Made by a program: the position numbers and the translations under genes
Shown here: piece after piece, positions 1 to 64,000 of the stretch
How the letters are laid out: every line of letters begins with the position of its first letter
How positions within the stretch are numbered: position 1 is the stretch's first letter
NCBI GenBank assembly: GCA_964547425.1
Contig: CAZJNH010000007.1
Coordinates: 4,981-68,980 of the forward strand
Source: an uncultured Candidatus Saccharibacteria bacterium
Lineage (GTDB): Bacteria > Patescibacteriota > Saccharimonadia > UBA4664 > CAZJNH01
Direction: 5' to 3'
DNA length: 64,000 nt
Notes under the pieces: model-generated
Database searches by the model: none
Told to the model about the DNA's origin: nothing
What the model saw: only the letters and a program-made list of their open reading frames with translations

Positions 1-212
1 GTTGGTGGCGGGGCTGGTGCGGGGGCGGGAGTTGGAGTTGGAGTTGGAGCCGGTGATGGCGCGGCAGGCGGCGGAGTTTCGGTGGCGGCGGATTTGACCA
101 TCGGCAAGCCGCAATTGGCACAAAAATCCTTACCGCCAATCGTGACGGACTGCTGGCCTCCGCAATTTGCGCACCCTCCGTTGCCCATAATTCTTGCGCT
201 TAGTATACCATA
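1..212 (+). CDS. 3'-terminal fragment of a Gly/Ala/Val-rich protein; the gene begins upstream of the window
   Basis: Frame 1 is open from base 1 to TAA at 210-212. It translates VGGGAGAGAGVGVGVGAGDGAAGGG..., and the DNA carries GAGTTG x4 in tandem. No recognisable domain, and the frame/strand choice is ambiguous. Confidence 0.25.
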
Positions 213-232
213 AGCGCCTCAAGAAACCCTAG

Positions 233-1090
233 CTATTTAGCGGTTTTGGCGAAGCGATAAATGTGATGGATGTAGCGGACGATTACTAGTTGCCGTTTCA
301 GCCGCCAAGGCTCCATTATCAGCCGCCACAGCCACTCGAGCCCGATTTTTTGTAAAAAGTGTGGAGCTCTGGGCAGCCGCCCGCCGAGCTGGGCGTAGTC
401 GAAACTCCCGCCCTCCCCTATCAATACGCCGTGATTGATTTTGGCGGCGAGTTTGGCCATCAGCTGTTCCTGTTTTGGGAAACCGATGCCGACCAAAATA
501 ACGTCTGGTTTAGAGGTTAGGAGGGTTTTAATTAGTTCTTCTTCGAGTTCAGGATTGAGATGGCCAGTGAAGTGCCCGGCGATGTTTAGCTCTGGCCAGA
601 AGGCTTTGAGGTAAGAGGCGGTTTGGGTTATGTTGCTGCGTTTGGGTGAACCGACCAAGAATACTGACAGCTTTTGTTTGGCGCACTCGTTTAGCAGTAC
701 TTGAGTGAAGTTAATGCCGCGGAACACCTCAGGAAGTGGTGTAAGTAAACTTTTAGGATTGAGGACTATTTTGGTAAGCGTGGCAAACAGTCTAGTTGGG
801 TTGTGGTTTCCGGCGTACACATAATTCGCGCCCCAAACAATCGCGACTCCATCCGGTACGCACAGCTCGGCCCCATTCAGCAACTCGGCGATTTCTGAAT
901 TCTTAAGGGCCGTTTCCATAAACTCGACGTACGGCTTAACGATATAGGCCGGCGGTGTTTTCGGATTCTTGGCTATGGCCGCTATGTAGTCGGTAGCTTG
1001 CTTGACTGTAATCGCGTCGATTTCAACACCAAGCAGGCCGAATTTCGGAAACTTTGTTTGCCTAGACACTTTTAACCTCCGCCCCGCCAA
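233..1090 (-). CDS. WecB/TagA/CpsF-family glycosyltransferase (N-acetylmannosaminyltransferase-like)
   Basis: 285-aa ORF with family-typical motifs GIGFPKQE and LEWLWRL. Its length matches the WecG/TagA family. Confidence 0.8.
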   Translation of the reverse strand: MAGRRLKVSRQTKFPKFGLLGVEIDAITVKQATDYIAAIAKNPKTPPAYIVKPYVEFMETALKNSEIAELLNGAELCVPDGVAIVWGANYVYAGNHNPTRLFATLTKIVLNPKSLLTPLPEVFRGINFTQVLLNECAKQKLSVFLVGSPKRSNITQTASYLKAFWPELNIAGHFTGHLNPELEEELIKTLLTSKPDVILVGIGFPKQEQLMAKLAAKINHGVLIGEGGSFDYAQLGGRLPRAPHFLQKIGLEWLWRLIMEPWRLKRQLVIVRYIHHIYRFAKTAK

Positions 1091-2240
1091 CCGTTAGCCC
1101 GGCTAATGTCCAGTAAGTTAAAGCCGTAGAACTGTCCGCCCAGCCGTGGAGGAATAAGTTTACGATACTCACACCTATGAGCGCCGCCAGTAAGGGTCCG
1201 GCCAGGCCGGGTTTGTCTTTCCAGGCTAACAGTTGTTTGCCCAAGACGTAATTAATGGCCAGGAATAATATTAGGCCCAGCATCCCAACTTCGAGGGCCA
1301 GCTGCAGATAGTAATTCTCTGTGATAATTGGGTGCGCTGACGAGAATGAAGCCGGGCCGGCCGCCCCGAGGCCGAGCCCTAGCGGGTGCTTGATCACCTT
1401 TTTCGTTCCTTCGATAACCGCACGCAGATGCTGGCTGTCGGGTCCGCCTTTTGCGCCTTGGCTCCTAATTAAGAGCGAACTCCCGGACCGGCTAATTTGC
1501 CAGGCGCCGACAAGCAACACAGCTAATATCGCAACTCCAATTTTGACCCTGTAGCGTCGCGGCACCTCGATTAGCAGCACGATTATGATCGCGGTAGCGG
1601 CGCCGATCCAGGCGCTGCGGGAGTCGGTAAAAAACAAAGCCAGCAGTTCTGCACCCAAAAGTGCGAACTGCCAGATTTTTTTCTGCCGGTAAGCAAGCTT
1701 CATGGTCAGCGCGATCGGCAAAATCAAAAACGCGCCAAGCTGGTTGGGACCCCCGAGAGTTGACGGAAAGCGATGGAGATTGCCATATGGCAGCGATGGC
1801 GGAACGGTAGACGGGCCGTAGCCGAACCGGACCAAAAAATTTGCCGGCAGGAAAAAATTTTCAGCGATCGCAAATAAGCTCACGGCTGCGGTCGAGGCCA
1901 GAAGAACTTTTTGGCCAAGGCGTTTAAAGTACTTGCCTGTCACTAGACTCGCCAACACAAAGGCGAGCAAAAAAACCAAGTCGGTTTTGGCGCCGCGCAG
2001 GATCGCCGATCGGCTGCCGTTAGCGAACGCCGCGGTTACGAGCAGGCTAACGGCGGCGTAGGCGGCGATCAATATCCAGAGCGGGCCGAAGTGATCTTTG
2101 AACTTTTTTGGGTTCTGATAAAAATACACGATGGCAACTAATCCCATTAAGCCAATTAAAAGCTCCTTCCATGACTGGAACAGCTCCATATGGCCGAACA
2201 GATGGCCGGCCCAGACCGACAAAAAGGCGTGAAACGGCAT
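1062..2240 (-). CDS. O-antigen ligase/polymerase (Wzy_C)-like polytopic membrane protein
   Basis: The ORF is open to 2366, but the first 42 codons are Arg-rich and overlap mreB, so the start is more likely the Met at MPFHAFLSVW (2240). It has at least 10 predicted TM helices and an FFTDSRSAWIG motif typical of Wzy_C/O-antigen-ligase proteins. Confidence 0.6.
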   Translation of the reverse strand: MPFHAFLSVWAGHLFGHMELFQSWKELLIGLMGLVAIVYFYQNPKKFKDHFGPLWILIAAYAAVSLLVTAAFANGSRSAILRGAKTDLVFLLAFVLASLVTGKYFKRLGQKVLLASTAAVSLFAIAENFFLPANFLVRFGYGPSTVPPSLPYGNLHRFPSTLGGPNQLGAFLILPIALTMKLAYRQKKIWQFALLGAELLALFFTDSRSAWIGAATAIIIVLLIEVPRRYRVKIGVAILAVLLVGAWQISRSGSSLLIRSQGAKGGPDSQHLRAVIEGTKKVIKHPLGLGLGAAGPASFSSAHPIITENYYLQLALEVGMLGLILFLAINYVLGKQLLAWKDKPGLAGPLLAALIGVSIVNLFLHGWADSSTALTYWTLAGLTVGGAEVKSV

Positions 2241-2290
2241 TACCGCCAGCAGAGTTACGCTCCCCCACCCCAGCAGTTTTTGGTGGGACA

Positions 2291-3298
2291 CTATTTCACT
2301 CCCGCCAGGCTGCGTTTGTACTCTTCCAGGTTGTCGAGCGCGATGCCGGTGCCCTTGGCGACGCACAGAATCGGGTCCTCGGCCACGGTGCAGGGTACCC
2401 CGGTAACTTTGGTTAGCAAACGGTCGAGATTTTTGAGCAAAGCTCCGCCACCGGTCAAGATCATGCCGCGGTCGATGATGTCACTCGACAACTCCGGCGG
2501 GGTTTGTTCAAGCACCGCCCGGATGGCCAGGATAATTTTTTCCAATTCCGGCTCTATGGCTTTTGTGATCTCGTTGGAGTGGATGGTAATGGTTTTGGGC
2601 AAACCCGCTATCGTGTCTCGCCCGCGGATTTCCATTGTTGGATCCTTGGCGATTGGCATGGCACTGCCCAGCTCTTTTTTAATTACTTCGGCGGTCCGGT
2701 CCCCTACCGCCAAGCCGTATCGGCGGCGGATAAAGTCGGCGATGGCCGTATCGAGTTTGTTGCCGCCAACCCGCGCGCTTGACTGGGCGACCACTCCACC
2801 GAGTGACAAAATGGCAATCTCGGTCGTTCCCCCGCCAATATCAACTACCATATTCCCGGCGGCTGAAGCGATCGGGACCCCGGCGCCAATGGCGGCTGCG
2901 ACGGGTTCTTTAATAATGTAGGCGGCTCTGGCGCCGGCGGCTAAGGTAGCATCGATAACGGCGCGGCGTTCGGTAGAGGTAGCTCCGGCCGGGACGCAAA
3001 CCATCACGTCAGGACGGCGCAGTTTCATCCCCTGGCTGACTTTATTGATGTAGTGCCGGATCATAGCTTGGGTAACGTGAAAATCGGCAATGACACCATC
3101 GCGCAGCGGCCGGTAGGCGGTGATGTTGTCCGGCGTGCGGCCAAGCATTTCCTTGGCGTCATCGCCCACGGCTACTATGCGATTATTTTCACGGTTAATA
3201 GCCACGACGCTTGGCTCGTTGATGACGATGCCGCGTTTGGGGACATAAACCAATACATTGGCGGTACCGAGGTCGATACCGATTCTTCGGCCAAACAT
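2291..3298 (-). CDS. mreB: rod shape-determining protein MreB
   Basis: 335-aa actin-fold protein. The IGIDLGTANVLVYV N-terminus and DIGGGTTEIA phosphate-2 motif match bacterial MreB throughout. Confidence 0.95.
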   Translation of the reverse strand: MFGRRIGIDLGTANVLVYVPKRGIVINEPSVVAINRENNRIVAVGDDAKEMLGRTPDNITAYRPLRDGVIADFHVTQAMIRHYINKVSQGMKLRRPDVMVCVPAGATSTERRAVIDATLAAGARAAYIIKEPVAAAIGAGVPIASAAGNMVVDIGGGTTEIAILSLGGVVAQSSARVGGNKLDTAIADFIRRRYGLAVGDRTAEVIKKELGSAMPIAKDPTMEIRGRDTIAGLPKTITIHSNEITKAIEPELEKIILAIRAVLEQTPPELSSDIIDRGMILTGGGALLKNLDRLLTKVTGVPCTVAEDPILCVAKGTGIALDNLEEYKRSLAGVK

Positions 3299-3323
3299 AC
3301 AGCAGTAGTATAAACTTTAAATT

Positions 3324-4682
3324 ATGTTACGCCGAGCGCTGGTCGCAGCCAGCTATATCGTTGGGGGTTTGGTTATTATTGGCGCCACGGTCGGACTGGT
3401 GGCGTACGGCAAGGGCTATAGCTACGACTTTAAAAACCACCGGTTTATACTGAACGGCCTGGTGATTTTAGAGTCCTCCCCCAGTGGCGGCAAAGTATTA
3501 ATTAACGGGCTGGACGCGCATCACAGCACTCCCTACCGCTCGACAATTGAGTCCGGTGACTACACTTTTTCCGTGGTTAAGGATGGTTTTAGGACCTGGA
3601 CCAAAACTCTGACTTTGATCCCCAGTGAAGTGACCTTCGCCCAGTACGTCGTGTTATTTCCGACTACGATTACCACTGAACCAACTAAACTAGCGGTGGC
3701 AGCCTATGGCTTAGCCGATAGCCCCAACCGCAAGCGGCTGGCGTATTTGTCCAGCGGGAAAAAGCCGGCGGTCTACTTGATGGATGCTATCAGCCGGATG
3801 AGTAAGCGCTATTATGCCGCGCGGGCAGGTGAAACTTTAACCTCAGTGTCATGGTCCGATGACGGATCTAGGCTGCTGCTAGCGACTACTTACAAAAAAC
3901 GGGCCCACTTTCTAGTGCTTGATGCGGTAGGTACCGCCCCGGCCGAAGATTTAACCGATTTATTCAACCAGGACTTTAGGCAGCTGAAATTTAACCCGGC
4001 CAACCGGGACGAGCTGTACTGGATTAGCCCGGAGTCCAACTTGCACCGCCTAAATCTAGCCGAAAGGACGGCTTCGGCGGTTCTGGCCAGCAATGTTAGC
4101 TCGTTAGGTTTTGGCGGAGGCCGGGTGTTTTTCGTCCAGACTACCCCGCTGGGCCAGTCTTTGTTTAGCCTTGACCGGTCGGGACACAAAACGGAGCTGA
4201 TCCAGGCTTTGGCTAAAAGTGATAGTTATGAAATTTTAGAGGAGAATCACAAGGACAAGGATTACCTGGTGGTCGTCCCGGCCAGAGCCCGAACTGCAAC
4301 GATTTATCAGGACTTTTTTAGCGGCCATCCCGTCGCGACGGTAATCGGCAAAGGCGTTGATAAGATAGTTGCCAGCCCAAACGGACGCTTTTTAGCGGCG
4401 TATGGTGCGGGTAGTGTTGTGGCTTATGATCTGGAAAAGACTCGCCATTATGACTTTAAATTGTCCAAGCATTCGATCGATAACTTGGGCTGGTATGACG
4501 ATTTCCATTTACTTGCCACCGTTAACGGCCAGCCGGAGATCGTTGAATTCGATGGCGGCAACCTTACTCTCTTACCCGGCGGATTACAGGGAACGGTTTT
4601 TAGCTCTCCCGACCGAGCTAATCTCATTGGCCTAAGCAAGGACAAGGCCGCTACCAGCGTGGTTTACGAATTGCTTAAGTAA
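3324..4682 (+). CDS. membrane-anchored PEGA-domain protein with a TolB-like beta-propeller region
   Basis: N-terminal TM helix, followed by a PEGA-like segment (GGKVLINGLDAHHSTPYRSTIESGDYTFSVVKDGFRTW), followed by WD/TolB-like repeats. No enzymatic motif. Confidence 0.5.
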   Translation: MLRRALVAASYIVGGLVIIGATVGLVAYGKGYSYDFKNHRFILNGLVILESSPSGGKVLINGLDAHHSTPYRSTIESGDYTFSVVKDGFRTWTKTLTLIPSEVTFAQYVVLFPTTITTEPTKLAVAAYGLADSPNRKRLAYLSSGKKPAVYLMDAISRMSKRYYAARAGETLTSVSWSDDGSRLLLATTYKKRAHFLVLDAVGTAPAEDLTDLFNQDFRQLKFNPANRDELYWISPESNLHRLNLAERTASAVLASNVSSLGFGGGRVFFVQTTPLGQSLFSLDRSGHKTELIQALAKSDSYEILEENHKDKDYLVVVPARARTATIYQDFFSGHPVATVIGKGVDKIVASPNGRFLAAYGAGSVVAYDLEKTRHYDFKLSKHSIDNLGWYDDFHLLATVNGQPEIVEFDGGNLTLLPGGLQGTVFSSPDRANLIGLSKDKAATSVVYELLK

Positions 4683-5694
4683 AAATGTGTTTGATACCGG
4701 AACCGAGGTTGCTGAAAAACTGTCCGATTTGAGATAGGAATCCTGGAGCGCTGCCTGGGAGGCGGATTTTTGTTAGGTCGATCCCGGCCTGCTCAACCGG
4801 CGGGCTGTGATACGTTTGCGGAGTCGGGCTAATTTGCTTGGCCGAAACAACCAGCCGTCGCCAGCTGGTGCCAGGCGGCGTACAGGTGATTAATGTTACT
4901 GTCGGTTCGGTGGTTTGTCTTAGGACAGTTAGGTCGGTGGGCTGGACGATCTTAGTTTTAGTAACCTGGTAGATATAGTGGCGGGATTTGTAGTTGATGC
5001 TGAATTTGTCGCCTACAACCATTTTGTCGAGCAGGACGAAAACGAATTTATAGTGGCCTGGCTGCCACCAGTCGTTCGAAGAGTGGCCGACGATCACCGA
5101 GTTGCCTGGCTCGCCCGGGTTTGGCGTCGTGCCGTAGTGCACTACCCCGTTTTGAAGCGACTTAAGTACCGCGGCTTCATTAATGCTCGGTTGGTACACT
5201 ACCGGCGCGTTCACTTTAATTTTCGGTATTTGGATCAGAGACGCTGGGCCAACGACGGCGGTTTTGGCGGCCGGCGTGGTTTGGGCGACCGGCTGGGCTT
5301 TGGTGGTCCAGTATTTGATCTGGCTAATGATGATTTCGGATTTGAACACAACCAGCAGCAGCAGAAATGAAGCCACGGCGGAAACGATCGGCCGGGCTTT
5401 TGAAGGTAACGGACGGATTTTGCGGTTGTTACTTACCCATTCGGCGGGCATGCCGGCGGGCGGGATCTGGCTGGTCAGTTTTTTGCCGGGTAAATCGGTC
5501 TCGACTTTTTTGGTTGGGGGTTCTGGTGGCACCTCGGTCGCGCTGACAGGTGAAGAATCTTTCAATAAAGGATGATCCCCCTGCAAATGGCTGTCGGTTA
5601 ACGCCGCAATACGAGCCCTCGCCTCGGCTGCTAGATCGGGCCGAGTGCTGTGGGATTTGGGAATGTGTAGGGCTTCGTCGGCTGAATTACTCAT
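4675..5694 (-). CDS. sortase-family transpeptidase
   Basis: One TM helix, then a sortase fold with VIVGHSS (His) and the TLITCTPPG catalytic-Cys motif. The N-terminal 100 aa are low-complexity/cytoplasmic. Confidence 0.75.
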   Translation of the reverse strand: MSNSADEALHIPKSHSTRPDLAAEARARIAALTDSHLQGDHPLLKDSSPVSATEVPPEPPTKKVETDLPGKKLTSQIPPAGMPAEWVSNNRKIRPLPSKARPIVSAVASFLLLLVVFKSEIIISQIKYWTTKAQPVAQTTPAAKTAVVGPASLIQIPKIKVNAPVVYQPSINEAAVLKSLQNGVVHYGTTPNPGEPGNSVIVGHSSNDWWQPGHYKFVFVLLDKMVVGDKFSINYKSRHYIYQVTKTKIVQPTDLTVLRQTTEPTVTLITCTPPGTSWRRLVVSAKQISPTPQTYHSPPVEQAGIDLTKIRLPGSAPGFLSQIGQFFSNLGSGIKHIFT

Positions 5695-5792
5695 AATACT
5701 TCCTGTCTAAGTATACTAGGTTGCAAAAGTGGAAATGGTGTAATACTATACAACATTAGCGCTTTCTTATCAAGAGTTACAATGCTAAATAA

Positions 5793-5879
5793 GGGCGAGT
5801 GGCGGAACTGGCAGACGCACAGGACTCAAAATCCTGCGGTAGCAATACCATGTGGGTTCGACCCCCACCTCGCCCACCA
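5793..5879 (+). tRNA. tRNA-Leu (anticodon CAA), type II long variable arm, CCA encoded
   Basis: Hand-folded: acceptor GGGCGAG/CTCGCCC, anticodon stem CAGGA/TCCTG with loop CTCAAAA, variable arm GGTA-GCAA-TACC, T-arm GTGGG-TTCGACC-CCCAC, discriminator A + CCA. 87 nt. Confidence 0.85.
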
Positions 5880-5894
5880 TCTGTCATTCTCCAA

Positions 5895-5973
5895 CTTGTA
5901 ACTGTCTCCTCTGGAAAGGGTTACACCCTTAACAGGTTAGCGAAATACAAGTTTTTTGTTTTTTTTGACTCAA
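5895..5973. repeat. stop-codon-proximal structured repeat, copy A: 57-nt imperfect palindrome + A/T spacer + TTGACTCAA box
   Basis: Palindrome CTTGTAACTGTCTCCTCTGGAAAGGGTTACACCCTTAACAGGTTAGCGAAATACAAG at 5895-5951, T-rich spacer, box at 5965-5973. The box ends 4 nt from the stop codon (5978-5980) of the minus-strand gene. Three similar copies lie elsewhere in the window. Confidence 0.7.
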
Positions 5974-5977
5974 ATTT

Positions 5978-6829
5978 TTAGAACTGGTCGGAGGCTTGCC
6001 GGATAGTTTTGGAGATTAGCTTGAGGAGTTCGGGTTGGGTTAGGCGTTCTTCTGGCAGTTCGCGCGAGGCTTTGGCGATTAAATAAGCGGCTGTCGTCAG
6101 CCCCTCGAAAGGTTTGCGCAGGTTTTGCAGCCAGATTACGCTCGCTACTCCAAAGACTACCGTTGCTGGCACCGGCTGCCACGGAGTGACGCTGATTTGC
6201 TGGCCGGCCGCCACAATCAGCTCGGGTCCGTAGACTAGAAATTGAGCTCCAGTTTCGTGAGCCAGAGTTTTGATGATGTCGATCTTGCCGATAAGGCTCG
6301 ATTCTTTGATGTTGATATGAAGTTTGAGGTACTTTGCCAGCTTAAACAGGTCTGGCATCGTGGCGATGACCATCCGGTTGTGCCCTACGAGCAGTTGCGG
6401 ATGGAATTTCATCAAGTCAAACGCTTCGTCGAAGACGATGGCAGGTTTAGCGGCCTTAGTTAAAATTGATTCGATGACGGTAGCGGTTTCACTGTTGCTG
6501 GATAAGCTGGCGCCGATCGCTACGGCGTCTGCGTCCTCAACTAGGCTGACGATCTGGGCGGTCGAGTCTTTGGCGATCGACCCGGCGTGGGTCGAGGGCA
6601 CAAAAGTGAACGATTCACCCGGCAAAAATTTCCTTAAACTGTCCGGCAGAACTACCCGGCACTCCCCAATCTCGGCGGCTTCGGCGGCGGCATAGACATT
6701 CTGGATCGCGTTAAATTCCTGGCTATGCCCACCGACCAACAGTAATCTGCCGGCAAAACGACCACCGACCGGTCGCGTCCAGAGCAAATTAGGAAACAGC
6801 GGATCCTTGTCTTGGCGTAGAAAATCCAC
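5978..6829 (-). CDS. YjeF-C/carbohydrate-kinase-fold protein (putative NAD(P)H-hydrate dehydratase-like)
   Basis: LLLVGGHSQEFNAIQNVYAAAEAAEIGECRVV resembles the YjeF_C lvigGs..y.GA..lA...al.aG motif, and MVIATMPDLFKLAK resembles the TPH.gE..rL segment. The match is divergent. Confidence 0.45.
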   Translation of the reverse strand: MDFLRQDKDPLFPNLLWTRPVGGRFAGRLLLVGGHSQEFNAIQNVYAAAEAAEIGECRVVLPDSLRKFLPGESFTFVPSTHAGSIAKDSTAQIVSLVEDADAVAIGASLSSNSETATVIESILTKAAKPAIVFDEAFDLMKFHPQLLVGHNRMVIATMPDLFKLAKYLKLHINIKESSLIGKIDIIKTLAHETGAQFLVYGPELIVAAGQQISVTPWQPVPATVVFGVASVIWLQNLRKPFEGLTTAAYLIAKASRELPEERLTQPELLKLISKTIRQASDQF

Positions 6830-7665
6830 TACTTAACTAGGGCCTTGAGCCTGTCCAAGTTGGCTTTGTCCGGCCCGTTGTCGTCGAGTCCGGGAACTTC
6901 CATCATTCCGGGCATGTCCTTCATCTTTGGATGGTTAACTAGCGCCGCGAAGCCCGTTTTGCCGATTTTGCCGTCGCCGATGTTCTCGTGCCGGTCGAGA
7001 TGGCTATTCAATTCACCTTTCGAGTCATTGAGATGCAAACAGACCAGCTGCTCGAGCCCTATTAGCTTGTCAAACTTTTCCAGCAATTTATCCCACTCGT
7101 CGGTAGTTCTGACGTCGTAGCCACTTGCAAACAGATGGCAGGTGTCGAGGCAGAATTTGACCCGCTTTGGCTTACCCATCTTTTCGTAAATTTCGGCGAG
7201 TTCCTCGAAGGTATCGCCGATCACACTGCCTTGTCCGGCGGCGTTTTCTAGGATTAAGTAACTGTTTTTGCCGCCTTCGAGGGCTTGGTTTAAAGCGTCC
7301 GCGACTTTTGTTGCCGCTTCACTAAACTCCAGCCCGCTGTGCGACCCCATATGGGTAACAACTCCCGTAACACCTAACTGATCGGCCACGCCCAACATGT
7401 CTCGCATAGCGGTAATAGATTTTTGCCTTAGCTCATCGTTAGCTGTACCGTACGCGACCAGATAAAGCATGTGAATAAAGGCTTCCATCCCCTCTTTTTT
7501 GCAGGCATCACGAAAACCGGCGGCTTTTTCCTCCGAGTAAACCGTTTGCCGCCAAGTTCGCGGGCTGCCGGCGAAAATTTGCAGTACGTCGGCGCCCATT
7601 GCTTTTGCCCTGGTGGGGGTACCTGCCAGATCGCCGGCGGTCGATAGATGCATACCAAAACGCAT
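6829..7665 (-). CDS. nfo: deoxyribonuclease IV (AP endonuclease family 2, Nfo)
   Basis: 278-aa TIM-barrel with metal-ligand motifs HMGSH, LILENAAGQG, CLDTCHLFASGYD and LHLNDSK, as in Nfo. Confidence 0.85.
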   Translation of the reverse strand: MRFGMHLSTAGDLAGTPTRAKAMGADVLQIFAGSPRTWRQTVYSEEKAAGFRDACKKEGMEAFIHMLYLVAYGTANDELRQKSITAMRDMLGVADQLGVTGVVTHMGSHSGLEFSEAATKVADALNQALEGGKNSYLILENAAGQGSVIGDTFEELAEIYEKMGKPKRVKFCLDTCHLFASGYDVRTTDEWDKLLEKFDKLIGLEQLVCLHLNDSKGELNSHLDRHENIGDGKIGKTGFAALVNHPKMKDMPGMMEVPGLDDNGPDKANLDRLKALVK

Positions 7666-7687
7666 ATGGACAGTATAAGGCAGGAAC

Positions 7688-7933
7688 CTACTCTAGTTCG
7701 AGTTCGTCGTCGTCGCTAAATTCGAGCTGCTCATAGTAAACCGGCATTTTTTGGCCGACCTGGTAGCGGCGGACGACCTCTTCGGCGTCATCCTCGTCAA
7801 ACCCTAAGCCGGTAATTTGTTTGACCTTCGTCACGGGATCAGAGTCGGAGAGCAAAACTTCTTCAAGCTTTTTCTCCCGCCAAATCTCGCTTTCGAATTC
7901 GGTTTCCATCGCGCCCTCCTTATGTTGCCCCAT
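7688..7933 (-). CDS. small acidic hypothetical protein
   Basis: 81-aa ORF with a Glu/Asp-rich C-terminus (SDDDELELE) and no recognisable domain. Confidence 0.4.
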   Translation of the reverse strand: MGQHKEGAMETEFESEIWREKKLEEVLLSDSDPVTKVKQITGLGFDEDDAEEVVRRYQVGQKMPVYYEQLEFSDDDELELE

Positions 7934-8071
7934 AGCTTACGGGGGCGTCCGGCTTGGTACATTAGCAGTTATGCCAAGAGTCGAAAATAAAAACCTATGC
8001 TTTTTTGGAACGCCACCCACCTTTCACAAAAACTAGGCAAAATCACAACTAATTTTTCGTCACCTAGACCT

Positions 8072-8100
8072 TTGCACAAAATAGCCATAACTGCTACAAT
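8072..8100 (+). promoter_or_regulatory. sigma70-like promoter: TTGCAC -17 nt- TACAAT
   Basis: TTGCAC at 8072-8077, a 17-nt spacer, TACAAT at 8095-8100. A GGGGAGG ribosome-binding site follows, 6 nt before the ATG at 8136. Confidence 0.5.
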
Positions 8101-8135
8101 CTGTCGCTGGTGTTGTACTCGAGGGGAGGCATCAA

Positions 8136-8452
8136 TGACTCTGTTGGACACCGAACAGGACGTACTGGAGGATCATCCGTCACCTGGCCTGCTGGAGCTT
8201 TCGCTCGAAGTCGAACGTTTGGTTCAGAGCGCGGCCGAGGATCTGCAGGAGACGGGACGGTTCATCCGTTTAGCTCAGAGGCAGATGAATTCGGGTGAGG
8301 AGATCGAGGATTTCCTCAAACGCGTTGCCGCTAGGCACTCAAAGGCGCAAGCGGCTTTCGTCACCATCTACGATCCGCCGAGCCTTTACGGACCCGGGCT
8401 TGACCCAACTCCGCCGCGAAAGCAGCGGCATCGACAGAAGTCCCGGCACTAG
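8136..8452 (+). CDS. hypothetical protein (105 aa if started at 8136; the ORF is open from 7997)
   Basis: The ATG at 8136 follows a consensus promoter and ribosome-binding site. The upstream 46 codons would have to be read through that promoter. No domain recognised. Confidence 0.45.
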
Positions 8453-8481
8453 ACTGTAGCACCTGCCTGCCAGCAAGGCAT

Positions 8482-8505
8482 AAGGGGCCCCCAAAAGGGC
8501 CCCTT
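8482..8505. terminator. GC-rich hairpin between convergent genes (candidate bidirectional terminator)
   Basis: AAGGGGCCC-CCAAAA-GGGCCCCTT, a perfect 9-bp stem, sits between the + gene ending at 8452 and the - gene ending at 8513. A-rich on one flank and T-rich on the other. Confidence 0.55.
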
Positions 8506-8512
8506 TAGCTAT

Positions 8513-9085
8513 TTAAGCGTGGCGTTTTGGGCGGACCAGCAGATAAACCGCTGTCACAAACATACTTAAAGCCCAGCCGATTAGTGTGATTAGCTGGGTC
8601 TTTTGTTCGCGCTGTTCAACTTCTTTGAGCGACCGGGCAACAAGCACAAAGCCACCAGATTTCTGAGGATCGTCGGACGAGTAAGGGACAAGCACTGCGG
8701 CGAATCGGTCGCTGCCCGTCGGCTGCCAAGTGAATCGCAGTTCTTTCCCGTGATTTGTGCCATTTTCAAACACTCCTCTGGGCGGAATCGGTACCTCTCC
8801 GTTTAATATCACGTTGCTGGCAATCGGTTTCAGCTGCTGATCGTCAAAGACTATATAAAACGGAGCTAAACTTAAATCCGGCTGGACTATCGGCTGCCCG
8901 GCGACAAGACTCGAGGGTGAACGGCCCAGGCTTAAAGTTCGCGCACCGTCTTCCGCTATCTGGATTTGAGGATCGTTGGCAGCACTGCGCTGGTCTTGTT
9001 GGACCGCACCGTAGACCGTCCCGAAGATCAAGGTAATGATTGCGAACGGGGCTAGAAGTGTAGCTAAAGAGATAAGTTTTTTCAT
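8513..9085 (-). CDS. hypothetical membrane protein (N- and C-terminal TM helices)
   Basis: 190 aa with an N-terminal signal/TM (LISLATLLAPFAIITLIF) and a C-terminal TM. No domain. Confidence 0.5.
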   Translation of the reverse strand: MKKLISLATLLAPFAIITLIFGTVYGAVQQDQRSAANDPQIQIAEDGARTLSLGRSPSSLVAGQPIVQPDLSLAPFYIVFDDQQLKPIASNVILNGEVPIPPRGVFENGTNHGKELRFTWQPTGSDRFAAVLVPYSSDDPQKSGGFVLVARSLKEVEQREQKTQLITLIGWALSMFVTAVYLLVRPKRHA

Positions 9086-9128
9086 GGCTCAAGTATACAC
9101 CGCGTCGGCCGATTGATATGATTGGGCA

Positions 9129-10178
9129 ATGAGTTTACAGATTGGTATCGTCGGACTACCGAACGTTGGTAAATCGACTTTGTTTAACGCTTTAACCAAA
9201 AACGATGTGCTGGCCGCCAACTATCCGTTCGCCACTATTGATCCCAATACCGGCATTGTGCCGGTTCCGGACGAGCGGCTGGATAAGCTAGTGGAGGTTT
9301 TTCAACCAAAAAACAAAGTGCCGGCGACGGTCACCTTCGTTGACATTGCCGGGCTGGTTAAAGGCGCTGCCGAAGGCCAGGGTTTGGGCAATCAATTTCT
9401 CGGCCATATCCGCGGCACCGACGCAATCTGCCAGGTGGTGCGAGCCTTCAAGGATACTAATGTCACACACGTCGAGAATAAAATTGACCCTAAGTCCGAT
9501 ATCGAAACCATCAACTCCGAATTAATCTTGTCTGACCTGGCGGTCATCGACGCTCGTTTGGCCAAGAAAGACGGCGACCAGAAATTACTGGAACGGATCA
9601 GAGCCGAACTAGACGCAGGCAAATTAGCTGGCTCGTTTTTGACCGACGAAGAGCGCGAAGAGATCAAAGACTTTGGCTTGCTGACCGCTAAGCCTTTCGT
9701 TATTGTGTTTAATCTTGATGAGTCGCAACTCTCGGACCAAGCCCTCAAAAAAGAACTCGAATCTATAGTAACCCCCGCTCCGGCCGTCTTCTTGTGTGCC
9801 AAAGTAGAGTCTGAACTGCAGGATTTGTCTGACGAGCAAGCCAAAGAGTTGTTGGCTGAATATGGACAATTAGATTCTGGACTAGGCCAGCTCGCTCGGG
9901 CCGGATATAAGGCACTTGGATTAATTAGCTACTTTACCGCCGGCGAGCCGGAGGTTCGGGCTTGGACTGTTCGTAAAGGCGCGACCGCTCCTCAAGCGGC
10001 TGGTGTGATCCATACCGATTTCGAAAAAGGATTTATTCGCGCCGAAACTATCAATTGGCAAGAACTGGTGGACGCGAGAACTTGGGCCGAAGCAAAATCA
10101 CGCGGCAAAGTACGTAGTGAAGGCAAAGACTACATCGTCAATGACGGCGATGTTATGCTGTTTCGTTTCAACGTTTAA
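9129..10178 (+). CDS. ychF: ribosome-binding ATPase YchF (Obg-family GTPase, Ola1-like)
   Basis: GIVGLPNVGKSTLFNALT P-loop and FATIDPN/DIAGLV motifs. The C-terminal TGS domain is alignable over the full length. Confidence 0.95.
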   Translation: MSLQIGIVGLPNVGKSTLFNALTKNDVLAANYPFATIDPNTGIVPVPDERLDKLVEVFQPKNKVPATVTFVDIAGLVKGAAEGQGLGNQFLGHIRGTDAICQVVRAFKDTNVTHVENKIDPKSDIETINSELILSDLAVIDARLAKKDGDQKLLERIRAELDAGKLAGSFLTDEEREEIKDFGLLTAKPFVIVFNLDESQLSDQALKKELESIVTPAPAVFLCAKVESELQDLSDEQAKELLAEYGQLDSGLGQLARAGYKALGLISYFTAGEPEVRAWTVRKGATAPQAAGVIHTDFEKGFIRAETINWQELVDARTWAEAKSRGKVRSEGKDYIVNDGDVMLFRFNV

Positions 10179-10202
10179 GGGCTAGGACTTTCGTCCCAGC
10201 CC
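10179..10202. terminator. hairpin between convergent ychF and gmk-like genes
   Basis: GGGCTAGGAC-TTTC-GTCCCAGCCC, a 10-bp stem with one mismatch, lies immediately after the ychF stop and before the gmk-like stop, with TTAATTTA following. Confidence 0.5.
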
Positions 10203-10787
10203 TTAATTTAAGCCGAAGTCTTCGGCGATCGCCGCCGCAACCTCGTCGGCTAGTTTCTCGAGCGTGCGAGTGTTGGTGAACACCCGGTTGGCTTTTTTAC
10301 GCCCGGCTTCGAGCTCTTGCCGATACTGCTGGATGCGGGTGCCGGTGTTTTCGCCCTTAGCTTCTCGCTCCCGCAGTCTCCGCTCTATCTCCGGCAGCCG
10401 ATCCTCGATCTGATAGATCAGATTGTTTGGGTAAAACCGGTCCATCTTATCGAGCACCATCACTCGCAGCATAACGGTCGGCGCTTTATCGGGAGACGGC
10501 ACTAGAATCCTCGGCATGCCATAACGGTACGGCAGACCAAACAGTACCTCGGTGTTGATGAAGTAGTCTTCCCGCTCGAGCTCGTCGTAGCGATCCTCGG
10601 ACACGAATCGATGTTCTATTCCCTCCTCTAGCTCATTGTGCCGAGGAGGCCGCGTGGTCCAGGTCGGCGTGATGTCGATTAGCCCGCGCCGGTTCAGGAT
10701 ATGCACCACACTGGATTTACCGCTCCCTGAAGGTCCAATGATCCCGAGCACTCGGGCGGACCAGTCAAGATATTCTCCAGTCGCCAT
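10203..10787 (-). CDS. guanylate kinase-like P-loop kinase
   Basis: GPSGSGKSS P-loop followed by a TTRPPR...E..G..Y.F nucleoside-monophosphate-binding motif, characteristic of Gmk. 194 aa. Confidence 0.6.
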   Translation of the reverse strand: MATGEYLDWSARVLGIIGPSGSGKSSVVHILNRRGLIDITPTWTTRPPRHNELEEGIEHRFVSEDRYDELEREDYFINTEVLFGLPYRYGMPRILVPSPDKAPTVMLRVMVLDKMDRFYPNNLIYQIEDRLPEIERRLREREAKGENTGTRIQQYRQELEAGRKKANRVFTNTRTLEKLADEVAAAIAEDFGLN

Positions 10788-10806
10788 AGCGCTCCTTTCA
10801 TCCAGG

Positions 10807-11805
10807 CTATTCTAACCGGAGGCGAGCCATATTCAAGGGCGACGCGGCTGCAGACATCCCAAACACGCAGTAGCAAGTGTAGGCGCCAACGGACGCAACG
10901 AGAGAGTAAATCAGACTTTCCCGTCCGAAACCGACCGACCCGATGTGTGGCACTAGCGCCGCAAGAACCATTATCCCTACAGCGTTTCCAAGCCGGCCGG
11001 CCATAGTCACTAGAAATAGTTGCCTGGAAAGATTTCTCTCACGGCCGAGTTTCCAAAGCGTCAAGATCATGATTGCTATAAATAGCTGGACGTAAAGCAC
11101 CAACACCCAATTACTAAAAAGCAGAAAAAACAGGACATCGCCCGCGGCCCAGGCCGCAATTGCAACGCTAATCGTTGGAACGCGTCCAAAACGCACCAAG
11201 AAGGTGTTTTTGCCGTGAATCCGGTCACCGATAAAATCCCTAAAATCTTTCAGGATGATTCGGCCAATAAAGCTGATTCCTACCATTCCTGCGAGTAGCC
11301 AAACCCGAGAACTAAATACGGAGGTATTGACCCACACACCCATAGTGAATGGCACTAGCGTGAAGCAGCTCGCTAAAAATAAAGGCGCTACGGCCCGGCC
11401 AGACAATCGTATGGGCGGCAACGAATAGCAAAGGTTAAACACCAGAACGGCAAGGGTAAGTATTAAGTATTGGGTCCCAGATAAGGCGGCCAAGGCTGTC
11501 GCGACGATCGCCGCTATGATCGCTAAGTCCAGCAGGCTGTGTCTGGTCGTGCTGCCATCAAGCAAAGGACGTTCCGCGCTTCCCTGCAGATTAATCTGAT
11601 CAATTTTTTCGTCAGCCAGGTCATTGACGCTCGTGGCGTAGACATAAAGGACAGCGATCGTAAGCATTGGCAGAATAATTCTTACCGATGGTGATGACTG
11701 GGCTCTGGTGCTGGCTTCGCCAACCGCCAAAAACAGCCACATCATTGCAACGGTTCGAAACCGCAACATCCGTAAGGCCACCCCCAACCAGGCCCTAATC
11801 TTCAT
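10807..11805 (-). CDS. UbiA-family prenyltransferase (polytopic membrane)
   Basis: NDLADEKID (NDxxDxxxD) plus a second DFRDFIGD Asp-rich motif, and about 8 TM helices. Confidence 0.7.
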   Translation of the reverse strand: MKIRAWLGVALRMLRFRTVAMMWLFLAVGEASTRAQSSPSVRIILPMLTIAVLYVYATSVNDLADEKIDQINLQGSAERPLLDGSTTRHSLLDLAIIAAIVATALAALSGTQYLILTLAVLVFNLCYSLPPIRLSGRAVAPLFLASCFTLVPFTMGVWVNTSVFSSRVWLLAGMVGISFIGRIILKDFRDFIGDRIHGKNTFLVRFGRVPTISVAIAAWAAGDVLFFLLFSNWVLVLYVQLFIAIMILTLWKLGRERNLSRQLFLVTMAGRLGNAVGIMVLAALVPHIGSVGFGRESLIYSLVASVGAYTCYCVFGMSAAASPLNMARLRLE

Positions 11806-12305
11806 TTTGAGCTGCCGAAACCGCCGCTTATGCCGCTACTTACGCCTGCCGAGATGGCAAAGGTAAACAATACAAGAATCAATACCACTCCTGCGGCCGC
11901 CAAACCGCTCAAGACTAAGACTATCGTTGCCAAGGAGCTTAGTACGACTGCCCCTACGACGCGCCTCTTGAGTAACGCGGCATCCGCGGGCGCTAACGGT
12001 TGGCTTTGAACGGCCGGTGCGTGGTCGGTGGTAGCCAACTGATTTGCGGGCAACCGAGCCGCCTTGGCTTCGGCGTTAAGTCTTTTCCGGGCAAAAAATA
12101 AATATACTAAAGCAACTAAAGGGGCGACCCCCGTCAATAGCGAGGCTCCGATAATGGCGCCCCAAATCTTGTTATCCCGATTGAAGTCCCTGAAAATAAT
12201 AACTGCACTTAAAATTACCGGAATGTATAACACCAATATGCCCGGACTGAATACCGAATAGCCGAGGCCGAACATTAGGCTAGCCTGCTCATAAAGATCG
12301 CCCAC
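11802..12305 (-). CDS. hypothetical small membrane protein
   Basis: 167 aa with 3-4 TM helices. Its stop overlaps the start of the UbiA-family gene (coupled). Confidence 0.45.
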   Translation of the reverse strand: MGDLYEQASLMFGLGYSVFSPGILVLYIPVILSAVIIFRDFNRDNKIWGAIIGASLLTGVAPLVALVYLFFARKRLNAEAKAARLPANQLATTDHAPAVQSQPLAPADAALLKRRVVGAVVLSSLATIVLVLSGLAAAGVVLILVLFTFAISAGVSSGISGGFGSSK

Positions 12306-13012
12306 AGAATGTGGTTGATGATGATCAGCTCAACGCCTACCCAGAGAAAACCCTTTAATTGGGTGTGGTTGCTTTTGACTTGGTCGAAGGCCTCAACGGC
12401 CGTTAAGACCGCCAGAAAAACCAAGGCTGACAAAGCGAGCCCCTGGTAACCATAAATAGCCTTTAAGTAGTTACTCCCACCGCTTATTCCAGGCAACGGC
12501 AGTCTTTGGACGATCAGCCGGGCAAAGTTTATGACCAAAAACGCGACCGAAGTGAAGATTAATTTTTGCTCCTCGCCGGCCAGCTTACCCCCGCTGTTTT
12601 TAGGTTTGATTGGCAACTGTTTTGTGAAATAGGCATACACCAGCCAGAAGCCGAGCAAGTAAAGCAGCATCACGAAACCGGCGGTCAGTAGTAGCTGAGT
12701 AAATGACGCATTGGATCTGCCGATGAAGCCGGCTGGTGAAACGACAAACTTAATCAAGACGATTAGCGAGCTGTATGCAAACGCGTATCTCCACCATTTG
12801 GTGTCGAGTTCCAGAGCGTCTTTGGTTATCCAAAGCGCGAGTCCGGTTAATCCGATTAAGCTGAAAGCAGTTAGATATAAAACCGGGCGCGTGTTTGAGG
12901 TTAGGGTGCTGCCGCTAAGAATGGCCGGTAAAAGATTCACCGCCAGAGTCCCGAGCCCGGCGTATAGCATTATCGCTAGCCGGATCTTGCCTTTAGCCTG
13001 CTCGCCTTTCAT
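12275..13012 (-). CDS. hypothetical polytopic membrane protein
   Basis: 245 aa with about 7 TM helices and no motif recognised. Same strand run as the UbiA-family gene. Confidence 0.45.
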   Translation of the reverse strand: MKGEQAKGKIRLAIMLYAGLGTLAVNLLPAILSGSTLTSNTRPVLYLTAFSLIGLTGLALWITKDALELDTKWWRYAFAYSSLIVLIKFVVSPAGFIGRSNASFTQLLLTAGFVMLLYLLGFWLVYAYFTKQLPIKPKNSGGKLAGEEQKLIFTSVAFLVINFARLIVQRLPLPGISGGSNYLKAIYGYQGLALSALVFLAVLTAVEAFDQVKSNHTQLKGFLWVGVELIIINHILWAIFMSRLA

Positions 13013-13043
13013 ATCCTGATTTTAGCACAGGCGTTTTCTGCTA

Positions 13044-14885
13044 TTACTTGTTGGCTTTTTTGCGGAGGCTGGCAGCTAGTTCGCGTTTGCGCAGGCGCAG
13101 TGACTTTGGAGTGACTTCGAGAAGCTCGTCGTTTTCGATAAAGTCGAGGCACTCCTCTAGGCTAAAAACGGTTGGTGGAGTCAGCTGGACCACCCCATCG
13201 CTCGAAGACGAACGCATGTTGGTTAAATGCTTTTCTTTGCAAACGTTGATTTCGATGTCTTCGATGCGGCTGTTTAGCCCAACGATCTGCCCGGCGTAAA
13301 CTTTTATGGCCGGACCAACGAAGGTTACGCCGCGCGATTCGGCGTTTTGCAGAGCGTACGGAGTCGTTACCCCTGATTCGTGGGCAATCAGAGCGCCATT
13401 ACGCAGCTGCGACAGCGGCTGGCCGAGCGGCTGATAGCCTAGCATGACGGAGTTCATGATGATTGTGCCCTTGGTTTGGGTTAAGAGAATATTTCGCAGA
13501 CCCAGTAACGCTCGGGTCGGCAGTTCATAAACCAGCTTCGTCACACCTTTTGGGCTAACGAATTGCTCTGTTAACTTGGCCTTGCGGCGTGACAGTTCGG
13601 TTTGGACCTGGCCAATGTACTCGGCTGGAACCTCGATGATTAATTCTTCCAGCGGTTCTTGTTCAACCCTATCGATCTGTTTGGTAATAACTTGAGGCCG
13701 GCCGACTTCGAGCTCAAAGCCTTCGCGGCGCATAGTTTCGATTAAAACACTCAGATGAAGCTCGCCCCGCCCGGACACCAAAAAGCCTAGTCCGCCGCTT
13801 TCAACGCGCAACCCAATGTTGGTCTCAAGTTCCTGATAAAGCCGGGCTTTGATTTGGTTACCGGTAACTTGCTCCCCTTCCTGTCCCTTAAACGGGCTGG
13901 TGTTTGGGCCAACGTAAATCTGCAAGGTCGGCTCTTCGACGGCCAACACCGGCAAGGCCTCCGGAGTTGTTGGGTCGGCGATAGTCTCGCCGATTTGAAT
14001 ATCACCCATTCCTGTAAGCTGGATGATATCGCCGGCTACTCCCCCGTCCACCGGGAATCTGGCAACACCGTGGCTCATGAACGCGCCTTCAACTTTAGCC
14101 TTGGCGAACCCACCGTCTTTTTTGCAGACGATAACCGGATCGCCGACCTTAACCCGGCCGCGGCTGACCCGCCCAACGGCGTATTTGCCTTTGAAGCTGT
14201 CGTAAGACAAGGCCGTAACCAGCATTTGCAGTGGCTGCTCGGGGTCGACTTGCGGCGCCGGGATCTCATTGCTGATAGCGTCGAAGATAACTTCAAGATC
14301 GCCATCGGCTTCAATAGTGTCGGGCAGTTTATTCCAAGCTTTGCCTTCGCGGCTGATAGCGTAATACACCGGATAATGCAGTTGGTCTTCGTGGGTGGCG
14401 AGCTCAAGGAACAAATCGGCAAGTTCGTTTTCAACCTCGTCGACTCGTTTGCCGGGTTTGTCGATCTTATTGATTACGACGATTGGCTTAAGGCCGCGAG
14501 CTAATGCCTGGGTCAAAACGAATTTGGTTTGCGGCATTGGCCCCTCTTGAGCGTCGACTATCAACAGACAACCGTCGGCCATACCCAGAGTCCTCTCGAC
14601 CTCACCGCTAAAGTCGGCATGGCCAGGAGTATCGATGATATTAATTCGGTACTCGCCGTGCTGAACGGCGGTGATCTTGGCGGTGATGGTAATCCCCCGC
14701 TCCTTTTCCTGGTCGCCGCTGTCCATAATTAACGACTGGGCCATCTCGGCCTGGTTGTCTCGGAAGGTTTTGGATTGCTTTAATAGCCCGTCGACAAGTG
14801 TGGTTTTGCCGTGGTCAACGTGAGCAATAATGGCGATGTTGCGAATCTTGCTCGGATCTTGAGTCGCCTGGGTCGCGTTAGACAT
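13044..14885 (-). CDS. typA: translational GTPase TypA/BipA
   Basis: [11 protein letters not shown]1 motif, [13 protein letters not shown], followed by EF-G-like domains. The [23 protein letters not shown]-terminus is diagnostic of BipA. Confidence 0.95.
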
Positions 14886-14983
14886 CGGCCAATTATGACA
14901 TAATTCTTACCCTTTGCCAAGTCGAGACCAGTCGACGCGAATGGCCCAGAGAATTTACTCCTCCAGGCCGATTCTGCGCCGTA

Positions 14984-15532
14984 CTAGTGCGCCCAGCCGC
15001 GGTCGAGATCCGGGTTGGTGTCGTACACCACTGCCTCGGTTTCCATCCTGACAACCGTCATCGACGGCTGCAGCTGCCGCAGAACCTCCTGGAACCGGTG
15101 CTCGGACTTTTGAGCGTCGAGCCCGTAGGTTCTGGCGGTGAAGTACCACTTGCGCAGTGGTGATTCCACGCCGAGCAGGCTTTCGGACAGAAAGACTTCG
15201 GGCTCCGCGATCTCCGCCACTTCCCCATCCAGCAGCAGCTTGATGTGGCACTCGGCGTACTCCATACCGTCCGGGCACTCTGCCACCAGCGGCCGCTCCA
15301 ACTTGGCCCGCAAGCAGTTAAAGCCGTCGCGTTCGGCGTCGTTCATCAACTGCCCCACCATGTCGTCGGCAGACGCTTCGTCGCCGTTATGTGCCGCCGT
15401 GCACATCAGCTGCGTCGGGTACTTCCCGCGTGATAGCCGAATGAACACCGGCTTGATGTTGTGGTTCCGGCAAAACTTCTGCCAAGACTCAACATCCTCC
15501 CCCTCAACCGTTACGTGTGCTTCGTAGAGCAT
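14984..15532 (-). CDS. hypothetical protein in a GC-rich islet
   Basis: 182 aa with no recognised domain. An HVTV tetrapeptide is present, but no second HxT/Sx motif for a 2H phosphoesterase. Local GC is visibly higher than flanks. Confidence 0.4.
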   Translation of the reverse strand: MLYEAHVTVEGEDVESWQKFCRNHNIKPVFIRLSRGKYPTQLMCTAAHNGDEASADDMVGQLMNDAERDGFNCLRAKLERPLVAECPDGMEYAECHIKLLLDGEVAEIAEPEVFLSESLLGVESPLRKWYFTARTYGLDAQKSEHRFQEVLRQLQPSMTVVRMETEAVVYDTNPDLDRGWAH

Positions 15533-15642
15533 GCTGCCTCCCTACTAGTCGGCCAGATTTTCAAACTACTCCAAACATAATAACACGAACAAAATACGAA
15601 CACAAGTAACAAATGTTTCGAGCCAGTTTTTTCAATCATAGC

Positions 15643-16071
15643 TCAGGATTGTTGGCGCCTTCGACGGGAGATCTCAACGACCGGTAGACCGATGTCAGCG
15701 CGGAACGAGCATGCCGGCGGCAAAGGGGTGCCTGGGATTGGCTTACCCGTCAGCCACGGATACCTCCGGCAAACCGTCGGCCGGTTGTCGTAGATCAAGC
15801 ACTGGCGAGTCTCCGTATCGAAGTTCTTACAGCTGTAGTAATACACAGCGATGTTTCCGCCAGCGCTCTTGGCCAGACTCCGGATCTTCTGGATCTGTCT
15901 GACCAGCTCAGGCTCGCGCAGCTTGGCCTGAGTCTTTGACATCGGCGTTAAGTCTTCGAGTATCCAGCGCCGGTTATCATCCGGCATGCCGCCCAGAAAC
16001 TTGGCCGTCTCTTGGGTGTACGGCAGCCAGACCGGATCGCAGCACGACCCACAGCCGTTGCATTCAGTCAT
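15643..16071 (-). CDS. YkgJ-family Cys-cluster (zinc/iron-chelating) protein
   Basis: CNGCGSCC ... C ... CLIYDNRPTVCRRYP matches the CxxCxxCC ... RP.CR.YP signature of the YkgJ/UPF0153 family. Confidence 0.6.
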   Translation of the reverse strand: MTECNGCGSCCDPVWLPYTQETAKFLGGMPDDNRRWILEDLTPMSKTQAKLREPELVRQIQKIRSLAKSAGGNIAVYYYSCKNFDTETRQCLIYDNRPTVCRRYPWLTGKPIPGTPLPPACSFRADIGLPVVEISRRRRQQS

Positions 16072-16109
16072 CGTAAGGTCCTCTCGCTCTCGAAAGCCCC
16101 CAGATTATA

Positions 16110-16886
16110 TCAGAGTATGGCGTCAGGTCCCTCGGTCAGTTCTTTGTAGACGACTGGATTAAGCGCGAGAAAGTCATGATTGGTATAGTCGTAGGTTTTC
16201 TTGCCAAGGTTAGTGACGATCCCGCCGGCCTCTTTGATCAGAAGCGTGCCTGGCGCGAAATCCCAGTCTTTGCCGTATGGATCCTTGGCGATCCGGCCTT
16301 CGATTTTGCCCGAAGCGATCGCGGCGAATTCAAAGCCGGCGCTCAAAGTCTGGAGGAAGTTGGTTCTTTCACGCAGCTGTTGTCGCAACTTTAAGTTGGC
16401 CGGTATGCCTTGATTGCTTTCGAATCCAATGATCGAATTCGACAGCGGCCGATCACTGACTTTGAGTTTTGTCTCACCGCAGTAGGCGCCTTCGCCTTTG
16501 ATCGCCCAGTAAACCTGCTCGCCAATGAAATCATAAATAATCGATAAAACCGCCTCGCCTTCATCGATCAGAGCCAACATACTGGTGCAAAATGGCATAC
16601 CTCTGACGAAATGGGTCGTGCCGTCGATGGGATCAGATAGCCAGGTGGTGTCGGATTTTGACTGGACACCAAACTCTTCGCCACGGAAACCGATTGTCGA
16701 ATCAAACGCGCGCAATGCTTCAGCCAAGCCTTGCTCAACTTTCCTGTCGAGTTCGGTTACCAGATCGGCGGCGTGGGCCTTAGTTTCGTGAGCGATTTTG
16801 CCGTAGCCTGCCCTCAGCTCATCACCGTACGCCAACATAGCGTCTCGGGCGGCATCGAGCGCGGAGTGTAAATATTTGGGTGTCAT
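16110..16886 (-). CDS. inositol monophosphatase-family protein (SuhB-like)
   Basis: WLSDPIDGTTHF and WDFAPG motifs, 258 aa. Confidence 0.85.
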   Translation of the reverse strand: MTPKYLHSALDAARDAMLAYGDELRAGYGKIAHETKAHAADLVTELDRKVEQGLAEALRAFDSTIGFRGEEFGVQSKSDTTWLSDPIDGTTHFVRGMPFCTSMLALIDEGEAVLSIIYDFIGEQVYWAIKGEGAYCGETKLKVSDRPLSNSIIGFESNQGIPANLKLRQQLRERTNFLQTLSAGFEFAAIASGKIEGRIAKDPYGKDWDFAPGTLLIKEAGGIVTNLGKKTYDYTNHDFLALNPVVYKELTEGPDAIL

Positions 16887-16907
16887 TTCAGCTGGAAGAT
16901 TTGGATA

Positions 16908-17348
16908 TTACTCCCCTTGGCGTGGTAGCGGTTGGAGGATTGAGAAACGATTGTCTTCGGTGTCCTTGGCCGACATCCATAGGCCTACGCCGGGAATCAT
17001 CATCGGTTCCATCCTTATTTCCCTTTTCTCGTTCATAGCGCCCATAATCTTGCCGCCAGCAGCTTTAACTTCCTTCATTGCTTCTTTGATATCATCGACG
17101 GCTATCACTACCGAAGGCGCCAGGCTGTCGGGGCTATCGGTTTTCTCGTAAAAGCCGCCGTTGATGTTGCCTGGAGTTTTGATCATGCCGTTCTTGTCGG
17201 TTTCGGTGGTTTGAGCCACAACGTAATTACCCATGTCCGCGCCGAATTTCTCGGTTTTCCAGCCAAAGGCCGTTTCGTAAAACTTAACCATCCGGTCCCG
17301 ATCTTTGTAGCCCATCTCAAAATGCACTACTGGATTTGGTTTGCCCAT
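16908..17348 (-). CDS. VOC-family (glyoxalase-like) protein
   Basis: 146-aa beta-alpha-beta-beta-beta module. VVHFEMGYKDRDRMVKFYETAFGW is typical of glyoxalase/bleomycin-resistance folds. Confidence 0.55.
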   Translation of the reverse strand: MGKPNPVVHFEMGYKDRDRMVKFYETAFGWKTEKFGADMGNYVVAQTTETDKNGMIKTPGNINGGFYEKTDSPDSLAPSVVIAVDDIKEAMKEVKAAGGKIMGAMNEKREIRMEPMMIPGVGLWMSAKDTEDNRFSILQPLPRQGE

Positions 17349-17387
17349 AACTGCTCCTTTACTTAGCAGTCTCTATTTTACACCCAG

Positions 17388-17837
17388 CTAGTGGTACTTG
17401 AGGGTTTTCGGATCCGGTAAACCTTTAGGACTCTTCGGCTGAGCGAACTCAGGTTCAGGGAAAGCGACCATAAAGTCTAGGCGCAAAAACTGACCGGCTT
17501 TTACTTCCACGGTTCTGGGCGAAGCTATGACGCCAGTTGGATTTGACCGTAGTCCAACTTGGTAAGACCCAGGTTTGAGTTGGAGGTTATATTGGCCGTT
17601 TTTGTCGATTTTGGCTTCGGCGACCTTTTGTTCCCTGTTATAGGCAGTTACAAAAATAGCGTACGTCGCGCAGCGTTTATCGCCGCCGGTTTGGCAATTC
17701 TGTACTGTGACGTTACCGCTAAGACCCTGAGCGGTTTTCGTTCTGACAAGGATTAGCACAACTACCGCTAACGCGACTAGCAGACCGGCCAGGATCGCTA
17801 CTTTACGCCAGGAAATACTCATCAATACTGCCACCAT
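17388..17837 (-). CDS. membrane-anchored small protein with a carboxypeptidase-regulatory-like beta-sandwich
   Basis: N-terminal TM, then a Greek-key-like segment (KPGSYQVGLRSNPTGVIASPRTVEVKAGQF). Its stop overlaps the start of the giant surface protein gene. Confidence 0.4.
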   Translation of the reverse strand: MVAVLMSISWRKVAILAGLLVALAVVVLILVRTKTAQGLSGNVTVQNCQTGGDKRCATYAIFVTAYNREQKVAEAKIDKNGQYNLQLKPGSYQVGLRSNPTGVIASPRTVEVKAGQFLRLDFMVAFPEPEFAQPKSPKGLPDPKTLKYH

Positions 17838-20800
17838 TTGGTTTTAATGTAATCAAGCCAGCCAGGGGTATCGCCCGGCACTGGCAAGCCGTTCGTACCA
17901 GGGCTTCCAATTCCGCACGGTAGCGGCCCGCAATTCAGCTGAGACCCGGCTGTCTCGGCGAAAACGTCGTTGCCGTCAAGTTTGATGTAGTCGGATTTCA
18001 GGATTGGGTCGCCGTTGGCGCCGGCGATACGAGTCAAATTGTCGAGCGATGGGTAACCGTAGGGCTGGCCAATGCCCGTATAAGATCCAGTCCAGTTGAC
18101 CGGGTTAGACAGCTCGCCGCCAAAGGACCACAGATGCAGATATTCATGGCTCATCAGATCGACGGGATCTCTGCTACCGGAACCCGCCCCAACATAAAAG
18201 GTTCCATCAACCGGAGTGTATTGGACCCCATAAGCGCCTTTGTTCTGGAAGTTGTAGGTAGAGGACAACATACCGTTGTAGGGAGCACTGCTGGGCTGCA
18301 TCGCAAAAGATATGTGGTCAAAGGTACTTAGGTCGTCGATGCCCTTCATACCCGGGTGTATAGCGACCGATCTAAACGCGTTGTAAGCCTCTTCGGCCGT
18401 CCAAGCCCCTTCGGTAGTACAGATCTGAACCGTAATTTTGCCGTCGGTTGAAACGTACTGGTCGTAGAGCGGCAAAGTGTTGCCACCGATTGAGCATTTC
18501 GTGGTCGGGGTGGGAATCGAACCGTTTTGGACCGAAACCGTCCGGGTCGCGGCCACAGATGGTGTGCCGTTTTTACTATAAGCGACCGCGTTGACGGTGT
18601 GATTGCCATAGGTCAGACCATAAGAGTTGTAGCTAATCGACCAGTCACCGACGCCGCTGGCGATTCGAGGTGTATCGCTGTCGATGCCGACCATAACCTT
18701 GTCTAGTCCGCCGCCGGTGCCGTCGGAAGCCGAACCAGTAATCGTTAAATTGCCATTCACAACTGCTCCCGATGCCGGTGAATTAATACTGACCGTTGGG
18801 CTGGGATTGTTCACATAGACGGTGACCACCGCGTTGGCGGTATACTGCAATCCGTTTTGAATATCGTCGGCGTAAACATAGATTTTTTGTGAGCCGTTAG
18901 ACATCTTGGTGGTATCGACAGTGTCGGTCCAGTTATTCACGCCAGTTATGCGTCGCCAGCCACGAGAAGCTGAATCAGTTGCAGCCAGAAAATTGAGGTT
19001 CAATCCACTGGCAGTACCCTTGAGGGTGATAGTGCCTGAGACGTTGGTACCGTTGAGCGGTGAGCTGATGGCGACTTTCGGGTTACCGGTGCCGGTATTG
19101 TTCTTTATAGTAATGGGAATGTTTTTGACCTGGTTGTAGCCATACCCGTCGTGCGCTACAACTATCAGTTTGTAGTCGCCGTTAATTAGTTTGCTGGTGT
19201 CGATAGCGGCCGACCAGCTGGTAGTACCGGTTACAGGGTAAATTAGATCCGAGGGGTATACATTAGCTGGCTGGTACATATATGCGGTAACCGACTGGAT
19301 ACCAACCGGTGAACTGGCCGTTCCAGAGGCGGTGAAGGTACCGGAAACTGTGGCGCCGGAACCTGGGGAATTAACCGTAACCGTTGGCTCGGCGTAAGCA
19401 ACGGCTATCGAAAAATTAATCGAGGTCGTTGCCGAGTAGGTGGAGTTATAGGCCGTCATCGCTAAGGTGTAGTTACCGGGTGGCAGCGAGATTGAGTTAA
19501 GCGCCGAGGTCCAGTAAGTGGTACCTTTGACGCCTAGCGAGAACAGCGGGGTATTGTTTCCGGAGACGACCAAGGCGAATCTGGTGACGTCGGCCGAGGC
19601 GGTGCCGGTAATTTTGGTTACACCCCCGAGAGTTGAATTAGTGGCTGGGCTCGTAATGCTAACTGTGGGAGCTGCGCTGGCGGCGTTTTTAATCGAGACT
19701 GTCACCGCGGCCGGAGTGCCGTTACCACTGGTGTCCGTCGCCCTGACCGCCAGTCCATAGTAGGTACCGTTTGCAAACGGCTTCGTGTCCCAGTCATAAC
19801 TCCAATTGGTGGTACCTGTCGCCAAGTGCCAAGTGTTATTAAAGAAAACTTCAACCTTAGCTACCCCAACGTTGTCGGAGGCGGTGCCGGTAATAGTGAC
19901 GGTGTTGGTTAGAACGCTATTCGGTGTCGGGTTGGTAATAGTTACAGTTGGCAAAGTGGTGTCACCTACTGGAGCGTCTTGGGTCTTTAGGCTGATAGCA
20001 TTTGATGACGTTGAGGTATTGTTAGCCGGATCGATTGCTATGACGTTAAAGCTGTAGGTTGTGGAAGCCAATAGCCCAGAGCCCAGGTATGAAGTCGCGC
20101 CCGCGGCTGTGGTGGCAATCAGAGTTGAGTTTCGATAGACCCGATAACGTAAATCCGAGGCCGGGTTGTCTTGGTCGCTTGACGCCGTCCAGGTCAGATT
20201 AACCTGATTTGGATTGGGGGTCGTTCCCGACAGGTTGCCCGGCGCCGTTGGCGGTGTTGTATCAACTACGGGGTTGTTAACGCTAACGGTCACTGAGCTG
20301 GTTGTAATGTTGCCGTTGGTGTCGACGGCTCTGGCGATCAAGGTGTGGCTGCCGTTTGGCCCCGTAGCGGTATTCCAGCTATAGCTCCAGCTAGCAGTAC
20401 CGGTGGCTACTTGGTAAGCCGCGCCGTCGATCGAGACCTCTGTTTTAGAAACGGCCGCGTTGTCGGAGGCGGCACCGGTTACACTGACGGCACCGCTCAA
20501 AGAGCTGCCGTTAGCAGGATTGGTAAAGCTGACCACCGGCGGCGTGGTGTCGTCGGGCACCGGATAAGTCAAGCCCACGGTATAGTTGCCGGCTCCGGAA
20601 ACCCGGCTGACCACCACCTTATATTTTCCCAGGCTAACTGGAGCGGAGGCTATGATTGGGCTGCGACCGGTGCCGCTTGCCACTAAAACGCCGCTGGGAT
20701 TAAAGATCCTGACCCTCGGAGCTAAAGTGCCGCCATAAGTAAATGTTGCGGTTGCGGTGCCGGAAGCCGTCACCGACATATAGTACGTATCCGCGGTGTT

Positions 20801-20968
20801 TGTGGCGGTGAGTTTGCCGGTGTAGGTACTGGTTGTAGTCGCGGCAAAAACTTTTACCAGAACAACAATGCCGAAAACCGCAAAAACCAGCGCGAACGCA
20901 ATTTGTTGCGGGCGACTCATAGACTGAACTCTGCGAAAGTACGCTTTAATTGTAGCCATCCTCTTCAC
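17822..20968 (-). CDS. giant (1048 aa) cell-surface protein: signal/TM, tandem bacterial Ig-like + fibronectin-III repeats, C-terminal region with an HExxH motif
   Basis: N-terminal TM (IAFALVFAVFGIVVLV). At least 6 ~95-aa repeats of the pattern SP.nG..vSGtvT.tGTAsDn.gV.kVev.idg..w..AtGT.sWsYsWnT. An Fn3-like PPTAPGNLSGTT..LTWTAS segment. A C-terminal MSHEYLHLW (HExxH). Thr/Ser/Asn/Gly-rich. Confidence 0.75.
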   Translation of the reverse strand: MKRMATIKAYFRRVQSMSRPQQIAFALVFAVFGIVVLVKVFAATTTSTYTGKLTATNTADTYYMSVTASGTATATFTYGGTLAPRVRIFNPSGVLVASGTGRSPIIASAPVSLGKYKVVVSRVSGAGNYTVGLTYPVPDDTTPPVVSFTNPANGSSLSGAVSVTGAASDNAAVSKTEVSIDGAAYQVATGTASWSYSWNTATGPNGSHTLIARAVDTNGNITTSSVTVSVNNPVVDTTPPTAPGNLSGTTPNPNQVNLTWTASSDQDNPASDLRYRVYRNSTLIATTAAGATSYLGSGLLASTTYSFNVIAIDPANNTSTSSNAISLKTQDAPVGDTTLPTVTITNPTPNSVLTNTVTITGTASDNVGVAKVEVFFNNTWHLATGTTNWSYDWDTKPFANGTYYGLAVRATDTSGNGTPAAVTVSIKNAASAAPTVSITSPATNSTLGGVTKITGTASADVTRFALVVSGNNTPLFSLGVKGTTYWTSALNSISLPPGNYTLAMTAYNSTYSATTSINFSIAVAYAEPTVTVNSPGSGATVSGTFTASGTASSPVGIQSVTAYMYQPANVYPSDLIYPVTGTTSWSAAIDTSKLINGDYKLIVVAHDGYGYNQVKNIPITIKNNTGTGNPKVAISSPLNGTNVSGTITLKGTASGLNLNFLAATDSASRGWRRITGVNNWTDTVDTTKMSNGSQKIYVYADDIQNGLQYTANAVVTVYVNNPSPTVSINSPASGAVVNGNLTITGSASDGTGGGLDKVMVGIDSDTPRIASGVGDWSISYNSYGLTYGNHTVNAVAYSKNGTPSVAATRTVSVQNGSIPTPTTKCSIGGNTLPLYDQYVSTDGKITVQICTTEGAWTAEEAYNAFRSVAIHPGMKGIDDLSTFDHISFAMQPSSAPYNGMLSSTYNFQNKGAYGVQYTPVDGTFYVGAGSGSRDPVDLMSHEYLHLWSFGGELSNPVNWTGSYTGIGQPYGYPSLDNLTRIAGANGDPILKSDYIKLDGNDVFAETAGSQLNCGPLPCGIGSPGTNGLPVPGDTPGWLDYIKTKWWQY

Positions 20969-21070
20969 AAGATTACGCTTATGCTAGCACTCAACTGGTC
21001 TGTTTGCTAGCTTGATAGCTTGGTAGAATTGAACCGAGAGTAGTAATTGAGTAAAATACTTTAGTTTATT

Positions 21071-21140
21071 GGGGCGTAGCCAAGCGGTAAGGCACATGGT
21101 TTTGGTCCATGCATTCGTAGGTTCGAATCCTACCGCCCCA
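21071..21140 (+). tRNA. tRNA-Gln (anticodon TTG), CCA not encoded
   Basis: Acceptor GGGGCGT, short D-arm GCC-AAGCGGTAA-GGC, anticodon stem CATGG/CCATG with loop TTTTGGT, T-arm GTAGG-TTCGAAT-CCTAC, then CGCCCC-A. About 70 nt with a compact D-arm. Confidence 0.7.
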
Positions 21141-21148
21141 GCCAGAAA

Positions 21149-21523
21149 TTATTTATTTAATGCTACCGCCTCTTTGATCAGTTCAATTAAAGCGGGCTCG
21201 TTGATACGGTCATTCTCTTTGAAGTCGATGGCTTTGTTGTTTTTCGATTCTAGGCCGGCATTGATCAGTTTGTGTGGATCGCTTAGCTGGGAGCCCTTAA
21301 AAAAGTTGATCTTAACGTGGTCTTTAAACGCAGCAATGGCACAGACGTTGCCGCCGTGAGTAAATACAGCCGTGCCCCACTTCCACTCCTCGACGATTTC
21401 GGGATCAGCCTGATGGATAATCTGGCGTAATTTTGCCAGTAAATCACCGCGCCAGCTCGCAGCACCGGCGATCTGCTTGTCGATTAATTTAGAAGCTTCC
21501 ATGTTGCTCCAAGTATACGGCAA
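21149..21523 (-). CDS. DUF1801 (YdhG-like) domain protein
   Basis: 124 aa. The WKWGTAVFTHGGNVCAIAAFKDHVKINFFKG pattern is typical of the DUF1801 family. Confidence 0.5.
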   Translation of the reverse strand: MPYTWSNMEASKLIDKQIAGAASWRGDLLAKLRQIIHQADPEIVEEWKWGTAVFTHGGNVCAIAAFKDHVKINFFKGSQLSDPHKLINAGLESKNNKAIDFKENDRINEPALIELIKEAVALNK

Positions 21524-21591
21524 GTGCCAGAATTTTTGCGAGCCAAAAAGAACAACCCTCCCCGGTGACCCGGTGAGGGTTGTTGTGTTCG

Positions 21592-21876
21592 CTACAGATA
21601 GTAGCGCGGATGTGACCGCAAACTTCTCCGTTCGCTCTCGCGGAGCCGCTTGAGGATCTCCGTGCCTTTTTCGCCGAGCGCGTCTTCGATCGTTCCCAAT
21701 CGGGCCGCTGGGAGCTCTTTGCCGAAGATACTTGGCTCGGAGTCCGGCGGCTCGGGATCTGGCAGCGGCGGCAAGACTTCGCGGATGTTGCCTTCGGCGG
21801 AGTGAATCTCCACCGCAGTCGACCTACCGATCCCGATCCATCGCAGAAGTCTCCTGAAGAGCCGGAACTCGATCAT
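21592..21876 (-). CDS. hypothetical protein (94 aa), third gene of a coupled GC-rich operon
   Basis: The ATG at 21876 overlaps the upstream stop as ATGA. Basic N-terminus and Pro/Glu-rich middle. No domain. Confidence 0.4.
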   Translation of the reverse strand: MIEFRLFRRLLRWIGIGRSTAVEIHSAEGNIREVLPPLPDPEPPDSEPSIFGKELPAARLGTIEDALGEKGTEILKRLRESERRSLRSHPRYYL

Positions 21877-22055
21877 GCCAGGCCTTCTTTCTTGCGGCGC
21901 CACTTGAGGAGCGGGACTGGCTGGCCCCGTCGTTCTTTCTCGGCTAGCCGCTTAAGATCCTGACCATCCCAAAGACCTCGAATGTCGACGCCTTTGTCCA
22001 TCAGTTCCCGATGCAGTTTCCGTATCTCCGCCGCTCGGCGGGCCCAGTAACTCAT
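21873..22055 (-). CDS. hypothetical small basic protein (60 aa), second gene of the coupled operon
   Basis: Its start overlaps the methyltransferase stop (ATGA) and its stop overlaps the next start (ATGA). Arg/Lys-rich. Confidence 0.4.
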   Translation of the reverse strand: MSYWARRAAEIRKLHRELMDKGVDIRGLWDGQDLKRLAEKERRGQPVPLLKWRRKKEGLA

Positions 22056-22666
22056 GGTTTCTCCTGCTCCCTTCGTAAGGCCAAAGTGAACCAGTTGCCA
22101 CTGCCGATTTGCTGGTGGTCTTCGTACACCAGCTCCAACGGTTCGGCGAGTTCGGTGACTAGTTCGGCGGTGTAGTAGTAGAACATCCGCTCACCGTAGT
22201 CGTCTTGCTTCAGCTCGGCCGAGTAGTCATTGCGTTCCTTGAGTGAAATCAGCGCGATTCCACCTTGGCGCAAGACGCGGGCGAACTTTTGCAGGACGAT
22301 CGACAGATCGGCGTCGTCGACGTGCAGTAGCGAGGCGAAGGCGAAGATGATGTCCAGGTTGTCGGGGTAACGGTAGCTCAAGGCGTCGGCCAGGATGAAG
22401 TTGCTACCTGGAACTTGCTTACGGGCCAGCTCCAGCATCTTGGCAGATGGGTCGAACCCTTCGTACCACCCGACCCGCTTTACGATCTCGACCGCGTCTC
22501 GGCCGGCGCCGCATCCAACTTCGACCGTCCGCGCTAGCTTGGGATCACCAGCCAGTTCGAGCGCCAGCTCGATGTCGTCCACTCGCGGCCCAATGCCCTG
22601 GAAATACTCGGCCAGACTGCGAGCCGACCGATTGTACGTGTCGATCGTCAGCTCGTGAGTGTTCAT
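22052..22666 (-). CDS. class I SAM-dependent methyltransferase
   Basis: VEVGCGAGRD glycine-rich motif I plus downstream FASLLHV and LRQGG motifs. 204 aa. Confidence 0.8.
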   Translation of the reverse strand: MNTHELTIDTYNRSARSLAEYFQGIGPRVDDIELALELAGDPKLARTVEVGCGAGRDAVEIVKRVGWYEGFDPSAKMLELARKQVPGSNFILADALSYRYPDNLDIIFAFASLLHVDDADLSIVLQKFARVLRQGGIALISLKERNDYSAELKQDDYGERMFYYYTAELVTELAEPLELVYEDHQQIGSGNWFTLALRREQEKP

Positions 22667-22714
22667 TAACTCCCCTTTGAAGGTTCCAGCCGGTTGGCAA
22701 CTATCTCCTTAGTA

Positions 22715-23062
22715 TCACTTCCGGAGAATCTTTTCCATAGGTTTACCTTTGGCCAGCTCGTCGACTAATTTATCGAGGTAACGGATTTCTTGCATAAGAT
22801 GATCTTCGATGTCCTCCACCCTAACGCCACAAATCACACCGGTAATCAATTTCCGCGCCGGATTCAGCTTGGCTTTTCCATAGAAGTTTTTAAAATCGGT
22901 TCCTTTTTTCAGGTGATCTTCTAGCTCTGGCTGGCTGTACCGAGTTAACCAGCGAATAATTTCATCCAGTTCCGCTTTGGTGCGCCCTTTGGTCTCTAAT
23001 TTCCTAACGTAGTGCGGGTACACCTCGGCAAATGGCAATGCGTAGAGTCGCTCTTTTTTCAT
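22715..23062 (-). CDS. hypothetical protein (DUF2200-like)
   Basis: 115 aa with no catalytic motif. The family assignment is from memory only. Confidence 0.4.
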
Positions 23063-23075
23063 ATAAAATAAGTCT

Positions 23076-23336
23076 ATGTCAACAAAGACGATTTCTGAAG
23101 GAGTAGTTCACAAACTGCCGGCCGACTTGCGCGGCGCGCTGCTGGCCGATCCCGATGCCTTAGCTGAATGGGAGGACATTACTCCGCTGGCGCGCAATGA
23201 GTGGATTTGCTGGGTGGAGTCGGTGAAAAAGGTTGAAACCCGAAAAGACCATGTCAGACGAGTGCCGGAAGAGTTGGTTCAGGGCATGCGCCGGCCGTGT
23301 TGCTGGGTCGGCTGTTTGCATCGCAAACGAACCTAG
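23076..23336 (+). CDS. YdeI/OmpD-associated-family small protein
   Basis: [25 protein letters not shown] matches the w..rrey..wi..aK..eTR.rRi signature. Confidence 0.45.
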
Positions 23337-23392
23337 GCTCTTTTGGACTTACACCTATATCTATTGCTCGCTTAGGAGCGCATACTGGCTTC

Positions 23393-25096
23393 ATGAAGCA
23401 AAACGGCTTTAAATTACTTTGTATTAGGCTACTAGCGGTACTGGCGGTTATTGGGCTCACCGTAGCGCCTTTAGCTGTGCCGAAAAATGTGTTGGCCGCC
23501 GATACTTTGGTCTCGCGCGGCTGTCCAACGAACAACTACAGCGACAACTTGGTTTTAAACCCTAGCTTTGAGGACGCCCACGCCGGAAATTCTACCCCAT
23601 ATATCATTCGCAATACTCCCGGAGCAGTTTCCGGCTGGACTACGTTAAGTTTCTATTCGCAAATGTCGGTTGTGCTCGCAGCGAATGGCTACAATACTAC
23701 CCAATTCGCCCCTAATGGTTGGCCCGTCTACGATGGCGACAATGAGGCTGTGCTGCAAAGCTTTACAACCACCGGTGGGCTCACCGCCGGCAGCCTGTTT
23801 CAGCCGCGCCCGGGCTTGGTGGGAACGTTGTCTGCCCCGACTGTGATGGGGACCAAATATGTTTTGAGCGCTCGGGTTTCAAATGTTTCTAATGATTTAC
23901 CTGTCTACGTTGCTAACGTTGGGAGCGTTACAGCTGTGCCTGTGGCTATCGAGATGAGATTGCGCAATTCTACAACGCATGCCGAGAGCGCGCCGATACA
24001 AGCCATCATTCCAAATCATTTTCAGAGTGGCGGCTCCCCTGACGGCCACGAGTGGGGCTTAATTAGTGGCACGATCACGGCCGACCAAGTTTATGACAGG
24101 GTTGTGATCCGCCACTACCAAGACACCGGCTTTGCGTTTATTGATGACGTTGTCGTCTGTCGGGCCGCTGCCCCCACCCCGTGGTGGAAGGCCCATGCTG
24201 GGCTAGCCGGATTGTCAGTTGCCTTGTTAGCCGTTGCTGCCATGCTGGTCTATGGCGGCTTCGTTGGGCCTCATACTCACAGAGGCAGTAAACGCCGCAA
24301 GACCAGAGGATCAAATGTAGCCGTTGGCGACTTCAATTCCGATGGAGTGCTGGACAAGATTACTGAGAATGAGTCTCCATGGCCGACCGCCCGCATATTT
24401 CTGCGCAAAAATAAACTGTTGACCGGGGCCGCGGCCGCGATACTTACCGCGGCGGCCGTATATATTGCTAGCGCCAATGGGGGCATCTGGAAGAGCGTAA
24501 CCAACCCCATTGATACCGCTAGCAAGGGCTCCTCCTCGATAGCTTGCGCCAAAGGCCAGCATATTAAAACCGTGAACATGGTGGCCAAATGTGTCACCGA
24601 TAACTCAATCAAAACCGCTACTAAAACTCCAGCTCAAGCCAAAACCTGTACCGACCAAGAAACGGCGGTAGCTAACTATAAAGTTTTCCGGAATTCGACC
24701 TACAAGTACTGCATTCAGTACCCGTCGGTCTGGGAGGTAACCAATTCCGATCCGAGTATGGTGACATTCGGCAAAGTTCCTACTGGCGAGCCGGGGCCTG
24801 GCTGGCTCAAAGCTACTTACTTCACAAACAAAACGGTCACGATGCGCGCCGAGGAAATTATGAACAACTACAAAGAACCGGCTGGGCCATGCAAAAGCTC
24901 AAACGCCACACTCGCTGGGCAGTCGGCTAAAAGGCTGGACTGCACTGGCGCCGCCAACGGCGAGGACCATGTTTATGTTCTGCTCGGCCGCGGTCACGAC
25001 GTGGTTGAGCTCAGTTACGTTGAAGGCATGGGCGAGCAAAAAGCTTCGTACGACTCTAAGTACAAAGTTATGGTTGAGAGCTTCTTGTTCGACTAG
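23393..25096 (+). CDS. secreted/surface hypothetical protein (signal peptide, internal hydrophobic segment)
   Basis: Preferred start MKQNGFKLLCIRLLAVLAVIGLTVAPLAV (signal peptide). The ORF is open from 23297 but would overlap the upstream gene. A DFNSDGVLDK (FG-GAP/calcium-like) motif is present. No LPxTG. Confidence 0.55.
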   Translation: MKQNGFKLLCIRLLAVLAVIGLTVAPLAVPKNVLAADTLVSRGCPTNNYSDNLVLNPSFEDAHAGNSTPYIIRNTPGAVSGWTTLSFYSQMSVVLAANGYNTTQFAPNGWPVYDGDNEAVLQSFTTTGGLTAGSLFQPRPGLVGTLSAPTVMGTKYVLSARVSNVSNDLPVYVANVGSVTAVPVAIEMRLRNSTTHAESAPIQAIIPNHFQSGGSPDGHEWGLISGTITADQVYDRVVIRHYQDTGFAFIDDVVVCRAAAPTPWWKAHAGLAGLSVALLAVAAMLVYGGFVGPHTHRGSKRRKTRGSNVAVGDFNSDGVLDKITENESPWPTARIFLRKNKLLTGAAAAILTAAAVYIASANGGIWKSVTNPIDTASKGSSSIACAKGQHIKTVNMVAKCVTDNSIKTATKTPAQAKTCTDQETAVANYKVFRNSTYKYCIQYPSVWEVTNSDPSMVTFGKVPTGEPGPGWLKATYFTNKTVTMRAEEIMNNYKEPAGPCKSSNATLAGQSAKRLDCTGAANGEDHVYVLLGRGHDVVELSYVEGMGEQKASYDSKYKVMVESFLFD

Positions 25097-25468
25097 TTAA
25101 CTTTTTTCGATCAAGTCGCCGGCGGTGATGATGGCGAACAGTTTGGCAAGTCCCCAACCGGCTAGCGCGTAAACGGCCATCGCGATTAGGATTGCTGGTT
25201 CAAAAACCGAGATGGTTTCGACGCCAGTGGCGGTGGAGATGTGAAAAATTGACCGAAAAGGTGTCACTAAGATGCCGCTGATCGCATAGATAAAGGAAAC
25301 AAAGCCGCTGTTTGGGTTCGCTCCGGACAACTGAAGCACCATTCTAAAAACCAGGAAGGCTTCAATGATCCCTAGCGCGTAATAGACGAGGTGGTACGTT
25401 TCAAAAATTAACTTGCGCTCCTCGGCGATCGCCGCTTTTTTGGCGCTTACTCGTTTTCTCTTTGCCAT
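25097..25468 (-). CDS. hypothetical small membrane protein (YggT-like)
   Basis: 123 aa, basic N-terminus, 3 TM helices. Confidence 0.4.
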   Translation of the reverse strand: MAKRKRVSAKKAAIAEERKLIFETYHLVYYALGIIEAFLVFRMVLQLSGANPNSGFVSFIYAISGILVTPFRSIFHISTATGVETISVFEPAILIAMAVYALAGWGLAKLFAIITAGDLIEKS

Positions 25469-25529
25469 TTGACCCTTGTATTATCTAACTCTTTAATTTT
25501 ATTGCCAATCGCCCGAAAATGCTAATGCT

Positions 25530-26963
25530 TTATGACGCATATGACGAACACTCTGAGGCCGGCGGTCGCCCTTGAACGATCTCGCTAAGCCAGCCCAACA
25601 CTTGTCCTCGCGAGACGTTAAACATTCTAGAATAGTGGTTCTCGTTTGAGAGCTCCCAACGAAAATTAGTCTCCCCTCCTCGGCATATGCGGTGGGCTAG
25701 TTCGGTCTGCGCGCTTTTTAAGATTACTTGGTCCTTGCGTCCCGATATTAACAGAACCGGCACGTCCACCGGCTCGCCGGCCAAGTTATTCACCATTAAT
25801 TTAGCTAAATTGGGCGCCGCGCCAGACAGGTCTTTACTTTTCATGCCTTGCAAAAATGCTGGGGTGTACAATTTGCCCAACGTGCCGGGGGTTCCAAAGT
25901 ACTCTATCCCGCTGCTGGCAAATGGCTCGACGTCGTTGATGCAGTACTTGCGGGCGTCACGTTCAACCGTTGGCGAGTATTTTGGCGTAAAGATCGCCCG
26001 CGCCGGCGTACTGACACCGTAATAATCCTCGTAGGCGGCGAATAGATAAGGTGGCAGCCAGTTGGTAGTGGCCCCGGCGGCGCTGTCGTAAAAGGTCTTG
26101 AGCATATCGGTGGCCGGCGCGAACAGTAAGATGCCGGCCGTTTTGATTTCGGGAGCGTATTTGGGCTGGAGTTTTTCTGCCCACAGCGCGGCGTGCCCGC
26201 CTTGGGAGTAACCGGACAAAAAGATCTCCTTGCCGACCGCGGGTCCTCGGAACTCTGGTTCAAATCGGAATTTTTGAGCCGCACGAACCAGATCCAGCAT
26301 TACCCGGCCTTCGCTTTCACCAACAAAATATGGTGAGATAACCCCGGCGCCGGTACGGGAGGCGTAGTCGGTCATGGCAACGGCGTAGCCCTGCCCAGCG
26401 TAAAAGGTCAGCACCGAATCATAACTACCCCAGTTTTTGTGGCTAAGACGCTCCAGAGTCGGCGCGCACTGCGGGCCTACGCCGGTAGTTCCCGGGCCAA
26501 ATGCGATAAGTGGCCGCTTACTGGCGTTTTGCGGCAAGTAAAGCCGGCCGGTGACGCTAATTTGACGACCATTTCTGGCGTCGACGCTAGTGTAGGTAAT
26601 GTTAAACTGTCGAACGCCAAACCGGGCCGGTTGCAACGCCCCGTCATAGTAGATGTAACGAGACTGGTAGTTAACTTGGGTTGCGCTTAGACTTCCGACG
26701 GGGGTTATTTTTGTAAGTCGGCCGCCGACGGGTTCGGAGACGGGAGTTTTAACCTTTATTTCGGTTTTAACCTGGTTCGTTACTTTGGCGACAGGTTTGC
26801 GGAACCACCATAGGCCTAGGGCAATCACCGGGATTATCCCCAGCCAGGCTAAATGCCAACGGCTAAAGCGCCGCCCCTCCCGCTGAGGCTCCAGCACTTC
26901 GGATACTTCTGGTATTTCGGGTATTTCCGGCACTTCCGGGATAGTAGGATCAGGTTCAGCCAT
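25530..26963 (-). CDS. secreted alpha/beta-hydrolase, secretory-lipase-like
   Basis: GYSQGGHAALWA (GxSxG nucleophile elbow), N-terminal TM/signal, and a PEIPEIPEV tandem peptide repeat at the extreme N-terminus. 477 aa. Confidence 0.6.
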   Translation of the reverse strand: MAEPDPTIPEVPEIPEIPEVSEVLEPQREGRRFSRWHLAWLGIIPVIALGLWWFRKPVAKVTNQVKTEIKVKTPVSEPVGGRLTKITPVGSLSATQVNYQSRYIYYDGALQPARFGVRQFNITYTSVDARNGRQISVTGRLYLPQNASKRPLIAFGPGTTGVGPQCAPTLERLSHKNWGSYDSVLTFYAGQGYAVAMTDYASRTGAGVISPYFVGESEGRVMLDLVRAAQKFRFEPEFRGPAVGKEIFLSGYSQGGHAALWAEKLQPKYAPEIKTAGILLFAPATDMLKTFYDSAAGATTNWLPPYLFAAYEDYYGVSTPARAIFTPKYSPTVERDARKYCINDVEPFASSGIEYFGTPGTLGKLYTPAFLQGMKSKDLSGAAPNLAKLMVNNLAGEPVDVPVLLISGRKDQVILKSAQTELAHRICRGGETNFRWELSNENHYSRMFNVSRGQVLGWLSEIVQGRPPASECSSYAS

Positions 26964-27097
26964 CGGTTTTTCTCACAAGGGTTAAATTGCTTAGGCTTAT
27001 TATATAATGGAAGCCGATCTAACGGGGAAACGGTATCCGCAGTTCGAACATCCGCTACATTCCTGAGCTCGACCAATTAAGAGGAATTGGCGCCTTA

Positions 27098-28168
27098 ATG
27101 GTGTTTTATTTCCACGCGGTGGCTGGCCAGGCGGTCGCTCCTTTTTTCTTTGGCGTTAACCCGGCAGGGATCCCGATCTCGAGCAACGTTCTTGAGTTGT
27201 TTGTAATTAACGGTTTTACGGCGGTGACGATGTTTTTTGTTTTAAGCGGCTTCGTTTTTACCTACGGCGCCCTTAACTCACCAAAGGCCGATTGGAAGAA
27301 TTTCTACGTGAATCGTGTGCTGCGTATCTATCCGCTGTTTATTTTGGTGAACTTGCTGGCGCTGCACTTCCAGTCTAACCATCTGCCGATCACTAAGTTG
27401 CTAATGAACTTAGTGGGCATCGGTAATTATGGTGCCAGCTATGGCAAGTTCGATATTGTGCTGTGGGCGATTGCTGTTGAGCTGCAGTTTTACGCTATTT
27501 TCCCGCTGCTGATCAATCTGCTAAAACGCAAGGGTGTGAAATACCTAATTGGGTTGATTGGTTTAATGGTGGCGATCCGACTTGGAATCAAGCTACATGG
27601 TTCAAGTCTCCACGATCCAGTTTATTTGACCCTAATCGGACGCTTGGACCAGTTCTTAATAGGCATGGTAGCGGCCTGGTACGTTAACTCGCGCGGCTGG
27701 TTAAGCTCGGAAACGGTCAAACCGAAACTGAAAATGGCGCTGGGACTATTCGCTTCCGTGGTTGTGCTGGCCGGTTTGTTGTGGCTGTATATGGCTACCG
27801 GTTGGAAGTATGGCGACTCATATTGGCAGGTCGTTTGGCCAACGCTGGAAGGATTGGCCTGGGTGGCCATCGGCATCTATTTCGTCGGGCTGGTGCGTCA
27901 TCGCAAAATCCGCTGGCTAAAGCTTTTCAGCTGGGTTGGCGTTGTCAGCTACTCTATTTACGTTTTGCACTATCCAATCATAAAAACGCTGCAGCCTCGA
28001 GTCGCCATCAACTGGCCGGCTCACCATTTACTGGGAGGGATATTGTCGTCAAGCTTTATTTATTTCCCTGCTTCGTTGCTGGCCGCCGCTTTGGCGTATA
28101 ACTTTATCGAAAAACCGGCCCTTAAACTTCGAAAAGATTACATATCAAAGAAGAGCCAGAAGGCTTAA
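27098..28168 (+). CDS. acyltransferase-3-family membrane O-acyltransferase; true start probably upstream of the annotated ATG
   Basis: VLRIYPLF and multi-TM topology. The family's conserved N-terminal motif (IRYIPELDQLRGIGALMV) lies in frame immediately upstream of the ATG at 27098, but with no canonical start codon before the in-frame stop at 27020. Confidence 0.7.
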   Translation: MVFYFHAVAGQAVAPFFFGVNPAGIPISSNVLELFVINGFTAVTMFFVLSGFVFTYGALNSPKADWKNFYVNRVLRIYPLFILVNLLALHFQSNHLPITKLLMNLVGIGNYGASYGKFDIVLWAIAVELQFYAIFPLLINLLKRKGVKYLIGLIGLMVAIRLGIKLHGSSLHDPVYLTLIGRLDQFLIGMVAAWYVNSRGWLSSETVKPKLKMALGLFASVVVLAGLLWLYMATGWKYGDSYWQVVWPTLEGLAWVAIGIYFVGLVRHRKIRWLKLFSWVGVVSYSIYVLHYPIIKTLQPRVAINWPAHHLLGGILSSSFIYFPASLLAAALAYNFIEKPALKLRKDYISKKSQKA

Positions 28169-30006
28169 CGGACGACGACGGCTTGGTTGCTGACGCCGGG
28201 AACGGCGTTCATGTTGCCAAGGAGCGCGCCGGCCGACCAGTAGGATTTACTGCCGTACCACGCGTCGTTGACCCAAAAGCCTGAGGGGTTCGACTTGCTG
28301 CCGACGACGCCGTAAACCACCCGGGCGTGCATCGCGGTAGTGGTTCTGACGACTCCTGATGAAGTGTTCCAGGAGTCTGGTCCGTCGGCGCCAATGTGGC
28401 CCCAGACCTCGACTGGATTTCCGGCGTAAACCTGAGCCGCGATGAATGCCGCTGAGACCCCGTAGTATGAAGTGGCGCCGCGGCCATAGCTTCGGGCTGC
28501 GGCCGCGATCGGTTCAGAGAAGACGCCATAGCCAACTTTCCAGTCGAAGGTATCAATATAGCCGACGAAGGTTGAATGAGGATTGTCCCAAGTGTTGGTC
28601 GACATATTGCGAGCCCGCGGATGGTAACCAATTTTGCCGACGATCGTCATCTCCGAGGTTTGGATGCCACGGTAGGCCAAAAGCATCCTTAGCGAGGTTA
28701 GTTCGCAACTGCGCCCGTAAGGTTGTTTATAAAGAGGGACATTAAGCATTTTGACCTGTGCGATTGTGGTGTAGGAGCCGCTGAGAACCCGGGTGCTGGG
28801 TAGTCCCCACTCCGGCGCGACGCCCGGGTTTAGCTGGAAGGTATAGCCAGTTTGGTAGCCTTCCCCTGAGGGGCTAAAAGTCATAGTGTTCCCCGACCAG
28901 CTAATATGCCCGGATAGTTTGGGGCTAGTGCCGAAACGGTGTTCGGCTGAAACGTGTGAGACTGGCTGGTCGAAGGTGATGTGCATTGGTGTGTTTAACG
29001 AAACCGTGCCGCCGGGGTAAAAACTGGCGGTGACCGCACCGTTGGTAGCGAACTGGAACTTTCGGGTGGCCTCAAAAACTCCCCCGAGTTTAGACTTGAT
29101 GCCCTTTTTGACGGTGTAGGTGTAGGTTTTACCTGGAGAAACGGAATCCGGCACGTAACGGTAAGTGCGATTGCTCGCCCAGCTGCCTTTACCGGCAAAA
29201 TCAAACTTAAATCCATCGGAGGTTTGCTCCATCGCCTGGTCGAAGGTGATATCGACGGTTTGACCGCGGGTGAAATGATCGCCATGCCGGGCCCTGAGGA
29301 TGACGGGTGGTGTTACGGTGGTGAACTTCGAGCCTACCACCAGGCGTCTTCCTGCTGGCAACGTCGGGTCTTCGACGGCAAAGGTGTATAGGGTGCCTTG
29401 TTTGAGCGGCGCGACCGGCTCCCACTCCAAGGTCTGCCCGGCCGAAATTTGCTTGAGCTCTGCTTTAGGAGTTAACGTCGCGACCAATTTGCGGGGATAT
29501 CTTTCGGCATCTGACTGTACAATTGTTAGCTTGGTGGTCGTCGAAACGTCTTTGGAGTTGTTAGCCGGGGAAATACTTCTGATCCCGGCCGAAATCTCGG
29601 TGGTAAAGGCTTGGTCTATATCGGGCAAAGGCGCTTTGGTCACCGCCCGTTTCAGACCGGTTAAGTGGATCGTGTAGGAGTAAGCAACTTTGAATTTAGT
29701 GTCGGGCACAAATACCGCTTCATATACTCCGAGCGGCGTGTGTTTTTGCTCCCACTGCCCCGGTATTTGGGGAGAAATAGTGGCGGTATAGCTCGGCGCG
29801 ATATCCTGGTTGAATCTGACTTTGACCGGGCCCTCAATCGCCACCGAGTCCCGATTGAGGATGGTTGCCTTAAACGGCAGTTGGGTTCGGCCGACAAAAA
29901 TGGCGGCGGAAACGACAAATAAGGCCACAGGAGCCCATATAGGGCTGGGCCTGAACATCCGCATTAGTAATTTAAACTTCGGTTTGCGGAGCAAGCATCC
30001 CCTCAA
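28165..30006 (-). CDS. membrane-anchored protein with Ig-like domains and a C-terminal C39-like (papain-fold) peptidase domain
   Basis: N-terminal TM, several ~90-aa beta-sandwich segments, and C-terminal LNVPLYKQPYGRSCELTSLRMLLAYRG, which resembles the Peptidase_C39_2 catalytic-Cys region. 613 aa. Confidence 0.5.
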   Translation of the reverse strand: MRGCLLRKPKFKLLMRMFRPSPIWAPVALFVVSAAIFVGRTQLPFKATILNRDSVAIEGPVKVRFNQDIAPSYTATISPQIPGQWEQKHTPLGVYEAVFVPDTKFKVAYSYTIHLTGLKRAVTKAPLPDIDQAFTTEISAGIRSISPANNSKDVSTTTKLTIVQSDAERYPRKLVATLTPKAELKQISAGQTLEWEPVAPLKQGTLYTFAVEDPTLPAGRRLVVGSKFTTVTPPVILRARHGDHFTRGQTVDITFDQAMEQTSDGFKFDFAGKGSWASNRTYRYVPDSVSPGKTYTYTVKKGIKSKLGGVFEATRKFQFATNGAVTASFYPGGTVSLNTPMHITFDQPVSHVSAEHRFGTSPKLSGHISWSGNTMTFSPSGEGYQTGYTFQLNPGVAPEWGLPSTRVLSGSYTTIAQVKMLNVPLYKQPYGRSCELTSLRMLLAYRGIQTSEMTIVGKIGYHPRARNMSTNTWDNPHSTFVGYIDTFDWKVGYGVFSEPIAAAARSYGRGATSYYGVSAAFIAAQVYAGNPVEVWGHIGADGPDSWNTSSGVVRTTTAMHARVVYGVVGSKSNPSGFWVNDAWYGSKSYWSAGALLGNMNAVPGVSNQAVVVR

Positions 30007-30032
30007 CTAAGCATTAGCATTAAGGTACAATA

Positions 30033-31229
30033 ATGAGGATGAAGTTTCAACCTACGGAGCGCCAAAAAGATCTAGCTGCTGTAGTAGTGCTTGTACTTAT
30101 TGTTCTGGCGGTTTTTTTGTGGCCCTCTAAGCGCCAATCTCCCAAGAAAGCGGCCCAAGCGCCCAGCCAATCAAGTAATGTCGCTCGTCCAGCTTCGGTC
30201 GCGTATAGCGTTAAGCCTATCGCCGGCGGCCTGTTTGTGCCGTGGAGCATCGTATTTCCTTCTAAGGATCGCTTTTTGGTTAGCGAACGCTCAGGGGCGA
30301 TTCGAATTATTAGGTCCGGACATTTGCAGTCTCATCCTCTTGTCACTTTTGGAGTTTCCGACCAATCCGAAGAAGGCTTGATGGGCCTGGCGCTCGATCC
30401 AGACTACTCTGTCAACAAATTGCTTTATGCCTGTTACGCCTACTCCCGAGGTGGCTCTTTGATCGACCGGGTAGTCAGATTCGTTGACCATGGTAGCTCA
30501 GCCGGGCCCCAACATATCGTCATCGACGGGATTCCGGCGGCGCTCAACCACGCCGGTTGCCGATTGGGGTTTGGCCCCAAAGACCATAAGCTGTACGTCA
30601 CGACCGGAGATGCTACCAATCGCAGTAACCCCCAGAATTTGGGCTCACTCGGCGGGAAAATCTTGCGCGTTAACGGTAACGGCTCGATTCCGTCCGACAA
30701 CCCTTTCGCCCACTCCCCAGTTTGGACGCTGGGCCATCGCAATCCTCAGGGAATCGCTTGGCAGCCCGGTACCAACCAGCTTTACGAAACCGAGCACGGC
30801 CCGACCGCCGGAGTTGATGGTGCCCCTGGCGGAGATGAAGTTAACATTATCATTAAAGGCCACAACTACGGCTGGCCGATCGTTAGCCATAATGAAACCG
30901 ACAAACGCTTCGTAACGCCGCTTTTGGTGTTTACTCCGGCCATCGCGCCGTCTGGCGCCACCTTTTATACTTCCGACGTTTTACCTCAATTCAAAAACAA
31001 CCTGCTGTTCGCCGCCCTAAAAGGTTCAGGTGTCTACCGGGTAATATTCGACACCAAGAACCGGGCCAAGATTATTGTCGATAAGAAAATCCCCGACATT
31101 AACGTCGGCCGGGTGCGGGATGTCGAACAGGGGCCCGATGGCGCGCTCTACATTCTGACCTCCAACCGCGATGGCCGCGGCACCGTCCGTCGCGGCGACG
31201 ACCACGTTTACCGCATCGCTCCCAGATAG
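30033..31229 (+). CDS. PQQ-dependent soluble sugar (aldose/sorbosone) dehydrogenase-family beta-propeller, membrane-anchored
   Basis: GLMGLALDPDY and GHRNPQGIAWQP motifs in a six-bladed propeller. N-terminal TM. Confidence 0.75.
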   Translation: MRMKFQPTERQKDLAAVVVLVLIVLAVFLWPSKRQSPKKAAQAPSQSSNVARPASVAYSVKPIAGGLFVPWSIVFPSKDRFLVSERSGAIRIIRSGHLQSHPLVTFGVSDQSEEGLMGLALDPDYSVNKLLYACYAYSRGGSLIDRVVRFVDHGSSAGPQHIVIDGIPAALNHAGCRLGFGPKDHKLYVTTGDATNRSNPQNLGSLGGKILRVNGNGSIPSDNPFAHSPVWTLGHRNPQGIAWQPGTNQLYETEHGPTAGVDGAPGGDEVNIIIKGHNYGWPIVSHNETDKRFVTPLLVFTPAIAPSGATFYTSDVLPQFKNNLLFAALKGSGVYRVIFDTKNRAKIIVDKKIPDINVGRVRDVEQGPDGALYILTSNRDGRGTVRRGDDHVYRIAPR

Positions 31230-31299
31230 ATTGTTAAAACCGACATATGAATGCTTGACCGCTCGTGCTTTACTTTAGGGGTAATTAAAGGAGTGAGTT

Positions 31300-31491
31300 A
31301 TGGCAAAAGGCAAGATCACAGAGATTCATAAGGGCGGCCCGTTTGGCGGTTATTTCATAACCTTTATTGGCGCCGCGGTATATTTCGTGCAGCATTCGGT
31401 CGGTTTTTGGGGTGGCGTAGTCGGTATACTCAAAGCGTTGGTCTGGCCGGCGTTTGTGGTGCATAGCGTCCTGGGTTTGCTAAAACTTTAA
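31300..31491 (+). CDS. small membrane protein (2 TM)
   Basis: 63 aa, with a GGAGTG ribosome-binding site 6 nt upstream. Followed 10 nt later by the next gene. Confidence 0.45.
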   Translation: MAKGKITEIHKGGPFGGYFITFIGAAVYFVQHSVGFWGGVVGILKALVWPAFVVHSVLGLLKL

Positions 31492-31501
31492 GGAGGTAAC
31501 A

Positions 31502-32005
31502 ATGCAGAAAGTAATTCCATTCATTTGGTTTGAAGGAAATGCCGAAGAGGCAATGAATTTTTACGTAGAAACTTTCCCTAATTCGAAGATTCAACAGATC
31601 GAGCGCTACGAAAGCGGAATGGGTATCCCCGGCGAAGATGCACTAAAAGGTAAGGTTTTGACCGGAGTGTTCGAAGTTTATGGCCTAAGGATGATGTGTC
31701 TGGACGGTCCTTCGAACGTTTTTAAGCCGGGCGGGAACATGTCGTTACTGGTGGAACTTGATACTCAAGAGGAGCTAGATAAAGTCTGGGAAAAATTGCT
31801 CGACGGCGGCAAGACCCAACAGTGCGGCTGGATCACCGACAAGTTTGGTACCACCTGGCAAATTACGCCAAAAATACTTAGTGAGATGATGAGCGACATA
31901 AGCGCGACGGCCGAGCAGAAAAAAGCCATAACCGCGGAGATGATGCCGATGGTTAAGCTGGACGGCCCGAAACTCAAAGCAGCCTTTGATCGGGCTAAAG
32001 CTTAG
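31502..32005 (+). CDS. VOC-family protein (PhnB / 3-demethylubiquinone-9 methyltransferase-like)
   Basis: IPFIWFEGNAEEAMNFY ... TWQITPK is the pattern of the PhnB-like glyoxalase-fold family. Confidence 0.65.
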   Translation: MQKVIPFIWFEGNAEEAMNFYVETFPNSKIQQIERYESGMGIPGEDALKGKVLTGVFEVYGLRMMCLDGPSNVFKPGGNMSLLVELDTQEELDKVWEKLLDGGKTQQCGWITDKFGTTWQITPKILSEMMSDISATAEQKKAITAEMMPMVKLDGPKLKAAFDRAKA

Positions 32006-32271
32006 CTGCCGAACCGCTTTATTGCCCGCGCGTGGGCTTTGGCTGCCTCAACCTTACGGTCGCGCGGATTGGTCGTGGTTATAAGAGAACCCAGAAGCTT
32101 CGATGAGGCCTGTGAAATATCGGCGACGGCCCGGTCGAACGCTTTTTGATTGGCGTCCGAGGGTTCCCTGTATCCGGATATTTTCCTCACAAACTGCAAG
32201 GAAGCTTCGTGGATCTCCGCGTGGCTTGCCGGCGGATCGAAGTTGTATAGGACCTTAATGTTTCTGCACAT
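32002..32271 (-). CDS. hypothetical small protein
   Basis: 89 aa, no motif. Confidence 0.4.
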   Translation of the reverse strand: MCRNIKVLYNFDPPASHAEIHEASLQFVRKISGYREPSDANQKAFDRAVADISQASSKLLGSLITTTNPRDRKVEAAKAHARAIKRFGS

Positions 32272-32329
32272 ACTCTAATTATACCTCTTGACCTTGCTTG
32301 ATTACTAAAATTATTGTCTAATGTAGCTA

Positions 32330-33370
32330 ATGGATATTAACAATCTATCCAATCGAACGATCTTTCGATTCCTGCTAATGATCTCGGCCTTCGTCGGGTT
32401 GGCGTTTGTTGTAATGAGGATGCACCGTGAGCTTATTTGGCTGGTATCGGCTTTTTTCTTGGCATTGGCTCTTAACCCAGCCGTCGCTTGGCTGTCGAGG
32501 TACATGCCGAAAAAAAAGCGCGGTTTGGCCGCGGGCGCGGTTTTTGTGGCAGCTCTCGGAGTAGTTGTCTTTATGATAGTGACGCTGATACCTCCGTTGG
32601 TTGATCAGACCCAGTCCTTGGTTAGAGCTTTGCCCAGCCTCGCCGACCGGCTTCAGACCTCGAGCAGTCCGCTTGCTCAATTCGCTCGCCAGCATGATTT
32701 GGTTGGGGCAATCAAAAACAATCAAAACCAAGTTATATCCAAGGTTTCCTCGCTATCCGGTTCTTTTGCCGACGTCGCGCGCAGTATCGCGTCTAGCTTG
32801 ATCGCTACATTAACTGTTCTGGTTCTGACCTTTTTTATGGTTGTCGAAGGACCCGACCTGATTAGTAGCTTCTGGAAACTTCATCCACCCAAACTTCGCG
32901 AACACCGCCAGAAGCTGGCGGCGCAAATGTATAAAGCTGTAACCGGCTACGTCTCCGGCAACCTCCTGACTAGTTTAGTTGCCACGGTCGCCGCCTCGAT
33001 TGCTTTAACCGCGGTCGGAATGCGTTTCGCTATTCCGCTGGGCATTGTGGTCGGTATTTTTGACCTGATTCCGCTGGTCGGGGCGACCTTAGCCGCCGTC
33101 GTTGTCTGCGGTTTGACACTGCTTTACACCAACTTTTCGACCGCTCTGATAATGGCAATATTCTTTGTCGTCTATCAGCAGGTTGAGAATCACTTCCTGC
33201 AGCCGCTGGTTTATTCCCGGACCGTCAAAATGTCGCCGCTGACCGTACTGGTTTCGGCGATTCTCGGCGCGTCGCTAGCTGGACTGCTGGGCGCGCTGCT
33301 AGCAATCCCGGCGGCCGCAAGTATTATTATCCTCGCCAAAGATTATTTCGTCCGCCATCCAAGAGATTAG
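32330..33370 (+). CDS. AI-2E-family transporter (PerM-like permease)
   Basis: 346 aa, 8 TM helices. The C-terminal LQPLVYSRTVKMSPLTVLVSAI ... G region is typical of AI-2E/UPF0118. Confidence 0.7.
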   Translation: MDINNLSNRTIFRFLLMISAFVGLAFVVMRMHRELIWLVSAFFLALALNPAVAWLSRYMPKKKRGLAAGAVFVAALGVVVFMIVTLIPPLVDQTQSLVRALPSLADRLQTSSSPLAQFARQHDLVGAIKNNQNQVISKVSSLSGSFADVARSIASSLIATLTVLVLTFFMVVEGPDLISSFWKLHPPKLREHRQKLAAQMYKAVTGYVSGNLLTSLVATVAASIALTAVGMRFAIPLGIVVGIFDLIPLVGATLAAVVVCGLTLLYTNFSTALIMAIFFVVYQQVENHFLQPLVYSRTVKMSPLTVLVSAILGASLAGLLGALLAIPAAASIIILAKDYFVRHPRD

Positions 33371-34728
33371 ATTTTGGTGCGGCGCCAGCGCGGGCCGCGG
33401 TCGGTATCCTCTACGGCTATCCCGTCTTTTATTAGCCGGCGTCTTATTTTATCGGCCTGGTCAAAGTCTTTGTCCTGCCTGGCCGATTCGCGCTCAGTGA
33501 TAGTCGTTTTTTGATTGTCGGTAATATCTTTGCGGCCGGTTAATTTAAGACCAAATAGCTCATCGAGCCTCGAGAGTGTTTTTTCGTTTGGAACCTTGCC
33601 CTTGTTGATGAACTTGTTTAGCTCAGCCAATGCCTCAGGGGTGTTTAGGTCGTCTTTGATCGCCGCCTCGATGGTTGATAAATCCAAATCGCTCCCCTTG
33701 TCCTGGAACTTCAGGTCAGCCCATCCATAAATATCGAGCAAATTATTCTGGGCACCTTTTAACGCTTTCCAGGTGAAGTTCTGCTGGCTGCGATAGTGTG
33801 ACGAAAGCATAAGTAGCCGGAATGCCAGCAGGCTGACTTGCTCCTCAATATCATCAAGTTTAAAAATATTGCCAATCGACTTACTCATTTTCTGGCCGTC
33901 GACCATCATATGTTGGGCGTGGACCCAGATTTTGGCGAAGGGTTTGCCGGTGGCCGCTTCGGATTGGGCGATTTCGTTTGGATGATGGACGCCAATGTGG
34001 TCGACTCCGCCGGCGTGGATGTCGATGGTTTCACCGAGATACTTAATTGCCATAGCGGAGCACTCCAGGTGCCAGCCCGGGAAGCCTTTGCCCCAAGGAC
34101 TGTCCCACTCCATGTCTCGTTTTCCAGTTTTAGGCGAAAATTTCCATAAGGCAAAGTCGGTGTGATGTTTTTTTTCTGGGTTATGCTCTACTCGCGCCCC
34201 GGCCAGCTGTTCGTCAACTTTTATACCGGCTAGCTTGCCGTAGTCTTTGAATTTGGCGGTGTCAAAGTAAATGCCGTCACCGATTTGGTAGGTATATCCC
34301 CTCTCCTCTAACTGCTTGATTAGCTCGATTTGTTCTTCGATGTGATCGGTTGCTTTTGGTAATTTAGTGGGTCGCACAATATTGAGACGTTCCAGGCCTT
34401 GTTCAAACTTTTCGCTATTTTCCCCAGCTACTTCCCAGGCCGTTTTGCGTTCTTTTTTGGCCTCGAGTTCTAACTTGTCCTCCCCTTCGTCGGCGTCGCT
34501 GGTTAAATGGCCAACATCGGTGATATTTAAGATGTGATTAACTTTGAGACCGAAGTACTTTAAGGAGCGATGGAGGGTGTCATAAAAGATAAAGGTGCGC
34601 CAGTTGCCGATGTGGGGCTCCTGGTAAACCGTCGGCCCGCAGGTATATATAGTAACTTTTGGCGGATCAAGCGGCTGGAGCTCCTCAGCTTTTCGGCTAA
34701 GCGTGTTGTAAAGCTTCATGTTCTTCAA
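33367..34728 (-). CDS. cysS: cysteine--tRNA ligase
   Basis: YTCGPTVY ... HIGN (HIGH-class) and KMSKS motifs, with the Zn-binding Cys pattern of CysRS. 453 aa. Confidence 0.9.
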
Positions 34729-35707
34729 CTAGTTTAGTCAGTTTAGCGGTGATTATCTTTTTTACATCCTCAAGTTTTTGATCATCAACCCGGATTCCGG
34801 CGGCGCGGGTGTGCCCTCCACCTCCCATCGACTGTGCGACCTTATCTACCCCATCGATCTCGGAGCGTAATGAAATCTTGATCTTACCACCGTAATCCCG
34901 CAAAAATGCCGATACTAGTACGTTTTGGCTAAACAAAGCTTCTTTATTAACCAAATCGGCGGGGTCATGCATTTCCGAAAACTCTTTTAGCTCAGCAGGT
35001 GTCGCCCAGTTAACGGCCACTTTGCCCTCAGCGACAAATTCGACTCTTTCAAGCAGCTGTCCTTTATAGTGTAATAAATCTGGAGAAAGCGCGTCCGCGG
35101 CACGTTTGCGGGCGTATAGTTCATGCAAATCGGCACCGGCATCAACTAAATCGGCTACCGTTCTGACGGCCGCGGCGGTGGAATTAGTATTCGTGAAACC
35201 GGCGGTATCGGCCAGGATTCCCGAAACTAGGCTAGAGGCAATTTCCGGTGTAACCTTCCAGCCGAGCTCCTGGCTGATGCCATAGATAAGTTCGGTGTTA
35301 GCCGCGCAACTGGGGTCGATGATCTCGTCCGCCGGGAACGGCATGGCTTCGCGGGTAAGATGGTGGTCGATGATCGCGAATGGCCGTTTGGTTAGAGCCG
35401 CTTGATGTTTTTCCAACGTTCTCAAAATCATATTCGGTCCGCCGGTATCGACGAGGATCGTTAGGTCAAATTCTTTCGGAAAGGTATCGGTCACCCGGTC
35501 CCAGCCGTCGAGTACGCGGATGTAGCCCGGAATTTCGTCTTGGCAGTACATGACGACTTTCTTGCCGAGATTTTCCAAGAAAGCTTCTAGTGCCAGGCTG
35601 GACGAGAGGCTGTCGGTGTCGGGTTTTTCCGGCTGCAATATTAAGACAGTCTTAGTATTAGCTATTAACTCTTCGAGTTTTTTGATTTGGGTTTTGAGAT
35701 TACTCAA
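34697..35707 (-). CDS. DHH/DHHA1 phosphoesterase (NrnA-like nanoRNase / pAp phosphatase)
   Basis: AIIDHH (DHH motif) and the GGGGH DHHA1 motif. Confidence 0.75.
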   Translation of the reverse strand: MSNLKTQIKKLEELIANTKTVLILQPEKPDTDSLSSSLALEAFLENLGKKVVMYCQDEIPGYIRVLDGWDRVTDTFPKEFDLTILVDTGGPNMILRTLEKHQAALTKRPFAIIDHHLTREAMPFPADEIIDPSCAANTELIYGISQELGWKVTPEIASSLVSGILADTAGFTNTNSTAAAVRTVADLVDAGADLHELYARKRAADALSPDLLHYKGQLLERVEFVAEGKVAVNWATPAELKEFSEMHDPADLVNKEALFSQNVLVSAFLRDYGGKIKISLRSEIDGVDKVAQSMGGGGHTRAAGIRVDDQKLEDVKKIITAKLTKLVEEHEALQHA

Positions 35708-36302
35708 ATTTTTGCCGGCCCTGTAGGGCGCGTCCTAAGGTTATCTGATCAGCGTACTCCAGGTCGCCGCCAACGGGCAAGCCGCGGGCTAAGCGGGTAA
35801 TGGCGATTGGTTTGTCGCCGATCGCCCGGCGGATATACATAGCAGTTGCCTCGCCTTCGGTTGAAGGGTTGGTGGCTAGGATAATTTCTTTGACCTGTCC
35901 GCTGCCCAGCCGGTCGAGTAAGGTTTTAACTTGCAACTGGTCGGGCCCAATGCCATCGATCGGTGAGATGACGCCGCCTAGCACATGGTAGCGGCCGCGG
36001 AACAGCCCGGTTTTTTCGATCGCCACAACATCAAGCGGTTCTTCGACCACGGCGATGACGTCATCGTGGCGGTCGGAGCTAGCGCAGATCGGGCACTGCT
36101 CGCTGTCGGTTAAGTTGAAGCAGATCTGGCAGTGTTTGAGTGATTGCTTTAGATCGAGCAAGGCTTCACCCAGGCTGGAGGCGTCATCCCCTTCAGAACG
36201 CACCAAATGAAAAGTTAGCCGTTCGGCGGTTCGAGGGCCGACGCCGGGCAAACGGGCTAGCTCGTCAATTAGACGCTGAACTGAAGGCGGAATTAGTTGC
36301 AT
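35700..36302 (-). CDS. recR: recombination protein RecR
   Basis: PGVGPRTAERL helix-hairpin-helix, C4 zinc finger CQIC ... CPIC, Toprim domain. Confidence 0.95.
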   Translation of the reverse strand: MQLIPPSVQRLIDELARLPGVGPRTAERLTFHLVRSEGDDASSLGEALLDLKQSLKHCQICFNLTDSEQCPICASSDRHDDVIAVVEEPLDVVAIEKTGLFRGRYHVLGGVISPIDGIGPDQLQVKTLLDRLGSGQVKEIILATNPSTEGEATAMYIRRAIGDKPIAITRLARGLPVGGDLEYADQITLGRALQGRQKFE

Positions 36303-36308
36303 TCGCCG

Positions 36309-36593
36309 CTACTGACCGGCTCCCATATCAATACCGCTGGATTTGGCCACTTCTGCCATAGCCTCAACGCTGCGGCGGATAATTTGGTTAAAGCCCGACT
36401 CGAGCCATTTTTCGAGCTGAGAGTTGCCGGCGTCTTTGGCTTTGTCTTCGTTAATCGTGACCTTGGTGATTTGCATCGCGGCGTTGGCTTCGAGTTTAAC
36501 CGCCCCGTCGCCAGCCTCGACCTCAATCTTCTCCTTGGCCAAGTCTTTAGCTAACTTTAGCTGCGCGCCTTTTTGCTTGATACCTTCGAACAT
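36309..36593 (-). CDS. ybaB: nucleoid-associated protein YbaB/EbfC
   Basis: 94 aa with YbaB-family conservation. Adjacent to recR and dnaX, as in most bacteria. Confidence 0.85.
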   Translation of the reverse strand: MFEGIKQKGAQLKLAKDLAKEKIEVEAGDGAVKLEANAAMQITKVTINEDKAKDAGNSQLEKWLESGFNQIIRRSVEAMAEVAKSSGIDMGAGQ

Positions 36594-36624
36594 TGTGCCT
36601 CCTGTTGTTCATCCTTATTTTACA

Positions 36625-36654
36625 TTGCCTTAATCTGTCTGACGATAGTACAAT
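36625..36654 (+). promoter_or_regulatory. sigma70-like promoter TTGCCT -18 nt- TACAAT upstream of the glycosyltransferase gene
   Basis: TTGCCT at 36625-30 and TACAAT at 36649-54, with an 18-nt spacer, 12 nt before the ATG at 36667. Confidence 0.45.
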
Positions 36655-36666
36655 GGTTATGCTTAT

Positions 36667-38505
36667 ATGGTGAGGCAAAAGGTCAACACAATTTGGGAGT
36701 ACCGCGGCCGGGTTTTAGCCGGCTTATTCCTCGCCTCCATGCTGGTGCTTGGCCTTCTAAGTATGCGGGGCGACTCCGCGATTGTGGACGAGGTCGCGCA
36801 CATCCCATCCGGCTACAGTTATCTGCACTACCAGGACTACCGCTTAAATCCAGAACACCCGCCGCTAATCAAAGATCTAGCCGCAATTCCGTTGCAATTC
36901 CTGCCGGTCGTGTTCCCTTTGAATATTCCCGCTTGGACAACCGACGCTAACGGGCAATGGGAAACTGGCTGGCATTTTTTGTTCCACGACGGCAACAACG
37001 CCGACCAGATTTTATTCTGGGCGCGGGTGCCGATCCTGCTGCTGGCGGTTTTCTTCGGCTGGATGATCTACAGGTTTTGTAAGAAACACTGGGGCCCCCG
37101 CGCCGCGGTCCTGGCAACATTTCTGTACGCCTTCGAACCAAACATCATGGCACACTCACGGCTGGTGACGACCGATCTCGGTATCGCGGCGTTTGGGTTC
37201 TTTGCTCTGGCTGGTTTTGTCCGCTGGCTAAAAGAACCAAAACCTAAGAACTTCTTCATCGCGGCTGGCTTATTCGCCGCGGCTCAACTAGCAAAGTTCT
37301 CCGGCGTTTTGTTGATCCCGTTCTTTGGACTGATCGCCCTAATTTGGATCTTCACCGCCGAGGAGCCTAAAAAATTCTGGCAGCGGTTTTGGCGCTACGG
37401 CTTGGGGTTAGTTGGCATTTTCGCCGTTGGTTTTGCTCTAATCTGGGCGTTTTACGTACCTCAAACTCTGCATATGCCAGACGCGGTACAGGACCATTTA
37501 ATTACGGTGTCGCTGCCCGACGGATTCCAAAAAGCCCTTGTCCCCTCACTAACCAAGTACAACAATCTGCCAGGCGCGAAGCCACTGGTTCAGTACACCC
37601 TAGGTGTTTTGATGGTGTTTAACCGCGTGTCCGGTGGCAATACCACTTACTTCCGCGGCCAGGTCACTAACCAGAGCTTTAAGGACTACTTCCCTGTAAC
37701 ATACGCTATTAAAACACCGATTCCGCTACTTATCCTTGTTGGACTAAGTTTGCTGTCGGGAGTTTGGCTATACCTGCGCCGCAAGCCCCTGCATGTTTGG
37801 CAAAAATTCCGGGACTACTCCCGCGATCACGTGATAGAACTGACGTTCTTTGGTTTTGTACTGTTTTACGCCGCGTATTCAATTAACGGCAATCTAAACC
37901 TCGGCATCCGCCATTTGATGCCGATCATCCCTCTGATCATCGTTCTGGTAGCCCGCCAAACCGTCCGGCTCTTCGATTACTTGAAAACCAGACTGCCGCG
38001 GACATTAGTGATCGCTGGTTTCGCCGGGCTTTTACTGTGGTACCTAGTTGAAAACATAATGATCTTCCCGCACTACGTCGCTTACTTTAACGAACTGATC
38101 GGCGGGCCAGGAAATGCTTATAAATATGTCACCGACTCAAGCGTCGATTGGGGCCAAGACCTGAAACGGCTCAAAACTTACGTTGACTCAAATCCCGATA
38201 TCGATAAGATTTCCGTCGATTACTTTGGCGGCGGCGAGCCCAAGTACTATTTCTGCTCAAGGAAGTTCGATGCCGCTGGAGCGTTAATCAAGGATTCAAC
38301 TGGGTATGATTGCACTAAATCTAAATACGTCGAATGGCACGCTCAAAACGGCGTTCCCAAAACTAGATATATTGCTGTATCCGAAACCTTCCTGATGAAT
38401 GATTTGTACTACGCACCCAAACGTGGCGATATGGGCTACACTTACTTGCGCGAGAAAACTCCGATAGCTAAAATCGGCTATTCGATCTACGTCTACAAAC
38501 TTTAG
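36667..38505 (+). CDS. GT39/ArnT-PMT-family polyprenyl-phosphate-sugar-dependent glycosyltransferase
   Basis: DEVAHIPSGYSY ... NPEHPPL (DE ... HPPL catalytic-loop motif of PMT/ArnT enzymes). 12+ TM helices, 612 aa. Confidence 0.65.
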   Translation: MVRQKVNTIWEYRGRVLAGLFLASMLVLGLLSMRGDSAIVDEVAHIPSGYSYLHYQDYRLNPEHPPLIKDLAAIPLQFLPVVFPLNIPAWTTDANGQWETGWHFLFHDGNNADQILFWARVPILLLAVFFGWMIYRFCKKHWGPRAAVLATFLYAFEPNIMAHSRLVTTDLGIAAFGFFALAGFVRWLKEPKPKNFFIAAGLFAAAQLAKFSGVLLIPFFGLIALIWIFTAEEPKKFWQRFWRYGLGLVGIFAVGFALIWAFYVPQTLHMPDAVQDHLITVSLPDGFQKALVPSLTKYNNLPGAKPLVQYTLGVLMVFNRVSGGNTTYFRGQVTNQSFKDYFPVTYAIKTPIPLLILVGLSLLSGVWLYLRRKPLHVWQKFRDYSRDHVIELTFFGFVLFYAAYSINGNLNLGIRHLMPIIPLIIVLVARQTVRLFDYLKTRLPRTLVIAGFAGLLLWYLVENIMIFPHYVAYFNELIGGPGNAYKYVTDSSVDWGQDLKRLKTYVDSNPDIDKISVDYFGGGEPKYYFCSRKFDAAGALIKDSTGYDCTKSKYVEWHAQNGVPKTRYIAVSETFLMNDLYYAPKRGDMGYTYLREKTPIAKIGYSIYVYKL

Positions 38506-39269
38506 CTAATCTTGTCGAGGAAGGTTGGCTGTTTGTAGCGGCCGCGAATAAGATTCCAGCGGACCTTTACCGGGTCAACCGCCTGCTTTATGGCGATCTT
38601 TAAGGCCGATTCGCCGGCGAGGCCGCCGGTTTCGGCTTTGGGATCCTTCCAGTCCGGCGCGTCGAAGTAATGGATCTTATACTTGAGGGATTTAGCGATC
38701 GCCAGGATTTCGACATCAAAGCTCCAGCTCGTCATCGTCTGGCGGCGAAATATGGCTTCGGTGGCTCCGGCTTCGAAGGCCTTGAAACCGCACTGGCTGT
38801 CGCGGATGCCCGGTAAGACAACGATTTGGACGACCAGGTTGGCAACCTTGGAAACCAGCTTGCGGCTAAAGGTTTTATGGATTCGCCAGAGGTTTCGGAC
38901 GGCGATGATGACCTTAGCATCCTGCTCGATTAACCGTTTAGTGTCATCTAAATGCCGCAGTGGCGTCGCCAAGTCAGCATCCATAAAAAGCCGGTATTTC
39001 CCTTTCGCCGCCAACATTCCGATTCTAACGTCTCTGCCCTTGCCGACCCTGGGCCCGGCATCGATTAGCCGGAAGCTGTTGAACAGACTGGCTTTTGATT
39101 GAGCTGCTTCCGCGGTGCCGTCGGTGCTATGAGGTACAACGACGATAATCTCGACCGAACCGTAATTCGGGCGCTCGGCGAGGAAGACGGATAGCCTCTC
39201 CAGGGATTGGCCAATCACTTCGGCCTCGTGGTAGGCCGGAATGACGATGCTCAGGTCGACGGTGCTCAC
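38502..39269 (-). CDS. GT2-family glycosyltransferase (polyprenyl-phosphate sugar synthase-like)
   Basis: LSIVIPAYHEAEVI N-terminus and a DADLATP (DxD) motif. Confidence 0.8.
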   Translation of the reverse strand: MSTVDLSIVIPAYHEAEVIGQSLERLSVFLAERPNYGSVEIIVVVPHSTDGTAEAAQSKASLFNSFRLIDAGPRVGKGRDVRIGMLAAKGKYRLFMDADLATPLRHLDDTKRLIEQDAKVIIAVRNLWRIHKTFSRKLVSKVANLVVQIVVLPGIRDSQCGFKAFEAGATEAIFRRQTMTSWSFDVEILAIAKSLKYKIHYFDAPDWKDPKAETGGLAGESALKIAIKQAVDPVKVRWNLIRGRYKQPTFLDKIS

Positions 39270-40762
39270 GATGGTTTGGCTGTGTAGACCAAAAACAGCT
39301 CCTGGCCGCCATGGATACTAGGGACAAGTTTACCGCCCGGAAAGCGTTTGCCGATTAGCTTTAGGGCTTCGTCTTTGTTGTCCTCGAGCAGAATAAACTG
39401 GCGGGAGGCTTTGGATTTCGGCATAGTTTTGATAGCGGCAGGTTCAATGAGGCGAACCGAAAAATTATCAGCTTTCATAAATTGGATAATCTTAAACTCC
39501 GTTTGATTGCCTACCAGATACTTCTCGCCCGCAAATTGATCCGAGTTGGCAAAGTTGGTCGCTTGAATGGTTGGGTAGTGATACGCCAGCTTGGTTTCAG
39601 TCGAAGCCGGCCAGGCCAAAAAGTACTGGTTGTAACCTTGCCGAGCCGAGAGCACGAGCAGCACCCCTAGCATTAGCATGCCGATCTGCCTAGCGGCACT
39701 GTTTTGAGGGAAGGTCCGAAGCCATTGGGTGAGTAAGTATTCGATGCCGATAGCGCTTAGCGCCAAACTCGGCCACAGCAATGTCGCGGTTCGATCGGCC
39801 AAGTTGGCGCTCGCGGGCAGGACTAGTGCCGGTATCAAGGCCACCAAAAACAACCAGAGCACCACGCGATGGTTACGCAGTTTGATCTGGCCAATACTCG
39901 CCAGGATTCCCAGTACCAACATTAACCCGGTAAAAGCGTTGAGCAGCGGCAAAGTCGCTAAGTTGAATTCAAAACCTTGAGGTGTGTGGAGGTTAAACAT
40001 CGACAGAACCGGGACTAGCTGGCGCGTTAATTGAGCTACTGGCTGCTTAAAGTTACTGCCGATGTAGCTTAATACAGCCGGCGCCGCGGGTGCCGCGAGG
40101 AGTAGCAGGACCAAACCGCCGATGGCGTAGTTGTGGGAGTGCCCACGGCGTTTTTCGAGCAGAAACCTTGGCGCCACCATTAGTCCGGCAATGACTAGCG
40201 CTAGCAAGTACCAATTGTAGATTGGGTGGCTGTAGAGCCCTAGCGCGGTAACGGCAAGGGCGAGAACGATCTTTGGCATCGACGGGCGATGCCAGGCCCA
40301 TGTGATAAGGCAAAGGCTGGCCGCCATGAATGCCAAAGCCAAGCTATAGCCAGCGCCGAAACGGCCAAGATGAAGCGCCCACGGAGTAATCGCCGCCAGG
40401 ACAATGCCGAATAAAGCAGTTCGGCTGCCAAACAGTTGTTTGATCCAAAGATAGAAAAACACCACGCCAAGTAGGCTGAACTTGGCGGCTACAAGCCTTA
40501 GGCCGAGCAGGCGGTTATGCTCGACGTGGAAAGCCAGTTTGGCCGCCCAGATCGTTAGTAGTTGTTGTGAATCCTTGAGTGGCGGTAATAACTTAGTCGC
40601 TAATGCCTTGAGCCCTAACTCCGCCTCCAGTATATGGGTGCCGGGTGGGATTTGGGTAAGATGCCAGAACCGCAGGTATATGGTCAGCCCAATAAAGCTC
40701 AGGGCAATGATCAGCCAGCGCCGGTTAGCGCTTGCCGTTTTGAGCCGGGATTTCAGCTTCAC
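39266..40762 (-). CDS. polytopic membrane protein, probable glycosyltransferase (ArnT/GT83-like)
   Basis: 498 aa with at least 12 TM helices. Coupled with the GT2 gene (4-nt overlap) and GtrA. Confidence 0.4.
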   Translation of the reverse strand: MKLKSRLKTASANRRWLIIALSFIGLTIYLRFWHLTQIPPGTHILEAELGLKALATKLLPPLKDSQQLLTIWAAKLAFHVEHNRLLGLRLVAAKFSLLGVVFFYLWIKQLFGSRTALFGIVLAAITPWALHLGRFGAGYSLALAFMAASLCLITWAWHRPSMPKIVLALAVTALGLYSHPIYNWYLLALVIAGLMVAPRFLLEKRRGHSHNYAIGGLVLLLLAAPAAPAVLSYIGSNFKQPVAQLTRQLVPVLSMFNLHTPQGFEFNLATLPLLNAFTGLMLVLGILASIGQIKLRNHRVVLWLFLVALIPALVLPASANLADRTATLLWPSLALSAIGIEYLLTQWLRTFPQNSAARQIGMLMLGVLLVLSARQGYNQYFLAWPASTETKLAYHYPTIQATNFANSDQFAGEKYLVGNQTEFKIIQFMKADNFSVRLIEPAAIKTMPKSKASRQFILLEDNKDEALKLIGKRFPGGKLVPSIHGGQELFLVYTAKPS

Positions 40763-41226
40763 TTCTTAAAGACTACCTTCTTATAGAGAGTGTAGTTCCA
40801 GACTAATCCGACCAAAATGGCTGCGGCCTTGGCGCCGTTCTTACGCAAGAAGTCGGCGCTTAAGTGCTTGGTTATCGTTAAGGCGTCGGCCAGCTTGACC
40901 CCAAGGTTTAGAGGGGTTAGCCAGGTCTGAGTCAGCAAGTGGATAATCAGAGGCTGCAGCACCCAGACCGAAACGGCGGTAACCACAAAGAAAAAAACCG
41001 CTTGTTTGCCCTGAGCTTTATCCCGGCTCTTGAAGACAAAACCGCGGTTGGCGAAGAAACTGAAGATCATCGCGACTGTGCTGGAAACATACGTCGCCTG
41101 CACTAACGACAAACCAATTCGCCCTGAAGAAACGATATTATAAATCGTCACGTCGATCGCGGTGTTCATCACACCGACCAAACCGAACCGGCCGACCCTG
41201 CTTGCTTCCGATAACTTTTTAGCCAT
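40759..41226 (-). CDS. GtrA-family membrane protein
   Basis: RFGLVGVMNTAIDVTIYNI is a GtrA-like N-terminus. 4 TM helices, 155 aa. Confidence 0.7.
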   Translation of the reverse strand: MAKKLSEASRVGRFGLVGVMNTAIDVTIYNIVSSGRIGLSLVQATYVSSTVAMIFSFFANRGFVFKSRDKAQGKQAVFFFVVTAVSVWVLQPLIIHLLTQTWLTPLNLGVKLADALTITKHLSADFLRKNGAKAAAILVGLVWNYTLYKKVVFKK

Positions 41227-41276
41227 CTTCCCTCTTCAGTTTAAGCATAACCTCTACCTGGCGCCTTGTAAATTGG

Positions 41277-42650
41277 CTAAGCCGGCTTGCCGGTTTTTGA
41301 CTTGTCGAGCGAACGGAACAGCAGTTGTTCCGGGTGCCAGTACAGTTGAATTTGCCCAGTCGGGCCGTTACGGTGCTTCTTGATTAAAATGTCGGCGATG
41401 TTGGGTTTGTCGGTGTCGGGGTTGTAGTAGTCTTCCCGGTAAATAAACATCACGACGTCGGCGTCTTGCTCGATCGAACCCGATTCTCGCAAGTCCGCCA
41501 GTTGCGGAATCTGCGGCGTACGGGTTTCAACGGTTCGGGAAAGCTGGGACAGCGCCAGCACTGGAACGTTTAACTCTCTAGCTAGCGACTTAAGACCGCG
41601 GGAAATCTCCGAAACTTCCTGGACGCGGTTTTCACTGCCGGTAGAGCGGCCGCTCATCAGCTGCAAGTAGTCGACAACGATTAAACCGAGAGGGTGTTCA
41701 CTCATTAACCGGCGAGCTTTTGTTCTCATTTCCATAACGTTAGTTACCGCACTGTCGTCGATAAATATAGGTGCTTCGGACAGCTGGGCCATGGCGTGGT
41801 TCAGTTTGGGAAAGTCGCTGTCTTCGAGGTTACCGGTACGCAGTTTCCAGGAGTCGATGGCCGATTCCGATGCTAGTAGTCGGTCGATTAACTGCTCTTT
41901 ACTCATTTCCAGAGAAAACACTCCAACAGGAATGCCATCTTTGACGGCGATATTGGTGGCGATATTTAGGGCTAACGAGGTTTTACCCATACTCGGCCGG
42001 GCGGCCAAAACAACCAGGTCGGAGCGCTGGAGTCCGGCCAAGATGTTGTCTATGGCTTTGAAGCCGGTCGGGATGCCGCGCAAGCTGCCCTTGTCTTTAT
42101 GGAGATCGTCCAAGCGGTCGAACGATTCGGCCAGCACCGTAGAAATCGGAATAAAGTTTTGGCGCAGGTTTTTCTGGGAGACCGAAAACAAGGTTTGCTC
42201 CGCTTGGTCGAGGAGGTTTTCCAAGGGGCTATTTTCGTCGTAGCCCATCCCGACTATATTGGTCGCCGCGCCTATTAACCGGCGCAGGGTAGCTTTGTGG
42301 GCGACGATGCCGGCGTAGTGGACGACATGCGCGGCGGTTGGTACTCCCTCAACCAACTCACTTAAGTAGCCGGCTCCGCCAACTTTGGCCAAATCGCCAC
42401 TAGACTCCAGCTTGTTGGACAGAGTCAGGATGTCGAGCGGGTCTCTCTTCTCATAAAGTTCGAGCATGGCGTTAAAGATCAGCCGGTTTTTTTCGACGTA
42501 AAAGTCTTCGGCGCTAACTTGGTCGGCGATTTTGTCGATCGCCTCCCCGTCGACCATGATCGAACCGAGCAGTCCGGCCTCGGCCTCGGTGTTTTGCGGC
42601 GGCGCCTTGGCTAGCATTTCGGCCTTCAAAGTGGTCGAGAGCTTATTCAT
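41277..42650 (-). CDS. dnaB: replicative DNA helicase DnaB
   Basis: Walker A GKTSLALN and the DnaB N-terminal domain. 457 aa. Confidence 0.95.
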   Translation of the reverse strand: MNKLSTTLKAEMLAKAPPQNTEAEAGLLGSIMVDGEAIDKIADQVSAEDFYVEKNRLIFNAMLELYEKRDPLDILTLSNKLESSGDLAKVGGAGYLSELVEGVPTAAHVVHYAGIVAHKATLRRLIGAATNIVGMGYDENSPLENLLDQAEQTLFSVSQKNLRQNFIPISTVLAESFDRLDDLHKDKGSLRGIPTGFKAIDNILAGLQRSDLVVLAARPSMGKTSLALNIATNIAVKDGIPVGVFSLEMSKEQLIDRLLASESAIDSWKLRTGNLEDSDFPKLNHAMAQLSEAPIFIDDSAVTNVMEMRTKARRLMSEHPLGLIVVDYLQLMSGRSTGSENRVQEVSEISRGLKSLARELNVPVLALSQLSRTVETRTPQIPQLADLRESGSIEQDADVVMFIYREDYYNPDTDKPNIADILIKKHRNGPTGQIQLYWHPEQLLFRSLDKSKTGKPA

Positions 42651-44169
42651 TGACGACCTCTCCCCCTAAGATTTCTAGCGCGGATGAGATTAGTTCGGTG
42701 GTCTTTTCGGCCGGCGCGCTGGCGGCCGGGTTGTGCTCGATGATGACCCGGATTTGGCGGCCGGTGGCTTCGGACAAAGCCTGCTCAACTACGGCCAGGT
42801 TTTTTGGTTCCTTTAAGCGGTCAAAGTGGAAATTAAAGCGGCAGCTAATTAAAACTTCATCGCCGCTCATCGTTAAGTCGCAGGTACGAACGAGGGCGTA
42901 TAAGGAGTGGTTCGACTGCTTGATGAGTTCGTAGGCTTGATTGGGAACCACACCCGCTGGTACATCGGCTCGTACTGGCTTCGCGGCCGGCTTGGATTCC
43001 GGGATAGGTTCGGCTGGTTTTTTCGATGCTTCTGGCTCGCTCACTCCTTCAGAGGTCTTGCCGCTCGGCTCCCCGGTCGACGCTGCAACATGCGTCGCCT
43101 CGGGCAAAGACCTCTCCGGAGTACGCTTTAGCGTTGAAAAACGGGCGATGGCGGCCTCGAGGGCTAGGCTGGGCCGGGGTGATTTGCCGGCGGTGATTAA
43201 GGCGTCGAGGGTAAGGGCGATTTGGGTTACGTCCCAGTACTTAAGTACCTGCTCGGCTACTTTGTCTTCATGGTTTAGCTGGACTCCCGCGCCGATCAAT
43301 AGAATGTGCCGCAGGCGGTCGCACAGTTGGTTGATGATTTGGCCGGGAGGGCTGCCCTGAGTGATTAAGCGGTCGAAGCCGTTTAGGGCCGTTGCAGTTT
43401 CGCCGGTGGCAATAGCAAGGACCAGCTCATCCAGGCTCTCGCTGTCGCTCCAGCCTAGCAAACCGCGGACCGACTGTGTGTCGATGGTCTTACCTTCGAG
43501 ACTCGAAACTTGGTCGAGCAAACTTAAACTGTCACGCAAGCTGCCGCTGCCGGCTTGAGCCAGCAAGGTTATCGCACCGTCGTCGGCTTTGATCTGCTCA
43601 TCGGAGGCGACTTTCTTTAGTTGGCTAGTGATTTCACCGACCGATAAAGGCCGGAAATTAAAGCGCTGGGTGCGGGAAATAACGGTGGCCGGCAGTTTGT
43701 GTGATTCGGTGGTGGCGAGGATAAAAATGGCGTGGGCCGGTGGTTCCTCGAGAGTTTTTAAGATGGCGTTGAAGGCCTCTTTGGTGAGCATGTGGACTTC
43801 GTCGATAATGTAGATTTTGTACTGGCCCATTGAAGGCGCCAGGTGGATCTTGTCGCGCAGCTCGCGGATTTCTTCGATGCCGCGATTTGAGGCCGCGTCG
43901 ATTTCGATGATGTCTAAATGGCTACCTTGTTCCAGACAGTTGCGGCATTTACCGCAGGGTTTGGTGTCTTTGCCGGTGCAATTAATTGCCTGGGCCAGAA
44001 TTCTTGCGACGGAGGTCTTCCCCACTCCGCGCGGGCCGGTAAATAAATAAGCGTGGCTAACCCGGCCTTTTTTGATGGCTGATGCCAGGGTTGTGACCAC
44101 GTGCGGCTGGCCGACTACCTCGTCAAAGGTTCGGCTGCGGTACTTCCGATAAAGCGCGAGCTGTGACAA
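42643..44169 (-). CDS. dnaX: DNA polymerase III subunit gamma/tau
   Basis: GPRGVGKTS Walker A and a Zn-module CxxC. 508 aa. Confidence 0.9.
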   Translation of the reverse strand: MSQLALYRKYRSRTFDEVVGQPHVVTTLASAIKKGRVSHAYLFTGPRGVGKTSVARILAQAINCTGKDTKPCGKCRNCLEQGSHLDIIEIDAASNRGIEEIRELRDKIHLAPSMGQYKIYIIDEVHMLTKEAFNAILKTLEEPPAHAIFILATTESHKLPATVISRTQRFNFRPLSVGEITSQLKKVASDEQIKADDGAITLLAQAGSGSLRDSLSLLDQVSSLEGKTIDTQSVRGLLGWSDSESLDELVLAIATGETATALNGFDRLITQGSPPGQIINQLCDRLRHILLIGAGVQLNHEDKVAEQVLKYWDVTQIALTLDALITAGKSPRPSLALEAAIARFSTLKRTPERSLPEATHVAASTGEPSGKTSEGVSEPEASKKPAEPIPESKPAAKPVRADVPAGVVPNQAYELIKQSNHSLYALVRTCDLTMSGDEVLISCRFNFHFDRLKEPKNLAVVEQALSEATGRQIRVIIEHNPAASAPAEKTTELISSALEILGGEVVNE

Positions 44170-44345
44170 TTTTCCCCTCTCCCGTAATGCTTATGCATTA
44201 GCTCGAAACTAAGTATAGCCTAAACGGCATCCCAAATATTCATTGTTTTCGGGGAATAACCAAAGAATGTTGTGGACATCCGCCCCTGCCCTGCGGATAA
44301 CTCCCACGTATTCATAATACCGAACAAAACAAGAACATTCAATCG

Positions 44346-44849
44346 CTAGCTAAGGGGTCGGCGTGCCTTACCGTCCGCGTCATAAATAATTAGTGTCCCG
44401 TGTGTAATTAAAATGCCCGCCTCGTAAAAACTCTCGGGGGTCTTGAATAAGCCCAGAACAATCGCCAAACCGGCAGCGATATCTTCCTGGTCTTGACTAG
44501 CCGTATGAATACAGACTATGCCGGGGGAGTTCAGGAGCCTCCCTTGGGTAGCTTCCTTTATTAGTCGTTTCTTGTCCTTAGTGACAAAAATCCTTTTCTC
44601 TTTCCTTGCCTGATATAAGTGGGATTCATCTTGCGCGTTATTGCCTCTCCGCTCGCTTGGTACAACCGAGTCGTAGCCGTACCGAGTCGCGACTTCAGAT
44701 ACCAATGGCATTCCAACATCGAAGTATAGGCTCGGCTTTTGCCTGAGCTGTCTTCTGGAGTACTGGCGCTTATTCAGTTTTATTCTAGACACATCAACAC
44801 CCTCCAAAGTGTTAACGGTTAGAGTAGCACAGATTGCTGTGTCGCACAA
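44346..44849 (-). CDS. hypothetical protein; C-terminal ~120 aa weakly resemble a PIN-like (DUF5615/Mut7-C-type) domain
   Basis: RIFVTKDKKRLIKEATQGRLLNSPGIVCIH resembles the ...lvT.DkDF ... pattern of DUF5615. The likely start is the internal Met (MPLVSEV). Confidence 0.3.
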   Translation of the reverse strand: MCDTAICATLTVNTLEGVDVSRIKLNKRQYSRRQLRQKPSLYFDVGMPLVSEVATRYGYDSVVPSERRGNNAQDESHLYQARKEKRIFVTKDKKRLIKEATQGRLLNSPGIVCIHTASQDQEDIAAGLAIVLGLFKTPESFYEAGILITHGTLIIYDADGKARRPLS

Positions 44850-44878
44850 TAACCTACCACTAGAATACCGGTGGTTCC

Positions 44879-45697
44879 CTACTCTCTGGCGGTAATGGTC
44901 CAGCTCCCATTAGATTCGATCTGGACATATCCAGGTCCTTCCAGGGGCACAGTACCTTTATATGAGCCGATAGTGTTGACAGGTAAATCCGAGTTTCCAC
45001 TATCAGAGTAAACATTGACGCTAAAGTTAGCATCTCCAAGATTAGTAATCGTAGCCTCTGATGTAGTGCCAATAATATGCAATACAGCGTCTCCGTTTCC
45101 CTTTACTGTCTTTCCCCCAACTCTTATTGCACTGCTGAGGTCACTCACTGTAAGCACCCACGCGCCGGAGGCAGTAATGGTTACTTTGGAGGTGGCGCTA
45201 CCGTCATTCATGTCGATAATGTGGCTTCCAGAGTAGGGGCCAATTGTATTGACGATCAGAGACTCAGCTCCATTAGTTTGGACCGCTGTATTGTCGGTGC
45301 ACGTCGGACACTTAAATGTGATGATAGCTGCCCCATCCGGTTTTTGTATTTTTACCACATCGTCACCGCTACCTCGATATACTTTTGGTTTCGGCCGAGG
45401 TGCAGGTGCGGTGGCTTTAGGCGCAGCAGTCGTTAATGGAGCCGAGGTAGAGGTAGTTGGATTACTCGATGGCTGAATGCCTCCGGATGCAAAGGCCGCT
45501 ACTACAAATAGACTACTCACTACTGTAACGGCAACTTTGACCGCGGTATTCCATTTTGACTCCGCCCACGCATACCAGACCGCGAAAAACGGGAGAAAAA
45601 GTATTGCAGCGGTTATCCCCCAAGGCCTCTTATACCACTCTTTTTTATGAGATTTTTTCATGATGATTACGCGATGGCGGCTTCGATAGCGGCCCAC
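44879..45697 (-). CDS. membrane-anchored hypothetical protein with a beta-rich extracellular region
   Basis: Probable start MKKSHKKEW (45661), a TM helix, then a Thr/Ser/Pro linker and a Gly/Ser/Thr-rich region. No domain recognised. Confidence 0.45.
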   Translation of the reverse strand: MGRYRSRHRVIIMKKSHKKEWYKRPWGITAAILFLPFFAVWYAWAESKWNTAVKVAVTVVSSLFVVAAFASGGIQPSSNPTTSTSAPLTTAAPKATAPAPRPKPKVYRGSGDDVVKIQKPDGAAIITFKCPTCTDNTAVQTNGAESLIVNTIGPYSGSHIIDMNDGSATSKVTITASGAWVLTVSDLSSAIRVGGKTVKGNGDAVLHIIGTTSEATITNLGDANFSVNVYSDSGNSDLPVNTIGSYKGTVPLEGPGYVQIESNGSWTITARE

Positions 45698-46176
45698 TCA
45701 GACTCTTCGCCTTGCGGGACGACGATCGTCAGTTGTTGGCCGGGTTGGGCCTTAAAGTAGGTGACGCTGGCAAAGAGTACGCGGTACTGCTTGCCTTCGG
45801 CATCAACGAAGTATTGGCTGTCTTTTAGGATTAGAGTACCGATCATCTTCTTGCGGTCGACCGGGCCAATTTGTTTATAAATAAAGGTGCCATCATCGGC
45901 TATTGTCAGCTTCAAGATGTCACCTTGGACTAATTTCGATTTCGACGCGTAGTTTGCCGGCACCGGGTAAAGTTTGCCATCAGGCCCAATCATGTTTTGC
46001 CCGTCAAAGGCGCCTTCAATAACTTTGCCGGTCGCTGGGGCTTCAACGGCCTTTGGGGTCGACGGAGTCTCCCCCACTAAACTCACCAATAATTCCTTCG
46101 CGCCTTTGAGGTTTGTTTCGGCGGTTTCGATCAGTTTTTTGAGCGTTTTTAACTGTTTGTCGGCAACTTCGGACAT
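45667..46176 (-). CDS. hypothetical protein
   Basis: 169-aa ORF with no motif. Lies downstream of rplL. Confidence 0.4.
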   Translation of the reverse strand: MSEVADKQLKTLKKLIETAETNLKGAKELLVSLVGETPSTPKAVEAPATGKVIEGAFDGQNMIGPDGKLYPVPANYASKSKLVQGDILKLTIADDGTFIYKQIGPVDRKKMIGTLILKDSQYFVDAEGKQYRVLFASVTYFKAQPGQQLTIVVPQGEESEWAAIEAAIA

Positions 46177-46376
46177 TTTTATTCAACTTCCTAAGCGAGT
46201 CGATAGACAAGCTTATATAAATGTATTTTTACAACTTCCAATTGTTGCGCCAATCATAACCACTGGTAAAACAAAAAGCAAACACCTCGTCAATCTGAAA
46301 AAGGAACAACCCTCTTTCGTCTCAAGCTAAGTTGCCTGGGATTGTATAGGGTTGCACCTTTTTCGCTACGGGGTTT

Positions 46377-46997
46377 TTACTTGAGTTCGACGGTGGCGCC
46401 GGCGGCTTCAAGCTTGGCTTTGGCTTCGTCGGCCTCGGCCTTGGGCAGGTTTTCCTTGACGGTCTTAGGCGCGCCATCAACTAAGGCTTTGGATTCAGCT
46501 AACCCTAGTCCGGTAATTTCCCGAACAGCTTTGATGACGTTGATCTTCTGGTCGCCAGAGGCAGAGAGCACTACAGTGTAGGCGCTCTTCTCTTCAGCGG
46601 CCTCTTCACCGCCACCAGCGGCGGCCGGGCCGGCAGCCATAGCAACAGGCGCGGCAGACACACCAAAGTGGTCTTCTAGTACTTTAACTAGTTCGGAGAG
46701 TTCGAGCACGGTCAGTTTTTCGATATCTTTAACTAAGTCTTTGAATTTAGCCGGAACTTCGCCCTTTGGCTTGTCGGCTTTCTTCTCTTCAACCTTCTCG
46801 GCCTTAGCTTCCGCAGCTTCGTGCTTTTCGACGGCTTCAGCGACTTCCTCAACCTTCTCTTCCGCAACTTCAGCCGCGGCTTCGGCAGGAGTGTCTTCGG
46901 CTTTTTCTTCAGCCACTTCGGCGGCTTCCTTAGCCTCTTCTACGGCTTCAGTTACTTCCTCTTTAGTCTCTTCTACTTTCTTCTCGTCGTCTGCCAT
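46377..46997 (-). CDS. rplL: 50S ribosomal protein L7/L12 with an ~80-aa acidic Glu/Ala/Lys-rich N-terminal extension
   Basis: The C-terminal 125 aa align to L7/L12 ([20 protein letters not shown] ... [24 protein letters not shown] ... ATVELK). The only ATG upstream is at 46997, with an AAAGGA ribosome-binding site. There is no ATG/GTG/TTG start nearer the conserved domain. Confidence 0.85.
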
Positions 46998-47012
46998 AAT
47001 GATTCCTTTCTA

Positions 47013-47538
47013 TTATTTGGCCGTTGTGGCCTTTAAGACGTTAATTAATCCACTTAAATTGCCGGATAGTACGCGGTTGAAGCCTTGGATCGGCGCGGAA
47101 ATGGTTGCTACCAGCTGGCCAAGCAATTGGTCCTTGGTCGGCAATACGGCTAAGGCTTTAACTTGAGCCGGCTCTAGATATTCGCCGTCACCGGTCAGGG
47201 CGCCGGTAATTTCCAGCGCTTCGTGGGTTTTACCGAAGTTGTAGATCAGCCGAGCGGCCGCTACTTCATCGTCATAACCAAACGCAATGGCCAGGGGGCC
47301 CTGGAACGCATCCGCGTCCATCTCTTTTAGGGCGCCGGTTTGTTTAGCAGCCAACTTCAAAAGAGTGTTTTTGGTGACCCGGTAAGGGATCGCTTCGGCT
47401 GAAAGCTGATCGCGCAGTTCGTCGAGCTCCGCCACGGTTAATCCACGGTAGTCGGTTAAAACAGCCAGCTTAATTTTGCCGAGATCCTCGACTAGCTGGG
47501 TGACCGACTGCTCTTTTTGCTCGCGTGATTTGGCCATT
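47013..47538 (-). CDS. rplJ: 50S ribosomal protein L10
   Basis: L10 fold (LTDYRGLTVAELDELR ...). Start preferred at MAKSREQKEQ (47538); the ORF is open to 47609. Confidence 0.85.
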
Positions 47539-47728
47539 AAAAAATCCTTGGCAATTGCCAAAGACATACAAGGTTTCGCGAAACGCGATGTTGTTAGCCT
47601 CGGTAGCAAATTAAGTCTTGCGACGGCTACTGTCTTTGGCGACCAAGAAATGTTATCAAATCAATCTGGACGCGTCAATAACTAAGAGGAGCCCACGACC
47701 TTATCGGTCGGGGCTCCAATGAAACTTG

Positions 47729-49309
47729 TTACGGCGTCAGCTGCTCGAGCTTGAACTGTGTCGCTCGCTCAGCGGCCATCCGCGTCAACTCCGGACTTTC
47801 TTCGAAGTTAACCATCATCAGGCTGGCGAAGATCGGATGAACGTCGGCCACCAAGCGGTGCATCTTCTGGAAAATCCGCCTGTAGCCTGGATGTCCAGCC
47901 GGCTGCGTCCGAAGCTCCACCATATGGAACAGCGAACGCAGGTTGGTGATGAACCGGTATGGCATCCGGTTTCCCAACAGTGTCGCGTACTGCGCCTCGG
48001 CCTCGAACCCAGCGGCAAAGAGCCGCCAGTAAAGGTCGTGCGAGACGTCGAAACAGAGCTTGAAGTCGGTCGCCAGGCCGGCTTCTTTGACCAGCTCCGG
48101 GATCTCGTACCCATAGTACGGCGTCAGCCGCTGCCACTCGAACGCGTCGACCATCCGGTGGCGCTGGATGTCGCGGAAGGTGCCGTAGTCGGCTGTGATC
48201 TGCCACTCGTAGTGCGCCTTCTCGATCCCTCGCCCCGGCTTATGCCGCCTATTCAGCCGTTCGCCGATGTAGGCCCGAATGACCTCTTCGCGCCGATCGT
48301 CTGTCCAGCCGGCGACCGCGGCTCGGATCTGGTCGAGAGGTTTGTCACTCGCCTCGAACAGCAACTCCGGCACGAGGTCCAACTCGTCCTTCGGCCAACG
48401 GTCGAGCAGTATCACTTCCGCCGCGTTGGTGCGTTCCTCTGGCAGCCAGGCTTTTGCCAGCTCGCGCAAATTGCGCTTGGTGGTGGCCTTGTAGGCGGTG
48501 ATTGCCCCACCCCGGTCAGGCATGTCGGTACGTTCAAGGAACACACCGATCACCTGCCGAGCGGCTTCGAGGATCTGCTGTCCGACGGCCCGGAACTCGA
48601 CGAGATCGTCGCCCAGCAGCCGCATGATCAAGTAATCGACCATTTGGGCGGAGCCGAATATCCCCACCGTCGACTTGGTCGCAACCGGCAGCACCGGCCG
48701 GATCGCGTCGCAGGCCTGGGCGCGTGTCGCTCCCATCCAGGCCACTCGCTTCTCGTCGCCTTGTGGGTGCTTCCGGCGGACATATTCAGCCAACTCACGT
48801 ACCATCTTCGAGTAAAGCTTGAAGATGGTATCAATCGACTCGTTGTAGTCCGCGGTCAACTCACCGAGGTTCGGTGGTGTGTAGTACTTGAAGTTGCCCT
48901 TGGCGTCCTGCTGATCGAAGAAGATGTAGCGGGTCGACTGCTCGAGGTACGAACCCGGCCTTCCCCACTCCAACGCCTTGGTCAGTAGGTTCGACGCGTC
49001 TTCGACGACGAACTGCAGGCCAGCCAGCTGCTGGACGGAGTCGTCGCCATAAGCGGTGATGACTCGGCGCAGTAAGCCCTCAACCTTGTCCTCTTCGGTC
49101 GAGGCGAACTCTTCGAGAATGATCTCGCGAAGGTCGCTACCACGCCTTGAGAGGCGAGCCATGGCTGCCGCCACCATCATCGGTGAAGCGTTTTGGTTGA
49201 ACGCGTACACCTGTGATGTTGGGCTGGTCACGATCTCTGAAAGATACTTATGACCCTCCTCCGTTACAACGAGGTGGTCACCATCCTCCTTCAAGTATGG
49301 GTTGCTCAC
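47729..49309 (-). CDS. flavin-dependent thymidylate synthase ThyX-family, long (tandem-duplicated-type, 526 aa)
   Basis: Two half-domains with degenerate ThyX motifs (QSTRY, then RDIQRHRMVD), and a C-terminal LRSLFHMVELRTQPAGHPGYRRIF matching the ThyX C-terminal helix. Sits in an operon with tmk, dcd and dut. Confidence 0.55.
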   Translation of the reverse strand: MSNPYLKEDGDHLVVTEEGHKYLSEIVTSPTSQVYAFNQNASPMMVAAAMARLSRRGSDLREIILEEFASTEEDKVEGLLRRVITAYGDDSVQQLAGLQFVVEDASNLLTKALEWGRPGSYLEQSTRYIFFDQQDAKGNFKYYTPPNLGELTADYNESIDTIFKLYSKMVRELAEYVRRKHPQGDEKRVAWMGATRAQACDAIRPVLPVATKSTVGIFGSAQMVDYLIMRLLGDDLVEFRAVGQQILEAARQVIGVFLERTDMPDRGGAITAYKATTKRNLRELAKAWLPEERTNAAEVILLDRWPKDELDLVPELLFEASDKPLDQIRAAVAGWTDDRREEVIRAYIGERLNRRHKPGRGIEKAHYEWQITADYGTFRDIQRHRMVDAFEWQRLTPYYGYEIPELVKEAGLATDFKLCFDVSHDLYWRLFAAGFEAEAQYATLLGNRMPYRFITNLRSLFHMVELRTQPAGHPGYRRIFQKMHRLVADVHPIFASLMMVNFEESPELTRMAAERATQFKLEQLTP

Positions 49310-49932
49310 TTCGCCTCCTCAAGTAGTGGTTCGATGTGTTGCCAGACCAGCTCGAAGACTTCTTCGATCGTGCCACTCGCTTCGATCTTCGGCAGATCGC
49401 GGCGGTGAGCTTCGTACTCGTAGCCGAGGATCAGGCGCTGAAGTTCGAGGCTGGACTCGAAGTAGTCAGCCTCCTCATTGCGCTTGGCCATGCGATCTTT
49501 AGCTACATCCCATGGCACTATCAGCACCAGCTCGAGGTCGGGCAGGATGCCGACGTACTCGTGAAGCTCTTCGTCGACGAGCTTGATCAGGGTTCGATCG
49601 ATCCCCTCCGCGAAGCTTTGGTACACGAAGGTCGACAGGCGGTTGCGGTCGCACACCACCCATTCTCCAGCATCGACGTGGCGCTTGATGGTGGTCAAGG
49701 CTTCCACCCGCGCGGCGTTGAACAACATGACGTTCGTCAGCGCCTGTCTTGGTATTGAGTTGGCCTTGAGGATTCGTCGGATCTCATCACCCATCAGCGT
49801 ATTGCCGCCGGGTTCGTAGACCGACACCGCTCGCTTCCCTCTGCGCTCAAGCGCCGCGATGACTCGTTTGACCTGCTCAGTCTTGCCGGCACCGTCGGTG
49901 CCTTCCAGCACGATATAGCGGCCGCGCGACAT
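49306..49932 (-). CDS. tmk: thymidylate kinase
   Basis: LEGTDGAGKT P-loop, a DRN..S..YQ (DRY-type) motif, and a lid region. 208 aa, 4-nt overlap with thyX. Confidence 0.75.
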   Translation of the reverse strand: MSRGRYIVLEGTDGAGKTEQVKRVIAALERRGKRAVSVYEPGGNTLMGDEIRRILKANSIPRQALTNVMLFNAARVEALTTIKRHVDAGEWVVCDRNRLSTFVYQSFAEGIDRTLIKLVDEELHEYVGILPDLELVLIVPWDVAKDRMAKRNEEADYFESSLELQRLILGYEYEAHRRDLPKIEASGTIEEVFELVWQHIEPLLEEAK

Positions 49933-49996
49933 TAATTACCCCCTTGTGAAGTTGCGAACTACCGCCCCTATTCCAGACTAGATTAGCACATAAAAC

Positions 49997-50674
49997 CTAA
50001 AGAGGTTTTGGGGTGGAACGTTTGTCGGTGTAAGCCCGGGGCAACATTTGCTCAGGCTTCCAACTTTTGATAATGGCTTTAATTTCGCCGCTGGTTTGGT
50101 ACTTGCCGGTTTTGCCGTAATGGCGTTTCACCTCCCCGGTTTGGTGAAAAATAATCTGTGCGACGCGCTCCCCGACCGGGAGCGGCACGCTTTTGTGCTG
50201 GTTGAGGTTGTAGACCTCCATCGTCCATCGGTTGATGTAGCCAGGGTCACCCCAGCCCGCGTCGAAACAGCTGGAAATGCCGTTGCGGCCCCAGCTGGAG
50301 CGGGCGCGCATTTCGGTAGTGCCGGGAGGATTGATGCCTATAAATTCGTGGGTGTGCGCCAAGATTCTTTCCCCGGGGCGTAAGACAATAATCGGATGCT
50401 TTTTGCCGATGCCCTTAAACAGCTGATGGCCGTATTTCTTACACCAGTCTTCGTGGGGAATTGCCCGCAGAGCCTTGCCGAAGTAACGGTTAACTTGAGC
50501 CTCATCGAACGGGTTGTAGTAGTCGTAGTTGTTGGGGCTTTCGGTTAGGAAAAACCATTCACCCAAAGTAACGTCAACGCTTGAGCCGCGGATATTTTCA
50601 TCCACAAGCGGATGGATGACGATGTGCCCTGTCTTGAGGGCTGCCTTAATTTCTTGGTCGCTAAATACAGCCAT
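49997..50674 (-). CDS. dcd: dCTP deaminase-family protein (dUTPase superfamily)
   Basis: IHPLVDENIRGSSVDVTLG and AGWGDPGYINRWTMEVYN match the dCTP deaminase active-site segments. 225 aa (longer than the canonical ~190). Confidence 0.65.
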   Translation of the reverse strand: MAVFSDQEIKAALKTGHIVIHPLVDENIRGSSVDVTLGEWFFLTESPNNYDYYNPFDEAQVNRYFGKALRAIPHEDWCKKYGHQLFKGIGKKHPIIVLRPGERILAHTHEFIGINPPGTTEMRARSSWGRNGISSCFDAGWGDPGYINRWTMEVYNLNQHKSVPLPVGERVAQIIFHQTGEVKRHYGKTGKYQTSGEIKAIIKSWKPEQMLPRAYTDKRSTPKPL

Positions 50675-50752
50675 AATGCCCTCTGATTATACCTAAAGTG
50701 CTTCCAGATAAAAGTTGCGTGGCCGGGGACGTCTTCATCCCCGGCCACAGAG

Positions 50753-51757
50753 TTAGGCTCGAAAGCCTGTTGAACCGAAACCTCCGGCCGCCCTTTCAGT
50801 CTCACCAAGCTCATCATAGTCGTCAACGACTATGATCTCCGGGTGCTTAACCGGCTCGAACATTACTTGGATAATCCGGTCGTGTTGCATGACATCGAAC
50901 GGGTCGACACCGTGGTTGATCAGGTCGACGCCGGCCTCCCCGCGATAGTCGGAGTCAACCGTACCCGGTGCGTTGCTATTGGTGAGGGCGAAAACGGTCG
51001 ACAGGCCGCTGCGTGGGGTCAGCCAGTAGACCATATGCTTAGGGAAGGAGGTCGCGAACCCAACACCGACTAGGACCTTCTCTTTTGGCGGCAGGCGGTA
51101 CGACCAGCTGAAACCTTCACCGTCGGGATTGGGTACCGGCACAACGTGGCCAAGGACTCGCGGATCGTCGGGACGGTGCTTGAAATCAAACATCGTCTTG
51201 CGCCAGCGTGGATCCTTGGGATCCATGATCTCCTTGTGCACGATCGCACGGGTATGACCGTCCAGAGCAGCAGAGCCCTCGGTTTTGCGGATCGGCAGAC
51301 GGCCGCCCGGTAGCACCCACATCTTGACGGTGTGTTTGTATTTACCGAACCACAGTTCAATTTCGCGTTGCGCAGCTGCTGCCGAGTCGGAGGCGTGAAC
51401 GAGATTCCGTGGCCCTCCACTAGTGTCGTCGCATAGATCCCCGCGGATGGTTCCTGATTCCGCCTTCTTGGGATCCGTTGCTCCGATCAGGTCTCTCGCC
51501 CTCTTCACGGCGTATTCACCCTGGAGCTCGACGGCGTATAGCGGTTCACGGATCATGAACCCGACGAGGTCGTCGAAGAAGGGCTTGTCTTCATGCTCGG
51601 CATAATGCGACTCGATCTTTTCGAGAGCCGCCAGCACCTTCTTTGACCTAACTACCAGAAGGCCTGCTTCGGCAAATCTCATTACGATCTCGCGTGTCAT
51701 CCCGGCGGCTACAGCGTCGGGCTTAATCAAGACTAACGTCCGCTGGGTCTTCAACAC
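50753..51757 (-). CDS. fusion protein: nucleoside-diphosphate kinase (N-terminal) + dUTP diphosphatase (C-terminal)
   Basis: Residues 1-140: TLVLIKPDAV ... HASDS ... REIELWF (the Ndk fold, catalytic His in the HASDS context). Residues ~190-334: LTPRSGLS ... GTVDSDYRGE (dUTPase motifs III/IV). Confidence 0.75.
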   Translation of the reverse strand: MLKTQRTLVLIKPDAVAAGMTREIVMRFAEAGLLVVRSKKVLAALEKIESHYAEHEDKPFFDDLVGFMIREPLYAVELQGEYAVKRARDLIGATDPKKAESGTIRGDLCDDTSGGPRNLVHASDSAAAAQREIELWFGKYKHTVKMWVLPGGRLPIRKTEGSAALDGHTRAIVHKEIMDPKDPRWRKTMFDFKHRPDDPRVLGHVVPVPNPDGEGFSWSYRLPPKEKVLVGVGFATSFPKHMVYWLTPRSGLSTVFALTNSNAPGTVDSDYRGEAGVDLINHGVDPFDVMQHDRIIQVMFEPVKHPEIIVVDDYDELGETERAAGGFGSTGFRA

Positions 51758-51851
51758 AGCTCCTTAGGGTCGACTAAAAAAGAACAAAGCGGCTCACTGC
51801 CGCCTTGTCGCCCATTCTAAATTCTTTGAAACTTATCCGCAAACCAAAAAC

Positions 51852-51930
51852 CTTGTATTTCGCCTATCTGAAAAGGGTTACACCCTTAACAGATTAGGAA
51901 ATTACATGTTTTGAGAAATTTTTGAGTCAA
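51852..51930. repeat. stop-codon-proximal structured repeat, copy B
   Basis: 57-nt imperfect palindrome CTTGTATTTCGCCTATCTGAAAAGGGTTACACCCTTAACAGATTAGGAAATTACATG (51852-51908), A/T spacer, TTGAGTCAA at 51922-51930, 5 nt from the rplA stop (51936-38). Confidence 0.7.
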
Positions 51931-51935
51931 ATAGG

Positions 51936-52790
51936 TTATTTGTGGAGGTCGGCGAGGAGTTTGTGGGCGTCGAGTTTGACCGATGGGCCCATTGTGCTAG
52001 CGAGTGAAATGTTGAGGATATAAGTGCCTTTGGAGCCGGCCGGTTTGGCGGTTTGGAGGGCGGCAACGACTGCTTTAACGTTGTCGGCGAGATTTTTGTC
52101 GGCAAAGCTAACTTTGCCGACCGACTGGTGGACGATTGCTTGTTTGTCGATGCGAAGCTCTACTTTGCCACTTTTGATTTCTTTTTCAGCCTTTGCGAGG
52201 TCTGCCGTGACGGTGCCGCTCTTGGGGTTAGGCATTAAACCTTTGGGACCGAGTACCTTTGCCACTTTAGCCAGTTTTGGCATCATATCTGGGGTGGTGA
52301 TTAAGATATCGAAGTCGATTTTGCCTTTTTCGATTTCGGCGATGGCTTTCTCACCTTCGGCGCCAGATTTCACGATCTTTACGGTCGGGGTTTTGGCGCT
52401 GCCGCCGGGAAGTACGACGCTGGTCCGGACGATCTGGTCGGATTGCTGTGGGTCAACGCCAAGATTAACGTGAATGTCGATACTCGAATCGAACTTGGTA
52501 GTTGCGGTCTTTTTGACTAAATCAATTCCAGCCGCTAGCTCGTAAGCTTCGGCTTTGTCGATTAACTCAACGACTTTGCGGTAGTTTTTGCCGCGTTTGT
52601 CGAAAGGCGTTTTGACGGCCTTCTCGGCTGCCGCCTTGGCTTTTTCCGAAGTGGAAATGGTTTTTTTAGCCTCACTAGCCTTAGCTTTTTCGGAAGTTGA
52701 GACCTTCTTTTTCTCCGGTTTGGCTTCAGCGGGAATGATGGCTTGCTCGGTATTGTCTTCGGCTGGTGAAACGGCCCTTTTCGCTGCCAT
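51936..52790 (-). CDS. rplA: 50S ribosomal protein L1 with a ~55-aa Lys/Ala/Glu/Ser-rich N-terminal extension
   Basis: Alignable to L1 from GKNYRKVVELIDKAEAY. The preceding 55 aa are low-complexity (KKKVSTSEKAKASEAKK ...) with no internal Met. Confidence 0.85.
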   Translation of the reverse strand: MAAKRAVSPAEDNTEQAIIPAEAKPEKKKVSTSEKAKASEAKKTISTSEKAKAAAEKAVKTPFDKRGKNYRKVVELIDKAEAYELAAGIDLVKKTATTKFDSSIDIHVNLGVDPQQSDQIVRTSVVLPGGSAKTPTVKIVKSGAEGEKAIAEIEKGKIDFDILITTPDMMPKLAKVAKVLGPKGLMPNPKSGTVTADLAKAEKEIKSGKVELRIDKQAIVHQSVGKVSFADKNLADNVKAVVAALQTAKPAGSKGTYILNISLASTMGPSVKLDAHKLLADLHK

Positions 52791-53233
52791 TACTTAGTTC
52801 CACCTTCAACTTCAACGCCCATAGAACGGGCGGTTCCGGCAATCACTTTAAAAGCCGCGTCGGGGTTTTTTGCGTTCAAATCCGGCATCTTCACTTGGGC
52901 AATCTCATTAATCTGCCCTTTAGTCAGCTTGGCGACCTTTTCTTTGTGCGGCACACCGCTCCCCTTTTCGATTCGAGCGGCTTTGCGGATTAGATCGGCC
53001 GTCGGTGGGGTTTTGGTAATAAAATCAAAGCTCCGGTCTTCATAGATCGTAATCTCAACCGGCACCAGATTGTCACCCAGCCCCTTGGTCTGGTCGTTAA
53101 AAGGGTTAATGAAGTCCATCATGTTAACGCCGTGCTGGCCCAAAGAGGAACCAACCGGAGGTGCGGGCGTGGCTTTGCCGGCCATTACCCTGAACTTTAC
53201 CTTAGCTTTAATTTTTTTTACTTCTTTTGCCAT
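52790..53233 (-). CDS. rplK: 50S ribosomal protein L11
   Basis: [17 protein letters not shown] and other L11-family motifs. 147 aa. Confidence 0.95.
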
Positions 53234-53235
53234 GT

Positions 53236-53820
53236 CTATAATTTCTTTACCTGCAGGCTATCGAGCTCAACCGGTGTTTCCCGGCCAAACATGTTAACCA
53301 GCACTTTAATTTTGCCTTTGTTCTCGTCAATCTCGTTAACTTGGCCGTCAAAGCCCTTGAATGGACCGTCGGTGATGTTAACCGACTCTCCAATCGAGAA
53401 ATCGATCTTGTACTTCGGTTCTTCAACGCCCATTCTTTTCTGAATATGGCGAACCTCGTCGGCGTCCATCGGGATCGGTGTAGTGCCCGAACCGACGAAG
53501 CCGGTAACGTTTGGGGTGTTGCGAACGACGTACCAGGAGTCCTCGTCCACCGACATTTGGACCAATACATAACCTGGAAAAATGCGTTTCTCAACGATTT
53601 TTCGGCGTCCGTTTTTGATTTCAATCTGGTTTTCCTTTGGCACGATAACGTCAAAGATCTTGTTGGCCATTCCCATCGTCTCAATCCGTTGGCGCAGGTT
53701 TTCGGCGACTCGGTCTTCGTACCCCGAATAGGTATGGATGACGTACCAGCTTTGGTCCTTGTTAGGATCCTTCGCCGGTACAGCCGGAGCTTCTTCAGCT
53801 GTTTCAACTTTTTTAGCCAT
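53236..53820 (-). CDS. nusG: transcription termination/antitermination factor NusG
   Basis: [14 protein letters not shown] domain and a C-terminal KOW ([20 protein letters not shown]). Confidence 0.9.
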
Positions 53821-54004
53821 GGAAAACGACCTTTTGAATTACGCGAGCGAATCCCCAGTCAACCGCGCCGATGAAGGTTGAGACGACTAAGGAAAAAACG
53901 ATAACGATTATCGTTAGGCTAATAATCTGCTGGCGGTTGGGCCAGGTAACCTTTGATAGCTCAGCGAACGAGCTCTTAAAGTAATCGGTGACTTTATTGA
54001 ACAT
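53813..54004 (-). CDS. secE: preprotein translocase subunit SecE
   Basis: 63 aa with a single TM, and the ELSKVTWPNRQQ conserved SecE segment. Immediately upstream of nusG. Confidence 0.8.
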   Translation of the reverse strand: MFNKVTDYFKSSFAELSKVTWPNRQQIISLTIIVIVFSLVVSTFIGAVDWGFARVIQKVVFHG

Positions 54005-54034
54005 TTTTCCTCAACCTAAAAAAGCCGGGCGGCT

Positions 54035-55051
54035 TCAGGAGTCAATTCTAGCGTGTTTGAGGCGCTGTTTCAAGAGTTTTAGGACGGCGACCTCGGCTTC
54101 GCCCAAAAGCTCATGTTCGGGGAGCTTTAGCAGCCGGTCGATTTCGCGCAAATAGGATGAAATAGTTTGTCCATCTAGATAGAAATCAATTACCCGGGGA
54201 TCGATGTATGACGCCCTGGCGATAGCCGGAGTATTGCCCAGCTTCTCGGAGACGGTTTTAACGGCTTGAGTAATGTTTCGTTTGGCAGCGGTTTCGGAGG
54301 CGGCGATGCCCAGCTCAGCCAAGGCGACGGCGGCAATCAATGTCCCTGCCCAGGTACGGAAGTCCTTTGCGGAGAAATCGTACCCCATGACTTCCTTGAT
54401 GTAGTCGTTAAGATCATCACTATGAACGTCCCTAAGCTCCCCGTCGTCATGGTAGTACTTGAATATATGGTAACCAGGCAGTTCGTCGAGTTCGGACACT
54501 ACCCGCGCCAATGTCTTATCGATCACCTCCCGTTCGTTATCCTTATGGCTTTTTCCAACGTAATGGAAAATCAAGCGGTCGCCCTCTATTTGCAGGTGCT
54601 TGTGGCGCAAAGTTGTTAATCCGTAGGTTTGGTTTTCCTTCTCGTAAACTTCGTTACCCACTCGAAAATAGGCGGCATCGATTAGCCGCACCATGCAGGC
54701 CAAAACCTTTTCGCGGTTCAGCTCCTTTACTCTAAGATGCTGGCCGGTTACCTTACGCATCATTGGCAGGCCGTTGGCAAACGCCAATATGCGGTCGAAC
54801 TTCTCTTTTTCCTGATGCGCGCGGTAGGTCGGGTTGTAGATATACTGCTTTCGGCCGGCGTCGTCATAGCCGGTAACCAGTATCTTCGAGTGAGGGTGAG
54901 ACGAAATCTCGACTTCCGTCCAGGCAGGCGGAATCGCCAGCCCTTCGATGTATTCCAAGACCTTTGAGTCTTTAACCGCGCCACCGCCGGAGGTCTCGTA
55001 TTTAAACCCTTTTCCGTGCTTAACCCGGTGAATATGGCCTTTGTCAGCCAC
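54035..55051 (-). CDS. type IB DNA topoisomerase (bacterial/poxvirus-like TopIB)
   Basis: 338 aa. Catalytic pentad context: R ... K ... FSAKDFRTWAGT ... H ... and the active-site Tyr in ARASYIDPRV, as in Deinococcus/vaccinia TopIB. Confidence 0.7.
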   Translation of the reverse strand: MADKGHIHRVKHGKGFKYETSGGGAVKDSKVLEYIEGLAIPPAWTEVEISSHPHSKILVTGYDDAGRKQYIYNPTYRAHQEKEKFDRILAFANGLPMMRKVTGQHLRVKELNREKVLACMVRLIDAAYFRVGNEVYEKENQTYGLTTLRHKHLQIEGDRLIFHYVGKSHKDNEREVIDKTLARVVSELDELPGYHIFKYYHDDGELRDVHSDDLNDYIKEVMGYDFSAKDFRTWAGTLIAAVALAELGIAASETAAKRNITQAVKTVSEKLGNTPAIARASYIDPRVIDFYLDGQTISSYLREIDRLLKLPEHELLGEAEVAVLKLLKQRLKHARIDS

Positions 55052-55149
55052 AGCCGGTGCCTACTTATCCCCAGTTATTTTGTGCATTGTTCCAATAATA
55101 ACTGAATCGTGTTTGCTGTTTCGTACCATTAGCTTTATTTTACAGCATA

Positions 55150-55182
55150 AACGGAAAACTCCGCACCGTGTGTGGTGCGGAG
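55150..55182 (-). terminator. rho-independent terminator downstream of the small membrane-protein gene
   Basis: Minus-strand RNA: CTCCGCACC-ACACAC-GGTGCGGAG (perfect 9-bp stem), followed by UUUUCCGUUUAU. Confidence 0.65.
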
Positions 55183-55203
55183 TCTCCCCGAGTTGGGTGG
55201 TAG

Positions 55204-55587
55204 CTAGGTGGCGATCTCGACGTCGGCGAGGTCGTGTCTTACCAGGAGTTCGATCAACCAGTCTTTGAAACCGGCTTCTCGGAGGCGGTGGGCCCAGGCC
55301 AGGTAGACGAAACAGGTGATAAGAGACAGCGAGCTGGCGGCCACCATCATCACCGGCGGAATCCAGTTCGGGTTGTACCAGGCGAGGTTCGCGTGATCGA
55401 CCGCAACGTAGCTCTTGTCGAGAACGATAGCGGACAGAACCGCCGCCGGCACGATGCGCAGGAGGCCCCAGACATACCGGGCGAACCGGATCTTGCCTTC
55501 GCTGATCTTGATCGTGATGATCATTTGCACCCTTTCCTCGGGGGATCTTGCAACTCTCTTGAGTTGAACAAGGCAACATTTTAGCAT
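55204..55587 (-). CDS. small hypothetical membrane protein (GC-rich)
   Basis: 127 aa (about 106 aa if started at MIITIK) with 2-3 TM helices. The overlapping 215-aa ORF at 55061-55708 is in another frame, is Arg-rich, and is judged spurious. Confidence 0.5.
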   Translation of the reverse strand: MLKCCLVQLKRVARSPEERVQMIITIKISEGKIRFARYVWGLLRIVPAAVLSAIVLDKSYVAVDHANLAWYNPNWIPPVMMVAASSLSLITCFVYLAWAHRLREAGFKDWLIELLVRHDLADVEIAT

Positions 55588-55639
55588 AAGAAGGTTGATC
55601 TGTCAACACTAACCGGGCAATCTGGTAAAATAAATCCAG

Positions 55640-56953
55640 ATGCGTACACTCTCGTCCGACATCAAAAAACAGACCGGTAAATCGGTTACCGTTCAGGGCT
55701 GGTTGCACAAGAAGCGGGCTATGGGCGCGTTAATGTTCCTGATCGTGCGCGACCGGGGCGGGCTCGTCCAGGTGGTTGTCTCCAACGAAAAGGAGCAGAC
55801 CAAACTTCAGGGAATGCAGATCGGCACGGTTCTGACCGTTAAGGGCAAAGTGAAAGCCGAACCAAGAGCAAAAATCGGCGCCGAAATCCATGAACCGAAA
55901 ATAACGGTCGAGGTGCCGGTCGATGAAGCGCCCCCAATTGAGATCGACAAACCGATCGACCACAAGCCGGACAACCTCGATACCCTCTTTGAATATCGCT
56001 CCCTAAACCTGCGCAACCCCACCGAGCAGAACATCTTTAAGGTTGCCGGCGGGGTTTCTAATGCTATCCGCTGGTTTTTCTCCGAGCGTCAATTTGTTGA
56101 GATTAGAACTCCCAAGATTCTGGCCGAAGCGACCGAGGGCGGCGCCGAGGTCTTTAAGCTGGAATACTTTGACCGCGGACTCGCTACGCTTGCTCAGTCC
56201 CCTCAGTTTTATAAACAAATGCTTGTTGGCGCCTACGAAAGAGTCTATGAGATCGCTCCCGCCTACCGCGCCGAACCGAGTATGACCACCCGCCATATGA
56301 GCGAATTTACCTCGGTTGACGCCGAGATAGGCTTTATCGAAAGTTATGCTGACGTCGAGGATATTATGGGTGAACTGCTGCACTTCGTGGTTGATCTAGT
56401 CTGGAAACACCAGGCAGAGGAGTTAAAAAGCCTTGGCGCCGAGAAGCCAAAGCTGGCCAAAAAGCTGCCTAAGATGACGATGGCCGAAATTCACCACGGC
56501 TATTCGAAGGCTACCGGTGAAGACACCATCAAAGAAAAGGACCTTTCTCCGGCCGAAGAGCGCTGGGTCTCGGAACACGCTGCCAAAAATCTTGGCTCTG
56601 AGGCGGTTTTTGTGACCGACTGGCCGATCGACGGAATGAAGTTTTACCATCGCAAAAACCAGGCCGACCCAAAGCTGGTGGTTCGCTCAGATTTAATATT
56701 CCGCGGCAGCGAGATTGCAACTGGGTCGCAGCGTGAGCATCGGTACGACACCCTGATCGGGCAGCTAGAAGGGCTAGGCGGCGACCCGAACCATCCGGGA
56801 TATAAATATTATCTGCAAGCCTTTAAGTATGGCCTGCCTCCCCACGGCGGGTTTGGGCTGGGTCTTGAGCGTTTGGTCCAGAAGCTGATCGGCCTAAACA
56901 GTGTCAAGGAGGCCACGCTCTTCCCGCGCGACATGCAAAGGCTAGTGCCGTGA
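55640..56953 (+). CDS. aspS: aspartate--tRNA ligase, archaeal/eukaryotic-type (short form, likely non-discriminating)
   Basis: 437-aa class II aaRS with an N-terminal OB anticodon-binding domain, QSPQFYKQML (motif 1 region), FRGSEIATGSQREHR (motif 2) and GLGLERLV (motif 3). Confidence 0.75.
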   Translation: MRTLSSDIKKQTGKSVTVQGWLHKKRAMGALMFLIVRDRGGLVQVVVSNEKEQTKLQGMQIGTVLTVKGKVKAEPRAKIGAEIHEPKITVEVPVDEAPPIEIDKPIDHKPDNLDTLFEYRSLNLRNPTEQNIFKVAGGVSNAIRWFFSERQFVEIRTPKILAEATEGGAEVFKLEYFDRGLATLAQSPQFYKQMLVGAYERVYEIAPAYRAEPSMTTRHMSEFTSVDAEIGFIESYADVEDIMGELLHFVVDLVWKHQAEELKSLGAEKPKLAKKLPKMTMAEIHHGYSKATGEDTIKEKDLSPAEERWVSEHAAKNLGSEAVFVTDWPIDGMKFYHRKNQADPKLVVRSDLIFRGSEIATGSQREHRYDTLIGQLEGLGGDPNHPGYKYYLQAFKYGLPPHGGFGLGLERLVQKLIGLNSVKEATLFPRDMQRLVP

Positions 56954-57438
56954 GCCCGCTAAGGCGCTACGCAAACAATGAATTTATGGCCAAGAAGTTC
57001 GGCGAAGTGCTGGCTTTTTGTTTAGTCGGCCAGGAAACGGTCAATAAGGCCGGCCGAACCTTTATCGACGAGATTGGGCAGGATAAAGTTGACCGCTATA
57101 AGACACATCTGGCTCAATTGGCGGCAATAATTGGCGAGCAAGCCGGCGAAATTACCCGAGTAAAAGCTGACAAGACCGCCGAAAAATTGCGAACCCTTCG
57201 CGAAACCTACGTTGGTGATGAATGGGACAACCCAACCGAAATCCTGGAGTGGCTAGGTTTTTTTGAGGGGGCGGCGATCGTGCACTGGTTTTTGATCATG
57301 GGCAGCGCCGAATCGCAAAACGACCTAGAATTGGGCGCCCTGGCCGAACGAGGAGTGGATTTGCACCGCAAGTCTCTCAAAAACGTCGAGGATCACCTCC
57401 GAGCTCTAGGCGCCAAACGAGCCAAACAAGACGGTTAG
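56950..57438 (+). CDS. hypothetical protein
   Basis: 162 aa. The GTG start overlaps the aspS stop. No motif. Confidence 0.4.
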   Translation: MSPLRRYANNEFMAKKFGEVLAFCLVGQETVNKAGRTFIDEIGQDKVDRYKTHLAQLAAIIGEQAGEITRVKADKTAEKLRTLRETYVGDEWDNPTEILEWLGFFEGAAIVHWFLIMGSAESQNDLELGALAERGVDLHRKSLKNVEDHLRALGAKRAKQDG

Positions 57439-58187
57439 TCTAGCAGCTCTCGCCGGATTTTTTGCACGTCGTGAATGAATTCCAGCTGCTGTTCCCTTCT
57501 CGGGCGCTTAATGTCGACCTTAAACTCGTGAGTAATCTGCCCGGCCTTTAACACTGCCACCCGGTCCGCCAAGGTGACGGCCTCCTCGATCGAGTGAGAG
57601 ACCATTAAAATGGTCTTTTTGGTTTCCTGCCAGATTTTGAGCAGGTCGCGGTGAAGCAGTTCTGTTGTTTGAATGTCGAGCGCCGAGAACGGCTCGTCCA
57701 AAATCAATAAGTCGGGTTCAACGGCTAAAGCTCGGGCTAGGCCGACCCGCTGACGCTGCCCGCCAGATAGGTCTCTCGGTAACCTGTCGCCAAAGTGTTC
57801 AAGTCCGACCAGGGTTAAGGCTTGCCGAGTTTCAGTTTTAACCGCTCGTGCGTCCATCTGTTTAGCGGTTAAAGCGATCTCGATGTTTTGAGACGCCGTT
57901 AACCATGGGAACAGCGCGCCGGACTGGAACACCATAGCAACGCTCGCCGGAGATTCAATATGTCCGGAATCCGGTTTTACCAGTCCGCAGATGATTTCGA
58001 TTAGAGTAGATTTTCCGCTTCCTGACGGACCGACGATTACCACAAACTCCCCTGGCTCGATCGTCAGCGAGGCATTGTGGAGGGCCGGTTTAGACTCCCC
58101 CGGAAACCGTTTGGTAATGTTTTCCAGACGGATCGGACTATTCAAAGCGATACTTCTCCGCCAAACGCAGTAGTTTTTGCCAGACAA
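57435..58187 (-). CDS. ABC transporter ATP-binding protein (nitrate/sulfonate/taurine NitT/TauT type)
   Basis: GPSGSGKST Walker A, LSGGQRQRVGLARAL signature, ILDEPFSALD Walker B. Confidence 0.85.
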   Translation of the reverse strand: MSGKNYCVWRRSIALNSPIRLENITKRFPGESKPALHNASLTIEPGEFVVIVGPSGSGKSTLIEIICGLVKPDSGHIESPASVAMVFQSGALFPWLTASQNIEIALTAKQMDARAVKTETRQALTLVGLEHFGDRLPRDLSGGQRQRVGLARALAVEPDLLILDEPFSALDIQTTELLHRDLLKIWQETKKTILMVSHSIEEAVTLADRVAVLKAGQITHEFKVDIKRPRREQQLEFIHDVQKIRRELLD

Positions 58188-58959
58188 ACAGATTCATCAC
58201 GCCGATAGCCAGTACCATCACGGCGATCGCCGCAATGAAAAGTCCGCTTTGGCCAGCCGCCGAAGCGTGAACCAGAGTGCTGCCGATCCCCGACAGGTCG
58301 AGCGAGGAACCGCCGCCAGGGATATAGGTATGCAGGACCTCAGCGACGATTAAAATATTCCAACCTTCGGCCCAGGCGAGGAGTGAACCGGTGACTATGT
58401 AAGGAAAAATGGCAGGGATTAATACTCGCCTCAAGTAAGCGCCGCGGCGGATGTGGAATATGTACGAGGCAGCTTTTATGTCGCCCGGAATTTCGCGGAT
58501 ACCGCCGACGACACTAAAGACGATGTTGCCAAGCATGTTGATGAAAATAATAAATATGGCCGCGGCTGCCAACTGATGGAAACGGATGAAAAACACTAGT
58601 AAAACCGGGAAAAAGGCCAGGACTGGAATCGATTGAATGATGTCAAAGGTTGGTAGCAGAATTTTTTCAGTCAAAGCGTTGGCGTTGATGGCCAAAGCTA
58701 ACGGTATAGCCAAGGCTAGTGAAAGAATGTAGGCAATAATCAGCCGGCCAAATGAAATGCCGAGCGCGCTAAACAGATGTGACCAAGGAATTTGTGATAG
58801 ATTATATTGCCCGGCGTAGGAACGGACAACAATCGCGGCCAGAACAAGGACCACGCCTGGGATCAAGACATGTGAGTACAGCCGCAGCGAGATGCGTGAT
58901 GGATAACTAATGCTGCTATGGCGCCGATAGTGGCTGATGTGTTTGGCTGGTTTGGCCAT
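58138..58959 (-). CDS. ABC transporter permease (binding-protein-dependent, SsuC/TauC-like)
   Basis: 6 TM helices, an EAA-like loop (AASYIFHIRRGAYLRRVLIPA). Coupled to the ATPase gene. Confidence 0.7.
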   Translation of the reverse strand: MAKPAKHISHYRRHSSISYPSRISLRLYSHVLIPGVVLVLAAIVVRSYAGQYNLSQIPWSHLFSALGISFGRLIIAYILSLALAIPLALAINANALTEKILLPTFDIIQSIPVLAFFPVLLVFFIRFHQLAAAAIFIIFINMLGNIVFSVVGGIREIPGDIKAASYIFHIRRGAYLRRVLIPAIFPYIVTGSLLAWAEGWNILIVAEVLHTYIPGGGSSLDLSGIGSTLVHASAAGQSGLFIAAIAVMVLAIGVMNLFVWQKLLRLAEKYRFE

Positions 58960-59015
58960 AATTCTTAAGCTTATTATATATGATATAGTTTTCCCAGATA
59001 GACAAAGGCATTTTT

Positions 59016-60371
59016 GTGTTTGAACAGACCGATTTTGATTTAATCGTCATTGGCAGCGGCGCCGGCGGCGCGGTCGGTGCCAGCTACGCCAGAGGTTTAG
59101 GAAAAAGCGTAGCTTTGTTCGAAAAGGACAAAGTATTGGGCGGTGAGTGCCCCAACTGGGCTTGTGTCCCGACTAAGGCCCTACTGCAAGCGGCGGAGGT
59201 ATACCAATCAGCAAAGAACGCCGGCACCTTTGGTGTTAGCGCATCGAAAGTCACGGTCAGCCAACGGGGCTTGCGCGCTTGGCGCAACAAGGTTGTTTCG
59301 CGCACCGGTGCCGCGCAGGGTGACGCGGTTTTTACCGACGAAGGCATTAAGTTAATAAAAGGGCGCGCTAAATTTGTGTCCGCCGATACGGTTGAGTCAG
59401 GCGGCAAAACCTACTCAGCAAAGCGATTTTTAGTCGCCACCGGGGCTGATCCGCTGATCCCGCAGATCAATGGGCTGAAGCAGACTGGCTTTATCAACTT
59501 TAAGCAAGCGGCCGAGATCAAATCATTGCCAAAATCGATCCTAATTTTGGGAGGCGGGCCGATCGGGTGCGAATTCGCCCAGTTATACGCCGACTTGGGA
59601 GTTAAGGTCACAATTACCGAAGCCGCGGCGCGGTTGTTGCCAAGAGAAGAGCCGGAGGTCGGCCAGCTAATAGCCGAGCTATTCGGCAACCGCGGCATTG
59701 ATGTGCTCCTGGGCTGCAAGGTTAATAAGATCGAACGTAAGGCCGGGCGAAAAATCGCGTATTACAAAGGTGGTAAGGTAGCGTCCGATGAAATTCTAGT
59801 CGCCGCCGGTAAACAAGCGAACTTAGGCTTCGGCGAAGAGGCAGCCGGGATCAAAGTTGATGACGGTAAAATCAGGACCAACGACAAGCTCCAAACCACC
59901 AACTCGCGGGTGTTTGTGGCCGGTGACAACTCTGGAGGGATGCAGTTTACGCACGTTGCGGCATATCAAAGCCGGATGGCGGTCCATAACGCGTTTAATC
60001 GGCGCCAGGTTAAGCCTACCTATACCTCTATTCCCCGCTGCATATTTATTCGTCCGGAGGTAGCCAGCGTTGGTTTTAGTGAAGATGAAGCCAAAAAACG
60101 AGGCATCACAATAAAAAAAGGCATCACTCCGACCGCTATTGTCGGGCGCGCCAATACTAGTAATGAATTCGACGGCTTCGTAAAGGTTATCACCGACAAG
60201 CGAGGCGTTATTATCGGCGCCAGCATCGTCTCGCCCCGAGCCGGCGAATTAATTCACGAACTAGCTTTAGCTATCAAGCTTCGCGCCACCGCCTCCGAAG
60301 TTGCTGAGTTAGTCCACGCCTTCCCGACCTACTCCGAAGCCATAAAAATCGCCTGCGCCGGCATCTCATAA
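59016..60371 (+). CDS. class I pyridine-nucleotide-disulfide oxidoreductase (dihydrolipoyl dehydrogenase-like)
   Basis: DLIVIGSGAGG FAD motif, redox-active CPNWAC (CxxxxC) disulfide, a second NAD Rossmann motif GGGPIGCE, and a C-terminal dimerisation domain with HAFPTYSE (His-Pro-Glu). Confidence 0.7.
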   Translation: MFEQTDFDLIVIGSGAGGAVGASYARGLGKSVALFEKDKVLGGECPNWACVPTKALLQAAEVYQSAKNAGTFGVSASKVTVSQRGLRAWRNKVVSRTGAAQGDAVFTDEGIKLIKGRAKFVSADTVESGGKTYSAKRFLVATGADPLIPQINGLKQTGFINFKQAAEIKSLPKSILILGGGPIGCEFAQLYADLGVKVTITEAAARLLPREEPEVGQLIAELFGNRGIDVLLGCKVNKIERKAGRKIAYYKGGKVASDEILVAAGKQANLGFGEEAAGIKVDDGKIRTNDKLQTTNSRVFVAGDNSGGMQFTHVAAYQSRMAVHNAFNRRQVKPTYTSIPRCIFIRPEVASVGFSEDEAKKRGITIKKGITPTAIVGRANTSNEFDGFVKVITDKRGVIIGASIVSPRAGELIHELALAIKLRATASEVAELVHAFPTYSEAIKIACAGIS

Positions 60372-60379
60372 TCCCAAAT

Positions 60380-60456
60380 TTGACTCAATTTCCCCAAACC
60401 TTGTAATTTCCTTATCTGTTAAGGGTGTAACCCTTTTCAGGTTAGCGGTTTACAAG
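60380..60456. repeat. stop-codon-proximal structured repeat, copy C (opposite orientation, follows a plus-strand gene)
   Basis: TTGACTCAA at 60380-88, 8 nt after the lpd-like stop. A/T spacer. 57-nt palindrome CTTGTAATTTCCTTATCTGTTAAGGGTGTAACCCTTTTCAGGTTAGCGGTTTACAAG at 60400-60456, abutting the stop (60450-52) of the convergent polymerase-domain gene. Confidence 0.7.
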
Positions 60457-61370
60457 CTTTTTTGGAGTTGGGTGAGGCAGGACTTGAGGTTGATGGGTTT
60501 GCCGAGGACGGGGGCCCATAGGTCACCGACTTTGTCGACGCGCTGTTGGAGGTTTTTCATGGTGAACTGGGATGGGTGTAGTTTTTTGGTTACTTCTTCC
60601 CATTTAAGGGGCGTTGATGCCCAGGCGCCTTCGACCGGGCGAATGCTATAGGGCGCGGCTAAGGTTTGCCCACGGCTGTTTTGTAGGTAATCAAGATAGA
60701 CTTTTTTCTGCCGTTTGGCCGGTTTACGTTCAATGCTGGTGAAATCCGGCGCGTTTTGATGCGCGACTGTAGCGATTAACTGCCCAAACTGCCGGCACTG
60801 TTCGTAGTCGTATTTTGCGCCCAGCGGAATGTAGATGTGGATCCCAGTTTTGCCGGAAGTTTTGGGATGTCCAGTTGCGCCGATTTTTTCCAGAACTCGC
60901 CGAACGACTTGCGCCGCTTCAACGACTTTTTCGAAACCGATCGCCTCAGGATCGAGATCGATAATCAGAAAATCTGGGTTATCTGGTTTCTGGATTCTCG
61001 AATTCCAGGGGTTAATCTCAATACAGCCAAGATTTGCCATATACGCGAGAGTGGCTTTGTCTTGGCACAGTAAATAATGGACCGTTTTGCCTTCTTCCGA
61101 CTTATCCTCAAAAGTCTTAGCCCAATCTGGATGCTTTTCAACGTTTTTCTGATAAAAACTCTCGCCGTCGATACCGTGAGGATGGCGGTTTAAGCTCTCC
61201 GGCCGGTCCTTTAAGTACGGCAAAATCGCCTCCGCCATCGACTGGTAGTACTTCAACAAGTCGCTTTTAGTGTAGCCTTCCTTCGGCCAATAAACTTTGT
61301 CGAGGTTCGTAAAGTTAACCTCTTTTCCCTCAATTTCTACCACCTTATCTCTACCCATTTCTACCAGCAA
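60450..61370 (-). CDS. LigD polymerase (primase-polymerase) domain protein, stand-alone
   Basis: 306-aa AEP-family primase-polymerase. VYWPKEGYTKSDLLKYY ... RHPHG ... IDLD ... HIYIPL matches the LigD polymerase-domain motifs. Confidence 0.8.
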   Translation of the reverse strand: MLVEMGRDKVVEIEGKEVNFTNLDKVYWPKEGYTKSDLLKYYQSMAEAILPYLKDRPESLNRHPHGIDGESFYQKNVEKHPDWAKTFEDKSEEGKTVHYLLCQDKATLAYMANLGCIEINPWNSRIQKPDNPDFLIIDLDPEAIGFEKVVEAAQVVRRVLEKIGATGHPKTSGKTGIHIYIPLGAKYDYEQCRQFGQLIATVAHQNAPDFTSIERKPAKRQKKVYLDYLQNSRGQTLAAPYSIRPVEGAWASTPLKWEEVTKKLHPSQFTMKNLQQRVDKVGDLWAPVLGKPINLKSCLTQLQKSL

Positions 61371-61431
61371 AAGCTAAGGGTGTAACCCTTAACAGGTTAG
61401 GAAAATACATGTTTTGTAAAAATTGACTCAA
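61371..61431. repeat. stop-codon-proximal structured repeat, copy D
   Basis: AAGGGTGTAACCCTTAACAGGTTAGGAAAATACATG right arm (61376-61411). The left arm is degenerate where it overlaps the polymerase-domain gene start. TTGACTCAA at 61423-31, 5 nt from the ligD stop (61437-39). Confidence 0.6.
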
Positions 61432-61436
61432 ACTGG

Positions 61437-62966
61437 TCATTTGGGAAGCTCCCGTTTAACTTGCTCCGGCTTTTTGTCTGGACGCATCCCGAGGAAAATC
61501 GGCTGCCGCATTTGTCCCTCGCTAGTCCACTCCTGGAATTTAACCTCACAAACCAGTTTAGGTTTAACCCACGTCGCCTTGGCGTTGGTTTTCACAGGAG
61601 CTTTAAAGGGAGATGAGTCGGTGACAAGCGGCTCGAGCTTGGCGTAAACAGCTTTCAGGCTTGTACCATCGAAACCGCCACCGGTATGGCCGATGTAGAT
61701 TAGCTCCTCTTTCTCGTAAACCCCCAGAATCAGTGCACCAAACAACTCCCTTGCGCCCTTTGGCTCAGTAAATCCGGCGATCACCGCCTCCTGGCTCAAG
61801 TGAGTCTTAATCTTCAGCCAATCCGCTCCGCGTTTCCCAAATTGATAAGTACTCGATTTGCGTTTAGCAACTACCCCTTCTAGCGATTGGCCGTTGGCCG
61901 CCTCAAAGAAGGCCTTGCCGTCTTTTTCAATATGTTCCGACAATTTAATGTGCGGCGATTTTGGCAGCATATTTTTCAGGATTTCCTTGCGTTTAAGCAG
62001 AGGTAACCCGGTCAGGTCGTGTCCATCGAGATGCAAAATATCAAAAACGTAATAAACCAGACTCCCGGATGGCGTTTTGGCGTAATCCTGTAGCAGCCCA
62101 AAGCTGGCTCTGCCCGATTCATCGAGCGCGACCACTTCTCCATCCAAAACCGCCGCGTGCATAACCTTCTCAAGCGCCTTCACGACCGGCGGGAATTTAG
62201 CGTTGAAAGGCTGCAAGTTCCGAGAGTATAGATCTACTTTGCCTTTGTTTATCTCGGCAATAGTCCGATAACCGTCCCATTTAATTTCGAATATCCAATC
62301 AGGATCGTCAAAAGCATCCTCGACTAGGGTACAAAGCATTGGCTTAACGTTGTGCGGAAGCTTGGACTTTGGTGTATCGATCTGGCCGCTCGCTTGTTCG
62401 GCAACCTCCTCGACTTTGAGGTTACTGCGAACTGAGCGGTCTTTCTTGGTGATATCGGCCGTCGAGGTATAACGATCATCTTTTTTAAATAGTAGCCAAG
62501 CATGCTCGCCAGCGGTCTTAAATCTGACTAGAGCAAACAGTCCTTTTATCTTCTTGCCTTCAAGCACAAACACTAGATGCCCAGCCTTTAGCCCTTCGGC
62601 AAGCTCCTTTTCCGATCCAGCTCGATCGATCGCATTTTCAGAGTGATAAGTCCCTTCATCCCAAATAATGACGCTTCCCGCCCCGTACTCCCCTTCCGGT
62701 ATCACGCCCTCAAAGTTGCGGTACTCATAAGGGTGGTCCTCGACCATCATCGCTAGATGTTTCAGGTGGGAAACCAATGAAGGCCCCTTTGGCACCGCCC
62801 AGCTCTTCAGCACGCCATCCATCTCCAGCCGAAAATCGTAATGCAGCTGCGACGCGTCGTGTTTTTGGACGACGAACCGCAAGGCTCCTTTACCTTTAAC
62901 CACCTTGCCAGCCGGCTCAGGAGTTTTATCGAAACTGCGCTTTTTTGAGTATTCCTTGAGAGGCAA
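61437..62966 (-). CDS. ligD: DNA ligase D (N-terminal 3'-phosphoesterase domain + ATP-dependent ligase domain; no polymerase domain)
   Basis: Phosphoesterase: RFVVQKHDASQLHYDFRLE ... SWAVPKGPS ... VEDHPYEY. Ligase: nucleotidyltransferase motif I KWDGYR, followed by an OB domain. 509 aa. Confidence 0.85.
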   Translation of the reverse strand: MPLKEYSKKRSFDKTPEPAGKVVKGKGALRFVVQKHDASQLHYDFRLEMDGVLKSWAVPKGPSLVSHLKHLAMMVEDHPYEYRNFEGVIPEGEYGAGSVIIWDEGTYHSENAIDRAGSEKELAEGLKAGHLVFVLEGKKIKGLFALVRFKTAGEHAWLLFKKDDRYTSTADITKKDRSVRSNLKVEEVAEQASGQIDTPKSKLPHNVKPMLCTLVEDAFDDPDWIFEIKWDGYRTIAEINKGKVDLYSRNLQPFNAKFPPVVKALEKVMHAAVLDGEVVALDESGRASFGLLQDYAKTPSGSLVYYVFDILHLDGHDLTGLPLLKRKEILKNMLPKSPHIKLSEHIEKDGKAFFEAANGQSLEGVVAKRKSSTYQFGKRGADWLKIKTHLSQEAVIAGFTEPKGARELFGALILGVYEKEELIYIGHTGGGFDGTSLKAVYAKLEPLVTDSSPFKAPVKTNAKATWVKPKLVCEVKFQEWTSEGQMRQPIFLGMRPDKKPEQVKRELPK

Positions 62967-62967
62967 A

Positions 62968-63765
62968 TTAACCCCTGGCTTTCGCTTTTTCTCGCTCTTT
63001 GTGCTTTTCCAGGCTGGCCTTTAACATCACCATCAAATCCTTAACCTCGGTATCCGCCGGCGGTGCAGATCGACCGACCTTAACGGGCTTGCCTTTGGCT
63101 TTCGTTTCGATTATTTTCTCCAGATCTTCTTTGTAGGTGTCGTGAAACTGTTCCGGCTTAAACGGCCCGGACAGCTGATCGATTAAAGCCAGGGCCATAT
63201 CGACCTCTTTTTTGCTGACCTCGGTGTCGGGCAGGCTCAACTCATCTTTGGGTCTGATGTCGTCCTTATAGCGCATCTGGTCAAGGATCAGTGCTTTGCC
63301 GCTCGGCTTAAGCGCTGCCAGGTGTTCTTTACTTTGCAGGACAAACTTGGCGATGCCAACCTTACCAGATCGCTCTAACGCCTCGCGCAGCAAAACGTAG
63401 GGCTTTTCGGCGCCTTTTTCCGGTTCCAGGTAATAGGGTTTGTCGAAATAAATATCGTCGATCTCATCGGCCTTAACGAAATCAACGACATTGATGCTAT
63501 GGGTTTTTTTCACGTCGGCTGTTTCGAAATCTGCGTCGGTTAAGACTACATAATCCCCTTTTTCATACTCGTAGCCCTTTACGATATCCTCGTAGGCCAC
63601 TTCCTTGCCGTCGCTTTTTCGCACCCTGACGTAATGAATTGGCGACAGCGTTTCTTTGTCGAGCATGTCGAAGCTCAACTCAGTTCCAGCCGTCGCGCTG
63701 TAAAGCCTGACCGGAACGTTAACTAACCCGAAACTAAGTGAGCCTTTCCAGATTGGCCGCATCAT
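62968..63765 (-). CDS. ku: Ku end-binding protein
   Basis: RPIWKGSLSFGLVNVPVRLY is a canonical bacterial Ku N-terminus. 265 aa with a basic C-terminal tail. Confidence 0.9.
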   Translation of the reverse strand: MMRPIWKGSLSFGLVNVPVRLYSATAGTELSFDMLDKETLSPIHYVRVRKSDGKEVAYEDIVKGYEYEKGDYVVLTDADFETADVKKTHSINVVDFVKADEIDDIYFDKPYYLEPEKGAEKPYVLLREALERSGKVGIAKFVLQSKEHLAALKPSGKALILDQMRYKDDIRPKDELSLPDTEVSKKEVDMALALIDQLSGPFKPEQFHDTYKEDLEKIIETKAKGKPVKVGRSAPPADTEVKDLMVMLKASLEKHKEREKAKARG

Positions 63766-63798
63766 AAGTCCAATTAACTTCTCTATTGTAGCAAGCCT

Positions 63799-64000
63799 TT
63801 AAGCGACCGGCTCTAGCACTTCCTTTGCCCGCTCTTTGATGTCGATCGGGTAAACACCGCTGAAACACGAAGTTGAGAGCATGTTTTCTGGAACCCCCAC
63901 CGCTTTGACCATGCCGTCGTAGGACAGAAAGTTGAGGCTGTCGGCACCGATGTATTTTTCGATCTGCTTAACGCTCATCCGGGAGGCAATTAATTTTTTT
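63799..64000 (-). CDS. C-terminal fragment (5' end outside the window) resembling amidophosphoribosyltransferase (PurF)
   Basis: The frame is open to the window edge. SLNFLSYDGMVKAVGV ... STSCFSGVYP matches the SL.FLS.dGl ... C.aCF.G.YP C-terminal signature of Bacillus-type PurF. Stop at 63799-801. Confidence 0.45.
   Translation of the reverse strand, partial: KKLIASRMSVKQIEKYIGADSLNFLSYDGMVKAVGVPENMLSTSCFSGVYPIDIKERAKEVLEPVA

Follow-up and report, generated by a model that had tools for sequence, protein, structure and literature searches.

A box-and-hairpin repeat beside stop codons in a Saccharibacteria genome, probably a lineage-specific subfamily of palindromic insertion elements

A short repeat, made of a small palindromic box followed by a long hairpin, occurs four times in a 64,000-nucleotide stretch of DNA from an uncultured Candidatus Saccharibacteria bacterium (the window, meaning the whole stretch analysed). 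Each copy lies a few nucleotides past a stop codon. Is the repeat a signal that belongs to the genes it follows, or is it DNA that was inserted beside them? The sequence-only reading of the locus had offered three candidate roles: a structure that processes or stabilises mRNA 3′ ends, a protein-binding site, or a mobile repeat of the MITE/REP type. The third role is favoured by empty sites in related genomes, by relatives of the element lying in frame within genes, and by covarying stems. With a probability of about 0.65, the four copies represent a box-bearing branch, specific to this lineage, of the short and non-autonomous palindromic insertion elements that occur in Saccharibacteria-like (CPR) bacteria.

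Read from the box side, all copies share one layout: a stop codon, a gap of 4, 5, 8 and 5 nt in copies A, B, C and D, respectively (counted from the ORF ends at 5978, 51936, 60371 and 61437, and within the 4–8 nt first described), the box TTGA(C/G)TCAA, a spacer, a proximal arm, a core and a distal arm (Table 1). The spacer is A/T-rich, as previously noted, and ends in CAAA(A)C; its length is 11–13 nt, not 11–14 nt. The proximal arm has 19 nt and starts with C(T/A)TGTA, the core is TTAAGGGT-GTA-ACCCTT, and the distal arm has 21 nt and ends with TACAAG. A palindrome of about 57 nt had been ascribed to all four copies. It is present at 57 nt in the three full copies, A, B and C, while D is a half copy from which the distal arm is missing. 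The centre, previously given as GGGT(G/T)TAACCC, is instead GGGTGTAACCC or its reverse complement GGGTTACACCC.

Among the copies, core and box hardly vary, and the arms are only 62–89% identical. The box is retained in all four copies and extends to an 11-bp palindrome (TTTGASTCAAA) in A and B, while the spacer is variable. In B and C, the long palindrome reaches further out through CAAAAC/GTTTTG pairing. The repeat is asymmetric, with the box on one side and no inverted partner at the distal end, and three of the four copies have the same chromosomal orientation. With the GTGTAAC centre of the window copies, two of the three gene-sense frames contain a stop codon at the core. When the copies are oriented by their boxes, the 3-nt loop of D is TAC (61375–61391), the reverse complement of the GTA found in the cores of A–C (5916–5930, 51873–51887 and 60421–60435). 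The core hairpin seems to have undergone a flip-flop inversion here, unless a symmetric parallel mutation gave the same result.

Table 1. Copies of the repeat, a neighbouring terminator, orthologous sites and in-frame relatives. Positions refer to the window unless preceded by an L number.
Feature	Position	Strand	Details
Copy A, full	5895..5973	-	box 5965-5973, spacer 5952-5964, palindrome 5895-5951 (57 nt)
Copy B, full	51852..51930	-	box 51922-51930, spacer 51909-51921, palindrome 51852-51908
Copy C, full	60380..60456	+	box 60380-60388, spacer 60389-60399, palindrome 60400-60456
Copy D, half	61373..61431	-	box 61423-61431, spacer 61412-61422, proximal arm 61393-61411, core hairpin 61375-61391
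Ordinary intrinsic terminator	51783..51809	-	GACAAGGCGGCAGTGAGCCGCTTTGTT then CTTTTTT; 42 nt downstream of B; not part of the repeat
Site B (after rplA)			empty in L012, L028; filled in the window
Site C (lpd / ligD-pol)			empty in L012, L021, L029, L030; filled in the window
Site D (ligD / ligD-pol)			empty in L012, L022; filled in the window, L021, L029, L030
queA in-frame copies	L008 915-985; L009 3668-3738; L014; L016; L017
mnmA in-frame copies	L002 3170-3240; L005 740-810
lepA in-frame copy	L015 349-419
holA in-frame copy	L006 about 1001-1029

The four copies that the sequence-only reading had located are real, as box, core, profile HMM and covariance-model scans all agree on them. The box TTGASTCAA was observed five times in the window against 0.44 expected, and four of the five lie within repeat copies. 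The fifth, TTGACTCAA at 38183–38191, stands alone without a hairpin in a PMT_2 glycosyltransferase ORF (36667–38505) and is probably a chance or coding occurrence. The core AAGGGTKWAACCCTT was found in the window only in the four copies. A profile HMM built from them recovered these sites with E-values of 1e-18 to 1e-29 and gave no further match in the 64 kb, and a covariance model of the wider family described below, run over the whole window with filters off, returned the same four copies and no others. Logan contigs from two runs (SRR9179560 and SRR9179562) are 100% identical to the window over B (L023 and L024), D, and C up to its core, so these copies are not assembly artefacts. Two independent Logan contigs, L019 and L020, end at the same base in the core of C (window position 60418), which suggests that the copy number of the repeat is high enough to disrupt de Bruijn assembly of the source organism.

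The description of the element as an unannotated structured repeat holds, and no Rfam family covers it. At the gathering score, only two tRNAs and the L10 leader pass in the window, and the repeat is unmatched. In E-value mode, the sole overlap is a chance DUF805b match on B (17.9 bits against the 35.6 needed, E = 2.3). In the literature searched, no palindromic repeat family is described for Saccharibacteria or Patescibacteria.

Copy A lies between the stop codon of a weakly YjeF-C-like ORF (5978–5980, minus strand) and the 3′ end of a convergent tRNA-Leu(CAA) gene (5879, plus strand). Copy B follows the stop of rplA (51936–51938, minus), and its neighbours are on the same strand. Copy C follows the stop of an lpd-like oxidoreductase gene (60369–60371, plus), and here the neighbours are convergent. 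Copy D lies between the ligD stop (61437–61439, minus) and the ATG of the same-strand ligD primase-polymerase gene, ligD-pol (61358). Three of the four preceding genes are as previously identified. The fourth, called YjeF-like, is only weakly supported (Carb_kinase at E = 0.005, below the cut-off, and TM0922 at E = 7.6e-4). The further claim that the element is not a regulon signal is supported. ORFs cover about 95% of the window, where 4-nt overlaps between neighbouring genes are common, and no transposase, integrase, HUH/Y1 (RAYT) gene or IS was found among its approximately 60 scanned ORFs. Judged by gene content and best matches alone, the DNA would come from a member of the Patescibacteria (CPR), most likely a relative of Saccharibacteria. 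In B, C and D, the TGA of the box shares the reading frame of the preceding ORF and lies 3–4 codons past the real stop (51922–51935, 60372–60388 and 61423–61436, respectively); in A it does not. The chance of such an in-frame TGA in these three copies is approximately 0.11, and it could act as a backup stop.

The window and its relatives have other features of their own. Nucleotide-metabolism genes stand between the rplKA and rplJL operons (window 47729–51757): an NDK-dUTPase fusion (50753–51757), a dCTP deaminase-like gene (49997–50674), an ORF of 208 aa, and a protein of 526 aa that has two ThyX (Thy1) stretches. In the relative L012, ThyA and DHFR follow rplA instead. RplA itself (51936–52790) has a Lys/Ala/Glu-rich N-terminal extension of about 60–90 residues, with the Pfam L1 domain starting at residue 92; the RplA proteins of relatives are also long (271–350 aa). 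The nusG–rplK spacer of L028 (3393–3509) holds tandem arrays of CCCGATT (about four units) and TTGTTTC (about three units). Although the genome is very small and compact, it has a bacterial type IB topoisomerase gene (54035–55051) and a non-homologous end joining cluster (60450–63765) of Ku, a LigD phosphoesterase-ligase and a separate LigD primase-polymerase. Within the ligD coding sequence of L012 (2259–2299), two box-like sequences, ATTTGAGTCAAAAT and ATTTGACTCAAAT, are 32 nt apart, and one more is found in ligD of L022; as codons they spell FESK and DLTQI, and the resemblance is probably a coincidence.

Orthologous loci of relatives, fetched through LigD-pol and RplA homologues, show how these junctions look without the element. 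None of the relatives examined has the element at site B or at site C, and site D is mixed, which is the filled/empty polymorphism expected of a MITE. At site C, the convergent lpd-like and ligD-pol genes overlap by 9–24 nt in L012, L021 and L030 and abut in L029; L022 has an unrelated ordinary terminator at this position. In the window, both C-termini are intact at this site (CLTQLQKSL* aligns with CLKKLENLL* of L021), and the distal TTACAAG of copy C, read as CTTGTAA, overlaps ligD-pol and supplies its last Leu codon and stop (60450–60452). At site D, ligD and ligD-pol overlap by ATGA in L012 and L022. In the window, 78 nt separate them, which include box, spacer, arm and core, with AAATG on either side. 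This duplication is needed anyway for the stop and start codons, and no consistent target-site duplication is present at A, B or C. Since the empty site D carries no box, the box is part of the inserted unit and not a pre-existing target. The absence of the element from orthologous gene junctions shows that the element, box included, is inserted DNA and not a gene-specific 3′ signal.

Site D has a longer history. L021, L030 and L029 (the latter to its contig end) have full palindromes there without a box, with cores that differ yet pair (AAGGATC/GATCCTT and AAGGGA/TCCCTT). The N-terminus of LigD-pol reads MG(R/K)(D/E)K in the four genomes with a filled site D versus MSGR in the empty ones. We read site D as an old insertion common to a clade, and the retention of its palindrome in four species with compensatory core changes hints, given how compact the genome is, at a host function, not pure selfishness.

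The repeat also has relatives elsewhere. A scan for the core in one genome per species (185,579 species genomes) gave 11 loci, six of them in Saccharibacteria MAGs; the other five were judged to be chance matches, given that about nine were expected. A metagenome scan added six further loci. The box-bearing variant of the window was found in none of the 185,579 species genomes and in none of the JGI metagenomes. The palindrome of the wider family is AAATCACA...CTGTTAAGGGT-N3-ACCCTTAACAG...TGTGATTT, and its proximal arm ATTTTCCTCATCTGTTAAGGGT is plainly homologous to the window arm ATTTCCTAATCTGTTAAGGGT. The core is shared with the window, and the outer arms differ yet stay complementary. Many of these copies lie in frame within the conserved genes queA, mnmA, lepA and holA, and some of these genes are essential. 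Compared with solved homologues, the inserts amount to 11 aa in QueA (1vky), 24 aa in MnmA (2hma) and 17 aa in LepA (2ywe), and the added peptides include (LL/DT)RVKPLTD(E/G)ENVIS and SVKGLTL(N/S)RE, among others. One contig has two copies, the first between divergent gene starts and the second 3 nt past a stop.

Covariation of the stem, proposed earlier as a check, is visible only at the level of this wider family. The three full window copies have a single compensatory pair and are uninformative. Across nine family members, 90.8% of the cells are paired against 80.1% in shuffles (reached by 0 of 500 shuffles), seven pairs are changed on both sides, and slid controls are 38–51% paired. The outer stem alternates between CTTGTA/TACAAG, ATCACA/TGTGAT and other forms. 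Thus the stems do covary, and the outcome that the earlier reading had named as a refutation, stems that fail to do so, did not arise. The symmetry of a DNA palindrome can, however, persist through template-switch correction, so this covariation proves neither selection nor an RNA function. As judged by eye, G·U pairs favour the gene-sense strand in A–C and the antisense strand in the queA insertion, and therefore point to no consistent RNA polarity.

Why do all four copies sit directly after stop codons? This placement had been presented as a feature of the element itself. In a genome of about 95% ORF, with genes that overlap by 4 nt, a surviving insertion is forced to abut a stop codon, and the post-stop position is mostly a matter of gene packing. 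After subtraction of the element, the spacer at A is about 19 nt and those at C and D are zero or negative. Only B had space to land elsewhere, as about 94 nt are left between its hairpin and the next gene. Similar care applies to the polarity with respect to transcription that had been claimed for the repeat. Orientation is informative for B and D and weakly for A, and these agree (2–3 of 2–3, p of about 0.125–0.25). Copy C is uninformative, because its convergent genes put a stop beside either end. A polarity with respect to transcription is possible but unproven.

The strongest alternative is that the repeat, whatever its origin, is a host 3′-end module, namely a partly bidirectional terminator or a barrier to 3′-exonucleases that insulates packed genes. 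Several observations point that way. The absence of a U-tract in gene sense, on which the earlier rejection of a terminator was based, holds for A. It does not hold for B (GGUUUUUGG) and C (CUUUUUUGG), which have runs of U5–U6 after the hairpin, and in D a terminator scan flagged the core hairpin with UUUUGC. On the opposite strand, a T-run directly follows the hairpin in all four copies; in A it is T6GT8 (TTTTTTGTTTTTTTT) and faces the convergent tRNA-Leu. The predicted RNA folds are stronger in gene sense for B (z −4.2) and C (z −3.8) than in antisense (−2.2 and −2.3), with A at −1.4 and D reduced to the core hairpin. The lineage uses ordinary intrinsic terminators, and the hairpin at site D was kept with compensatory changes in four species. 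It is therefore plausible, from the sequence, that some copies are used as terminators.

As an account of the repeat as a whole, we nevertheless consider a host 3′-end module unlikely. The U-run after C belongs to the native coding part of ligD-pol, A lacks a U-tract in gene sense, and the bases of the long stems are A/U-rich (CUUGUA/UACAAG), poor for termination and unflagged by the terminator scan. A separate canonical terminator 42 nt past B makes B unneeded there and, by implication, places B in the rplA 3′ UTR as a transcribed passenger, while a terminator at D would sever ligD-pol from ligD. Moreover, termination would do harm at the positions of some related copies, which are inside coding genes or between the starts of divergent genes, and the box is left unexplained.

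A bolder proposal combines box and hairpin into either a domesticated, strand-polar 3′-end module or the end of a new hairpin-dependent, HUH-like class of mobile element specific to Patescibacteria. We give it rather little credence. If the former were true, a protein-recognised box would stand in register with the stop codon (its TGA being in frame in B, C and D), and the hairpin would set the mRNA 3′ end or insulate neighbours in an ultra-compact CPR genome. If the latter were true, the element would also remodel essential proteins by in-frame insertion.

In a more conventional form, the repeat could be the end of a HUH/Y1 single-strand element (REP/RAYT- or IS200/IS605-like), with the box as the cleavage or recognition site 5′ of the hairpin and a polarity that is intrinsic and relative to replication rather than to transcription. 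The asymmetric layout of motif, 11–13 nt and hairpin with no motif opposite would suit such an end, as would the flipped loop of D, which is expected from hairpin or cruciform intermediates, and the common chromosomal orientation of three copies. Yet a Y1 transposase is absent from the 64-kb window, the empty sites have no box that could have been a pre-existing target, and box-less relatives are equally widespread, which makes this reading improbable.

The box could also be an operator-like site of a dimeric DNA-binding protein, with the hairpin incidental and the four genes under common control or insulation. The perfect palindromy of the box over 9 bp (11 bp in A and B), its excess over expectation and its conservation beside a variable spacer would fit a bound site. 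Against this, the only box outside the repeat in the window is within an ORF, and those in the repeat are downstream of unrelated genes and not in promoters. Orthologous sites carry no box, nor do the palindromes of relatives at site D, and in the window the box always travels with the palindrome as one inserted unit. We regard a regulatory operator as very improbable, marginally the least credible of these readings.

Other candidates were rejected more directly. As a promoter, with TTGACT of the box as −35 and TGTAAT/TGTATT 16–18 nt downstream as −10, the repeat would lack the essential A at position 2 of the −10 element, no such site appeared in a promoter scan, and the transcripts of two copies out of four would be antisense. 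A conserved distal motif TTGGAG is dismissed because past C these letters are part of the native ligD-pol gene and align with the C-terminus in L021 as homologous coding sequence. The same hexamer occurs as a threefold tandem (positions 32, 38 and 44, within 28–50) at the start of the window. An IS608-like use of the box as a pre-existing target does not agree with box-less empty sites. By eye, box and spacer show no match to the IHF consensus WATCAANNNNTTR. A pair of DNA uptake sequences (DUS/USS) would call for a half-site that is greatly over-represented as single copies throughout the genome, yet GTTAAGGGT and its complement are found in the window only inside the four copies. Integron attC sites, with their R''/L''-L'/R' core sites, form cassette arrays beside intI, whereas the window has no integrase and its copies are dispersed behind housekeeping genes whose order is conserved in relatives. 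A phage origin has only three chance core matches from a viral scan, without palindromic arms.

We therefore return to short palindromic insertion elements and to their counterparts in other bacteria. REP/REPIN sequences are extragenic imperfect palindromes concentrated just past stop codons, in which a conserved 5′ motif gives polarity. They are transcribed into 3′ UTRs, and can stabilise mRNA or affect termination. The repeat resembles them in layout only, with a box and hairpin 4–8 nt past the stop in four of four copies. It differs by having a 9-bp palindrome 11–13 nt from the stem instead of a GTAG tetranucleotide at the stem foot, by the lack in the 64-kb window of a RAYT gene, which REPs usually flank, and by related copies inside ORFs. 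With classical MITEs (Correia/NEMIS, ERIC), it has in common that it is non-autonomous and multi-copy, with a long hairpin, filled and empty sites, and a probable co-transcription. Its size also fits a MITE (<300 bp, non-coding, multi-copy), with four copies of approximately 60–80 nt in 64 kb. In contrast to MITEs, it has a one-sided asymmetry, lacks defined terminal inverted repeats that would match those of an IS, and is not consistently flanked by a target-site duplication.

The Rickettsia palindromic elements (RPE) of approximately 100–150 bp are found between genes and in frame inside conserved genes, in a reduced genome, with no obvious terminal inverted repeats, target-site duplications or cognate transposase, and their in-frame insertion is unusually frequent (PMC10969869). 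Our repeat and its relatives are likewise short palindromes, intergenic as well as in frame. In-frame insertion is seen in the related subfamily (queA, mnmA, lepA, holA) and not in the window, where four of four copies are intergenic. The comparison is meant as an analogy only, as the phylum is another one, the elements are about 60–80 nt long, and they have a one-sided box that RPE lack. SPRITE-type repeats are small and mobile, with a hairpin and T-run like those of an intrinsic terminator (PMC10969869). All four window copies have T-runs on one strand or the other, but their stem base is A/U-rich and the box has no SPRITE counterpart. Taken together, the element probably belongs to a REP/RPE/SPRITE-like class and is apparently undescribed, if conceptually familiar. 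Several observations weigh against the mobile-repeat reading, among them the lack of a transposase, integrase or HUH gene in the 64-kb window, the lack of clear terminal inverted repeats or of a target-site duplication, and the fact that only four box-bearing copies are known.

How such palindromic elements could arrive and persist may be outlined as follows. An enzyme supplied in trans would recognise the conserved core hairpin, and perhaps in the source lineage also the box, and copies would spread. Our best guess is that the mobilising enzyme recognises the box, since the box accompanies the active, lineage-specific version of the element and is conserved like the core. In a genome of such ORF density, an insertion would survive only at a gene junction or at an in-frame position that tolerates it, and this would explain why the copies lie next to stop codons. 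After insertion, the element would be transcribed as a 3′ UTR or intercistronic hairpin. With A-rich and T-rich runs flanking the stem, some copies probably act as terminators now, most clearly A (for the tRNA-Leu gene) and, in gene sense, B and C.

On their own, the four copies in the window are a modest example and establish no new principle. If the family is confirmed, it would mean that ultra-small, compact genomes still carry proliferating palindromic DNA, and that this DNA makes intergenic spacers where genes once overlapped, can donate stop codons, and adds inserts of 11–24 residues to QueA, MnmA, LepA and HolA. The family may also help to explain unusual protein insertions in CPR bacteria and some of the assembly breaks in their MAGs.
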